From Promethearchaeota archaeon Loki_b31 (GTDB lineage: Archaea > Asgardarchaeota > Lokiarchaeia > Sigyniarchaeales > SOKP01): a stretch of 51,081 bases of DNA. Positions 1 through 51,081 of the stretch are shown here, piece after piece. Each line of letters opens with the position of its first letter. Positions within the stretch are counted from its first letter, which is position 1. The DNA lies in the NCBI GenBank assembly GCA_005222975.1, contig NJBI01000022.1:1-51081 (forward strand). The letters are read 5' to 3'. A model generated the notes under the pieces. The model worked only from the letters and a program-made list of their open reading frames with translations. It was not told the DNA's origin and did not search any database. A program made the position numbers and the translations under genes.

Positions 1-378
1 GACCCCCTTGTCGCTATATTGCCTTCAAACTTAGTATAATGCCGTTACCAGCGATGCATATTTGGGTAACAATATCTATAAGTCTTAAGGTTGGTTTCTT
101 GAAGATTCATCTTATCAATAACCCTACTATCCTTGTAATTAGTCAAATTCCTGCATTTAAAAATATCAATTAATGCCGCTCGAAATGCTGGTGATATTTT
201 AAAAAATCTTTAAGAATACGAAATTATTTAATGCGTTATAAATAGCGATGATCAAAATATTAAATTCATAACTGCTTACCTTAGCAGAGAAATACTTGTT
301 GAAAAAAAAAATATCATTTTTATATCCAAGGACAAGAACCCACTAATACAACCATTTATTGGCATAACACGTGCAGTC

Positions 379-567
379 ATGAAAGTGGGCACATTGAATA
401 AAGGAGTGTTAGAGTGTCTATTTGTGGTTTCCAATAAGGATGAAAAAGAATTAAGGCTAACACAACCAGATACGGGGCTAATACAAAAATATCATAATCT
501 TAAAACTACTCTAATGGAAGAAACGATAAGGAAGCAAGTCCCAGAACTAGAAGACCAAAATATGTAA
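379..567 (+). CDS. short hypothetical protein or gene remnant
   Basis: 62-aa ORF with no recognisable motif; its TAA overlaps the ATG at 567 (TAATG coupling). Confidence 0.25.
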   Translation: MKVGTLNKGVLECLFVVSNKDEKELRLTQPDTGLIQKYHNLKTTLMEETIRKQVPELEDQNM

Positions 568-898
568 TGGATGATTTTGAAGTAAATTGTTATATAAGAA
601 TAATTGAATATCTTGAGAAGGAACTGTATTCTCGTAGAGAAATTACAATTTTAGTAAGTAAGTCTTTACTCACTCTAATGAAATTAATGAGAGAAGGAAA
701 AAATAAGGAAGTTAAGAGAAGGAAAAAATAAGGAAGCATGAATCTAACAAGCAAGAGTTAGAAGATTTGAAAGTGGTTATAGATAAGAGATTTTTTTTTT
801 TACAGGAAAAAGTTAATGAAAGAGACTATCTTGAAGAGGATTTTTTTAAAGAGCTAATTAAAATGTATGCTAAAATTATCGAGAGGTTAAGGGAATAA
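567..898 (+). pseudogene. frameshifted small helical protein
   Basis: Starts MDDFEVNCYIRIIEYLEKEL..., is interrupted around a tandem duplication at 690-736, and resumes in another frame as ...KQELEDLKVVIDKRF...IIERLRE* (TAA 896-898). Confidence 0.35.
690..736. repeat. 22-bp direct repeat, period 25
   Basis: AGAGAAGGAAAAAATAAGGAAG at 690-711 and 715-736. Confidence 0.9.
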
Positions 899-1031
899 AT
901 TATAAATGTTAGAAAGATCACCCACCAATTTTTTTTGGGTAGCTACAAAACCCAGTGATGGGTTTTAACTCTTTCGCTACCTTCTTTTTTTAAAGGATCG
1001 CGAAGTATTCATTCCAAAGTTGCTGGTAATT

Positions 1032-1160
1032 TCCATTAAAAACGCACAGTTTTATCAAAATTTATTTTCCATACTTCGGAATTATGAAATCACTAAATTT
1101 AATGAAATGGAACCGTCAGTTGAGGATCTGTTTTTAAAAACGATATATCAGCGTTATTAG
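1032..1160 (+). pseudogene. possible C-terminal remnant of an ABC transporter ATP-binding protein
   Basis: Frame reads ...LFSILRNYEITKFNEMEPSVEDLFLKTIYQRY*, resembling the EPSLEDLFL tail of ABC-2 ATPases; no upstream ATPase domain. Confidence 0.3.
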
Positions 1161-1176
1161 CTTTATTATTCATTAT

Positions 1177-2349
1177 TTAAGATGAAAATGACTTATATAA
1201 CGATAATTCTTTTCTGATAATAGTGTTGAGAGAAACATTTTTTAAGATAAACTCCCTTGCATTGCATCCAAGTTCTTTCATCAACGGTTCATCATTATTT
1301 AATGTTAATATAGCATTCTTAATGGATTTAGAATCAGTCTCGCAGAGTATACCAGTTTTATTATGATCTATTATGTTTTTTATGCCCCAAACATTCGTTC
1401 CAATACAAGCTATACCACAGCTCATTGCCTCCAATAAAACTTTAGGGTTTCCTTCATGATACGATGGTAAAATAGCAATTCGATATTGATTCAGAATTTG
1501 GGGTAATTCATTATGAGAAATGACTCCTAAAAAATTGGCATCAACTTTATGTTCTTTAGCTAAATTCATAAGAGTTTCCTTTTCTCTACCTTGCCCGATA
1601 ATATCTAGCGTAAATCCTTTTAAATCTGCAAAAGCTTTTATTAAATTTACTAAATTTTTTACTTTACTCAAACGTCCAATAAATAACACATGATTATCTA
1701 ATTTTGCAATATTAAGAGGTCTAAAATGTGTTGTGTCAACAAAGTTAGATATGAGCTTGATTTTATGTTTTTTGTTTCTTAATCTGAAGGTATTTATTAT
1801 AAAATCAATATCAAAAGGATTTGTCAGTATAATTCTATCAGCTAATTTATAGGAAACAAATTCGTTAAAATAGAGTATAAGATAATGAATCCAGTATTTA
1901 AAAGAATTCATTTTAGAATAAGCTTTTCCTAAAATGTGAGACTTCAACCCTTCATATCCTGCTCTGATGATTAATTTTTTTCTGAACAATAATTTTATAA
2001 TTGTCGCAATCCAACTGCTTTCATCAAGCTGATCTGTTCTAACAATATCAATAGATTTAATTTGTTCCCTAAATTTTATTGGAATTAAAAGTGATTTTAA
2101 AAATTTTAATCTCTTACTCTTCAAATTAATAAAATCTAATACAGGAATGACATTAATCCCGTTTAATAGTTTTGAAAAATTTAAGTCATTTTTATTACCA
2201 AATGTTAAAAACGTAACATCTATATTTTTTTTTCTTAACCATAATGGAATTGTTAATTCTCTTGTTAAAAAACCATGTTGATTTAGTAAAGACATACTAT
2301 ATAAAAACGTGAATATGAATAAAACATGCATTTTGAACGATATCACCAT
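1177..2349 (-). CDS. glycosyltransferase family 4 (GT-B)
   Basis: VLFIGRLSKVKN, LPSYHEGNPKVLLEAMSCG (ExxxxxxxE motif), GILCE. Confidence 0.92.
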   Translation of the reverse strand: MVISFKMHVLFIFTFLYSMSLLNQHGFLTRELTIPLWLRKKNIDVTFLTFGNKNDLNFSKLLNGINVIPVLDFINLKSKRLKFLKSLLIPIKFREQIKSIDIVRTDQLDESSWIATIIKLLFRKKLIIRAGYEGLKSHILGKAYSKMNSFKYWIHYLILYFNEFVSYKLADRIILTNPFDIDFIINTFRLRNKKHKIKLISNFVDTTHFRPLNIAKLDNHVLFIGRLSKVKNLVNLIKAFADLKGFTLDIIGQGREKETLMNLAKEHKVDANFLGVISHNELPQILNQYRIAILPSYHEGNPKVLLEAMSCGIACIGTNVWGIKNIIDHNKTGILCETDSKSIKNAILTLNNDEPLMKELGCNAREFILKNVSLNTIIRKELSLYKSFSS

Positions 2350-2408
2350 TATCTATTATTATTTTTTTAATTTGTAAAAAGATTTTGAATTTTTCTTTAA
2401 TAGTTTTT

Positions 2409-3356
2409 TTATAAGTTCCAATAATATTTTTTTGCAATAACTTCCCAACTATTCGGTTTTTTGGCTAAAATGTTAAAACTAATAATAGAAAGATCCTCAT
2501 CACTTAATTTCTGAAATTCCTTATTAAAATCTTTTTTAATTATACTAATTCCCTTAGATTTCAATTTTCTGCTATTAATTTCTAATAAATCAAAGTTAAA
2601 TTTTTTAAAAATTTTTAAATATTGTGAATATCTAATTCTATTTGTATCTCCTATGAATCTCCAATATTTCTCAGGATATTTTAAAAAGTCTAGATAACAT
2701 TTATCTCTTATGTGAAGATGATCTCTTAAATCAACTTGATGATATGTAATCCCTCCTTTCTTTAGTAAAAGGTTGATCTTTTCAATAGTCAATTTTAAAT
2801 TATATACATGTTCTAAAACCGCATTTGAAAAAATAAAATCTATTGTTTCCTTTCTTAAAATATTAAAATTTTCAATAGCATTTTTACTAAAGTAAATTAT
2901 TTTTTTTTTAATTGAATCAAAATCTGTAAAATTATGAGAATTATGGTGGGTTATATAATATTTTATAAATAGATTATACAACATTAAATTAATTGAATTA
3001 TCAAAAATTTTTTTATATTTATCTACTAGATAAACCTTTTTCGCTCCTTTTAAAATAAAGATAATTGCTAATAATAAGGATTTACCCGGGCCAATTTCTA
3101 ATATTTTCTTATCCTTAAAACTATAATTTTTATCATATTTTCTAAGTGAATTTATAATAGAATTATATATTTTTTGATTACGAATTATTTTTGATTTTAT
3201 CAATTCTTCGATATTATTATACAAATATCTCTCATAAGTTGAACTTTCAACTTTCAAATACAGATGTTGAATGATGGGAAATTTTAAAATAATATTTCTG
3301 AAAATGTCTGATGAAGTTTCAAAAAAAATTTTTATTTCTCCTCTTAGATTTAACAA
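2409..3356 (-). CDS. class I SAM-dependent methyltransferase
   Basis: Motif I ILEIGPG, acidic LVDKY, DFIFSNAVLEHV, LLKKGG; start uncertain (TTG). Confidence 0.85.
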   Translation of the reverse strand: MLNLRGEIKIFFETSSDIFRNIILKFPIIQHLYLKVESSTYERYLYNNIEELIKSKIIRNQKIYNSIINSLRKYDKNYSFKDKKILEIGPGKSLLLAIIFILKGAKKVYLVDKYKKIFDNSINLMLYNLFIKYYITHHNSHNFTDFDSIKKKIIYFSKNAIENFNILRKETIDFIFSNAVLEHVYNLKLTIEKINLLLKKGGITYHQVDLRDHLHIRDKCYLDFLKYPEKYWRFIGDTNRIRYSQYLKIFKKFNFDLLEINSRKLKSKGISIIKKDFNKEFQKLSDEDLSIISFNILAKKPNSWEVIAKKYYWNL

Positions 3357-3692
3357 AATTATTAAACAAAATCTAACAACCTTGATTTTTTAGTGAAAAA
3401 TGATATACTTTCTTTAATTAAATTTTATTTTTAAATAAATATATTACATCCGTTAATATACGTTAGGTCTAATGATACTCTTTAAGAACTTCTTTCCAAA
3501 AAAAGAATTAAATAAAAATGATCTAATTTTGATGGAAACTTATCTTCCATGAAGAGATTTTCTTCATGTCTTTTTCGAAATCTTTTTTAACCAAATCTAA
3601 CTCTGAAAGATATTCAGGATAGTAGTTCTTTACCCATTTGTATAGTTCTTCTGCTTTATTGAAAGACGCCCTTTTTAAATGAGCAAAATTAA

Positions 3693-6518
3693 TTATTCAT
3701 TTTTATAGCTTATATCTCGTTTACGGATTACCACTGCGAGACTAATTGATGCGATGAATATTCCTATCATGCTTATATATAGTGCAACTGCTAATATCGA
3801 TTCTTGAACTTGTAACGTGATTGGGTCATTAATTCCACTCGGTTGAAAGGTTAAAAATACCGGTGCATCACCAACTATCACGTAATTTTCGTCCAAAGTC
3901 CTATTAGTGCCCGTGTAAATATCATGCATGAAAACGCTTCCCCCTACAGCGGAAAGGTCAAGATTAACCCTTACCGTTCCGCTTTCATAAAGTGTTGGAG
4001 CGTACCACATTATCAAGGTTGAAGTACCATCCTCTTGTCGATATAAGGATGCCATGAGATCAGTTGCTGAAATTCCTCGTTTTTTAATAATGAGATCCGG
4101 ACAATACGTGCTATTTGAGCAAAACTTACTGAATAAACTAAAAGCATGAGCTCCTTTTTTCCAGGTATAATTACTATAACATAAACCGTACCAATATTCG
4201 GAGTCAGGTAGAAAGGCGGGGATTTCTTCCTCAGCCCAATCTCTTGTACAGTACCAAATAACGGTTTTAATTTGAAGTGCTGAGGAAATAACCATTCTTT
4301 TTATCACGTTCTCGGCCAATTTTTCCATGGATACCGCGCCTGGATATGTTCCTCCAGTAGGATTTCCCATTTCAGTAATTACATAATCTCCCTTGAATCC
4401 ATATTTATTCCCTAAAGTAACATACTGCTTAATTCCTTGATACAATGTGTCAGGATCGAAGGTATAAAAATGGAAAGAAATTGCGTCTACGTGTTTCATG
4501 ATTCCTAGCTTAAACATTTCTTCTAAATGAGGGGGGAAATACGGAGAGCCAGCAGATGCTAGTGAGGGTCCCATAATATAAAGGTCGGGGTCAATATCAT
4601 GAATTAAATTGACAACTCGTCCGAAAAGATAGTAGTAATGTTCAATTGGTCCGTCCCAGAATCGTTTTTGATCAGGTTCATTCCAAATATCCCAAGCTGC
4701 GACCGTATCATTATAGCGTCTGATGGTTTTATTTACAAACTCTAGATAATGATCGATATATTTGGGTGGAACGTATTCTGTCGTGCTTAGATTTAACCAA
4801 GATGGGGGATGATTCAAGTTAGCGATTATTTTAATGTTATATTTAGTACAATTTGCCACATAATCGTCGAAGCCAGAATAATTATAATTATCATTACTCC
4901 ATTCAATATCTCTCCAGGGAAAACCGGTGTTCGTCCAACGTACTCCGAGCTTCGTCAAATTATTATATTCCCATTCTTCCCCGGTATACCCTGCGCACCC
5001 TGCTCCGCAGAAGTCTTCAAGCTCATATCTTTCTTTTTCAGGAAAAACTAATGGTGGTCCCTTTTCTGTAAGGTTCAAGATTATAAATGGTGAAATTAAA
5101 CCTCCAAGAATAATTGCAAGGATTACAACCCCACTTTTTTTTACTTGCAGTTCTTTCCTTGGTAAACTTTCTTTGGTCATGGATTTCTTAGTTGCTTCCC
5201 TCAACTTTTTTAATCCTTCAAAACTACCCTTCTTATTATTCATGGATTTTTTCTCCTTCTTTCGTTTTGATACATATTTTTCAATAGAAAACAATCCGAG
5301 ATTAATACAAAAAATGAAAGTAAGAATCAAAACTATAATTAAATTAATTAAATTTCCCAACGAAATGGTTCCAAGAAAAAAGGCAATATAATCTAAATAA
5401 CCATAATAAGCAAATAGGTACAATCCGAGAGTCCAAGAAAGGGTAACACCCACAATTGTCGAAACATAACTACTGGAAGTTTGATTGCTCCCTTGTAAGA
5501 AAAGCCTCATTATAGCATAGCCGAGGGTAAGTGGGGCGAATGAACAAATCCCCATGATTGACAGCGCTATAAAGGGCAATATAATACCATCTCCTATAAT
5601 TGGAAATCTAAACTTTGAATTTAATAATGCAATTCCGAATCCTAAATAAAATAAAGGAGAAAAAAATGGCCCAATTATTAAGTAATAATTATCTTCTGGG
5701 GCGCCGGTGGTCATATTGGGGTCCCATTGCATTATTATTGAAAAAACGATTAATACAAACAAGAAAAACAAGCTTAAATTACGTGAAAGCAATTTTGGAA
5801 CTGATTTCTTCTTTTCTATTTGTGTTTCATCCGTTTTTCTCAATATCATTTGCTTAAAATTCCGGTAAACAACACGGGAATCGTGCGTCTCCGGATGTTT
5901 TCCATGATTGATGATGGATAATGGAACCATGATTGAGTGAAAAATTGAAGAAAATATCGAAAAATAAACGGGATATTGGGAGATTGAGATTATTCCGAGA
6001 GTTGCTAACCATGAGACGGCAAAAATTCCCATGAACACGCTAAATTTACGTTTATCTTTAAGATTTGTAATGAGTGAAGGTTTGTCTAAGTTCATTATAA
6101 TAGCAGAGATAAGTATTAAACCAATTATAATGAAATAAAAATAAAACAGCCATGTAAATGGAATATAAGGATTAAACTCATCTCGTGTCTGTAAAACAAT
6201 TAAAAAAATTAAGAAACTAATACTAATTAATAAATGAATGAGCCATTCCATTTTGCGAAACAAACTCCTATACTTCTCAATTCGACAGAATATCCCTACT
6301 ATATAAGCTATTAAAAATGGGAATAAAACTGCTAATAAATCCCAAGTATTCTCAGTAGGTAGCAGATCTCCCTTGTATATAATCCAAAAAAATTGAATGC
6401 CAAAAAAAATAAAGATTTCCATCAAACCAAATAACTTTACCGTCAATAAGCCTATTTTTGGAATAGAAGTTTTTATGGGCTTCATTTTCTTTATACTCAT
6501 TTCGTTGACTAATATCAA
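3693..6518 (-). CDS. polytopic membrane protein fused to a clan GH-A glycoside hydrolase (GH39/GH5-like) with a C-terminal TM anchor
   Basis: About a dozen hydrophobic segments in the first ~490 aa; then LGVRW, FPWRDIE, WDIWNEPD (acid/base), DAISFHFY, VITEMG (nucleophile); C-terminal TM plus RKR. Confidence 0.8.
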   Translation of the reverse strand: MILVNEMSIKKMKPIKTSIPKIGLLTVKLFGLMEIFIFFGIQFFWIIYKGDLLPTENTWDLLAVLFPFLIAYIVGIFCRIEKYRSLFRKMEWLIHLLISISFLIFLIVLQTRDEFNPYIPFTWLFYFYFIIIGLILISAIIMNLDKPSLITNLKDKRKFSVFMGIFAVSWLATLGIISISQYPVYFSIFSSIFHSIMVPLSIINHGKHPETHDSRVVYRNFKQMILRKTDETQIEKKKSVPKLLSRNLSLFFLFVLIVFSIIMQWDPNMTTGAPEDNYYLIIGPFFSPLFYLGFGIALLNSKFRFPIIGDGIILPFIALSIMGICSFAPLTLGYAIMRLFLQGSNQTSSSYVSTIVGVTLSWTLGLYLFAYYGYLDYIAFFLGTISLGNLINLIIVLILTFIFCINLGLFSIEKYVSKRKKEKKSMNNKKGSFEGLKKLREATKKSMTKESLPRKELQVKKSGVVILAIILGGLISPFIILNLTEKGPPLVFPEKERYELEDFCGAGCAGYTGEEWEYNNLTKLGVRWTNTGFPWRDIEWSNDNYNYSGFDDYVANCTKYNIKIIANLNHPPSWLNLSTTEYVPPKYIDHYLEFVNKTIRRYNDTVAAWDIWNEPDQKRFWDGPIEHYYYLFGRVVNLIHDIDPDLYIMGPSLASAGSPYFPPHLEEMFKLGIMKHVDAISFHFYTFDPDTLYQGIKQYVTLGNKYGFKGDYVITEMGNPTGGTYPGAVSMEKLAENVIKRMVISSALQIKTVIWYCTRDWAEEEIPAFLPDSEYWYGLCYSNYTWKKGAHAFSLFSKFCSNSTYCPDLIIKKRGISATDLMASLYRQEDGTSTLIMWYAPTLYESGTVRVNLDLSAVGGSVFMHDIYTGTNRTLDENYVIVGDAPVFLTFQPSGINDPITLQVQESILAVALYISMIGIFIASISLAVVIRKRDISYKNE

Positions 6519-7068
6519 TTATAAATTTGTCTTTTAAAAAATTCACGGTCACACCTTTTTAAAGGTTCATATTTTAATGGACTAGAAGTTCCGAATGTTC
6601 AATTTTAATGGGAATATTGTCGCGCGCTCATCATTAAATATTAACTCGAAGAATGCTCCTGAAAAAGAATGTCCGAAAATCTTAAGAGAGAGGTTCAAAC
6701 TTACTAAAAGTGGAAAAAGGAAGGAATTATTGACAAATAATTACCTGTAAATTTAAAAATAAAATGTAATCAATTATTCAAATGTTTATTTCCAAATCTT
6801 ATAATTTATATAATTCTAGAAGAAGTATAATAGCTTAATCTTATATCATCAAATAATCAACCTATATTAAGCCTAATTGAGTTTTGAAATTTAAAGTTCC
6901 GATATTTATCAAAATGCTCAATAAAGAAAAAAAAATGAAAAATCTAAATCTTTTCATTTTAATTTGTAGATTCAAAAAAATCTAGATTAGGACAAAAATT
7001 TAATTATGTTTAATTCTTTAATTTACTTATAGCATTTTTCCACTTAACATAATCTGGCATTTTTTATA

Positions 7069-8094
7069 ATGTCTAATTTACGAAATCCCCCATATGATGC
7101 TTGGTTGCACTTGGTTACTTCATATCAATGTAATTTAGAGTGTAATTACTGTATTGCTGGAATAAGATACGTATCAGAAATATTTACAAAAACTTATCCC
7201 ATTAATATTTCTGCTTTAATAAATACTCTTAACGATTCAAATAAGATTTATAGATTTGATTTTACAGGTGGAGAACCTTTTTTAGTTTCAAATATGGTTG
7301 AACTTTGTATTGAATTAACAAAAAAACACTTCATTGCTATTAATACTAACTTGACGTCTAAAAAAGTAAAAGAATTTGCTGAAAAAATTGATCCTGAAAG
7401 GGTCTTATTTATTAACGCTTCATGTCACATTAAAGAATTAGAAAGAAAGAATTTATTAAGTAGATACATTCATAATTTTTTATTATGTAAAAACAGAGGA
7501 TTTAATATTGGGGCTATTGAAGTTGGATATCCTCCACTTTTGAAAGAGGTCGATAAATATAAAAAATTTTTTTTAGAAAAGGGAATTGATTTAACATTTA
7601 GCCCTTATATGGGAAACTATAAAGGAAAAATTTACCCTGATTCCTATAGTGAAAAAGAACGTAAGATTTTGGGCCTAACAGAAAAGGATATTAACCCGTT
7701 TTACCAATATGGAAAATTATGTAATGCAGGGTATAATGTTGGTATAATCCATCCAAATGGAGATATCCGTTATTGTTTTTACATTAATAAATCTTTTGGA
7801 AACATCTATGAAGGATTTAAATTTAAGGATAAATTAATAAGGTGTCCATTTAAGTTTTGCGTTTGCCCTGTGAATATGTATGATCCTTACCTTTTTAGAA
7901 AAGCAATAAATGAAGTTGGCCCTTATGGTGCAGAATGGATTCAACCTTTTAAATATAGAATTAAAGAATATATGAAAAATTTATTTTTTGAAGCGAAACA
8001 AAACTATCTAACAGATAACACTAGAAAATTAATCATCGAAAAAGTTATGAGAAATAAATTTTCTCGTAAATATCTTTTTAAACATTGGATTTAA
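7069..8094 (+). CDS. radical SAM/SPASM-type protein, copy 1
   Basis: CNLECNYC (CxxxCxxC), TGGEPF, INTNL; C-terminal CNAG...C...CPFKFCVCP cluster. Confidence 0.9.
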   Translation: MSNLRNPPYDAWLHLVTSYQCNLECNYCIAGIRYVSEIFTKTYPINISALINTLNDSNKIYRFDFTGGEPFLVSNMVELCIELTKKHFIAINTNLTSKKVKEFAEKIDPERVLFINASCHIKELERKNLLSRYIHNFLLCKNRGFNIGAIEVGYPPLLKEVDKYKKFFLEKGIDLTFSPYMGNYKGKIYPDSYSEKERKILGLTEKDINPFYQYGKLCNAGYNVGIIHPNGDIRYCFYINKSFGNIYEGFKFKDKLIRCPFKFCVCPVNMYDPYLFRKAINEVGPYGAEWIQPFKYRIKEYMKNLFFEAKQNYLTDNTRKLIIEKVMRNKFSRKYLFKHWI

Positions 8095-8153
8095 TAGTAT
8101 TATGGACGGATTTAAAATAATTTATTACCAAACGTAATTTGGTATTTTTTATA

Positions 8154-9215
8154 ATGTCTAATTTGCGAAATCCTCAATATGATGCTTGGTTATTCTGGGT
8201 TCCTACATATCAATGTAATTTAGAGTGTAATTACTGTAAAAATGCGTGGTGGAGCGGGTACTCAAGATACGTATCAGAAATATTTACAAAAACTGATAAC
8301 ATTAATATTTCTGCTTTAAAAAATACTCTTAACAATTCAAATAAGATTTATAGAATTGATTTTACAGGTGGAGAACCTTTTTTAGTTTCAAATATGGTTG
8401 AACTTTGTATTGAATTAACAAAAAAACACTTCATTAGTTTTAATACTAACTTGACATCTAAAAAAGTAAAAGAATTTGCTGAAAAAATTAATCCTGAAAG
8501 GGTCTTATTTATTAACGCTTCATGTCACATTAAAGAATTAGAAAGAATGAATTTATTAAGTAGATACATTCATAATTTTTTATTATGTAAAAACAGAGGA
8601 TTTGATATTAGGGCTATTGAAGTTGGATATCCTCCACTTTTGAAAGAGAGCGATAAATATAAAAGATTTTTTTTAGAAAAGGGAATTGAATTAACATTTA
8701 GCCCTTATCATGGAAAATATAAAGGAAAATTTTACCCTGATTCCTATAGTGAAAAAGAACTTAAGATTTTTGGCCTAACAGAAAAGGATATTAACCAGTT
8801 TTACCAATATGGAAAATTATGTAATGCAGGGTATAATGTTGGTATAATTCATCCAAATGGAGATATCCGTTATTGTTTTTTAATTAATAAATCTCTTGGA
8901 AACATCTATGAAGGAATTAAATTTAATGATAAATTAACAAGGTGTCCATTTAAGTATTGCTATTGCCCTCTGAATATTTTTGATCCTTACCTTTTTAGAA
9001 AAGCAATAAGTGAAGTTGGTTCTTATGATTCAGAATGGATTCAACCTTTTAAAAATAGAATTAAAGAATATATGGAAAATTTATTTCCGCTTAAGTGTCA
9101 CAACCAGATTGAAAGGAAACAAAACTATCTAACAGATAACACTAGAAAATTAATCATCGAAATATTTATGAGAAATAAATTTACTCGTAAATATCTTTTT
9201 AAACATTGGATTTAA
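8154..9215 (+). CDS. radical SAM/SPASM-type protein, copy 2
   Basis: Same motifs as copy 1; start set to ATG 8154 by alignment with copy 1. Confidence 0.9.
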   Translation: MSNLRNPQYDAWLFWVPTYQCNLECNYCKNAWWSGYSRYVSEIFTKTDNINISALKNTLNNSNKIYRIDFTGGEPFLVSNMVELCIELTKKHFISFNTNLTSKKVKEFAEKINPERVLFINASCHIKELERMNLLSRYIHNFLLCKNRGFDIRAIEVGYPPLLKESDKYKRFFLEKGIELTFSPYHGKYKGKFYPDSYSEKELKIFGLTEKDINQFYQYGKLCNAGYNVGIIHPNGDIRYCFLINKSLGNIYEGIKFNDKLTRCPFKYCYCPLNIFDPYLFRKAISEVGSYDSEWIQPFKNRIKEYMENLFPLKCHNQIERKQNYLTDNTRKLIIEIFMRNKFTRKYLFKHWI

Positions 9216-9274
9216 TATTATTAAGGACGGATTTAAAATAATTTATTACTAGACATAATTTGGTATTTTTTATA

Positions 9275-9496
9275 ATGTCTAATTTGCGAAATCCACAATA
9301 TGATGCTTGGTTGCTCTTGGTTACTTCATATCAATGTAATTTGGATTGTGATTATTGTTTTCTTGAAAAAGCAAACAGATATATTTCAGATACTTATAAC
9401 ATTAATATTTCTGAAGTAAAAAATACTCTTAACGATTCAAATAAGATTTATAAAATTCCTCTTTCAGGTGGAGGGGAACCTTTTATGTTGTTTTAA
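9275..9496 (+). pseudogene. radical SAM protein copy 3, truncated after GGEPF
   Basis: MSNLRNPQYDAW...CNLDCDYC...SGGGEPF, then homology stops where it meets the 3' end of the convergent GT2 gene. Confidence 0.85.
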
Positions 9497-10293
9497 AAAT
9501 TTCTTTTTTGCGGTTTAAATTCTATTTCTTCTGTCATTTTGGTCCAACCAATAAATTGTTTTATCCAACCTATTAATCCATGATTATGTGAATGATAAAC
9601 TTTAAAATTTGGTTCATGAACTATAACAAATCCTTTTGCTACCCAATGTCTCGCCCAATCATGATCTTCTCCCCCACCAGCAAATTTTTCATTTATATTA
9701 TATTTCTCCCATAAATCTCTACGGATAATTGCATTTGTGAAGCCAAGTGCTCCTATTTTCATTTTTTTAGCGACGGTAATAGGAAACCATTGAAATAGGA
9801 AAATATGAAAATAAGGGCCAAGTCTTCCTATTTTCATATTTTTAACATTACTTATTATGAATCTTCTATTTCCGAAGTCTCTGCTAAAAAAATACATAAT
9901 ATTTTCAAACAGAGATACTCCGTAGTGCATAAGTGGATAGCCATAAACTCCTGCAACCTTTTCACTCTTAAAATTGTTTAAACCGTTTTCTAACCATTTA
10001 GTATTGATTGGGATAGAGTGCCCACTTAAAAACACAATATTTTCACCGATACTTTCTCTAATACCAAAATTACAAGCATATGGATAGGTAAATTTTCCTT
10101 CTGGTATTTTAACAATTTTACAATTATATTTTTTAGCAATTTCTAATGTTTTATCAGTTGAATTATCATCAACAATTACAATCTCAAAATTTTTATAAGT
10201 TTGTTTTTTTAGCATTAACAAAACATGTTCTAAATATCTTTCTTCATTCTTTGTTCTAATAATTATTGAAGTTTCAAGATTTTTTTTTTCCAT
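9493..10293 (-). CDS. glycosyltransferase family 2 (GT-A)
   Basis: SIIIRTKNEE, EIVIVDDNSTDKT, VFLSGH, NAIIRRDLWE, GEDHDW, VYHSH. Confidence 0.92.
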   Translation of the reverse strand: MEKKNLETSIIIRTKNEERYLEHVLLMLKKQTYKNFEIVIVDDNSTDKTLEIAKKYNCKIVKIPEGKFTYPYACNFGIRESIGENIVFLSGHSIPINTKWLENGLNNFKSEKVAGVYGYPLMHYGVSLFENIMYFFSRDFGNRRFIISNVKNMKIGRLGPYFHIFLFQWFPITVAKKMKIGALGFTNAIIRRDLWEKYNINEKFAGGGEDHDWARHWVAKGFVIVHEPNFKVYHSHNHGLIGWIKQFIGWTKMTEEIEFKPQKRNF

Positions 10294-10642
10294 AATTTTT
10301 ATGCTGCTTTATTAATTCAATATTTAATTCATTATTGTCTTTAGCTCCGCAATTAATACAATATCTTCTAGTTTTTTTATTAACTTGTCCACATTTATTG
10401 CATAAAACTTCATCTACTAACATGAAAATTCGCTTTAAAAATATTTTTCAATTACTTAATTGGAATTCTCTTTTTTTAGATACTGAAATAAATCAAATCT
10501 AGATAATTTACAAAAATATAAAAATTTTTATTGAAAAGTTCAATACCGCCCCTACTCCCTATAGAAGTGGTTGTTTTACAGGTTTTATAGAAGGTATTTA
10601 GGGAACTGGAAGTATTGAAAAATTAAAAAAAAATAAAAAGCT

Positions 10643-10704
10643 GTAGAAGGGTCAGAGGGCTAAAAACAGAGTAAAGAAGAATATTAGGAGTTTGACCCTT
10701 CTAC
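10643..10704. other. intergenic inverted repeat (12-bp perfect stem)
   Basis: GTAGAAGGGTCA (10643-10654) / TGACCCTTCTAC (10693-10704). Confidence 0.75.
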
Positions 10705-10936
10705 TTATTATAGATTAGGATTTTGTATAATATCATTTATTTTTATTGTAGGAAGTGATAGAGTGTATTTACTACAAAGAAATTGATATTATATATTTGA
10801 AGCTTTGTTAGGTGTGGTAGACTGATGCTCAATAGACAGCGCTATGATATTTTAACGCGATTAGTTATGATTAAAACCAATATCTCATTTAGCCTACTTA
10901 TTATTGATATAATACAAATTCTTTAAATTAATGATA

Positions 10937-11536
10937 TTATTGAAATAGGTTATATGGTAAATTTTTTGTTAAAATATTTACTCCCAATCTTGTTTTTTTT
11001 ACTCCTTTATAATCATTCTTATAATTTTTAATATTGCTATTAAGAATTTCCACGGCATTTTGCGCATTCTCTGCTTCAAATATCTTATCAAGCCTTCTTT
11101 TATCCAAGCGCATGGATTTAAGATTACCACTCCATCCATCAAAATCTATTGCGATTATCATTTTATTCATTTGCCAAGCTAAAGCGATCTCGCTTAATGT
11201 CCCAGATCCTCCACCTATTGCTATAATAGCATCACACATACTAACCAAAATTACATTTCGAGCTAATCAAAGACCTGTCGGAATAATTATGTCCGCTTTA
11301 TAATTACTAGAGGATTTATTATAGTCTGGTAAGACCCCAATTGTCATACCTTTTTTGTATTTTTTGGAAGATTTAGCACCTAAAATTGATGCTTCCATAA
11401 CACCTCCCATTCCACCATTCGCCAAACAATATTCATTATCAATAAGAAGTTCTCCAACTTCAAAGGCACATTTCCATTTGATATTATCTTTGGTAAGATG
11501 TGCATCTCCAATGACTCCAATAATAATTTCAAGCAT
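10937..11536 (-). pseudogene. LOG/TIGR00725-family Rossmann-fold protein with an in-frame TGA
   Basis: IGVIG, NGGMGGVMEA, TIGVLP, PTGL*LARN, AIGGGSGTLSEIALA; both track ORFs are in one frame, separated by TGA at 11267-11269. Confidence 0.85.
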
Positions 11537-12377
11537 CCTTCAATTTCCTCAATATTTTTGCTATATTCCTATTAATACAATATCTTCCAATTTTATATGG
11601 GTTATTTGGTGCATGGTTTATTGATAATCCAAATTTATATCCTGAATCTTTACATATCTGCCAGACATCCTTGTTACTTTTTCCTTCTGGATAGCAAAAA
11701 ATATCAATCGGTTTAATACCCAAGTTTTCTAAATGTTTTTTGGAATTTAATACCTCCCTTTTTGAACTCTTTTTATGGTACCTTAGATCCCGATGATATA
11801 CTCCGTGGCTAATAATATTAAACAATTTTGACAATTCAATAACCTCCTTTTGGTTTAAAAATTGATTTTTCAAAATTTCAAAATTATATTTAAAAGAATT
11901 TTTAATCTCCTCAATTTCACTTATATTCATCTTAATATATATTTTTTTTAATAAATCAAGATTACAATTCTTTTGATTATTAATAGATAAATAACTACAT
12001 AGCTCTTCAATGGAATTATTTTTAATTATATTATAGATTAAGTCCATCCCAGAAAATTCATGTAAAAAGGAGTTCCCTATATTAATTGCGAAAGAGCAAT
12101 TCTCTTTTTTAAGTCCAACACTTCTGTATTCTTTTTTTAATATTTTTGCTACAGTTAAATGTTCTTTATAACCATCATCAAAAGTGATATGTAAATTTTT
12201 TCTAGTATCAATTGACTCCGTTATGGTCCCAAATGAAAATTTCGATTTGATTATCTCATTGATTAGTTCAATTAGTTTATCTATTTTAATTACCATATTT
12301 CTTTGATAATATAAGTTATCGATTGAGGAGTCATCGCACTCAACTCTATGAATCATTATTATAAGTGGCTTTTTCAT
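11529..12377 (-). CDS. polysaccharide deacetylase (NodB/CE4-like)
   Basis: IMIHRV, ITFDDGY, SHGVYH, FCYPEG; overlaps the start of the LOG gene. Confidence 0.88.
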   Translation of the reverse strand: MKKPLIIMIHRVECDDSSIDNLYYQRNMVIKIDKLIELINEIIKSKFSFGTITESIDTRKNLHITFDDGYKEHLTVAKILKKEYRSVGLKKENCSFAINIGNSFLHEFSGMDLIYNIIKNNSIEELCSYLSINNQKNCNLDLLKKIYIKMNISEIEEIKNSFKYNFEILKNQFLNQKEVIELSKLFNIISHGVYHRDLRYHKKSSKREVLNSKKHLENLGIKPIDIFCYPEGKSNKDVWQICKDSGYKFGLSINHAPNNPYKIGRYCINRNIAKILRKLKDA

Positions 12378-12582
12378 ATGAAACCTTCATCAATTTTGTA
12401 TATATTCTTTTTTATTTGATTCTGAATATAACCTTTATCTTCTGATTTAATCACAACTAGTTATTTGTTAAATAACAGATTTTCTTCATCGATTTTTTAC
12501 CAAGATTACTGATTTTAACTTAAAAAACAATATCCAGATTTCCCAAAATTAGAAAATATTTTTATATGAGTAAACAGAAATA

Positions 12583-13176
12583 GTGATTATGGAAGAGCCA
12601 AAAGAGACGGATACTGAGCTTGAGGAATCACCCGATGCAGTCCCGCAAGACTTCAATCGCGACGATTTCTTGATAGAGGTTGAGGAGAACAAGGATGGAA
12701 TACCAACTTTTATGGTAAAATCAGAGGAATTCTCTCAAAAGATAAGAGATGCTATAAAGAACGCGACTAATTATTTTAAATTCAAGTTTAAGAAGATTTT
12801 CAGTAAGAAGTATCAAGAGGAACGGCAGTATAACTTATCAATAAAGAATTATTGTCAAAACAAAAAATTAGAAAAGCAATTAAAACGACTTGAAGATTCG
12901 CTGCAAAAAACTCACGAGCTAACAAGCTAAATTAAGGAGGATACATCGAAAATCATTTTGGATATAGAATGGGTAGTTATTTTGGTACAGCGTCAAATGG
13001 ATAGGATTGAAGATGTAGAATCTTATATGAAGGAGAATTTAGGTTCGGATTGGGGTAAACTTAAACATCAATGGCAGGAATATAAAACAGGGGAGATATC
13101 GAGGGGTGAATTTACTAAGGAAGCGTTAAAAAAATTAGGAAAGAAATTTCTAGGAATTTTTGTAAATATGTCGTAA
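12583..13176 (+). pseudogene. hypothetical protein split by an in-frame TAA
   Basis: ORFs 12583-12930 and 12958-13176 share a frame: ...HELTS*IKEDTSKIILDIEWVV... Confidence 0.55.
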
Positions 13177-13320
13177 ATTGGAGTTAATCTTTAATGAATT
13201 TATACTACCAGTTTTAAAAATAATCTATATATGATATTTCTGTATTTTTTTAGATTAAATTAAAGAGGGGAATGTTCAACATTTCTATATGATTAAAAAT
13301 TATAAACCAGGATAAATTAA

Positions 13321-14679
13321 TTGATCTATGAGGGAATGAGTACGATGAAAGAAAATGTGAGAAGAGTAAAAATTAGAGATGTATATAGGGGAGATGCGGG
13401 GAGAGGTAGGATTCGAATTGATCCGCGTATAATAAAAGAGTTGAATCTTAAAACGGGTGATGCTATTGGAATTAGTAATCCAGCAACAAATAAAACAACA
13501 GCAGCATTGTTATATCCGGGAAAAGACGAAGATAAAAGTTCAAATGCGATTAGGATCGATTCTTCAATACGGCGCAATTTGGATGCCACATTAGATGATT
13601 TTGTTGAAATTCAGAAAATACAGCATAGTCCTGCTGAAAGGGTAACATTTGCGGGAGTAGAGGAGTCTGTAATCATACGAGATCCAAACCGTTTAGTGAG
13701 GATGTTAGAAAATCGTCTTATTACTAAGGGTGATATTTTAAGTTTCAATGCGATGGGTAGAAGGATTGATTTTATAGTTGTTGATTATGCACCGTTGGCA
13801 GATGCAGTACGAGTCCATTTAGAAACGAAGATCACAATTTCTGAAAAGACCTATAAAGAGTTAGAGGAATTAGAAAGTAAAAGAGTCACTTTTGAAGATG
13901 TTGGTGGCTTAGAAGAAGAAATTCAAATGCTAAGAGAAATTATACTGATGCCTATAAATCACCCCGAAATATTTCAGAGGTTAAATATAAAACCCCTTAA
14001 TGGTGTTTTATTATATAGTAATCCCGGAGTTGGAAAGACATTATTAGTTGAAGCATTAATTAATGAAGCAAACGTACATTCTGTTACTATTGAAGGTCCA
14101 GAGATTTTTAATAAATTTGAGGGGGAGAGTGAAAACAATCTTCGTGCTATATTCAAAGAGGCAGAATCAAAGGCACCTTCAATAATCTTTATTAATAGAA
14201 TAAGCGCAATTGCTCCAAAAAGTGAGGATCCTTCTAGTAATTTGAAAAAAAGAATTGTAGATCAACTCCTAATCTTATTAGATGGAATTAACAAAAAAGG
14301 AGATATTGTTGTTATAGCCGAAACGAATGATGTAAAAGGTATACATGAAGCATTGATACGATCTGGAAGGTTTGATAGAGAGATCGAAATTAAACCTCCT
14401 GATACGAAGGGAAGATTAGAAATATTAAGAATTCATACACGGGGAATGCCTTTGAATGAAGATGTTGATCTTGGCGTAATAGCGGAAAAAACTCAAGGTC
14501 TTGTCGGAGTGGATCTTGAGTTATTGGTTAAGGAAGTGGCAATGTTAGCAATGAGAGAAATTTTACCACATATCGAAGACGACAAACCAGTTCCCCCAAA
14601 AGTTTTATCATCACTTCAAATTAAAATGGAACATTTTCTTGCTGCGTTAAATAAAATTAATCCTATTGATTCAAACTAA
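13321..14679 (+). CDS. Cdc48/p97/VAT-like protein, N domain plus a single degenerate AAA module
   Basis: DAGRGRIRID and GDAI (double-psi barrel), VTFEDVGGL, SNPGVGKT, IIFINRI in place of IFIDEI, SGRFDREIEI, IHTRGMPL; no D2. True start may be ATG 13336 or 13345. Confidence 0.88.
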   Translation: MIYEGMSTMKENVRRVKIRDVYRGDAGRGRIRIDPRIIKELNLKTGDAIGISNPATNKTTAALLYPGKDEDKSSNAIRIDSSIRRNLDATLDDFVEIQKIQHSPAERVTFAGVEESVIIRDPNRLVRMLENRLITKGDILSFNAMGRRIDFIVVDYAPLADAVRVHLETKITISEKTYKELEELESKRVTFEDVGGLEEEIQMLREIILMPINHPEIFQRLNIKPLNGVLLYSNPGVGKTLLVEALINEANVHSVTIEGPEIFNKFEGESENNLRAIFKEAESKAPSIIFINRISAIAPKSEDPSSNLKKRIVDQLLILLDGINKKGDIVVIAETNDVKGIHEALIRSGRFDREIEIKPPDTKGRLEILRIHTRGMPLNEDVDLGVIAEKTQGLVGVDLELLVKEVAMLAMREILPHIEDDKPVPPKVLSSLQIKMEHFLAALNKINPIDSN

Positions 14680-14977
14680 TTTACCAAATATCAGAAATTA
14701 ATTTTTCCCCAATAATAACTCCATCTATTAACAATAATTATGTTTCTTCCCACATTTTTAACCGTGTTTTCTCATGGTTTTCAACCATAACAGATACCAT
14801 CGCAGAGAATGACTTTTCTAAAATATCAACCTAGTTTGGAGTTATCTCAATATTTATTCCCCATTCATCATTTTCTATTCTTTGCGATATTTTTTATTCC
14901 CTTATTATATGTTTGATTTTCCAGTTTGTAAACGTAATTGCAAGCATCTTAATTTTAAAATCACTGTTAAAATTTAA

Positions 14978-15004
14978 AATTGGGGGATCTACTATCCCCC
15001 AATT
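14978..15004. terminator. perfect 11-bp hairpin between convergent genes
   Basis: AATTGGGGGAT-ctact-ATCCCCCAATT; terminator function is inferred from position only. Confidence 0.5.
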
Positions 15005-15111
15005 AATCGTAGAATGACGTTTGGTTTGCTGTTTAATTTATTTTGGGTCTTTTTTAAACCAATTCTCTTATAATTTTAATTAGATTATCAACTGAAAGGG
15101 GTTTTTTCAAT

Positions 15112-15555
15112 CTATAGTAAGATTCCTAATTTCAATGCATTTTTTTTACTTAAGAAAGGCAGTATATTATTAGATTCCTCGTTTGATGGAATTAGGTTAT
15201 TACATATATTATTAATTTTATTTAGAAAGATTTTAAGACTAAAAGGTTTATCGATGAAGTCTAAAGCACCCATGGAGATTACTTCTTCTTTTACATTTGA
15301 ATCTCCACTACAAATAATCAATTTAGCATTTTTATCGAGTTCTAGGATTTCTTCTGCAGCCTCTTTACCATCTTTCACAGGCATGTGATAATCCATTATA
15401 ATTAAATCCGGTTTTATCTTAAAATTTCTAAATTTTGAAACCGCATCTTCCCCATTTCGAGCCATTGCCATTATCTCGAATCCACATATATTTGGAATTT
15501 TTTGGTACAATTTTAAAGTAGAACAATCATCATCAACTATAAAAATTCTTACCAT
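15112..15555 (-). CDS. CheY-like single-domain response regulator
   Basis: IFIVDDD, PDLIIMDYHMPVKDG (phospho-Asp), ICSG, DFIDKPF. Confidence 0.92.
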   Translation of the reverse strand: MVRIFIVDDDCSTLKLYQKIPNICGFEIMAMARNGEDAVSKFRNFKIKPDLIIMDYHMPVKDGKEAAEEILELDKNAKLIICSGDSNVKEEVISMGALDFIDKPFSLKIFLNKINNICNNLIPSNEESNNILPFLSKKNALKLGILL

Positions 15556-15603
15556 CTTTTCTTATCCCTGTTCTTTATTTTTATTAAAAATATTAAAAAA
15601 AAT

Positions 15604-15978
15604 TTAGTTTTCAAGCGATATTCGCGTATTATTTTTGCTTAACTCGTTATATTTATTTATTCCATTATAGTTTACTAATATACTTTTTAATTCCTCACCC
15701 ATAGTTCCTAATTTATGAGCTGTTGCGCTGATCTCTTCCATAGAGGTATTCTGTTCTTCAGTGGAAGCGCTAATTCCTTCCATTGAAGATGCTGTAATTT
15801 GTATACTCTCAATGATACCCTTAATTATTCCACCAGTATTGCTAACTTCTCGTTTTGAGTCCTCTGCTAGTCTTCGAACATTATCTGCAACGACAGCAAA
15901 ACCTCTCCCATATTCTCCCGCCCTTCCTGCTTCAATACTTGCATTAAGAGCTAATAGATTTGTTTGTTCTGAAATATC
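15604..15978 (-). pseudogene. methyl-accepting chemotaxis protein signalling-domain fragment (not in ORF track)
   Basis: Minus strand reads [42 protein letters not shown]...[18 protein letters not shown]...*; there is an in-frame TAA at 15997-15999 upstream and no start codon before the domain. Confidence 0.9.
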
Positions 15979-16154
15979 AAGATAAAAGCAGTTATATTAG
16001 CCTCTTTGTTTATTGGAATAGTACTTAGCACCATATTTCTAATTAGACTATTTATTTTTGCTTGTTTTGTCCCATCATATAGTTTTGCTTGTACCTCGTT
16101 GATTACTAATTTTTTTCCTAAAAATGAATAAAATTTATATAAAAATGTCATAAT

Positions 16155-17300
16155 ATGTTATTTGATATTAATTTTAAAATATTCAAAATTACTAGAGGGG
16201 TTTCTATTAAAATGTTGGAATCTAATTCGAATGTGCCAAAATCTATTGAAAAATTAATGGCAGTATATGAAAAATATGAAACAAAAACTAGAAAGAAAAA
16301 GTTTTGGACAGATCCAATTACATCTTTTCATGAGGACTATTTCTATACCAAATACAAAACAAAACACTACAAACTTTCTAAATTACTTTTAATTATGAGC
16401 ATTTTACTATACGCATTGTATTTTGTGGGCTTCTTTATTGAAGCATATGTACTTAATATTCCCGGACGTAGTGGTGAATTAATTTACCGTATAATTCTTT
16501 TTGCTATACCGTTAGGATTCATTCTCCTTCTTATCTTTTTAATTGTGAAAGACTTAAACAAATGGAACTGGGTCTCTTATGCTATTTGGACTTCTATCTT
16601 ATTAGCAGCTATATTAACTGGTGTTACATTTTTTAGAACATTTATAGGACAGGAAAAAATGAGTTTTAGCACAATTTATACCGCCGCAGGAATAGGATGG
16701 GCTCCAGCTTGCATAGTATTTTATGTTACATATAAACATCATAAATATATTACTGATTATGGGGGGATACATCTATTTCTCGGATGGATTTACAGAATCA
16801 GCAAAAATCACGGAGATTTTAGAGCTCTAAGAACCTCTTTTGAAAAATTCTTAATTGATTTTGATAGCTGGCTTAACAACACTTTAGGATTGATAATAAG
16901 AGAGAGATGGCGGATTTCAGAAGGATTTTCTCTAAATGCTATTTCCAATGAAAAATTTGTCGATAACATTAGCATAAATTATAGGACTGAAATCGAAAAT
17001 GCGGTCTCAGGATTATTGGTAGAGGATATTTTGAAGACTAAACTCTTTGAAAGTATTCACGAATCAGAAAGAAAAATCTCAAAACTTAGTAGATTCAATT
17101 TAAGAACTCTTAGTTATGAACTCGCATTGGATCAACTTCCCAAGATTGTTGACCTCATTAAAAAACTCTCATCAAAAGATTTGGAAGTACGATACTACTC
17201 TTTTAAACAAAAATTTAACAAATATAAATCAAAACTCTTTGCCTTCTTTGTCTTCTTCGTTGGTACTCTACTCCCGATTGTACTTCCACTATTTGGTTAA
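16155..17300 (+). CDS. hypothetical membrane protein
   Basis: 381-aa ORF with four N-terminal TM segments, a soluble region and a C-terminal TM. Confidence 0.7.
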   Translation: MLFDINFKIFKITRGVSIKMLESNSNVPKSIEKLMAVYEKYETKTRKKKFWTDPITSFHEDYFYTKYKTKHYKLSKLLLIMSILLYALYFVGFFIEAYVLNIPGRSGELIYRIILFAIPLGFILLLIFLIVKDLNKWNWVSYAIWTSILLAAILTGVTFFRTFIGQEKMSFSTIYTAAGIGWAPACIVFYVTYKHHKYITDYGGIHLFLGWIYRISKNHGDFRALRTSFEKFLIDFDSWLNNTLGLIIRERWRISEGFSLNAISNEKFVDNISINYRTEIENAVSGLLVEDILKTKLFESIHESERKISKLSRFNLRTLSYELALDQLPKIVDLIKKLSSKDLEVRYYSFKQKFNKYKSKLFAFFVFFVGTLLPIVLPLFG

Positions 17301-17666
17301 AAAAAATTTTTTTTTCTCTTTTTTTATTGTTTAGATTAACTAAAAATGGTAGTTATATAATTATAAAGACCTTGTACCAAACCTAAAATTAGAGTAAAAA
17401 AAGCTAATTTTATGGTCTTTGAAGCTTATAAAAACAAATTATTTTCACCAATAAACTAAGAGTAAGTTATAGGGCTTACTTATGTTTATAACCCGTATTG
17501 AATTTTTTTACCAGAATTTTTCCAGTATTTTATTTAAAACTAATATTATCTTTATATGTAAGAACTCCTAATTTTATGATTTTTAATATGATTTCTTCTG
17601 AAATTTTATATAGAAGAGAGATGATTATTTTATTATAAAATCATTGAGAGAAGCATCACTAAACCT

Positions 17667-18470
17667 ATGACAAAATTCCTTAGCGAGCCCAGTCCAAATG
17701 CCACAGATGGAGAAAAAAGTTTTATTACCGAGTAGAACAAGTTTTTCTCAATGAAAATCATCTGATTGGGTATTTTGAACCATGTATCGGCGATTATCAT
17801 CCTGATTTTGTATTAATCTCTCCGAAGTTTGGAGTAGTCATAGCCGAAATTAAAGATTACTCCGGGAAATACCTTAAGACAATAACAAAAGCAGGCTAAT
17901 GGGAACGGTTGAAAGATAATAATCCAATACCTCTTGAAAATCCATTTGATCAAGTGTATCAATATTGGCGGGCAGTAAAAGATCGGATTGCTCCCTGTCA
18001 TTTTCCAGAAAATTTTAATGTTCCAATCACAAGAATAGTAGCTTTTAGTCAAATACCGGGAGATGATTATATCGCTGAAGAAATTAAGAAGATTGCGCCA
18101 AATAAAATTCATCTTTTATTTAAAGATGCATTGGTGAGGAATAAAAAGTTCAGAGAATTTTGTAATGATATCCTTCCAACAGATTTTAAGATGTCGAAGA
18201 AACAATTTGAAATCCTAAGAGCTAATATTATTCCTTCATGTAGATTACCAACTCCGAAACAAGCAAACCTTTTAAAGTATTTCTCTGCTGAAGATCAAAT
18301 CAAACTCTTGGATCAAGAACAAGAAAAGTCAGCAAGAGAGTTAGGAGAAGGTCATCGATTAATCTTTGGAGTTGCTGGTAGTGGAAAAACAATCCTCTTA
18401 ATAGCTCGTGCTAGAATTTTGGCAAAGCGTCATCCAAATTGGAAAATCCTTATCTTATGCTATAATAAAT
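17667..18470 (+). pseudogene. NERD nuclease plus superfamily-I (UvrD-like) helicase, degraded
   Basis: ATG 17667 MTKFLSEPSPNATDGEK, frameshift in the A-run near 17715, HPDFV...AEIKDY (PD-ExK), in-frame TAA at 17897-17899, Walker A GVAGSGKT, motif Ia ILILCYNK, then truncated. Confidence 0.85.
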
Positions 18471-18657
18471 TCCATTTTTCAAATTCATCGGAGCTTTTGG
18501 GATTTAAAAATACTCTTTCTGGAATAATAAGATCAATTTCTATCTCAGTGAAAGAAATGGGTTTACCTTTATATCCACTTCTCTGATCATAAGCATAATA
18601 GATTGGTTTTCTAAGATAGAGAGGTATTTTATGTTTTGTCAATTGACCATTCACCAT
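18460..18657 (-). pseudogene. N-terminal fragment resembling an HNH endonuclease
   Basis: AYDQRSGYKGKPISFTEIEIDLIIP resembles the A-Y-x-x-x-C-x-Y-C-G...EIDHIIP start of HNH domains, with Cys and His lost. Confidence 0.4.
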
Positions 18658-18989
18658 CGTATATTAAATATGATTTTAATCATAAATATTTTTAATTTTT
18701 TTCCGAGCTTGAATAGTGAAATATAATGTGGATAATTTTATGAGTAATTATTAGTCAGAATTTTCTACCACTAGTTGATATCTTAAAAAGGAGGGAAATA
18801 AGGATTACTCCTTAAAAATAAATCATAATTTTATTCCAACTATAGATTGAGGGCAAAAAATAGTATTTATGAATTTGAGACCTCTTAATCATTATTTACA
18901 TTTTAAAAAAATTAATTAAACATGGAATATTCTTTCTCAATACAAATAGAGAAGAAAATGGAAATTTAGGTAAAAAAGTACAATTTAAA

Positions 18990-19283
18990 ATGAAGGTTTT
19001 GAAAATGTTTTTACAGAGTCAAAGAATGGATATTTTAAAAATTACAATTCCAGAGCAAGAAATTTTAAAAATTTTAAAATTTAAAGAAGGAAATCTAGCA
19101 ATTATTATATCCGGTAAAAATATAGGACAATTAGGAAAAGTTATAAATATATTAAAGCGGTTTGGTCCGAAAGCAAGCACGGTCTCTATACAACATAATT
19201 CTGAACATACAGAAACTCTTTACGATTATACTTTTATTATAGGAGAGGATCAATCTGAAATTAGTTTACCAAAAATAGAATAA
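18990..19283 (+). CDS. rps4e: ribosomal protein eS4, C-terminal (KOW) part only
   Basis: DILKITIPEQEIL, GNLAIIISGKNIGQLGKV, ETLYDYTFIIG; syntenic before uL5; the N-terminal ~150 aa are missing. Confidence 0.85.
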   Translation: MKVLKMFLQSQRMDILKITIPEQEILKILKFKEGNLAIIISGKNIGQLGKVINILKRFGPKASTVSIQHNSEHTETLYDYTFIIGEDQSEISLPKIE

Positions 19284-19304
19284 AATAAAGAAGTGAATTC
19301 AATT

Positions 19305-19910
19305 ATGTCAGTTAAAGCAGCAAAAAAAACTCAGAAAAAATCACGAAAAGAACAAGAAAAAATATTTGAAGAGATGTGGACTCATCCAATGAAGAAACCT
19401 TACTTAGAAAAAGTGGTTCTAAATATTGGAGTAGGTGCTGGGGGTGAAGAATTAGAAAGAGCCTTTATGGTATTACAAACGATCTCTGGTAAAACTCCTG
19501 TAAAAACTCTTTCTAAGAAAAACATAAAAGAATTCGACTTGCGAATAGGACGTCCGATTGGAACGATGGTAACTATACGGAGAAAAGAAGCTGAAAAATT
19601 GCTTAAAAGACTTTTTGTTGTAAATAATGATAAAATGTTAAGAAAAAGTTTCGATAATTATGGCAATTTTGGTTTTGGTATTACTGAACATATCACCATT
19701 CCAGGAATCGAATATGATAACTTGATTGGCATCTGGGGTCTTGATGTTGTTGGTCGAGTAGTTAGACCTGGTATGAGAGTTAAGTACAGAAGAGAAAGTC
19801 GAGCTAAAGTTCCTAAACACCATTATGTTTCTCGAGCGGAAACTCAATATTTTTTAGAAAAAAATTTTGGAATCGAAATAGTAGATAAATTAGAATTAGA
19901 ATATATGTAA
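19305..19910 (+). CDS. rpl5: 50S ribosomal protein uL5
   Basis: HPMKKPYLEKVVLNIGVG, PIGTMVTIR, FDNYGNFGFGITEH. Confidence 0.96.
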   Translation: MSVKAAKKTQKKSRKEQEKIFEEMWTHPMKKPYLEKVVLNIGVGAGGEELERAFMVLQTISGKTPVKTLSKKNIKEFDLRIGRPIGTMVTIRRKEAEKLLKRLFVVNNDKMLRKSFDNYGNFGFGITEHITIPGIEYDNLIGIWGLDVVGRVVRPGMRVKYRRESRAKVPKHHYVSRAETQYFLEKNFGIEIVDKLELEYM

Positions 19911-19933
19911 AGAAAAAAATAATTTTGATAATT

Positions 19934-20080
19934 ATGCCACAAGGTAAGATAGGTAAGGGTCAAAGAGAATGTAGGCGCTGCCATACACATAGAGGAGTTA
20001 TAAGAAGGTATGGTTTATATATATGCCGTCGTTGTTTTTATGAAATTGGAAAAGAAATTGGATTTTATAGGTACGATTAA
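19934..20080 (+). CDS. rps14: 30S ribosomal protein uS14 (zinc-binding; below the ORF track cutoff)
   Basis: MPQGKIGKGQRECRRCHTHRGVIRRYGLYICRRCFYEIGKEIGFYRYD*. Confidence 0.95.
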   Translation: MPQGKIGKGQRECRRCHTHRGVIRRYGLYICRRCFYEIGKEIGFYRYD

Positions 20081-20102
20081 AATTAGGAATGAGGTGTAAA
20101 AA

Positions 20103-20486
20103 ATAGCAAACACACTTGCCGATATGTGCAACAATCTCAAGAACGCAGAAAGTGCAAGAAAAAAAGAAGTAATAATTAAACCTGCTTCGAAATTAACACA
20201 AAAAGTTCTTCGCATCTTCCAGCAGCACGCATATATCGGAGAATTTGAGAGATATGACGATGGAAGGCAAGGAAAGTTTAAAATTGCCCTATTAGGTAAA
20301 ATAAATCACTGTGCTGGTTTATTGAGGCTTAACTATAAAACTAATCAATACGAATCACTCGAAAGAAGGTTGCTTCCAGCGCCAGGGTTAGGAATAATTG
20401 TATTAACCACTAACCAAGGTATTATAACCATGAAAGAGGCAGAAGAAAAACATATTGGTGGCATGACCTTATGTTATATTTATTAA
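20103..20486 (+). CDS. rps8: 30S ribosomal protein uS8 (probable ATA start)
   Basis: ANTLADMCNNLKNAE, PASKL, GYIG-like AYIGEFE, LPAPGLGIIVLTTNQG; GAGGTG SD lies 6 nt before ATA 20103. Confidence 0.93.
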   Translation: MANTLADMCNNLKNAESARKKEVIIKPASKLTQKVLRIFQQHAYIGEFERYDDGRQGKFKIALLGKINHCAGLLRLNYKTNQYESLERRLLPAPGLGIIVLTTNQGIITMKEAEEKHIGGMTLCYIY

Positions 20487-20508
20487 TATTGAAAGAAGGT
20501 AATAGTAA

Positions 20509-21087
20509 ATGGTAAAAATAGCATTTTATAAGGAAGAGATGGAAATTCCGGAAGGAGTGAAAGTTACCCTTGATGGAAACCATCATATTACTGTAAAAGG
20601 GCCCAACGGAAAAATAACAAAAGATTTCTCTCATGTGAGAGGTATAAAGGTCTCAATTGAAAGGAATAAAATATTTTTTTCTACAAACTTCCCAAAAAGC
20701 GTAACTCTCGCCTTGACTAAGACTATTATCAATTTAATTAAAAATTTAATAATCGGGGTTCAAACAAATTATAAATATATTTGTAAAGTGTGCTATAGTC
20801 ATTTTCCATGTACTGTGGAAGTGAAGCCTGATAAAAAAGAAATACATGTAATCAATTTTCTTGGAGAAAGAGCTCCAAGAGTTACACATTATTTAGATAA
20901 TGTAGAAGTAAAGGTTGAAGGTGAAGATGTTATTTTGATTGGACCCGATAAAGAAACATTGGGACAAACAGCAGCAAATATACAAAAATGCTGTAGAATT
21001 AGGAAGAAAGATCCAAGAGTTTTTCAAGATGGAGTATACCTCTACAAAAGACAGATTGGAGAAGAAGTTACTTGGGAAATAAAATAA
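20509..21087 (+). CDS. rpl6: 50S ribosomal protein uL6
   Basis: IPEGVKV, VKGPNG, YSHFP, NFLGERAPR, DPRVFQDGVY. Confidence 0.96.
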   Translation: MVKIAFYKEEMEIPEGVKVTLDGNHHITVKGPNGKITKDFSHVRGIKVSIERNKIFFSTNFPKSVTLALTKTIINLIKNLIIGVQTNYKYICKVCYSHFPCTVEVKPDKKEIHVINFLGERAPRVTHYLDNVEVKVEGEDVILIGPDKETLGQTAANIQKCCRIRKKDPRVFQDGVYLYKRQIGEEVTWEIK

Positions 21088-21102
21088 ATTGAGGTAAAAG
21101 CG

Positions 21103-21552
21103 ATGGAACAAAAAAGATTAATACAACTCAGGAAAAAAATCAATAAAAAACGACCATCCTTTAGACGTGTAGAATCGTGGAGATATGTGAGAGTAAAAGA
21201 TCCGTGGAGAAAGGCTAGAGGGATCGATTCACGAACTCGAATAAAATCTAAATCTGGTGTTAAATCTCCATCAATGGGGTATAGAGGGCCCAAAAAAGTT
21301 CGAGGACTTCATCCATCTGGATATGAAGAAGTAAAAGTTGTCAATATTAACGACATAGAAGGTTTAAATAACAAAAAACACGCACTTAAAGTTTCAGGTA
21401 AATTAGGTGTTAAAAAAAGAATAGCTTTAATTGATTACGCTCAAAGTAGAGGATTTAAAGTTCTTAATTTAGGAATATCTAAAAAAGAATTAGAGGGATT
21501 AGAGGCAATGTTAAAGTCGTCTATTGAAGATTTGGACGACGATGAGGATTAG
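21103..21552 (+). CDS. rpl32e: 50S ribosomal protein eL32
   Basis: KKRPSFRR, WRKARGIDS, GYRGPKKVRGLHPSGYEEV. Confidence 0.96.
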   Translation: MEQKRLIQLRKKINKKRPSFRRVESWRYVRVKDPWRKARGIDSRTRIKSKSGVKSPSMGYRGPKKVRGLHPSGYEEVKVVNINDIEGLNNKKHALKVSGKLGVKKRIALIDYAQSRGFKVLNLGISKKELEGLEAMLKSSIEDLDDDED

Positions 21553-21593
21553 AAAGAATACCTATAATTAATAATAGATTTGTGTGATAAAAA

Positions 21594-22052
21594 ATGAGTT
21601 TAAAAGCCCAAAAAAGAATGGCTGCAGAAATTTTAAAATGTGGGGAAAATCGAGTTTATTGCGATCCCTATTTAATCGATGAGATTAAAATGGCAATTAC
21701 TCGACAGGATATCCGAAATTTAATTAAAGAAGGAATAATTCAGAAAAAATATAAAAAAGGAAACTCAAAATATAGGAAAAATATCCGCCACGAAAGAAAG
21801 AAAAAAGGCAGGGCTAGGGGATTAGGCAAAAGAAAGGGAACAAAAGGCGCACGAACTCCCAAGAAAAAAGCTTGGATGAAACGCATTCGTCCTCAGAGAC
21901 GAGAATTGAAGAAGTTGAGGGATCGAAAATTAATTACTACAGCAACATATAGAAAGCTATACAAAAACGCTAAAGGTGGAATGTTTAATAGCGTCGCTCA
22001 AATGAACCGTCATATTAAAGAAAAAGATTTAATCAAGAGAGGTAGATCGTAA
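21594..22052 (+). CDS. rpl19e: 50S ribosomal protein eL19
   Basis: LKAQKRMAAEILKCGENRV, GKRKGTKGAR, WMKRIR, YRKLY..AKGG.F. Confidence 0.96.
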   Translation: MSLKAQKRMAAEILKCGENRVYCDPYLIDEIKMAITRQDIRNLIKEGIIQKKYKKGNSKYRKNIRHERKKKGRARGLGKRKGTKGARTPKKKAWMKRIRPQRRELKKLRDRKLITTATYRKLYKNAKGGMFNSVAQMNRHIKEKDLIKRGRS

Positions 22053-22646
22053 ATGGCAAAAGGACCGAGATATCGTCGATCTAATCGAAGGAGAGAAGAA
22101 GGTAAAACAAATTACCATAGGAGATTAAGGTTATTAAAATCAAAGAAGTTAAGAGTTGTAATTAGGGCTTCAAACAATCATATTATTGTCCAAATTATTC
22201 AATCTAAATTCGGTGGCGATAAGGTTTTAGTCTCTGCCCATTCTACGGAATTAACGTCAAAATTTGGATGGAAAGCAAATACAGGAAATGTCCCAGCAGC
22301 ATATTTAACTGGTTTTTTAGCAGGCCTAAGGGCTAAAAAACAAAATATTCATGAAGCTATTCTCGATTTAGGTATCTTTTATCATAGAATTCGAGTACTC
22401 GCGGCTTTTAAAGGTATTCTAAAATCAGAATTAGAGGTACCCTATAAGGAAAGCTTCTTTCCAGACCATTTGGAGGAACGAATCACTGGGGCTCAAATAG
22501 AAAAATTTGCTAATCTTCTAAAAAGCGAGAATCCAGAAAAATACGATCAAATTTTCTCAGGTTATCTAAAGAAAAATAAAATAAATCCATTAAAAATTAG
22601 TCAAATTGTTTCGAATACATTCAAAACAATTGAAAATAATGCTTAA
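22053..22646 (+). CDS. rpl18: 50S ribosomal protein uL18
   Basis: GPRY...RRREEGKTNYHRRL, NVPAAYLTG, AILDLG. Confidence 0.96.
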   Translation: MAKGPRYRRSNRRREEGKTNYHRRLRLLKSKKLRVVIRASNNHIIVQIIQSKFGGDKVLVSAHSTELTSKFGWKANTGNVPAAYLTGFLAGLRAKKQNIHEAILDLGIFYHRIRVLAAFKGILKSELEVPYKESFFPDHLEERITGAQIEKFANLLKSENPEKYDQIFSGYLKKNKINPLKISQIVSNTFKTIENNA

Positions 22647-22660
22647 AAAAGTGAGTTAAA

Positions 22661-23299
22661 ATGAGTCAACAAAGAAATCAAAGACAAAGAACACCAAGAA
22701 ATCCTGACGAAGGATGGGTTCCAAAAACGCGTTTGGGCGAATTGGTCAAAGAGGGGCTAATCACATTAGAAAAAATATTTGCTAATAATCTCATTGTCAA
22801 GGAGAAAGAAATCATTAACATTCTCCTCCCACAATTAAATGAGACTGTGGTTTCTATCTCCATGGTACAACAAATGACTGCTAGTGGTCAACGATCTAGA
22901 TTCAAAGCAGTTGTACTTGTCGGAACGGATGGATTTATTGGTGTAGGCTCAGCAAAGTCACGAGAGGTAGGACCTGCAATAAGAAAGGCAATTGATAGAG
23001 CAAAACTTTCTGTTACACCCGTTCTTAGAGGGTGTGGTAGTAAAGAATGTGGTTGTGGTCATACTCACAGCGTACCATTTAAGGTAGATGGAAAATGTGG
23101 TTCTGTGAAAATACGATTGATCCCGGCGCCACAAGGAGTGGGGTTAGCTTGTGCAGATAAAGTTAAACAAGTATTAAAATTAGCCGGTATCGAAGATATT
23201 TGGAGCAAAACTTTCGGTGATACTAGAACAAGCGAAAATCTTGTAAAAGCTACTGTTACCGCGCTTAAAAATGCTCACAAATTTAATTTCAATTTATAG
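22661..23299 (+). CDS. rps5: 30S ribosomal protein uS5
   Basis: WVPKTRLGELV, HSVPFKVDGKCGSV, LIPAPQGVGL, LAGIEDIWS. Confidence 0.96.
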   Translation: MSQQRNQRQRTPRNPDEGWVPKTRLGELVKEGLITLEKIFANNLIVKEKEIINILLPQLNETVVSISMVQQMTASGQRSRFKAVVLVGTDGFIGVGSAKSREVGPAIRKAIDRAKLSVTPVLRGCGSKECGCGHTHSVPFKVDGKCGSVKIRLIPAPQGVGLACADKVKQVLKLAGIEDIWSKTFGDTRTSENLVKATVTALKNAHKFNFNL

Positions 23300-23315
23300 A
23301 TGATGAGTGGTGTAT

Positions 23316-23852
23316 ATGATAGCTGAAAATAAAGTTATAGTCAGAAAAAAATCTAAAATAAAAAAACCGAAACCTCCTGTCCTGTACTTCGCAGTTCGTA
23401 TAAGAGGCGCACCAGGAATGAAACGCGTAATTTTAGACACATTAAAAATGTTAAGAATGCACAGGGTTAACCATGGAGTTCTTATTTGGGGTGAGGTTAG
23501 CTATGTTGGTATGCTTAAAAAAATTAAAGATTATATAGCTTATGGTGAAATCGACGAAAAAACACTGTTGAGATTATTGAGAGCAAGAGGGAAAGTAGAA
23601 GGAAATAAACCACTCACTGACGAACATATTAAAAATCTAACTAAATATAAGGATTTAAAAGAACTTACTAAAGCTTTAATATCTGGAGAAATTCAATACA
23701 GAACGAAAGATATATATAAAATAAAACCCGTGTTTCGATTGCACCCTCCAAGAAAAGGGCACCGCGGTACGATTAAAAAACATTATCGTGAAGGGGGCAC
23801 CTTGGGATATGTAGAGCAATATATTAATGAGATAATTCATAAAATGATTTAA
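23316..23852 (+). CDS. rpl30: 50S ribosomal protein uL30
   Basis: AVRIRG, TLKMLRM, KDYIAYGE, PVFRLHPPRKG. Confidence 0.95.
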   Translation: MIAENKVIVRKKSKIKKPKPPVLYFAVRIRGAPGMKRVILDTLKMLRMHRVNHGVLIWGEVSYVGMLKKIKDYIAYGEIDEKTLLRLLRARGKVEGNKPLTDEHIKNLTKYKDLKELTKALISGEIQYRTKDIYKIKPVFRLHPPRKGHRGTIKKHYREGGTLGYVEQYINEIIHKMI

Positions 23853-23873
23853 TTAGAAAGGTGAGATAAAACT

Positions 23874-24353
23874 ATGCGAAAATTCCCAAAAAAAGTTAGA
23901 AAAATGAGAGGGACCCGTACACATGGATATGGAAGAGTAGGTCAACATCGAAAAGCAGGTCAGAGAGCTGGAAAAGGTAAAACATCTCAATGGAAGAAAA
24001 GTAAAAAATCCTATTATCTCAAGCAAAAAGAACTTGGGTTCCCAGACCCAGATTGGGATTTTGGAAAACGAGGTTTTAAAAGACCACAAGATATTAATCG
24101 TATTTATCAAGTAAACGCTCTAAATGTAAAAGATTTAGATTCAAAAATAGAGGAATTAACTAAAAATAACATAGCCTCAAAATCGGGAAATACTTATACG
24201 ATTGATTTAAAAGATGTAAATATTCAAAAAATCTTAGGTCGTGGAGAAATTAATAAAAAAATTAATATTTCAGTTAATAAAGCTTCTAAAAGAGCTATTG
24301 AGAAAATCGAGTCTGCTGGTGGAAAAGTAACGCTTCTTTCGGAAGCTAAATGA
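23874..24353 (+). CDS. rpl15: 50S ribosomal protein uL15
   Basis: RGTRTHGYG, FGKRGF, KILGRG, AIEKIESAGG. Confidence 0.96.
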   Translation: MRKFPKKVRKMRGTRTHGYGRVGQHRKAGQRAGKGKTSQWKKSKKSYYLKQKELGFPDPDWDFGKRGFKRPQDINRIYQVNALNVKDLDSKIEELTKNNIASKSGNTYTIDLKDVNIQKILGRGEINKKINISVNKASKRAIEKIESAGGKVTLLSEAK

Positions 24354-24404
24354 TTAACTCATTATTATTTTTTGCTTATCTTTTTTATTTTTGTTTATTT
24401 GGAT

Positions 24405-25067
24405 TTAATCTAATAATTTTATAATTAGTTGAATTAATCCAGGTAATAAAAATATAAATCCTAAAGTATTTCCAACTAAATGAATCGTTGTAAATATTAT
24501 CCCAGAAAGATAGGACGCTATAAAATATTCTATCGTAATAGAAACTATAAAACCACCGAATAAAGTGCTTAAAATATCATATATAAAAGTAATTGACGCA
24601 CCTAAAACTCCAAATATCAACATTATTTGAAAAATATACAAATCTTCCCTTGGCTTAAAATATTTTTTGTTGCATAAATAATCTCTCGTAAGCCCACCTA
24701 ACGCTCCAGTTAAAGAATAATGCGTTAACTGGTAAAAGAAAAGCGGTGGCGGCGAAGGTCCGAATGGATTAAAAAATGTAAAAATGGTTGAACTTAATAA
24801 CCCAACTATAGCTCCTTCCTTTTTGTTCATAACGAAACCAGCTAAAAAGATCATCAAGGTAAAAATCTCAATGTTGGGAATATACGCCAACATATACCCC
24901 AAAACAACTGCTAAGGCTGAAAATGTACCTATTAACGCAATTCGAAAACTTTTTCTTTCTAACCAAACTGATTGATTAACTCTTTCAATTTCTTCGCTTT
25001 CACTATTGTTTTCGAATGAGATGTGAGATTTTCCATGTTCCTTAGATACTTTTGAATCAATAATCAT
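24405..25067 (-). CDS. ECF transporter S component (CbrT-like, candidate cobalamin specificity)
   Basis: IALIGTFSALAVVL, PNIE, ~6 TM helices, HLVGN near the C-terminus; start moved to ATG 25067. Confidence 0.75.
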   Translation of the reverse strand: MIIDSKVSKEHGKSHISFENNSESEEIERVNQSVWLERKSFRIALIGTFSALAVVLGYMLAYIPNIEIFTLMIFLAGFVMNKKEGAIVGLLSSTIFTFFNPFGPSPPPLFFYQLTHYSLTGALGGLTRDYLCNKKYFKPREDLYIFQIMLIFGVLGASITFIYDILSTLFGGFIVSITIEYFIASYLSGIIFTTIHLVGNTLGFIFLLPGLIQLIIKLLD

Positions 25068-25552
25068 CTTAATTTTTATTCCTTCTTTGTTTGGCAAAAT
25101 TCTATTAAAGTTTAGATATTTCAAAACTATTTGTATTAAATTTGATTAATTAATTATTAATTTAAAATCTTATGAAATCAAATATTTAATATTACAAGGT
25201 TTACAAGATATTATATTGAATTTTAAACTGATTCAAATAATATCTTCGAGGATATTTCTCTATTAATAAGTAATTGAAAAATATTTTGATGAAACTCTTC
25301 TTAACTCCATTTAATTCTGAGATCGATTATAGGAATTCTAACCTATTTGTTTCGCCCTCTATTCTCCATAAAACCTTTTAAAGTAATCACTCTAGATCAA
25401 TTCTATTTATAGTAGAAAGCGGGAATCATAGATAGGTTTTAACTAATAAATTCGTAATCTTTTTATTATATTTTAACTTTTAATTTTTAGGAAAACGGGA
25501 TAAGTTTCCTAACATTTTTGTCAAATAATAAAAAAATTAAAAAATTGATCTT

Positions 25553-26374
25553 ATGATTAAAAAAAGCATATTTCTTGGCATTTTCACCTCGATATTGGTA
25601 TTTCAAACAATCTTTTTCGCTCTAACTCCGATTATTAAAGCTGATACAGCAATTCCTGAAAATTATTGTGGAGAATTAGATTTCAATGAGGTTTATATTT
25701 ATGATGTATCTTCTTTTAATACAAGTAAACCTCTTGAGTGGAGAGAGTTAGATTGGTTTGCTCCACCAAGAGGTTTTGCCAATACAACTCCTGGAGGTCA
25801 AATACTAGTTAATTTCACTGGTTTTTACGATAAAGATCCTAACGATTCCTATAATCTTTTTGAAAGTCCAACATCATACATGAACATAGAGTTCAAGGAG
25901 AATAGACTAGGCGTTCTTGTTACAAATACTACTTTCTACAATATTTCAAATGGCGAAGTAGATATGAATTTAGCTATAGGCTATAATAAATTTAAGTCAG
26001 GATTTTTAATTCCAATTAATAATTTCACTTACTTAAAACAACAAGCCTACGCACAAGACGAACCTCCATACTGGAATGCGACCGTTATCATCGAAGAGAC
26101 TCAAAATAACATTTCGTTTGATTTTCGTCAAAAAGGTGGATTCCTTCAGAGAACTAAATCCATATACGATAAAATTTCAGGGCTATTAATTTATACAAAT
26201 ACTTCTATCGGAAATTACACGCTCGAGATGACATTAACTAATCTACCTGACTTAAACGCTGAGCTTCCATTAATTCCTGCATACCCTACATTAATCATAT
26301 TTACTAGCCTTAGTATAACTACAATAATCTTAATTCTCAGTGCAAAAAGAAAAACGAAGAAAAGCAAAAATTAG
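25553..26374 (+). CDS. secreted/surface glycoprotein with C-terminal anchor (Loki-CTERM-like)
   Basis: N-terminal signal peptide, many N-x-S/T sequons, C-terminal IPAY + TM + KRKTKKSK. Confidence 0.7.
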   Translation: MIKKSIFLGIFTSILVFQTIFFALTPIIKADTAIPENYCGELDFNEVYIYDVSSFNTSKPLEWRELDWFAPPRGFANTTPGGQILVNFTGFYDKDPNDSYNLFESPTSYMNIEFKENRLGVLVTNTTFYNISNGEVDMNLAIGYNKFKSGFLIPINNFTYLKQQAYAQDEPPYWNATVIIEETQNNISFDFRQKGGFLQRTKSIYDKISGLLIYTNTSIGNYTLEMTLTNLPDLNAELPLIPAYPTLIIFTSLSITTIILILSAKRKTKKSKN

Positions 26375-26422
26375 ATTTACAATAAATTATTATTTTTTTT
26401 TAAATTGTTTTTATTTTAAATC

Positions 26423-26848
26423 ATGGAAAAAAGGATTAAATATATTTTATTGGTACTTATTGGAATATCTTGCTTTAGTTTACTATTTTTTTTTAATACT
26501 ATCCTACTCCAAAATCCAGAATCTCCTATTAATCAAAATAATGGAGAAAGAGATGTGAAACAGTACTGTGTTGAAAATATTACGCTAATAATTGATTATT
26601 CCGGTGTAAAAACTAACGAGAAATTTGAAAATATAAATTTGACTAATTATGAAACTACGGCATATCACCTTTTACTTAATTGTTGTGAAATTGTTATTAT
26701 AGATTATGATCGGGGAGTATATATAAAAGAGATTAATGGTGTTGGAGTTGGTTGGATATATACAATTAACAACGATGTGCCCCCAAGTATGCCTTCAAAT
26801 TATTTCAATTTATTAGATAACGATACAGTTAAATGGACACATGTATAA
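26423..26848 (+). CDS. DUF4430/transcobalamin C-terminal-like protein
   Basis: N-terminal TM; TAYHLL, GVYIKEINGV, GWIYTIN, L.DNDTVKW pattern of the beta-grasp B12-binding domain. Confidence 0.75.
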   Translation: MEKRIKYILLVLIGISCFSLLFFFNTILLQNPESPINQNNGERDVKQYCVENITLIIDYSGVKTNEKFENINLTNYETTAYHLLLNCCEIVIIDYDRGVYIKEINGVGVGWIYTINNDVPPSMPSNYFNLLDNDTVKWTHV

Positions 26849-26900
26849 ATATGTTCTTATTAAGAAATCTAAAATGAGTATTTTTAACTTAACTAATAAT

Positions 26901-27338
26901 TTATGAAGTATGTAAACCTTTTGATTCAATTTTCTTAAGAACGGGCTCCATTTCTTTAAAAGATTTACGGATTTTATGGAAATAATAGCCAAGTTTATAG
27001 CCCTTCTTGCAATTCGTAAAAAGCATGAAGTTATTGTCTGAATCTCCAACTAAAATAATAGTATAACCTTTTACCCCTCTAATTACAATTTCTCTTAAAT
27101 CTCCTTGTCCCAAACCACTACTAATTTTTTCTCCCAATGAAATTAATGTGGCAGGGCTCGCACTATAAATATCTGCTACAATATCGGCAGTTTCAGAGCT
27201 AGCTATTCTCAATCCCGTTTTTGATACGATTGCAGAACCCTCCAAATCTGTAGAACTTTCTAACTTCTCTAAATTTTGCATAATTTCCCCCAATATTTCT
27301 GGATCGATGTTAATTTCTGATGCTTCAATTTTTTCCAT
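26901..27338 (-). CDS. roadblock/LC7 domain protein
   Basis: LEGSAIVSKTGLRIAS, LISLGEKISSGLGQGDLREIVIRGVKGYTII, KLGY. Confidence 0.88.
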   Translation of the reverse strand: MEKIEASEINIDPEILGEIMQNLEKLESSTDLEGSAIVSKTGLRIASSETADIVADIYSASPATLISLGEKISSGLGQGDLREIVIRGVKGYTIILVGDSDNNFMLFTNCKKGYKLGYYFHKIRKSFKEMEPVLKKIESKGLHTS

Positions 27339-27365
27339 TTTAACAACCTCACTTAATATTATTAA

Positions 27366-28808
27366 TTAATTCAGCAAATTTAAATCTTTTTTAGATTTCA
27401 ATGTAAAACTCCTTAATTCCTTTAACATGACTGATTGTCCTTTTTTCACAGTTTTATCTTTTCTTTCAACTCCTACAATTACCAACCCTTTTGTTCCAAA
27501 AGGTCCAATAATTTTTGTAAAAGGTGGTTCCAACTTTCGACCTATAATTTTTTTGGCTCCTTCAAGGCTTTGGGCTAAACCACTACAAATAATTCCTTGC
27601 GAATGCTCACTATTTTGCACTCGCCCTTTCTTTCTTTTGAATTTATACAATATCGGAGGTTTTTTATGGATTTTGGTTAATTTTGCTGCACCCAATATTC
27701 TTAATGTTGTTGGTGGTAAATCCAATCGACTTATTAACATCGTAATTCTATCTTTATTAATCAAAACTTTTTCGTTTAACCATAAAAAAGCCATAAATGT
27801 ATTTAAATCACCTGAACTTTCTAATTGAATTTTTTTTCCATCTATTTCGTAATACGGAAACAAAAATCCCGTAGATGTGGACATTCCTAATGTAACATGC
27901 ACTTGAGTTCCAAAATGAGTTTCTGGTTTAAATAGCTTGCTTTTATTTACTTGGATTTCAATAAGATCACAAAAATCGAAAGCGTCCTTATTATTTGTAG
28001 CGTAACAACCTCGGTATACCTTCTTAATATCTAATCCTTTTATATTAACTCCAACTCTATCACCTGCTTTAGCTTCATCAACATTCTGACGAAAAATTTG
28101 AATGGTTTTGACTCTACCTGAAGTATTAACCGGGATCACATCTATATCCTGGTTTAGCTTTAACCTCCCCTTTAATATTGTACCCGTAATTACCGCTCCT
28201 CTTCCCTTTATTAAAAAATGGTGATCAATTGGGATAATAACACTTCCTTCGTAATTTCTTTTTATATCCAAAGTTTTAACTTTCTCTAAAATTCCTTGCT
28301 TTAAATCTTCAAATCCGAGTTGATTTTTTGCAGAAACCGAAAAAATAGGTATATCCGAACCATATGAGGTCGATTTAAAAAATTCTCTAATTTTCTTAAC
28401 TTCTGCATCTAAATCTCCTTTAAATAAATCAATTTTGTTAAGTGCTATTATAATATCTTTTATATCGAGCGACTCTATCATTATTAAATGTTCTCCAGTT
28501 TGAATCTGAGGGCCTTTAGTTATATCAATTACGATTAGAGCACAATCAATAATCTCCACTGAAGAAGCACTAATTTTAATCAAATCGGCGTGACCAGGAC
28601 CATCTACTAAGGTGATCAAATATTCCTCTAAAATAAAACTCGTAAAACCTAAATCTATTGTAATTCCTCTTTCCTTGCTCTGAGGATGAGCGTCAATTCC
28701 AGCAGTTGAAATAAACTCGCTTAAAACAGCGGCTACTGCCGTCTTGCCGGAATCTATATGACCAAAAAGACCAATATGGACGGGAATTTTCTTCTCAATT
28801 TTTAACAT
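27366..28808 (-). CDS. selB: selenocysteine-specific elongation factor SelB/eEFSec
   Basis: GHIDSGKT, ERGITIDLGF, DGPGHADLI, QTGEHL, NKID, IDHHF..KGRG.V.TGT; short archaeal-type domain IV (IIGPFGTKG). Confidence 0.93.
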   Translation of the reverse strand: MLKIEKKIPVHIGLFGHIDSGKTAVAAVLSEFISTAGIDAHPQSKERGITIDLGFTSFILEEYLITLVDGPGHADLIKISASSVEIIDCALIVIDITKGPQIQTGEHLIMIESLDIKDIIIALNKIDLFKGDLDAEVKKIREFFKSTSYGSDIPIFSVSAKNQLGFEDLKQGILEKVKTLDIKRNYEGSVIIPIDHHFLIKGRGAVITGTILKGRLKLNQDIDVIPVNTSGRVKTIQIFRQNVDEAKAGDRVGVNIKGLDIKKVYRGCYATNNKDAFDFCDLIEIQVNKSKLFKPETHFGTQVHVTLGMSTSTGFLFPYYEIDGKKIQLESSGDLNTFMAFLWLNEKVLINKDRITMLISRLDLPPTTLRILGAAKLTKIHKKPPILYKFKRKKGRVQNSEHSQGIICSGLAQSLEGAKKIIGRKLEPPFTKIIGPFGTKGLVIVGVERKDKTVKKGQSVMLKELRSFTLKSKKDLNLLN

Positions 28809-29018
28809 TGAAATAAGGAAAAGTGAAATGAATCTATGATGTAATTTAATAATTATTTAAAATTAATATCTTTTAATATAAAAATATTAAAATCAATAAT
28901 TTATTTTAATAAGTCAGAGAAATAAGTGTAATTATTGGACTCCAATAAAATTTAATTATAAATACAATATCATTTTATTATATCTTATTTTAAATCAAAC
29001 CGAGAAGTGAGAAGTTAA

Positions 29019-29903
29019 ATGGCTAAATATTGTGTGTATTGCGGCAATCCATTGAAAAGTGAAGATAAATTCTGTATAATCTGTGGGAAGCCAGTTCTAG
29101 CAAGCGTAAAAAAGCCAGAAAAAACCGAGGTCGAGAAAATTAAAGAATTCATTAAAGACAAGAAAAAGCTTAGGGAAGAACCCGCGGAGAAAATTATTAT
29201 AGAAGAAGATGTCGAAGAATTATCTGAAAAACCAGAAAAAGAAGGCAAAAAGGAAAAAAAGAAAAAAGGAAAAAAAGACGAAAAAGAAATTGTAGAGAAA
29301 CCTCTACCTTTTGAAGTTAAGGAACAAATGATCTTGAACATAGAATATAATGATACTCAATTAAATAAACAAATATTGATTGAAAAACTAAAAGAACTTC
29401 AAAAATCTGTAAAAGATCCAAGATACGATGTAGATCCAGAATATAAAAAAACTGTTAATATAAAACTCGAAGCGATTAAAACTTTAATAACTGAACTAAA
29501 ACAAAAAGAAGGCGAATTAGAGCAAAAATTGGAGAAGCCATTTATTGTTCAGAGAATTCAAGAAGATATTGAAAAGAAAATCTTTCAATTAAAAAACCTG
29601 TCAAAAGAATTTAAATTACTCAAAGTCGATAAAGAATCGTTTGAAAAGCTACGAGAAAAGTACAACCAAGAAAAAAAGGAATTCGAAACGGAGAAAAAAG
29701 ATTTGACAGAAGGAATGAAACTTTGGATTAAGGAATTAAAAATGGAAAAAGCTGAACTCCAATCGGAGAGAAACTTAAATAAAGGACGATTTTCAGCAAA
29801 AGAAATTTCTGAAGACGATTTTAAAGTTAAAAGCAAAGATTTTGATTTAAAACTTAAAAAGATTGAAATAAAAATCAAGACTCTAGTAAATCTTACTAAA
29901 TAA
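29019..29903 (+). CDS. zinc-ribbon plus coiled-coil protein (CdvA-like/steadiness-box-like hairpins)
   Basis: CxxC-x10-CxxC N-terminus, K/E-rich linker, coiled coils with two hairpin motifs (FKLLKVDKESFEKL, RFSAKEISEDDF). Confidence 0.6.
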   Translation: MAKYCVYCGNPLKSEDKFCIICGKPVLASVKKPEKTEVEKIKEFIKDKKKLREEPAEKIIIEEDVEELSEKPEKEGKKEKKKKGKKDEKEIVEKPLPFEVKEQMILNIEYNDTQLNKQILIEKLKELQKSVKDPRYDVDPEYKKTVNIKLEAIKTLITELKQKEGELEQKLEKPFIVQRIQEDIEKKIFQLKNLSKEFKLLKVDKESFEKLREKYNQEKKEFETEKKDLTEGMKLWIKELKMEKAELQSERNLNKGRFSAKEISEDDFKVKSKDFDLKLKKIEIKIKTLVNLTK

Positions 29904-30096
29904 TGTAAACCTAAATTTTTAATTTATTTCAAATATTATAATATTTGATTAATATGAGAAAAAAACTAATTGGTCTTATAATTTTAATAATTGCCTTATC
30001 TTTACTGACAATAGGGCTGATAAATAGCGATTATCTTAGAATTAATTCTCTTTACGAACAAATGAATTTTTTTACATAACAACGGTTTGGGTTAAG

Positions 30097-30408
30097 TTAA
30101 TCCCAACGTTTCCCTTTACCTAAAGCAGCGGAATTTTCTAAAAAACCCTTCTTCTGGTATACCTTTTCTTGGGATTTTCTATATTTATTCGCGTCTCTAT
30201 AATGTTTTTTACAGAGAAAAATTTTATGTTGCCTGTTTTCAAAAAATTTTAAATTTGCTTTCTCAACGTAAATTTTCCATTTATTTTCTGAAAGCGATCT
30301 TATAGCGAGCTCTCCACAGTTTTTCACTGAACAACTTTTTCCCTTACTTGCTGTAGAACTAAGGTCTCCTTTTTTTCTAAGTTCTTTAGGTAACTTCAAT
30401 TTTAACAC
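30097..30408 (-). CDS. small basic zinc-binding protein of unknown function
   Basis: CSVKNC...AIRSLS...LCKKHY (C-x4-C...C-xx-H). Confidence 0.65.
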   Translation of the reverse strand: MLKLKLPKELRKKGDLSSTASKGKSCSVKNCGELAIRSLSENKWKIYVEKANLKFFENRQHKIFLCKKHYRDANKYRKSQEKVYQKKGFLENSAALGKGKRWD

Positions 30409-30482
30409 TTACTAAAAATTTTATTAGGATTGAATATTATAATCTTAAATTAATTACCATCTTAAAATTTTTCCTAAAATTC

Positions 30483-31193
30483 ATGGATTCTTTGAACTTA
30501 ATTTTCGACGAAAATCTTATTAAGAGCAAACTTTATGACTGCGATTCACCTTTGAGAATATCTCTTAAAGACAATTTTTTTACAAGTTCAGCAGTGCTTT
30601 TTTCTATCGTTCCATACAAAGAAAAACCCTACGAATTAATATTAATTCATCGTTCAAATAGAGGAACAAGACATAGAGGTGAAATATCGTTTCCAGGAGG
30701 TAAATTCGAAGTTAATAACGATAAATCCTTAAAAGACACCGCTTTAAGAGAAACTGAAGAAGAAATTGGCGTACCAAGGAAAAATATTAAAATTCTTGGT
30801 TGTCTTGACGATTTTCCTACAATGACGAAGTATATTATCACCCCATTTGTAGCAATCATCGATCAAAATCAAAAATTAATTAAAGAGGATAGAGAGGTTC
30901 AGAAAATATTAAAAATTCCTATCGATTTCTTCTTAAGTAAAAAAAAATTTCGAGAACAAGCTGTAGACATTGATGGCAATAAGTTCCCGATATTCTACTT
31001 TAATTACATCAATAAAGAAAATGGCAAAAAATATACTATTTGGGGAGCAACGGCTTATATGATTGTAACTTTTCTAGAAGAATTATATGGATTTACTATT
31101 TCAAACTTAGGATTGGAGCGATTTAAACTTGAAAAAATAAAAGATTTAAAAGAGTATCTCAAATATCGAAACCAAATTACTAAAAAATTTTAA
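30483..31193 (+). CDS. Nudix hydrolase, CoA pyrophosphatase family (NUDT7/PCD1-like)
   Basis: SAVL, LIHRS..HRGEISFPGG, Nudix box TALRETEEEIG, IWGATA. Confidence 0.9.
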   Translation: MDSLNLIFDENLIKSKLYDCDSPLRISLKDNFFTSSAVLFSIVPYKEKPYELILIHRSNRGTRHRGEISFPGGKFEVNNDKSLKDTALRETEEEIGVPRKNIKILGCLDDFPTMTKYIITPFVAIIDQNQKLIKEDREVQKILKIPIDFFLSKKKFREQAVDIDGNKFPIFYFNYINKENGKKYTIWGATAYMIVTFLEELYGFTISNLGLERFKLEKIKDLKEYLKYRNQITKKF

Positions 31194-31226
31194 TAATTTA
31201 ATACAAAATCTAAAATACTGATACCT

Positions 31227-31895
31227 ATGGATTTCATATTTGATGAAAACTTTATTAGAAAGAAGCTGAAAGACTTTAATTCTCCAGATCGTCTGGCTAT
31301 GTCGCACGAAAATTTTATTAATTCTGCCATCGTTTTTCTAATTCTTCCATACAAGGATAAACCGTATGATTTAGTTTTAATTCGAAGAACCAAAAGTAAA
31401 AAAGATAAACATTCGGGAGAAATGTCATTTCCCGGAGGTAAATTCGACCAAATGCTTGATAAATCTTATTTAGATACGGCGTTAAGAGAACTCGAAGAAG
31501 AACTAGGAGTTTCTAAAACAAGTATCAATGTTTTGGGCTCTATTGACGACCATCTTACACCTAAAGGATTTATTATTACCGCTTTTGTAGCCTATATCGA
31601 CCAAGATACAAGAATTGTAAAAGAAGAAAACGAAGTAAAAGAAGTTGTAAAAATACCAATAACTTTTTTTGCAAATAAAAAAAACTACAAAGAAAGGGCT
31701 TACGATCTCAAAGGAGACCTAATTGGAGTTGGTAAATTTAATTACAGATCCGCAGAAAATAAAAAATACGTTATATTTGGTGCGACATCTCATATTATAG
31801 TCAATTTTATTGACACAATCTATAATATTGGATTAATGACACCTGGATGTCGACGAATAAATTGTGAAGACATTAAAGACAGAATAATTAGATAA
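31227..31895 (+). CDS. Nudix hydrolase, CoA pyrophosphatase family, tandem paralog
   Basis: HSGEMSFPGG, TALRELEEELG, IFGATS. Confidence 0.9.
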   Translation: MDFIFDENFIRKKLKDFNSPDRLAMSHENFINSAIVFLILPYKDKPYDLVLIRRTKSKKDKHSGEMSFPGGKFDQMLDKSYLDTALRELEEELGVSKTSINVLGSIDDHLTPKGFIITAFVAYIDQDTRIVKEENEVKEVVKIPITFFANKKNYKERAYDLKGDLIGVGKFNYRSAENKKYVIFGATSHIIVNFIDTIYNIGLMTPGCRRINCEDIKDRIIR

Positions 31896-31979
31896 TATCG
31901 AAAATTTAAAATAAACATAAAATTCATTTAAATCTATAAATATTAAGTATTAACAGTAAATCTCTATAATAATTAATTT

Positions 31980-32135
31980 GGCCCCCGGCGGTCGGAATTT
32001 GATTTGATCATTTCGATCTCATACGATAAGTGGTCTCTGACGCTGGGCTTCAAACCCAGTTATCCTGCGGAGGGATAGGGGTTCGATATGGAAAGAGGTT
32101 TGTTCTTTTCGAGAAAATCCCCCTGGGGGCCGCCA
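31980..32135 (+). tRNA. selC: tRNA-Sec(UCA) with two introns (~31997-32029, ~32088-32117)
   Basis: 9-bp acceptor GGCCCCCGG/CTGGGGGCC, G73 plus encoded CCA, 7-bp D stem after splicing, 6-bp anticodon stem with loop CTTCAAA (TCA 32050-32052), long variable arm, 4-bp T stem (9/4 fold). Confidence 0.95.
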
Positions 32136-32168
32136 AATTCAAAATTTAAGTAATTTCAAGGGAAATTT

Positions 32169-33536
32169 ATGTTTGACTTTAATAAAATTATTGATTATTT
32201 TAAGAGCACATCAATTCCACAAAATATGTTAGATAGAGGGCAATTAGTTTTAAACAATTTCTTAAAACCAATGAAAACGCTATTTGAGCAAAGAATTGTC
32301 CCTCAAAAGCCTTGGAGCGAAGGTCAAATCGAGTTTTTGCTTCAAATGCTTTCAAATATGGATACCGACAAAGATGATAAAGCTTCTCGAGTAGGGGAGC
32401 GTGAAGCAAGAATTGCATCGAGTTTACACTTAAAAACTTCAAGTGGATTTTGTCATGGGATAGGACGAAGTGGATTCTTAACAGCACCACAACCAAAAGC
32501 TCCTGGAGGTTCTATAATGTATGAACTCAGTAATTATTTAGCTCTTAATTTCCTTAGAAAGTTTGGAATGTCAAATATAAAAAAAGCAATAGTCGTCCCT
32601 CAATGCACTGGAATGTCTTTAGCTTTATGTCTAGGGGCTCTCAGACCTAATTGGAATGATAAAAAATTAATTAATAAAAGAACTGTAATTGTTCCTCAAA
32701 TTGACCACAAATCTCTAATGAAAGCAATTAATTTAATGGGAATGAGAATAAAAACTGTCGAAGGGAAAGTTTTTAGGGATGCAGTTAGAATACCAATCGA
32801 AGACATTGAAGCTAGTTTAGATAGTGATTGTTTTGCTATAATCTCTTTAACAAGCTTCTTTCCTCCTCGAGAATACGACAATATTAAAGAGATTAGCAAG
32901 TTTGCTAAAAAAAACGATCTGGTTCATATAATTATTAACGCCTATGGTGTACAAAGTCCGGAATGGATGAAATTAATTCGGGTTGGTATCGACGCTGGAA
33001 AAGTGGATGCAATTATTCAATCAACTGATAAAAATGTTCTTACTCCTGTTGGTGGAGCTATAATAGCATCTCCAAGCGAAGAGATTATAACCAAAATCAG
33101 CCAAGCCTACGCAGGTCGTGCTTCTGCTGCTCCAATTGTGAATTTTCTTATATCAATGTTATCTTTAGGAATAGAAGGGTACCAAAAACTTTTAAGAGCA
33201 CAACAACAAAATCGAAAATTACTAGAAAATAAATTAAAAGGAGTTGCCGAAAAAATCAACGAAAAAATTCTCGATGTATTTAATCCAGTAGCTGTTGCTG
33301 TGTCTTTAAATAACTTAAAAAAAGAACAGTTATTCGCGTTAGGGGGCGCTTTATATAACTTAAGAGTCACTGGTCCACGAGTATATAATCCTGAAGAAAG
33401 CGTATTTGGGACGTGCAGTACTGAATATATAACTCCATATATCGTAATGAATGCCGCTATTGGGGCATCATCAGAAGATATTATTTCTGCTGTTGAGAGA
33501 TTTGAAAAAGCTTACGATCAAATAACTCAAAAATAA
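32169..33536 (+). CDS. spcS: O-phosphoseryl-tRNA(Sec) selenium transferase (SepSecS)
   Basis: VGEREAR, HGIGRSG, QPKAPG, IDHKS, HIIINAYG, IQSTDKN..TPVGG (PLP lysine), YAGRAS. Confidence 0.96.
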   Translation: MFDFNKIIDYFKSTSIPQNMLDRGQLVLNNFLKPMKTLFEQRIVPQKPWSEGQIEFLLQMLSNMDTDKDDKASRVGEREARIASSLHLKTSSGFCHGIGRSGFLTAPQPKAPGGSIMYELSNYLALNFLRKFGMSNIKKAIVVPQCTGMSLALCLGALRPNWNDKKLINKRTVIVPQIDHKSLMKAINLMGMRIKTVEGKVFRDAVRIPIEDIEASLDSDCFAIISLTSFFPPREYDNIKEISKFAKKNDLVHIIINAYGVQSPEWMKLIRVGIDAGKVDAIIQSTDKNVLTPVGGAIIASPSEEIITKISQAYAGRASAAPIVNFLISMLSLGIEGYQKLLRAQQQNRKLLENKLKGVAEKINEKILDVFNPVAVAVSLNNLKKEQLFALGGALYNLRVTGPRVYNPEESVFGTCSTEYITPYIVMNAAIGASSEDIISAVERFEKAYDQITQK

Positions 33537-33725
33537 TAATTTTCTAATATTATTTCAATTTAAGTTAGAAAAGATATAATACCACTTTTAATAATAAATT
33601 ACGATGACATAATAATTATTCAATACTAAATAATAAAAACTAGAAGAACAATATTATACTAAATATTTAGGGTTATAAAAATAAATTAAAAGGAGTTGCC
33701 GAAAAAATCAACGAAAAAATTCTCG
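33226..33725. repeat. 48-bp exact direct repeat (33226-33273 and 33678-33725)
   Basis: AAAATAAATTAAAAGGAGTTGCCGAAAAAATCAACGAAAAAATTCTCG occurs inside SepSecS and again upstream of the next gene. Confidence 0.92.
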
Positions 33726-34405
33726 TGGAAAATTTACTCTTAAATCAATTTAATAATGTAATATCAACTCAATGGTCTTTTAAACAAATCGAAGAAAACA
33801 TTGAACCATTATCTTCACGAGAATTATTTGAATTAGCGTATCATACGAGTAATTCCGTTGCAATGCGAAATATTTTTATAAAACTCTCTACCTCGGAAAG
33901 TAAAGGTGGTTCTCAGGCTATACTATATTCAAACACTAAGAAATTTATAAAGATCGAAACTCTTGAGAATTCTTTGAGAATTACAAAATACTTCCCTGAA
34001 GGAAGTAGTGGGGATAAGTTAATCACCAATGTTCAGCCTAAACTAAAGAATAGAAAAGAAAAATTTTTAACGAAAGATAGTTCTATGAAAACTGACATCC
34101 TTAAAACTATTCTAGTTGAAAGGAAACTAGATGAATGCGTAAACTTCGTTATGTTAAAAGATATTAATCGAAAAGTCTATTTTGCCATTGGAGATGCCCG
34201 GGAAAGCGCTGCAGTCGTACCTATGTTCATGGAAGCAGAAGGGGCTAGTTTGATTCAATTAGCTTTAAATAAGTGGATGAGCACAGTTCAAACTTTCGAC
34301 CAAGAAAAACCCTTTCCAGATAATTTTGTCACGGGCTTACTTAAAAATGTAATGCAAATTAAAAAGTGGGTTCTGAATTTAATATCTATTAATTTAGATA
34401 AATAG
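33725..34405 (+). CDS. hypothetical protein
   Basis: 226-aa ORF with globular composition; GTG start; no recognised motif. Confidence 0.7.
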   Translation: MENLLLNQFNNVISTQWSFKQIEENIEPLSSRELFELAYHTSNSVAMRNIFIKLSTSESKGGSQAILYSNTKKFIKIETLENSLRITKYFPEGSSGDKLITNVQPKLKNRKEKFLTKDSSMKTDILKTILVERKLDECVNFVMLKDINRKVYFAIGDARESAAVVPMFMEAEGASLIQLALNKWMSTVQTFDQEKPFPDNFVTGLLKNVMQIKKWVLNLISINLDK

Positions 34406-34501
34406 TCTATAGTTTTATAATTAGTAAAACTTGTTAACGGCTTCAAGATAAGTGGTTTTATTAAATAATTTGCTCTTGAAATATAGAAAAAAGGAAAAGA
34501 G

Positions 34502-34681
34502 TGGGCCATCGGGGATTTGAACCCCGGATCTCAGGCTTTTACTGATATGGACATTTTGAATTATTTTGTCTGTCCATGGGTCAATTATAAGACCTGCGCT
34601 TGTTGACCAAGCTTCAATTAAGCCTTGTTAACCATTTCAGTAAACAAGATAAATTCTCGTTTAAAACTGAGCTAATGGCCC
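34502..34681 (-). tRNA. tRNA-Ile(UAU) with three introns (34635-34664, 34602-34628, 34537-34584)
   Basis: Spliced 75 nt: GGGCCAT TA GCTC AGTTTGGTTA AAGC G CAGGT CTTATAA GCCTG AGATC CGGGG TTCAAAT CCCCG ATGGCCC A; each intron has a BHB-like motif. Confidence 0.88.
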
Positions 34682-34866
34682 TGTGCTTAATTTATATTCT
34701 GTTTTTTAAATACTTTTTTTTATTTTACTTATATTATAAAGTCAAAAAGCACAAAATAATAAAAATTTTTTTATTGGTGTGCTCTGTTATATTTATAATA
34801 ATTAAAATCAAAAAATGATATTATATATAATATTTTAAAAAATCAAACAAATGGGTGTAAAAATAA

Positions 34867-35271
34867 ATGGCCGAAATGCTTACTGACCTTCTAAACTCAA
34901 TCTACGGGCGAATTGCCCAACTTGGTCAAGCAATTCAAGGATTGAAAACTTCTTTAGACGGGCTAAATCAAAATATTGAACAAAAAATCTCTAATCTAAA
35001 TGAAAAGTTAAAAGAATTTTCAGAGGAAATTGGAATAACAAAAGGTAAACATATTGAAGTTTTGAAAGATATTGGAGAGAGTACAAAACTTGAATTGATG
35101 AAAATACAGGAAGGCCTAGGATTAGATGCTCTTGAAACGCTCGTGAAAAACCTAGAAGAATTCTCAAAATTGTCTGCGGAAGTACTTAACCAAGATACCG
35201 TTAATTTACTTCTTTCTGAAGCAATTAGTTCGGTAAAATCCATGAAAGATATATCTCAAAATAATGTATAG
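34867..35271 (+). CDS. coiled-coil hypothetical protein
   Basis: Continuous heptads (IAQLGQAIQGLKTSLDGLNQNIEQKISNLNEKL), no proline. Confidence 0.75.
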   Translation: MAEMLTDLLNSIYGRIAQLGQAIQGLKTSLDGLNQNIEQKISNLNEKLKEFSEEIGITKGKHIEVLKDIGESTKLELMKIQEGLGLDALETLVKNLEEFSKLSAEVLNQDTVNLLLSEAISSVKSMKDISQNNV

Positions 35272-35311
35272 TATAAAGAATGTAGTATAATCGTAATGAG
35301 TTGATAAAAAA

Positions 35312-35734
35312 ATGGCAGAAAAATTATTGGATAATATGATAACTAAAATAAATCAGATTACAACTTCGCTAGATGGTACAATCGCTCAGATCACTCAAAT
35401 GAGCACCGCAATTCAGAATATGTCGCAAAAGTTTTCTGAAGAAACAATTTCTGTAAACGAGAATATACGACTTATAGTGGAAGTACTTAAACAATTTCGC
35501 ATGAAATCTAGTGAAAACATGCAAGAGATTTCAGATGATTTTAACGCTAGGATAAAAGAACTATACGAAAAAAAATCAATTGAATGTATCACTGAAGAAG
35601 AAAAGAAAGCTATTGAAATAATAAGACAAGCTGCTAAAGCTGTTTCTAATAACCTCTATTACGCTCAATTATTAAATGTTATTCAATCTATAAGAGAAGA
35701 AACTAATAGGATTATTAGCTTTAAAGAACCGTAA
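35312..35734 (+). CDS. coiled-coil hypothetical protein, probable distant paralog of the preceding gene
   Basis: Similar length, MAE.L start, shared TSLDG, continuous heptads. Confidence 0.75.
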   Translation: MAEKLLDNMITKINQITTSLDGTIAQITQMSTAIQNMSQKFSEETISVNENIRLIVEVLKQFRMKSSENMQEISDDFNARIKELYEKKSIECITEEEKKAIEIIRQAAKAVSNNLYYAQLLNVIQSIREETNRIISFKEP

Positions 35735-35802
35735 AGCATCTAGTTTTTTTATGATAAAACTTTATTTATATCATCAACAAAGAAAATAAGGAGTTATTAA
35801 AT

Positions 35803-36705
35803 ATGCCAACGGGCAGCTTTGTAATATTATTACCTTTGGACGCCGATTACAGAATTTTAGGTTATTATTTTAAAGAAGGAAAATATGATTTTGAAATAAC
35901 AAACGATTTATTTCTAAGGCTTAATTTAGATCATTCTAAAGACGAGTACAACTTGTTGAAATTAAAAGAGAATCAAATTATTTCTTATGTTTATAAATTT
36001 AAAGGAAAATTAGCTCGAAAGGCTTCTGGGATTATTATTGGATTATTGTTAAATGAAAACGATAAACCTGAGAAATTCAGATCTGCTCTTAAGGAAGGAG
36101 CTGAAGCAATTGAAGTTTTAGGGTTAAACTTTTTAAAAATGAATTCAGAAGAATTTGAACCGCTCTTAAAAGATATTTATTTAGAACACCTCGAACCATT
36201 AATCGACATCCTAAAACCAGATGCTTTAAAAAATAATGTTATAACTATAACTAAATTTATGTTGAGCGGTGGGAAACAAGAAAGAAAAATTGCTCAAGAA
36301 TTATTAAAAAAAATTGAAGACGGAGAACACGAAAAAATCTCGGAGTATTATAATACGGCGGATAGTGCCTTGAAGGCTTTAGATTACGAAAAAGCCGCGA
36401 AATTCTTCAAAAGAGCTGCTGAAATTGCTGAAGAATTATATGTTATTGACATTGCTGAATCTTTAAAGGAGAAGGCTAATTTTTCGGAAGATTTTCCAGA
36501 TGTATCAAAAGCAAGGGACAAACTTGTTCAAGAAGCAAGAAATTTTCTCAGGAACGAAAATTTTCATTCAGCGTATATTTCTTATAAAAAGGCTAGCGAA
36601 CTTTCTAAGAAATTAGTTGATTTTAATAAAGAAGAAGAGTATCGTTTGAAGTCAAAAGCTCTTGAGGAATTTTTTAAAGTTGATGAGGAATATAAAAAAA
36701 AATGA
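35803..36705 (+). CDS. longin-like N-terminal domain plus TPR-like helical repeats
   Basis: N-terminal beta-beta-alpha-beta-beta-beta-alpha pattern; C-terminal YEKAAKFFKRAAEIA and FHSAYISYKKASELS repeats. Confidence 0.55.
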   Translation: MPTGSFVILLPLDADYRILGYYFKEGKYDFEITNDLFLRLNLDHSKDEYNLLKLKENQIISYVYKFKGKLARKASGIIIGLLLNENDKPEKFRSALKEGAEAIEVLGLNFLKMNSEEFEPLLKDIYLEHLEPLIDILKPDALKNNVITITKFMLSGGKQERKIAQELLKKIEDGEHEKISEYYNTADSALKALDYEKAAKFFKRAAEIAEELYVIDIAESLKEKANFSEDFPDVSKARDKLVQEARNFLRNENFHSAYISYKKASELSKKLVDFNKEEEYRLKSKALEEFFKVDEEYKKK

Positions 36706-36746
36706 TTTAATCGTTTTTCAATTTCTTCACTAAAGTTTCCTATAAA

Positions 36747-37580
36747 ATGGCAAAATTGGATAAAAAGATTATTGGATTAGTTACAGATTTTGGAGCGAAA
36801 GGGCTCCATTATGTAGCTAGTATGAAAGGAATAATATTAAAAATTAATCCTAAAGTAAAAATTATTGATATTTCTCATAATATCGCTCCATTTTCAATTA
36901 TAGAAACCTCCTATGTTGTTAAAACAACGCATAAATATTATCCTGAAGATACTGTTTTTATCGTTGTAGTCGATCCAGGAGTCGGTAGTTCCCGAGAGAT
37001 TGTAGCAATTAAAACTGTTAATAATCAATTTTTTGTCGGTCCTGATAATGGCATATTTAGTAATGTATTTTCTCCAGACGATATTGTTGAATGTGTAACT
37101 GTTGAAAATCAGAATTATTTCTTTAAACCAATCTCAAAAATGTTTCACGGAAGAGACATAATGGCACCAGTAGGAGCGTACATTACTAAAAATGTCCCAT
37201 TGAATAATTTTGGTCCTTCTTTTAATCCGTCAAAATTTGTGAAATACCCTCTCAAGTACGAAATTTCACCAAAAAATAAAAAAATAACTTGTGTTATTCA
37301 ATATATAGATACTTTTGGTAATGGAACAACAAACATCCCCTTACAAGAAAATAGAATATTGGGAACTTCAATAATTGTAGAGCACGGTAAAAAAATTGTC
37401 ATGTTATATAAAAATCAAGAATATCGTGGGAAATTTACATCCCATTTTGAATCGGTGCCACCAAAATCAATATTATTCGTTAAAGGCTCATTCGGCTATC
37501 TCGAAGTTTCAATAAATTTAGGGAACGCAGCTAAAGAAATAGGAATTGAATTGGGAGACGAAATTTCATTTAGTTTTTAA
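36747..37580 (+). CDS. SAM hydroxide adenosyltransferase / chlorinase-fluorinase family (DUF62)
   Basis: IGLVTDFG, IDISH, VVDPGVGS.R, VGPDNG, FHGRDIMAP, IDTFGN, GYLEVSIN. Confidence 0.92.
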   Translation: MAKLDKKIIGLVTDFGAKGLHYVASMKGIILKINPKVKIIDISHNIAPFSIIETSYVVKTTHKYYPEDTVFIVVVDPGVGSSREIVAIKTVNNQFFVGPDNGIFSNVFSPDDIVECVTVENQNYFFKPISKMFHGRDIMAPVGAYITKNVPLNNFGPSFNPSKFVKYPLKYEISPKNKKITCVIQYIDTFGNGTTNIPLQENRILGTSIIVEHGKKIVMLYKNQEYRGKFTSHFESVPPKSILFVKGSFGYLEVSINLGNAAKEIGIELGDEISFSF

Positions 37581-37588
37581 AAAAGGCT

Positions 37589-38740
37589 TTGAATATGGAA
37601 AAAGAAATCTTGGCATGTATCGCAGATAATAATATTAGATTTTTGCACTCAGGACAAATCGCAAAATACATCTTTCCCGTGGAAAGGGAAGAGGCTCACG
37701 AAAAGAAAATTAGTCATATAATAACACGCCTTTTTGTAGTTTCTATTACTCCTGATAAAAAAATACTCTATCTTGTTCAAAAACGTGGTAAAAATAAAAA
37801 AAGTTTTCCCGAATATTTTACAGACTCAGCCTCGGGGCATGTTGTGTATAAAAGAAATTTAACTCTGAGAGATATTGAAGAGGAAGCAAAGAGAGAGCTT
37901 GAAGAAGAGTTTGGCATACTTCCGATAGCGATTGACAAACTATTATTTTACGATTTAAATACAGAGGAAAATAAGAATACAACTGAAGTTGCGTATGTAT
38001 TTTTAGGACTAGTTAAAAATAATGTGCAGCTAAAACCTAATCCAAACGAATTACAAATCAGCGAAAGTCGTTTCTACACTCAGTCTGAATTGACAAAACT
38101 CTTACAGAATGAAAAAACAATTGATTATACAAAAACGATATGGAAAAAACTACTTAATACGGACTTAGTTACAAAATTTAAGGTCAACATTAATAAAACT
38201 AAATTAACGGGTTCGAAAAGAAATATTGCGTTATTTCTTGGAAGGTTTCAACCATTACATCACGGTCATATTTATGTGCTCAATAAAATATTTAAAGGCT
38301 ATAAAAAAATTAAAATAGGAATAGGAAGTTCTCAATTATCTAAAACTAAAACAGATCCCTTTACTAGTGAAGAAAGAGTAAGTTTCATAAATTCTGCCTT
38401 AAAAGTGAGAAATATCAACCCAGATAGATTCGAAATATTTGCAATTCCCGATATTTTTAACGCAAACAAATGGGTGGACCATGTTATTTCAATAGTAGGC
38501 GATTTTGATACGTTGTATTCCAATAGTGAATGGGTTCGACAACTTTTTCACAATAAGGGATTTATTGTAGGAGAGAAATTAGAAATTTTTAAGAAAAAAT
38601 ATAACGCGACAAATGTAAGAAAATTAATAAGCAAAGAAAATAGAAATTGGACAGTGTTAGTGCCTAAGGAAGTCGTAAATTTAATAAAAGGTTACGATGG
38701 TATCGAACGTATAAAATCTTTATATGAAAAAGGAGATTGA
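37589..38740 (+). CDS. Nudix plus NMN adenylyltransferase (NadM) fusion
   Basis: N-terminal QKR...FP...DSASGHV, AKRELEEEFG; C-terminal GRFQPLHHGH, IGIGSSQ, PFTSEER, IPD, NATNVR. Confidence 0.9.
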   Translation: MNMEKEILACIADNNIRFLHSGQIAKYIFPVEREEAHEKKISHIITRLFVVSITPDKKILYLVQKRGKNKKSFPEYFTDSASGHVVYKRNLTLRDIEEEAKRELEEEFGILPIAIDKLLFYDLNTEENKNTTEVAYVFLGLVKNNVQLKPNPNELQISESRFYTQSELTKLLQNEKTIDYTKTIWKKLLNTDLVTKFKVNINKTKLTGSKRNIALFLGRFQPLHHGHIYVLNKIFKGYKKIKIGIGSSQLSKTKTDPFTSEERVSFINSALKVRNINPDRFEIFAIPDIFNANKWVDHVISIVGDFDTLYSNSEWVRQLFHNKGFIVGEKLEIFKKKYNATNVRKLISKENRNWTVLVPKEVVNLIKGYDGIERIKSLYEKGD

Positions 38741-39810
38741 AATTGAATGGAAGCGATTTTTTAGAAATCGATGGTTCTTTTGGAGAAGGAGGCGGAGCAA
38801 TCCTACGTCTTAGCGCGGGATATTCGGTTCTATTTAACAAACCACTGAGAATAAAGAATATTCGTGCTAATCGCCCTAAACCTGGTTTAAGATTACAACA
38901 CTTACTCGGTCTTAAAGCCCTTGCTAACCTAACCAATAGTAAATTAAGCAATTGCAATGTTGGAACTGAAGAAATTACTTTTATTCCTAATATTAAATCT
39001 TTAAAAAGTAAAATACATGTAAAAATCAATACGGCAGCAAGCATAGGGCTATTACTCCAACCAATTCAAATTGCGTGTTTAAGGCTAGTTCAACAAGATA
39101 AAATTAATATTATACTCGAAGGAGGAGGTACTTTTGGTAAATGGGCACCTAGTTTAAATTACCTTACTAATGTTATCTATCAAATATTTAAAAGATCTGG
39201 ATTGACAATTAATATAGAAATTAAAAAATTTGGATTTTATCCTAAGGGAGTAGCTCAGACTAATTGTACGATAATTCCTCCAAAAAATAACCTTAAACCT
39301 ATTAATCTTACTAATTTAGGGGATGTCGATCTAATCAAAGGGGAAATTGTTCTGACAAATCATCTAAAACGTAATGGAAACAACATTGCGAATCGAATTA
39401 AGAAATCTATTAATATAGAAATAAAGAAAACTTTAGGGATCGAGACAGACATCAAAGATGTTTGGGTAAATTCATTGAGTCCTGGAGTTGGCCTTTGTTT
39501 GTGGGCTTGTTCTAACACCGGAGCAATAGTATCAACAGGCACTATTTTAGGGGAAAAAAGACTTTCATCAGAAAAATTAGGTTATATTACTGCTAAAGAA
39601 ATGATTAAATACATTCAAAACGAAATTCCTGTTGATAATTACCTTAGCGATCAATTGATTCCATTAATGGCTTATGTTAAAGCCCCATCAAGTATAAAAG
39701 TATTTGAAATTACGAGTCACACACGAACTAATTTAGAATTAATTAAACTATTTACAGATAAAAGCTATAAAATTTTAAAATATGATAACCACTATTTAAT
39801 TGAATATTAG
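38737..39810 (+). CDS. rtcA: RNA 3'-terminal phosphate cyclase
   Basis: IDGSFGEGGG.ILR, IRANRPKPGL..QH, GFYPKG, VDNYLSDQL, ITSHTRTN (catalytic His). Confidence 0.94.
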   Translation: MKLNGSDFLEIDGSFGEGGGAILRLSAGYSVLFNKPLRIKNIRANRPKPGLRLQHLLGLKALANLTNSKLSNCNVGTEEITFIPNIKSLKSKIHVKINTAASIGLLLQPIQIACLRLVQQDKINIILEGGGTFGKWAPSLNYLTNVIYQIFKRSGLTINIEIKKFGFYPKGVAQTNCTIIPPKNNLKPINLTNLGDVDLIKGEIVLTNHLKRNGNNIANRIKKSINIEIKKTLGIETDIKDVWVNSLSPGVGLCLWACSNTGAIVSTGTILGEKRLSSEKLGYITAKEMIKYIQNEIPVDNYLSDQLIPLMAYVKAPSSIKVFEITSHTRTNLELIKLFTDKSYKILKYDNHYLIEY

Positions 39811-39973
39811 TCAGATTTGTATTCTGTATTTGTACTTTTACGAAATTCTATAAATTAAGTTTAATATTAACTTTTTAATACCTTTAAATTCAAAAAAAAT
39901 GCTCTCATTAAAGAAATTTTTAAATGATTACAATTATATGATAAATATAAAAATTAGAAAGTACTAAATAACC

Positions 39974-40891
39974 ATGTCAACAAATGTATCTAATAGATGT
40001 CCTAGATGTGGCAACTATAATCGAATCGACTCGTTCGTGTGTGCTTTTTGTGGTAAACGACTTAGAAGTGAAAGGATAGAAAATTTTTCTATATTTAAGC
40101 GTATAGAAGAAGAATTCATTTCTCCTGCCCCTTGGTATATTACAATACTTTGGTTGTTTACTAAGCCAAATAGGGCTTTTTGGAACATAAACCATAAGAG
40201 GAAAGACTCTCCAGGATTTTTAATTTTATTATTTAATTCGCTCATTTATGGACTCATGGGTTTAGCCTTTTTTTCACATATTTATATTCAAACGATACCG
40301 CCTTTTAGCCTTGGTAGGTTTATTATAGATTTAGCCGCTTTTATAGCCTTTTTTGCGTTTGGATTTATGTTTTATTTTATTTTTAGTCTAATATTGATAT
40401 GGTTTTTTATTAAAGGGGCAAATCTTGCCGTTGATTTTTCAGAAAGGTTAGAAGCGCGTTTTGGAGAAAAGAAAGAAGGAAAAGAAAAATACAGTCAAGC
40501 TGAGATGAGTCCTTTCAGCATCTATAAAGGAGGAACTTTACACCAACAGCAAGCGTCAAAATTAAAAATGATGTTGTGTGCGTTTGCACCCTATTTATTA
40601 ATAAATGGTATTGAGATTTTAATAATTTTAATTGGAATCCCATATATTACTATTCCTAATCTCTTTTTATTTGATCCAAATATACTCAATCCTATGTTTG
40701 CTTCCCCAACTTGGACGCTGCTTCATCTTATGGACGCTTTAACGATTGCCGTGTGGGTTCCTATATTAATTACCCTTGCTATTAGAGAATTATCCAATTC
40801 ATCCACGTTTCGCGTGCTCATCTCGTCATTAGCAATTGGGATAATATTTGCAGTATTTTATTATTTCTTACGCCCTACATTTATAATATAG
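39974..40891 (+). CDS. zinc-ribbon plus Yip1-family membrane protein
   Basis: CPRC...CAFC; LFTKPNRAFWNI amphipathic motif followed by five TM segments with CAFAPY. Confidence 0.7.
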   Translation: MSTNVSNRCPRCGNYNRIDSFVCAFCGKRLRSERIENFSIFKRIEEEFISPAPWYITILWLFTKPNRAFWNINHKRKDSPGFLILLFNSLIYGLMGLAFFSHIYIQTIPPFSLGRFIIDLAAFIAFFAFGFMFYFIFSLILIWFFIKGANLAVDFSERLEARFGEKKEGKEKYSQAEMSPFSIYKGGTLHQQQASKLKMMLCAFAPYLLINGIEILIILIGIPYITIPNLFLFDPNILNPMFASPTWTLLHLMDALTIAVWVPILITLAIRELSNSSTFRVLISSLAIGIIFAVFYYFLRPTFII

Positions 40892-40915
40892 TATTACACT
40901 CCTAGCCTTAGAGAA

Positions 40916-41542
40916 ATGACAAATCGGAAAAAAAACTCTTTTGAAATTAAATCTGAGCTTGAATCTGAAATATTTGCAACAGTAAATACAATACTTAATT
41001 TATATCAAAAATATCAAAAAGGTATTTTAAAAGAAATTTTTTTTCAAAGATCGATCAAGAGTGCTACGAACGATTTATTGAAGCTTAACTTATCGTTAAA
41101 TAAGCATAATATAGTCCTTTCAAAACTATTGAATCACATGAATTTTACTGACGATTATTATAAAGCTATTGACATTATCAACAAAATATCTTCTCTTAAC
41201 TTTTCTACTAGCCAATTCTCAGAATCACTTAGTTCTTCTATTCTTGAAATTCCAGGGATTACTTCGGAAATTACAGCCTCTTTTATAACGCTAATAGACG
41301 CGCTAAAATTAGACGGTTTTGATAATAACGAGCTAATTTTTGGATTTTTTAAAGATTTGAAGAAAAATTTTGATAGATTTCCCGGTTTAGAATTAGACAA
41401 GATAAAATTGCAAAAAATCTTTGAAGAAATCTTACAAAACGAAGAAAAAATTGCTAATAATAAAAATTATAGAGATTCCATAGCAGACGATTTGTATGTA
41501 GTGTTTAAAGAATTCAAAAAAAAATTGAATCTGGGGAAGTAG
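40916..41542 (+). CDS. vps28: ESCRT-I subunit Vps28 homolog
   Basis: N-terminal SEIFATVNTILNLYQKYQKGIL and C-terminal EITASFITLIDALKL match the two conserved Vps28 blocks (E-[IL]-[YF]...L...Y..D.I and FITxMDxLKL). Confidence 0.8.
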   Translation: MTNRKKNSFEIKSELESEIFATVNTILNLYQKYQKGILKEIFFQRSIKSATNDLLKLNLSLNKHNIVLSKLLNHMNFTDDYYKAIDIINKISSLNFSTSQFSESLSSSILEIPGITSEITASFITLIDALKLDGFDNNELIFGFFKDLKKNFDRFPGLELDKIKLQKIFEEILQNEEKIANNKNYRDSIADDLYVVFKEFKKKLNLGK

Positions 41543-41635
41543 CAAAAATAATAAAATTAATTAAGTTTTCATGCTTTAACAGCATATCAATAAAAACTTA
41601 AAATTGAATTAATTGAAAAACTAAAGGTAATCTTC

Positions 41636-41911
41636 TTGCCAAGACCGGGTTTAAGATCAAAAGCTCAAAAACGAAAAAAGCTGAAAACTCCTGGAAATCA
41701 GAGTGTTTCTCATTATTGGAGAAAAAAACCTAGTAAGGCTCAATGTGCCATTTGCAAAAAATCGCTTCAAGCTGTACCAAGATTAAGACCAGCGAAAATG
41801 AAAAAAACAAATAGGGTTTCCAGAAGAGCAAATCGACCTGAAAGCGGAATGTACTGTGCTAAATGTTTGCAAACCTTACTAAAAGAATCTGTGTGGCAAT
41901 CAGAAAGTTAA
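41636..41911 (+). CDS. rpl34e: 50S ribosomal protein eL34 (TTG start)
   Basis: MPRP, KTPG, CAIC..L..VP, NRP..G.YCAKC. Confidence 0.93.
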   Translation: MPRPGLRSKAQKRKKLKTPGNQSVSHYWRKKPSKAQCAICKKSLQAVPRLRPAKMKKTNRVSRRANRPESGMYCAKCLQTLLKESVWQSES

Positions 41912-41996
41912 TCCGATCTTGGAATTTCAAAAATATTAAATAATTTCTGGTTTTAATTTCTTTTAATAGTTAAATTCAATTTTGAGAAATGTAAAA

Positions 41997-42533
41997 ATGA
42001 TAATTGGCATATCTGGGCTTCATGGTGTAGGAAAATCTACGATTGCTAAATTATTGGCAGAACGCCTCGGAATCCTCTACTACTCAACGGGACAAGCGTT
42101 TCGAGATCTTGCAAAAGAAAAGAACATGTCTTTAGAAGAATATACGAATTATGCCGAAAATCATACTGACATTGACAAAGATTTAGATAATAAAGTCGTT
42201 AACATGGCAAAGAAAGGTAATATTATTATTGATAGCCAATTAAGCGGACATATTCTCAAATCCATAGCAAATTTTAGAATACACTTAACTTGCCCATTAG
42301 AATTACGTGTTAAAAGAATGTCGGAGAGAGACCAAACATCTTTCGAAGAAAAATTAAAAGAAACAACTTTAAGGGAAAAATCTGAATTGGAACGCTTTAA
42401 AAAACTCTATAACATTGATTTAAGCGATAAAAATTCGATTAACGAATTTTTTGATTTAATTATTAACACAGAAAATTTTTCTATTGAAGAAGTGTTAGAT
42501 ACAATCCTATCTGAGTTAAAAAATTTTTATTAA
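41997..42533 (+). CDS. cmk: cytidylate kinase (archaeal type)
   Basis: ISGLHGVGKST, STGQAFR, ID..LD, RE.SE..RF..LYNID; sits between eL34 and eL14. Confidence 0.92.
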   Translation: MIIGISGLHGVGKSTIAKLLAERLGILYYSTGQAFRDLAKEKNMSLEEYTNYAENHTDIDKDLDNKVVNMAKKGNIIIDSQLSGHILKSIANFRIHLTCPLELRVKRMSERDQTSFEEKLKETTLREKSELERFKKLYNIDLSDKNSINEFFDLIINTENFSIEEVLDTILSELKNFY

Positions 42534-42669
42534 ACTTTTTCTACTTAAAAATCATAAAAAATTTATAATTGAAATTATTCCTTAATTTACGATAGATCGT
42601 TTATCTTTTCTGAAAATTAAAAAATTCAGTAATGATAAATTTATTGAAAATAATTTGGTGACAAATTAT

Positions 42670-42942
42670 ATGAGCATATACGATATTGGAAGAATTTGCG
42701 TTAAAACTATGGGAAGGGAAGCGGGAAAATATTGCGTTGTCGTCGATATCATCGATAAAAATTATATTTTAGTTGATGGTTTGGGAATTCGCCGAAGAAG
42801 GGTAAATTACAGGCATATAGAACCGATAGCAGATACGATTGAAATCAAAAAAGGTGCTTCACATGAGAATGTCGAAACTGCTATTAAAAAAGCAAAATTA
42901 GAAAAAAAAATGAAAGAGATCGTTTCCATTCCTACAAAATAA
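42670..42942 (+). CDS. rpl14e: 50S ribosomal protein eL14
   Basis: IGRICVKTMGREAGKYCVVVDIIDKNYILVDG, RRRVN..HIEP. Confidence 0.95.
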   Translation: MSIYDIGRICVKTMGREAGKYCVVVDIIDKNYILVDGLGIRRRRVNYRHIEPIADTIEIKKGASHENVETAIKKAKLEKKMKEIVSIPTK

Positions 42943-43023
42943 TTATTTAACTTCTAAAAAACCATAAAAATAGAAATATTGCTGAGCGTCGCCATTGTGC
43001 GTCGTTAGCGCTAATTTTTTTTT

Positions 43024-43126
43024 GCAGACATTGCCTAGCCTGGTACGGCGCCGGCTTGGAGCGGAAAAACGGTCCCAGAAAGCCGGTGTGTGAAAGCATC
43101 CGAGGGTTCGAATCCCTCTGTCTGCG
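43024..43126 (+). tRNA. tRNA-Ser(GGA) with a canonical 37/38 intron (43062-43080)
   Basis: GCAGACA/TGTCTGC acceptor, G73, anticodon GGA 43058-43060, long variable arm, GAGGG TTCGAAT CCCTC; BHB TTGG/CCAG. Confidence 0.93.
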
Positions 43127-43183
43127 CTTTATTACTTATAGAAATAAGGAAAGTAATAGAATCAAAAAATCTCTTTTATTAAT

Positions 43184-43858
43184 TTAAACGTCAGGAAATT
43201 CCAAAGCTTTAGCTTTCCCACCACCCATCATCTGCTCCATTCCTCCCGATGCTTGTGTTTGTAATTTAAAAATTCTTTGAACAAGCGTGTTCACACCAAA
43301 ACTACATAGAATATACCAAGCAGTAAAATTGATCCAACCAGCTTCTAATCTAATAGTTCTAGCAACGCCGTACACAAGGGCAGTCCATGGATATACCGTA
43401 TTACCCGTAGTACCCGCCATCATGTTACCTATCCACAATACATCGTTAGCATTCATTGGAGACAACGCAACGGGGCCACCCCCGAAAACTCCCCCCACCA
43501 GCGCAAATAGGATCATCATTGGAACGATTGTTATGCAACTGGGTAACATGCGCCTCAAAGCCATTTTCTGCTGTGATTGTTTTAACATCGAATCTAATCT
43601 TTCCCACCTCTTTCTTAACTTGTTATATTTTTCTGGATCCGTTTCAGCTAATTCAATGATTTTTTTTTTTTCTTCGTCGTGAGCCTTTGATATAACTTGT
43701 TTTCTATTAATTTCATCAGTATCAATTAACCATTTGGTTAGTGCCGTACTAATTATTGCCGTTACAGAAGCCATTAATAATATAAAAATCATGGACCCAG
43801 GCGGGAAGCTAATCCAATCTAAAAAAGCATTTGATTCTTGAGCAATAAATAAAAGCAT
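43184..43858 (-). CDS. EMC3/TMCO1/DUF106 (Oxa1-superfamily) membrane insertase
   Basis: TM1, cytosolic coiled-coil hairpin, TM2 (P..ITIVPM), TM3 AWYILCSF; lies next to secY. Confidence 0.88.
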   Translation of the reverse strand: MLLFIAQESNAFLDWISFPPGSMIFILLMASVTAIISTALTKWLIDTDEINRKQVISKAHDEEKKKIIELAETDPEKYNKLRKRWERLDSMLKQSQQKMALRRMLPSCITIVPMMILFALVGGVFGGGPVALSPMNANDVLWIGNMMAGTTGNTVYPWTALVYGVARTIRLEAGWINFTAWYILCSFGVNTLVQRIFKLQTQASGGMEQMMGGGKAKALEFPDV

Positions 43859-43955
43859 GATTATATTGAAGTAATCTTAATAATTTTTTAAACTTTTCAG
43901 ATTAAAATTTTTTATTAAAGAAATGTGTTGCCATTTCTTTTGGATAAGATTCTCA

Positions 43956-45413
43956 TCAATCCATGCCTAAGAAAGCTCGCATGCCCGGATATTGCTGTGC
44001 TGCCATTTCTTTTGCGATTTGCTCAGAATATTGATGCACAATGCCTATAGCTATCAAAAGCCCCGTACCTGAAGTCAACGCACCTAGTGAGTCTGCGAAG
44101 AAACTCATTACAGCAATTATTATGCCGTTTAAGATTATTAGTGTTGGAATGTATCGTTTTAATATTCTCTCGATGATTTTATCTGAACTTCTAAATCCTG
44201 GTATTTGCATCCCAGAATCTATAATTTGCTGGGCTATATCGCGCGGTGCTAGCCCTGAGACATCGACCCACAGACGGCCGAGCATAATGCACAGAAATAT
44301 AAATATCATTAGATATATTATTGCTCTGATGGGGTCAGCTACCAACTGCTCCAATCCTTGAGGAGGGGTAAGGTAATAAAGTAAACAATTTGGTAGTGGG
44401 ACTAAATAATCACCACCACCTCCCCCCGTTGAAACACTTTTGAATTGACCTATTAAATCAAGTAGCCATTTATTATCGGGATTTCTAAAAGTAGAATTAG
44501 GTCCAGCAACAATTTGCCCAAAAAATAGAAAATTGGCGTATAGTGCGTTAACTAAAATAACCGGGATATTTGAAACATATAGTAACTTCATCGGATATTT
44601 CCCCTTAAAACCTCTATATCCCTTATAGGCTAACGGGATTTCGACTCTAGTAGACTCGAACCAAATAACTATTAGAAATATGCCCAAAGTCGTAATTCCT
44701 CCAAAAAGAGAAGGTAATCCGTCATGCCTCCAAAACAATTCAGCTGTATCTATATCAGGATCCGTCAAAGATTGAAAGAAAGCAACAACAATTCCTCTTG
44801 CACCTTCATTAGTACCTGCTTCAACAAAATTAAATAAATTCCAAAATATTTGTCCAGCAACACCAGTAGCAATAAATAAGGAGACTCCGCTTCCAATTCC
44901 CCAACCTTTTTGCAGTAACTCATCGAGTAAGATAATGATGACTCCAGAAAAAAGTAATTGCAAAAATATAATCGTTCCATTTTGAATGTTTAACGGTCCA
45001 AAAGCACCTCCGATAATATATGCGATGATATTGAACACAGTCAAAAACATTGCGAATACTTTTTGAGAACCGCTAAACATAGCCCGATCGTATGGATCGC
45101 TCATATCAACCTTTATGATTTTGGAACCTAAGAGTAATTGCATTATTAATCCTGCCGTTACTATTGGTCCTATACCTAATTCTGTAAGTGTACCTCTCTG
45201 ACTTGCTAAAATAACTCTTAACCAATGATAATAATCTGTGGTGGCTTTAGCATCTACTCCATAAAGCGGAATATTTGACATTATTAAATAGATTATTAAT
45301 GCGAGCCCTGTCCACATTAACTTTTCTTTGAAACTTACCTCTCTCTGGGGCTGCTTGAGTTCAGGCATTACCCGTACAAAAGGAGAGAAGAATTTGAGGA
45401 ATTTTCCGGTCAT
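43956..45413 (-). CDS. secY: preprotein translocase SecY/Sec61alpha
   Basis: FKEKLMWT, GTLTELGIGPIVTAG, LLDEL.QKGWGIGSGVSLFI, KLLYVSNIP, IPGFR, GTGLL. Confidence 0.97.
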   Translation of the reverse strand: MTGKFLKFFSPFVRVMPELKQPQREVSFKEKLMWTGLALIIYLIMSNIPLYGVDAKATTDYYHWLRVILASQRGTLTELGIGPIVTAGLIMQLLLGSKIIKVDMSDPYDRAMFSGSQKVFAMFLTVFNIIAYIIGGAFGPLNIQNGTIIFLQLLFSGVIIILLDELLQKGWGIGSGVSLFIATGVAGQIFWNLFNFVEAGTNEGARGIVVAFFQSLTDPDIDTAELFWRHDGLPSLFGGITTLGIFLIVIWFESTRVEIPLAYKGYRGFKGKYPMKLLYVSNIPVILVNALYANFLFFGQIVAGPNSTFRNPDNKWLLDLIGQFKSVSTGGGGGDYLVPLPNCLLYYLTPPQGLEQLVADPIRAIIYLMIFIFLCIMLGRLWVDVSGLAPRDIAQQIIDSGMQIPGFRSSDKIIERILKRYIPTLIILNGIIIAVMSFFADSLGALTSGTGLLIAIGIVHQYSEQIAKEMAAQQYPGMRAFLGMD

Positions 45414-45662
45414 AGTTTATCAGCACAAAACCTTTAGTGAGTATAATCCTTTTTTATTAAAATAAAAGTTTCTCAATTGAGAAATGTAACTTAAAAAAAA
45501 ATGAATTTAAAAAAAACTTTTTGATTTAATAAGTTCATTTAAGTAGATATTTTGTTTCTTTACATTTCGAAAACAGTATCGTTAAAAAATAGTAGAAAAA
45601 AAATAATTTAAAAAAATTTTGAAATAATTTTTGCTTTGTTTTGCTGAAGAATCTTAACCCGT

Positions 45663-45962
45663 TTAAAATAATGAGCCAATTCCCGTAGGTTCTTCCTCAA
45701 CTTCTTCTTCCTTTTCTTTCTTCTTTTTCTTGGGGGCTGCTTTTGCAGACACTGAAGAAGCAACCGGAGCAGCCATCACTGGAGCTGCGGCGGCAGATTT
45801 GATTATTGTTTCAATGTCAGCCTCTTTAAGCCCTGCTACTACTTTTGTAAGTTGAGCTTTGTCAACAGTTACATCTACAGCTTTTAAGATTTTTTCGATG
45901 TTTGCTTCTGTAATCTTTTTATTTGCTTTATTAAGCAGTAACGCAGCATATATTGATTCCAT
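45663..45962 (-). CDS. rpl12: ribosomal stalk protein P1 (archaeal L12)
   Basis: ME.IYAALLL, Ala-rich hinge, acidic tail ending GIGSLF. Confidence 0.96.
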   Translation of the reverse strand: MESIYAALLLNKANKKITEANIEKILKAVDVTVDKAQLTKVVAGLKEADIETIIKSAAAAPVMAAPVASSVSAKAAPKKKKKEKEEEVEEEPTGIGSLF

Positions 45963-46036
45963 CTTTTTATACCTCTTTTTTTTTATCCAATTATAATTAA
46001 AATTTGTGGTTATTTATTTTATTTAAAAAAATTAAT

Positions 46037-47002
46037 TTAATTACCAAATAAGCCTCCAATTCCAACTTCTTCTTCCTCATCTTCTTCAGATTTTTCTTTT
46101 TTATCTTCTTCTTTCTTAGTTGGAGCTTGTAGGTCTTCTCCAAGTACTATAGCCTTAATAGTGCTAGCATTTGATACGGCTTTTTGGATATATTTGTCCC
46201 TCATATCGTCAAAATAAACTGGTAATTCAAAAAGAATTCCAAGAGCCTCTCGGTGTGCTTTTTGGATTAATGGTTCAATCGTTTCTTTATCGATAATGCC
46301 TAGTTCTAAAGCCAAGCTTCGTGCGCCGAAGTATGCAGATGCAAGCTCTTGTTGGAATTGTTCCATATCCATATACAGAATTTCCTCAGGAACGATTTCA
46401 CCGTCGCTCCACGCGTAATGGATTTTAATAAGCGATTTAATTGGAGCTACACCTAACTTCTTTAAGACTGCTGCTTGTTTTACATTAACGTAATCTCCAG
46501 CTGAGTGCGTTCGCGTATCTTCTCTAACCCAAATCGTGTCGTTCTGGATTTTAGTTGGAAGTCGGAGCGTCATGTTTAATTCACTGATAACTTGTCCCGT
46601 GGGCAATCCTGTATCCCCCTCAGTAACCCAAATATCTACTGGTGTTATCTCGTTAGGTTTAGCAGAGACCATCCATTCATTTTCATTAAATATATTCTTT
46701 AATTCAAAGATATCTATGTTGGTAAAACATAATGCGGATTGTCCTGGAATTTTTTCAGCGAGTTCATCTAAGTTATCTTTTTTAGACTCGTGTTTATACT
46801 GTTCTACGGCTCTTAGTTGAAGCTTCTTTTTTGACATTCTTATTATTGCTTTCCCTCTTAAGATTTTTCGCATCTCTTGAATTTGCTTGTCGTTTAATCT
46901 CGCAACTTCTATTACAGCAACGGTTTTATGGTTTTTAAACAAATCAACTAAATGAACAACTTCATCCAATTTCCATTGATGTATTTCTTTTTTTCTGATC
47001 AT
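46037..47002 (-). CDS. rpl10: 50S ribosomal protein uL10 (P0)
   Basis: WKLDEV, QIQEMRK.LRG, GDTGLP.G, acidic tail GIGGLFG. Confidence 0.95.
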   Translation of the reverse strand: MIRKKEIHQWKLDEVVHLVDLFKNHKTVAVIEVARLNDKQIQEMRKILRGKAIIRMSKKKLQLRAVEQYKHESKKDNLDELAEKIPGQSALCFTNIDIFELKNIFNENEWMVSAKPNEITPVDIWVTEGDTGLPTGQVISELNMTLRLPTKIQNDTIWVREDTRTHSAGDYVNVKQAAVLKKLGVAPIKSLIKIHYAWSDGEIVPEEILYMDMEQFQQELASAYFGARSLALELGIIDKETIEPLIQKAHREALGILFELPVYFDDMRDKYIQKAVSNASTIKAIVLGEDLQAPTKKEEDKKEKSEEDEEEEVGIGGLFGN

Positions 47003-47006
47003 TTTT

Positions 47007-47735
47007 TTACACCTCTATACCCTTCAAAAACTGTTCATCAATTTTTATTGGATGTCCCATTGTAGTTTTTAAAAACATAGATTTAATATTGTTATATTTA
47101 TGAGGCATCTGATCAGCGATGTACTCAACGACAGCTTTCATGTTTTCAAATATTTTATCCTTATCCATAGATTTTTTTCCTACTTTAACTTGAATACTTG
47201 GTTGCTTCTTTAATTGAATTCGAATAACTTTTAAGTATCTCTCAATTGCCACGTTTAAATCATTTGGATTGGAAATAATACCATATCCACTTGGGAAAGG
47301 TTTTGGCATTTTACCTATTGGTCCAAGGAATCTCGCTAAATATCGAGCTACATTTGGCATCATTTTGTCTTCTACTACGAAGAAATTGTATTTCTTAACA
47401 AATTTTTTCTTATATTTTTTTTCTTCGTTATTTAGTTTGATTAAACCGTTTTTATCCATCGTTTCAAGTCCTAGATTCTTAGCTTCAAGAAGTATCTCGT
47501 CTGACGCAATTACGCATATGTTGGGTCTACCTTTAGTTATTATGTTATTAGGTAGTATTATTTCCTTATCGATCCTCTGCTTAGGATCCTTGAGGTTAAT
47601 GTCTTTCAAATTCATAATGAGGTCAATTGACTCGTCAAATTTCCTGACTTTATCTTTAAAGCCTTCCTTTTTAATAATCGAATGTTCAATTGCAGCATCT
47701 AACGATTTTTTTAATAGCTTGTCATCAACTTTCAT
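47007..47735 (-). CDS. rpl1: 50S ribosomal protein uL1
   Basis: RKFDESIDL, LGPIGKMPKP, KTTMGHP. Confidence 0.95.
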   Translation of the reverse strand: MKVDDKLLKKSLDAAIEHSIIKKEGFKDKVRKFDESIDLIMNLKDINLKDPKQRIDKEIILPNNIITKGRPNICVIASDEILLEAKNLGLETMDKNGLIKLNNEEKKYKKKFVKKYNFFVVEDKMMPNVARYLARFLGPIGKMPKPFPSGYGIISNPNDLNVAIERYLKVIRIQLKKQPSIQVKVGKKSMDKDKIFENMKAVVEYIADQMPHKYNNIKSMFLKTTMGHPIKIDEQFLKGIEV

Positions 47736-47738
47736 TTT

Positions 47739-48272
47739 TTAGATCTCCCCCTTTATCATATCGTCATATTCTCCATTCTCAATCTTTTTCTGAATTACTC
47801 GCGGGTCCTCACCTTCTATTGTGGCTCCAATTGACAAAACCGTCCCTATTACGGTCTTTATAGCAGTTTTGAAGGTTTTATCTAAAAAGATGTCTTTTTT
47901 AGCGTTAACAACGTTAACTACCTGTTCAAGAGTTAAATCTCCAATTTTTTCCTCAGAACTATTTGAACTCCCTTTTTCAGCGCCTAATTCTTTTAAAAGT
48001 AGTGAAGCTGTACTTGGCGTCTCTACGAATATCTCAAACTGTTTTGTTTCGGGATCGCATTCGATTCTAACGGGTACCGTTAAACCCTTAAAAAGCATGG
48101 TTTTTTCGTTAACTGCGTCCACTACGTCCTTGATGTTTATACCTGTGGGTCCAACAGCAGGCCCAATAGGCGGCCCCCCACTAGCTGCTCCCCCTGTAAT
48201 CAAAGCTCGTACGACTATGCGCGTTTTTTCTCTTTCTTTACTCACATTTTTCACTTTTTTAATTAAATTCAC
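47739..48272 (-). CDS. rpl11: 50S ribosomal protein uL11
   Basis: GGAASGGPPIGPAVGP, VPV, P.TASLL.KELG; start may be the GTG at 48245. Confidence 0.95.
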   Translation of the reverse strand: MNLIKKVKNVSKEREKTRIVVRALITGGAASGGPPIGPAVGPTGINIKDVVDAVNEKTMLFKGLTVPVRIECDPETKQFEIFVETPSTASLLLKELGAEKGSSNSSEEKIGDLTLEQVVNVVNAKKDIFLDKTFKTAIKTVIGTVLSIGATIEGEDPRVIQKKIENGEYDDMIKGEI

Positions 48273-48463
48273 AATTTAAAACCTATTTTTAAACATAGAA
48301 CAAACTACATGCCTTCAGACCAAAATTTCCAATATTTTTAAATATATTGGAACCGTAATCCTTTACGTTCTAAGTTTTGAAAAAATATAGGCTTAACTTA
48401 GTAAGAATGAAAAAGAAGAATAGTTAAAAAATTTTATTAAAAAATTTTCTAATGATATTAAGA

Positions 48464-48847
48464 TTAGTTCTTTCTTTTAGAAATAATCTTTTGAATAATA
48501 TTCTTCAATTCACTACCCTCAATCCTTTCATGTTCATAACCTCCAGCTGTAGGGACTAATTTCTCGACATCTTTTGCCCAAGAAAACTCTCGATCTTTTA
48601 ACCTTTCAATTGCTTTCTTCATATTTACTTTTGACCATCCTTTTAATTTAAGTATTGGTTCTGGCTTAAGTGTTATAACAGCTTTTTCTAAAAGCATTGA
48701 ATTAAATTCTAATATTTTTTGAATTGACTTGAGGTCTCTCTCTAATTTATGTCTTGTTATATTAGAGATGTCTGTTCTTTTTAAATTCCCCTCCCTACCA
48801 GCGATCATTGAATGCATTATATGAAAATTATTATTTTTTGTTGGCAT
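48464..48847 (-). CDS. hypothetical protein
   Basis: 127-aa ORF with ATG start; no recognised motif. Confidence 0.6.
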   Translation of the reverse strand: MPTKNNNFHIMHSMIAGREGNLKRTDISNITRHKLERDLKSIQKILEFNSMLLEKAVITLKPEPILKLKGWSKVNMKKAIERLKDREFSWAKDVEKLVPTAGGYEHERIEGSELKNIIQKIISKRKN

Positions 48848-48954
48848 GTATTTATTTATCTAATTAATAATATCATTAATTGAGAAAACAAATAGAATGA
48901 TTATAGAACTAAATCTATTCTAATTTTAAGAGTATTAAAGGGTAAGGTTGAGAG

Positions 48955-49800
48955 ATGATTCTTTGGATATTAAATAGTGATTCGGGCATTAAATTGTTAT
49001 ATAAATCATTTTTGAAAACAGACGCCGATGAGGATATTGTTTCTGGATTTTTAACGGCCTTTCACCATTTCTCTATGGAAGAGTTTCACCAATCACTGGA
49101 ATCTATAGAAATGGGTGGATTAAGGTGGATATATATATTGGAACCAAAATTCAAATTGCTTTTCGTTGCTGCTGGTATAAAAAGTACTAAAACGGAGATT
49201 TTGATGGGTAGACTTAATGTTATAAAAGAGTCTTTTATAAAAGAATTTAAGCCAGTTTGGATAAAAAAAGGACATAGTTGGAATGGAAATATGAATGTAT
49301 ATTTACCATTTCTTAAAGTAATTGAAGATTATTACGGCCAATGGGAGGAAGTGGAATCAATAAATCAAGTAGCGGACTTTTTTGATATTTTAGGAGTATT
49401 TCAACAAATTTTTATTATTTTGAGAAGTATCTTAGAAAATAAAATGTATAACAAATCAAAAAACATAGTTTTACAGAAAATAGAAAAAGTGTTTAAGCAA
49501 TTTAGAGAACAAGAGAAATTTAAAAACCAACCTGAATTGGAAAATATTACTTATTCAAAAGAGAATTGGTTCAACATAATAGATATTAGTTTGCTTAAAA
49601 GTGAAAAGGATATAGTTATCAAATTTTTAAAATCAATTCTTACCGAAGTAGTTAAAACATTGAAGGAAGTAAAAGGGAAAAATTTGTGTTTGAAGTATTT
49701 TAGTGAAGAAAGAGTTTATACCTATATTTTTAATAATATGGATCTATTAAAAGATTTAAAATTAGATATGTTTTTATTAGAACTGTTTTTGTTAATCTAA
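48955..49800 (+). CDS. longin-like domain protein with a helical C-terminal extension
   Basis: ILWILNSDSGIKLLYK, DEDIVSGFLTAF..F..E, LESIEMG: the typical longin-type N-terminal pattern. Confidence 0.7.
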   Translation: MILWILNSDSGIKLLYKSFLKTDADEDIVSGFLTAFHHFSMEEFHQSLESIEMGGLRWIYILEPKFKLLFVAAGIKSTKTEILMGRLNVIKESFIKEFKPVWIKKGHSWNGNMNVYLPFLKVIEDYYGQWEEVESINQVADFFDILGVFQQIFIILRSILENKMYNKSKNIVLQKIEKVFKQFREQEKFKNQPELENITYSKENWFNIIDISLLKSEKDIVIKFLKSILTEVVKTLKEVKGKNLCLKYFSEERVYTYIFNNMDLLKDLKLDMFLLELFLLI

Positions 49801-49840
49801 ATTTAAAAACAAAAGCCTCTATGACGTCTTTGTGTTTTAC

Positions 49841-50044
49841 TTAGAACCTACAGCATAAACGACGACCAAAATCGAGATTATGTTTCAAATATTCATTAGA
49901 TAGTATTTCCATAACTTTTTCATAATCAAGTTGAGTATTATAATCCTTATTAACTATTTCAGGAATATCTTCAATTTCTATTCCTGGTATACATACTAAT
50001 CTAAATATCTCTTTCTTTACTTCTTCAGATATATCTTCAGTCAT
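49841..50044 (-). CDS. small helical protein ending RRLCCRF
   Basis: 67-aa ORF with ATG start that fills the gap between genes. Confidence 0.6.
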   Translation of the reverse strand: MTEDISEEVKKEIFRLVCIPGIEIEDIPEIVNKDYNTQLDYEKVMEILSNEYLKHNLDFGRRLCCRF

Positions 50045-50237
50045 ATAATAATAAATATTTAATTGATAAGAAAAATATTTTTATTAATTTTAAGAAAAAA
50101 GTTACAACACACGAGTTGCAACTGGTAGAAATAATTCTATTTATTTTTAATTCGAAAATTTACATAATTTAGCAATAAATAACAACAATTTGTATCTTTA
50201 GGAATTTTAAATTTAAATTGAGGACTAAAATAATTAG

Positions 50238-50915
50238 CTATTTCCGTTCTAAAATAACTTCATGGGTAATGGTACCTATTTTCTCTATAGACGCTTCCAG
50301 GATATCTCCCGGTTGTATTGGACCTATTCCGCTTGGAGTACCCGTTGCGATTATATCTCCTCTTTGCAAAGTAACGAACTTCGATAAATATTCTAAAATT
50401 TGAGGAATTTTAAACAACATATGTTTCGTATTAGAAAATTGTTTGGTTTCCCCGTTAATCTTTAATTGAATTGTTAGGTTATGTGGGTCGTTAATTTCGC
50501 TGTTTGGAACAATTATTGGTCCTATTGGTCCAAAAGTATCGAAATTTTTACTTCTATACCAAGGTAATTTTATATTTCTATCGCTAATTTGCATGGTTCT
50601 CGCAGTTAAGTCCAAGAAAATTGTATATCCTTGGATGTAATCGAAAGCATTTTCAACCGAAATGTTTTTACACATTTTGAAAATAACAAAAGCTAGTTCC
50701 ACTTCGTGATCTACTCGGTTATAACTTTGACTTTCATACAAAATTTTAGGATAAATAATTGGTTTATTATCAGTTACTAGCGTATTAAGTGTTTTAACAA
50801 AAAATACCGGTTCCGTAGGAATTGGTGCATTTGTTTCTCTAATATGATCCAAATAGTTCCGTCCTAGACATACAATTTTGGTTGGATTTATATTAGTATT
50901 GCCAATTTTTACCAT
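50238..50915 (-). CDS. fumarylacetoacetate hydrolase family protein
   Basis: KIVCLGRNY..H, VDHEVEL, DLTAR, KNFDTFGPIGP, GDIIATGTP.G. Confidence 0.94.
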   Translation of the reverse strand: MVKIGNTNINPTKIVCLGRNYLDHIRETNAPIPTEPVFFVKTLNTLVTDNKPIIYPKILYESQSYNRVDHEVELAFVIFKMCKNISVENAFDYIQGYTIFLDLTARTMQISDRNIKLPWYRSKNFDTFGPIGPIIVPNSEINDPHNLTIQLKINGETKQFSNTKHMLFKIPQILEYLSKFVTLQRGDIIATGTPSGIGPIQPGDILEASIEKIGTITHEVILERK

Positions 50916-51080
50916 TTAAGTCAACTCCTTCTCTAATACAACTTTGTTTGTCAAGGTACCAATTTTTTCGATCGATGCTTCTATCAAATCTCCAGGTTTG
51001 ATTGGTCCAATACCTGCGGGTGTTCCAGTTGCTATAATATCTCCTGGTTCCATAGTAAAAAACTTTGAAATATTTTCTAA
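50916..51080 (-). CDS. second FAH-family protein, C-terminal part (runs off the window)
   Basis: LENISKFFTMEPGDIIATGTPAGIGPIKPGDLIEASIEKIGTLTNKV...*; its TAA abuts the next ATG. Confidence 0.9.
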   Translation of the reverse strand, partial: LENISKFFTMEPGDIIATGTPAGIGPIKPGDLIEASIEKIGTLTNKVVLEKELT

Positions 51081-51081
51081 A

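Follow-up and report, generated by a model that had tools for sequence, protein, structure and literature searches.

The Lokiarchaeon Loki_b31 very probably reads its AUA codons with a dedicated tRNA-Ile bearing the anticodon UAU, encoded by a single-copy gene on the minus strand of the stretch of DNA analysed here (51,081 nt, henceforth the window). This reading is drawn from the structure of the gene, from its conservation in the family to which Loki_b31 belongs, from the absence of a detectable TiaS in the same genomes and from the way in which AUA codons are used.

Structure and detection of the gene

Homologs were collected by BLAST over 40 genomes of the same family, which gave about 30 homologous loci, and the exon joins listed in table 1 are fixed by those that are devoid of D-arm introns (L030, L032 and L013). 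Two of them, L030 and L032, read GCTY-AGNTTGGTTA-AAGC-G without interruption. Exon 1, at the 5' end of the gene, has on the minus strand the bases GGGCCAT-TA-GCTC-AG. Intron 1 is carried by five of 24 homologs and is missing in most, so that their D-loop reads AGNTTGGTTA, and the removal of intron 2 joins GGTTA to AAGCG, which corresponds to the uninterrupted D-arm of L030 and L032. The spacing of the TATA-like box from G1 suits an archaeal promoter, and the T-rich tract at the other end of the gene is likely to be an archaeal terminator; T-runs 3' of the discriminator occur in homologs too.

Table 1. Features of the tRNA-Ile(UAU) gene and its surroundings, in 5' to 3' order of the gene; positions refer to the window.
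Feature	Positions	Strand	Description	Basis
TATA-like box TTTAAAAA	34703..34710	-	22-29 nt upstream of G1; putative	read from sequence
Whole tRNA-Ile(UAU) gene	34502..34681	-	180 nt; mature tRNA 75 nt; CCA not encoded	sequence, spliced alignment to family homologs
Exon 1	34665..34681	-	17 nt: acceptor 5' strand GGGCCAT, U8 A9, D-stem GCTC, start of D-loop	
Intron 1	34635..34664	-	30 nt, D-loop 17/17a; helix TCAG/CTGA, bulges TT^T and AA^T, 8-bp inner stem	BHB scan
Exon 2	34629..34634	-	6-nt micro-exon TGGTTA, G18 G19 region of D-loop	
Intron 2	34602..34628	-	27 nt at 21/22; helix TGGT/GTCA, bulges TA^A and AC^A, inner helix CAAG/CTTG	BHB scan
Exon 3	34585..34601	-	17 nt: D-stem 3' strand AAGC, G26, anticodon-stem 5' strand CAGGT, loop CTTATAA	
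Anticodon TAT (UAU)	34587..34589	-	positions 34-36, inside CTTATAA	
Intron 3	34537..34584	-	48 nt at 38/39; central helix TTAT (34590-34587)/GTAA (34542-34539), bulges AA^T and AA^G	BHB scan
Intron segment GACC	34579..34582	-	fold-back onto G29 G30 U31 C32 of anticodon stem; alternative to spliceable fold	
Intron-3 hairpin	34547..34577	-	7-bp stem ATGGACA (34577-34571)/TGTCCAT (34553-34547), A-rich loop	
Invariant ACA	34567..34569	-	one base 3' of the hairpin's 5' strand	28/28 distinct sequences, adjacent columns variable
Exon 4	34502..34536	-	35 nt: GCCTG, variable loop AGATC, T-arm CGGGG-TTCAAAT-CCCCG, acceptor 3' strand ATGGCCC, A73	
T-rich tract CTCTTTTCCTTTTTTCTAT	34483..34501	-	directly 3' of A73	read from sequence

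ARAGORN reported no tRNA in the window and Rfam only another one, at 43024-43126; with the Rfam threshold relaxed to E ≤ 10, merely the T-arm of the tRNA-Ile(UAU) gene was matched, the gene as such being missed at the gathering cut-off. The 180-nt gene escapes both tools because it is interrupted three times. In its intron mode, ARAGORN called the gene SeC(tca), which is a miscall, and a Gly-like gene was likewise miscalled as Ile(aat). A blind enumeration of splice combinations proved uninformative, many anticodons being possible when neither a bulge-helix-bulge (BHB) motif nor comparative data constrain the choice. The Rfam match at 43024-43126 (plus strand, 42.5 bits) is a second intron-containing tRNA of the window, given by ARAGORN as Ser(GGA) with a 19-nt intron.

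Comparative evidence for a functional gene

The spliced product has the features of a class I tRNA, i.e. all four stems, a 7-bp acceptor, U8, G18 G19, the T-loop and the discriminator A73, and the cloverleaf of the spliced 75-mer has a free energy of -28.7 kcal/mol, compared with -29.3 for the minimum-energy structure. The pair 13:22 is C.A here and U-A in nine homologs. A spliced alignment of the 24 cleanly resolved family homologs, which represent 22 distinct mature sequences, reveals compensatory changes at eight pairs, namely 2:71, 3:70, 5:68, 6:67 and 7:66 in the acceptor, 28:42 in the anticodon stem and 49:65 and 50:64 in the T-stem; the anticodon loop CTTATAA (with U33 and A37) and A73 are each present in 24/24. 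In a tool-made alignment of the anticodon arm together with its intron (alignment A1, 28 distinct sequences), the anticodon stem and the BHB central helix have standard pairs in 99.2% of cells, and the central helix TTAT/GTAA itself is kept in 27-28 of the 28 sequences. A covariance model built from A1 gave exactly one match per genome in 24 of the 25 sampled genomes of the family and one in the Loki_b31 genome, none in the family genome G040 (100% complete) and, at E ≤ 0.01, none elsewhere among 151 Asgard genomes. This pattern lies far beyond chance and, as judged from the alignments, is what one expects of a functional gene conserved as a single copy, as opposed to a pseudogene.

It seems extremely unlikely that we are dealing with a tRNA pseudogene, be it one in decay or one that cannot be spliced. 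One might be led to suspect it by the three introns, the exon of only 6 nt and the relaxed BHB motif of the anticodon intron (see below), as well as by the failure of the standard tRNA finders and by the fact that spliced RNA was not seen in metatranscriptome contigs. Against it, the stems are kept perfectly paired through compensatory changes across the 22 distinct sequences, the loop and the discriminator are invariant, and the gene is present as a single copy in nearly all sampled family genomes. Multi-intron tRNA genes are, moreover, normal in Asgard archaea (10.64898/2026.10.13.758758, PMC11291895).

The metatranscriptome contigs in question come from two runs of one study and cover only positions 34523-34635, inside the gene, with the flanks uncovered. 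They cross the boundaries of exon 2, intron 2, exon 3, intron 3 and exon 4 unspliced, with three base differences that all fall within intron 3, and no spliced joints were seen in the contigs of either run. We take them as a weak hint of transcription; they fit a precursor from a close relative, or contaminating DNA. Two of the contigs from these runs, 78 nt in length (34588-34635), are fold-back chimeras; they turn at 34635, which is a single base away from the predicted cut between intron 1 and exon 2. The turn could be a cDNA fold-back at the 5' end of an RNA or an artefact of assembly, and we do not take it as an RNA end.

Predicted splicing of the precursor

The predicted cut point of intron 3 lies two bases 3' of the central helix on each strand, which places the intron at 38/39. 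When the excision of the 48 nt is shifted by 0, -1 or -2 (38/39, 37/38 and 36/37), the product is identical, and the mature loop CUUAUAA is thus robust to the splice register, since a run of A gives the same product in all three. On its 3' side the motif has a 1x2 loop instead of a clean 3-nt bulge, with G39 paired to U31 and C32 placed opposite AA, so the BHB motif of intron 3, as folded here, is relaxed on that side; nor is the BHB fold the minimum-energy fold of the precursor according to the folding computation.

The preliminary description of this locus, made from the letters alone, had given the same coordinates, the anticodon UAU at 34589-34587, the loop CTTATAA, the GGGCC acceptor and A73, and all of these are present in the sequence, as are the central helix TTAT/GTAA and the intron site at 38/39. 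It had envisaged that another splice register might yield a different loop, which none of the three registers does. Its account of the splicing motif needs amending on the 3' side, where the bulge AA^G is not clean, and the single anticodon intron that it described is joined by two more (30 and 27 nt in addition to 48 nt). The pairing between anticodon and intron to which it drew attention exists, and is no more than the central helix required of every BHB intron at that site.

In an explicit scan, introns 1 and 2 each showed a BHB motif with both 3-nt bulges. For intron 2, the outer helix of the motif (exon bases G15 T16 T17 with A82 G83 C84 of the precursor) depends on the prior removal of intron 1, which suggests a splicing order around the 6-nt exon. 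The genome encodes RtcB and two proteins of the EndA family, each from an ORF of about 200 aa; going by the ORFs, the two-EndA arrangement matches that of heterotetrameric broad-specificity endonucleases.

TiaS and the use of AUA codons

The Loki_b31 genome (92% complete, 6% contamination, 31.5% G+C) yielded no TiaS_FLD domain (PF08489) in a domain search, and a tblastn search of it with two full-length Asgard TiaS proteins gave a best E-value of 0.53. PF08489 was likewise found in 0/25 sampled genomes of the same family (f1), many of which are 98-100% complete, and in 0/2 of the sister family (f2). Most of the other Asgard families have this domain, with 79 of the 151 sampled Asgard genomes positive, and all four archaeal controls have it too. 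A lineage without TiaS cannot use the usual archaeal tRNA-Ile2(CAU) modified with agmatidine. PF08489 is also missing from every sampled genome of the Asgard families f3, f12, f13, f16 and f21; among these five are a family whose closed genomes measure 1.4 Mb and another whose closed genomes measure 2.8 Mb. An AUA reader of these five families was not found by the tRNA model, by covariance model R1 or by patterns, and the Rfam tRNA matches of one closed f3 genome include Ile(GAU) and no CAU or UAU tRNA.

AUA accounts for 33% of the Ile codons of Loki_b31 in 1307 long ORFs (33 per 1000 codons) and is commoner there than ATG. One gene of the window has 15 ATA codons, and at these positions 35 orthologs have ATA, ATT or ATC in 69% of cells, Val codons in 16% and ATG in 1.9%; at the ATG positions of the same gene ATG is retained in 57% of ortholog cells. 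From its frequency together with this pattern, AUA is an ordinary and heavily used Ile codon. The comparison bears directly on the idea that the tRNA is charged with another amino acid, e.g. with Met as in mitochondria, AUA having been reassigned. A UAU anticodon left unmodified could in principle pair with AUG as well as with AUA; even so, a reassignment appears very improbable given how rarely ATG replaces ATA and how often ATG positions stay ATG, and A73 and A37 fit Ile.

Other tRNAs and distribution among Asgard archaea

The tRNA-Ile(GAU) of the Loki_b31 genome is encoded on contig C92 (about 600-697, minus strand) and has a 30-nt intron at 7/8, i.e. between acceptor base 7 and U8; this intron happens to contain CTTATAA, which gives rise to false pattern matches. 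The initiator tRNA-Met lies on contig C55 (about 250-362, minus strand) and is recognizable by A1:U72, the stem CAGGG/CCCTG and the loop CTCATAA, with a 31-nt intron in the T-loop. It is the sole CAU tRNA found, as an elongator tRNA-Met was not located by the simple scans that made up our census of this genome. The census is therefore incomplete, which leaves room for a hidden CAU tRNA.

We searched the Asgard sample for the D-arm body of the tRNA followed by an anticodon, with a reversed-pattern control that gave zero matches. The shared D-arm body is combined with TAT only in the TiaS-less families f1 and f2 and with GAT in many families. It is combined with CAT in TiaS-positive families (f5, f6, f11, f15, f18, f19, f20 and f22) and in one TiaS-less genus (g24 of f12), where it presumably represents elongator Met. 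No CAT version of the tRNA-Ile(UAU) body turned up in f1 or f2 in this search. In the TiaS-positive family f22 (genome G130, contig C12 at 381905 and 408305; loci L082 and L085), there are two different elongator-type CAU tRNAs, one of which has its D-arm in common with tRNA-Ile(GAU), as expected for Met and Ile2(CAU).

These searches bear on the most serious of the alternatives considered, in which the UAU tRNA is real and is accompanied by a second AUA reader in the form of a tRNA(CAU) that is concealed by an intron and modified by some enzyme, unrelated to TiaS, that has escaped recognition. The incomplete tRNA census, with the initiator as the sole CAU tRNA and elongator Met missing, would accommodate it, and other C34 chemistries have lately been found in bacteria and organelles (PMC11938285). 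We nevertheless hold a second reader to be unlikely, given that neither a TiaS domain nor a full-length homolog was detected in the 27 genomes of the two families, that these families have no CAT version of the body, unlike the TiaS-positive ones, and that a dedicated single-copy UAU tRNA kept throughout the family would be redundant. The UAU tRNA as the dedicated reader of AUA thus remains the preferred reading.

A tRNA-Ile(UAU) of its own is also encoded in the sister family, in genome G089 (L175:1476-1597), with the acceptor GGGATCG/CGATCCC, no D-arm introns and a single canonical intron at 37/38 with the strict helix CTTA/TGAG. This compact relative is useful for defining the ancestral gene. 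Other tRNA matches with CTTATAA were rejected: in f3 (Odin-sized genomes) the motif sits in a tRNA-Pro intron and in f12 in a tRNA-Gln intron, neither being Ile(UAU), and matches to short patterns across the phylum are mostly false positives in coding regions, such as those to a conserved motif of a membrane protein in f8.

The anticodon intron

All of the clean homologs (24/24) have the anticodon intron, which is 44-60 nt long. The other introns come and go among the same 24 genes: one in the D-loop is found in five, one at 21-25 in 21, one in the variable loop in three and one in the T-loop in nine. Within the anticodon intron, a hairpin (table 1) has 99% of its cells paired and compensatory changes at six of its seven pairs, with 0/500 shuffles reaching the observed score. 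The start of the intron (TGRCC) can also fold back onto exon bases 29-32, and these pairs are formed in 95.5% of cells, as against 74.7% for the nominal inner BHB helix; the fold-back has no double changes because its exon side is fixed. The intron of the sister family (L175) has an unrelated hairpin stem, TTAATGCA/TGCATTAA, again followed by T-ACA, and no fold-back. The distance from the ACA to U34 is 18 nt in the sister family versus 20 nt in the family of Loki_b31.

Neither an H/ACA nor a C/D architecture was recognised in intron 3, and an Rfam search with the threshold relaxed to E ≤ 10 was without an H/ACA match. In an H/ACA guide the ACA box would stand 3' of the lower stem; here the ACA is part of the apical loop. 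In the family of Loki_b31, U34 is the second base of an 8-nt loop, and the fold-back GGUC/GRCC, one unpaired base, the strand of the 7-bp hairpin and one further base place the ACA 13 nt beyond that loop. From the T-loop (second base U55) of a tRNA to its CCA there are also 13 nt. The notion that the intron mimics a T-arm and so sets the ACA at a measured distance is weakened by the sister family, which has no fold-back helix and has the ACA at 18 instead of 20 nt; such varying spacing argues against a strict ruler.

Conserved elements of a tRNA intron that act on their own tRNA before splicing are known from Haloferax, where the intron of pre-tRNA-Trp is a box C/D guide. The likeness is limited to there being a conserved element in a tRNA intron, the Loki intron being without C/D or H/ACA architecture. 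In yeast, the intron of tRNA-Ile(UAU) is needed for Pus1 to make pseudouridine at positions 34 and 36. It is conceivable, though on balance doubtful, that, while the precursor is still unspliced, the hairpin and the ACA act as a signal in it that brings a modification enzyme to U34, be it Cbf5, whose PUA domain binds ACA, or a different pseudouridine synthase. The modified wobble base would then recognise AUA to the exclusion of AUG. If so, the intron signal would be an archaeal counterpart of the eukaryotic intron-dependent Pus1 reaction. The Loki_b31 genome has a Cbf5 homolog and a single gene of the TruA/Pus1 family, with no extra Pus1-like paralogue found in it.

Comparison with known systems

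Among 167 surveyed archaeal genomes, tRNA-Ile(UAU) was found only in Nanoarchaeum equitans and Korarchaeum cryptofilum (PMC6000648), and it has also been described from ARMAN-2, -4 and -5, which were reported to be without TiaS and tRNA-Ile2(CAU) (PMC3239211). In Candidatus Korarchaeum cryptofilum and in ARMAN-2, as in the Loki gene, an intron lies at or near 37/38. The ARMAN-2 intron is only 25 nt long, whereas that of the Loki family measures 44-60 nt and includes the conserved hairpin and ACA; the Loki trait further differs from that of Nanoarchaeum, Korarchaeum and ARMAN in being fixed throughout an Asgard family and in its sister family as well, and in being based on a gene with three introns. 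Published work on multi-intron tRNA genes of Asgard archaea describes several BHB introns per gene and D-arm introns missed by annotators, with no mention of tRNA-Ile(UAU) or TiaS (10.64898/2026.10.13.758758, PMC11291895), and our literature search found no paper combining TiaS, agmatidine or tRNA-Ile(UAU) with Asgard archaea or Lokiarchaea. The strategy of a UAU tRNA without TiaS is hence already known in a few archaea, with no report for Asgard archaea found in that search.

Outside archaea, Mycoplasma mobile has a tRNA-Ile2(UAU) with U34 unmodified and A37 present as t6A, and no TilS (PMC3575796). As in Loki_b31, a UAU tRNA there replaces a system based on a modified C34; the differences are that M. 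mobile is a bacterium, that its tRNA has no intron and that it relies on adaptations of IleRS and the ribosome. The tRNA-Ile(UAU) gene of Cyanidioschyzon merolae has three introns, in the D-arm, the anticodon arm and the T-arm (PMC9602550). Eukaryotic cytoplasmic tRNA-Ile(UAU) generally resembles the Loki tRNA in combining the UAU anticodon with an obligatory intron in the anticodon loop. The partner tRNA is different, since eukaryotes pair tRNA-Ile(UAU) with tRNA-Ile(IAU) and Loki_b31 keeps tRNA-Ile(GAU); this partner and the single TruA-family gene set Loki_b31 apart from the eukaryotic tRNA-Ile(UAU)/Pus1 system.

The preliminary description had called the decoding of AUA in this genome eukaryote-like and had suggested that the lineage may use, or be shifting to, the eukaryotic solution. 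A route other than TiaS is borne out by the negative searches in Loki_b31, its family and the sister family. The eukaryotic likeness stands for the UAU tRNA and its anticodon-loop intron and fails for the partner, which is the archaeal GAU in place of AAU/IAU; nor is the solution peculiarly eukaryotic, a UAU tRNA without TiaS having precedents in Nanoarchaeum, Korarchaeum and ARMAN (PMC6000648, PMC3239211). A lineage in the course of shifting is not what we see, as the combination of a UAU tRNA with no TiaS is fixed, being shared by 13 or more genera of the family and by the sister family.

Proposed mode of AUA decoding and its implications

We propose that a 180-nt precursor is transcribed from the TATA-like box, that the splicing endonuclease cuts out the three BHB-type introns and that RtcB rejoins the exons, both enzymes being encoded in the genome. 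The product, as predicted from the sequence and the comparative data, would be a 75-nt cloverleaf with the loop C32-U33-U34-A35-U36-A37-A38 and A73. It would be charged by IleRS, and U34 would pair with the A of AUA, a step suggested by the anticodon, by A37 and A73 and by the status of AUA as an Ile codon. The UAU tRNA would in this way replace the TiaS/tRNA-Ile2(CAU) system, as in Nanoarchaeum, Korarchaeum and ARMAN, and AUU and AUC would be read by the separate tRNA-Ile(GAU).

As the standard tRNA finders miss the gene completely, automated annotation would list these genomes as having no AUA reader. The split between AUA (Ile) and AUG (Met) is among the few points at which the three domains of life use different machinery. 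To our knowledge, the eukaryotic cytosol has neither TiaS nor TilS and uses instead a UAU tRNA with a conserved anticodon-loop intron. The gene described here makes it testable whether the eukaryotic solution to reading AUA came by inheritance from an archaeal ancestor, and cultured Lokiarchaea, if they carry it, would offer a system for learning how an archaeal UAU anticodon avoids AUG.
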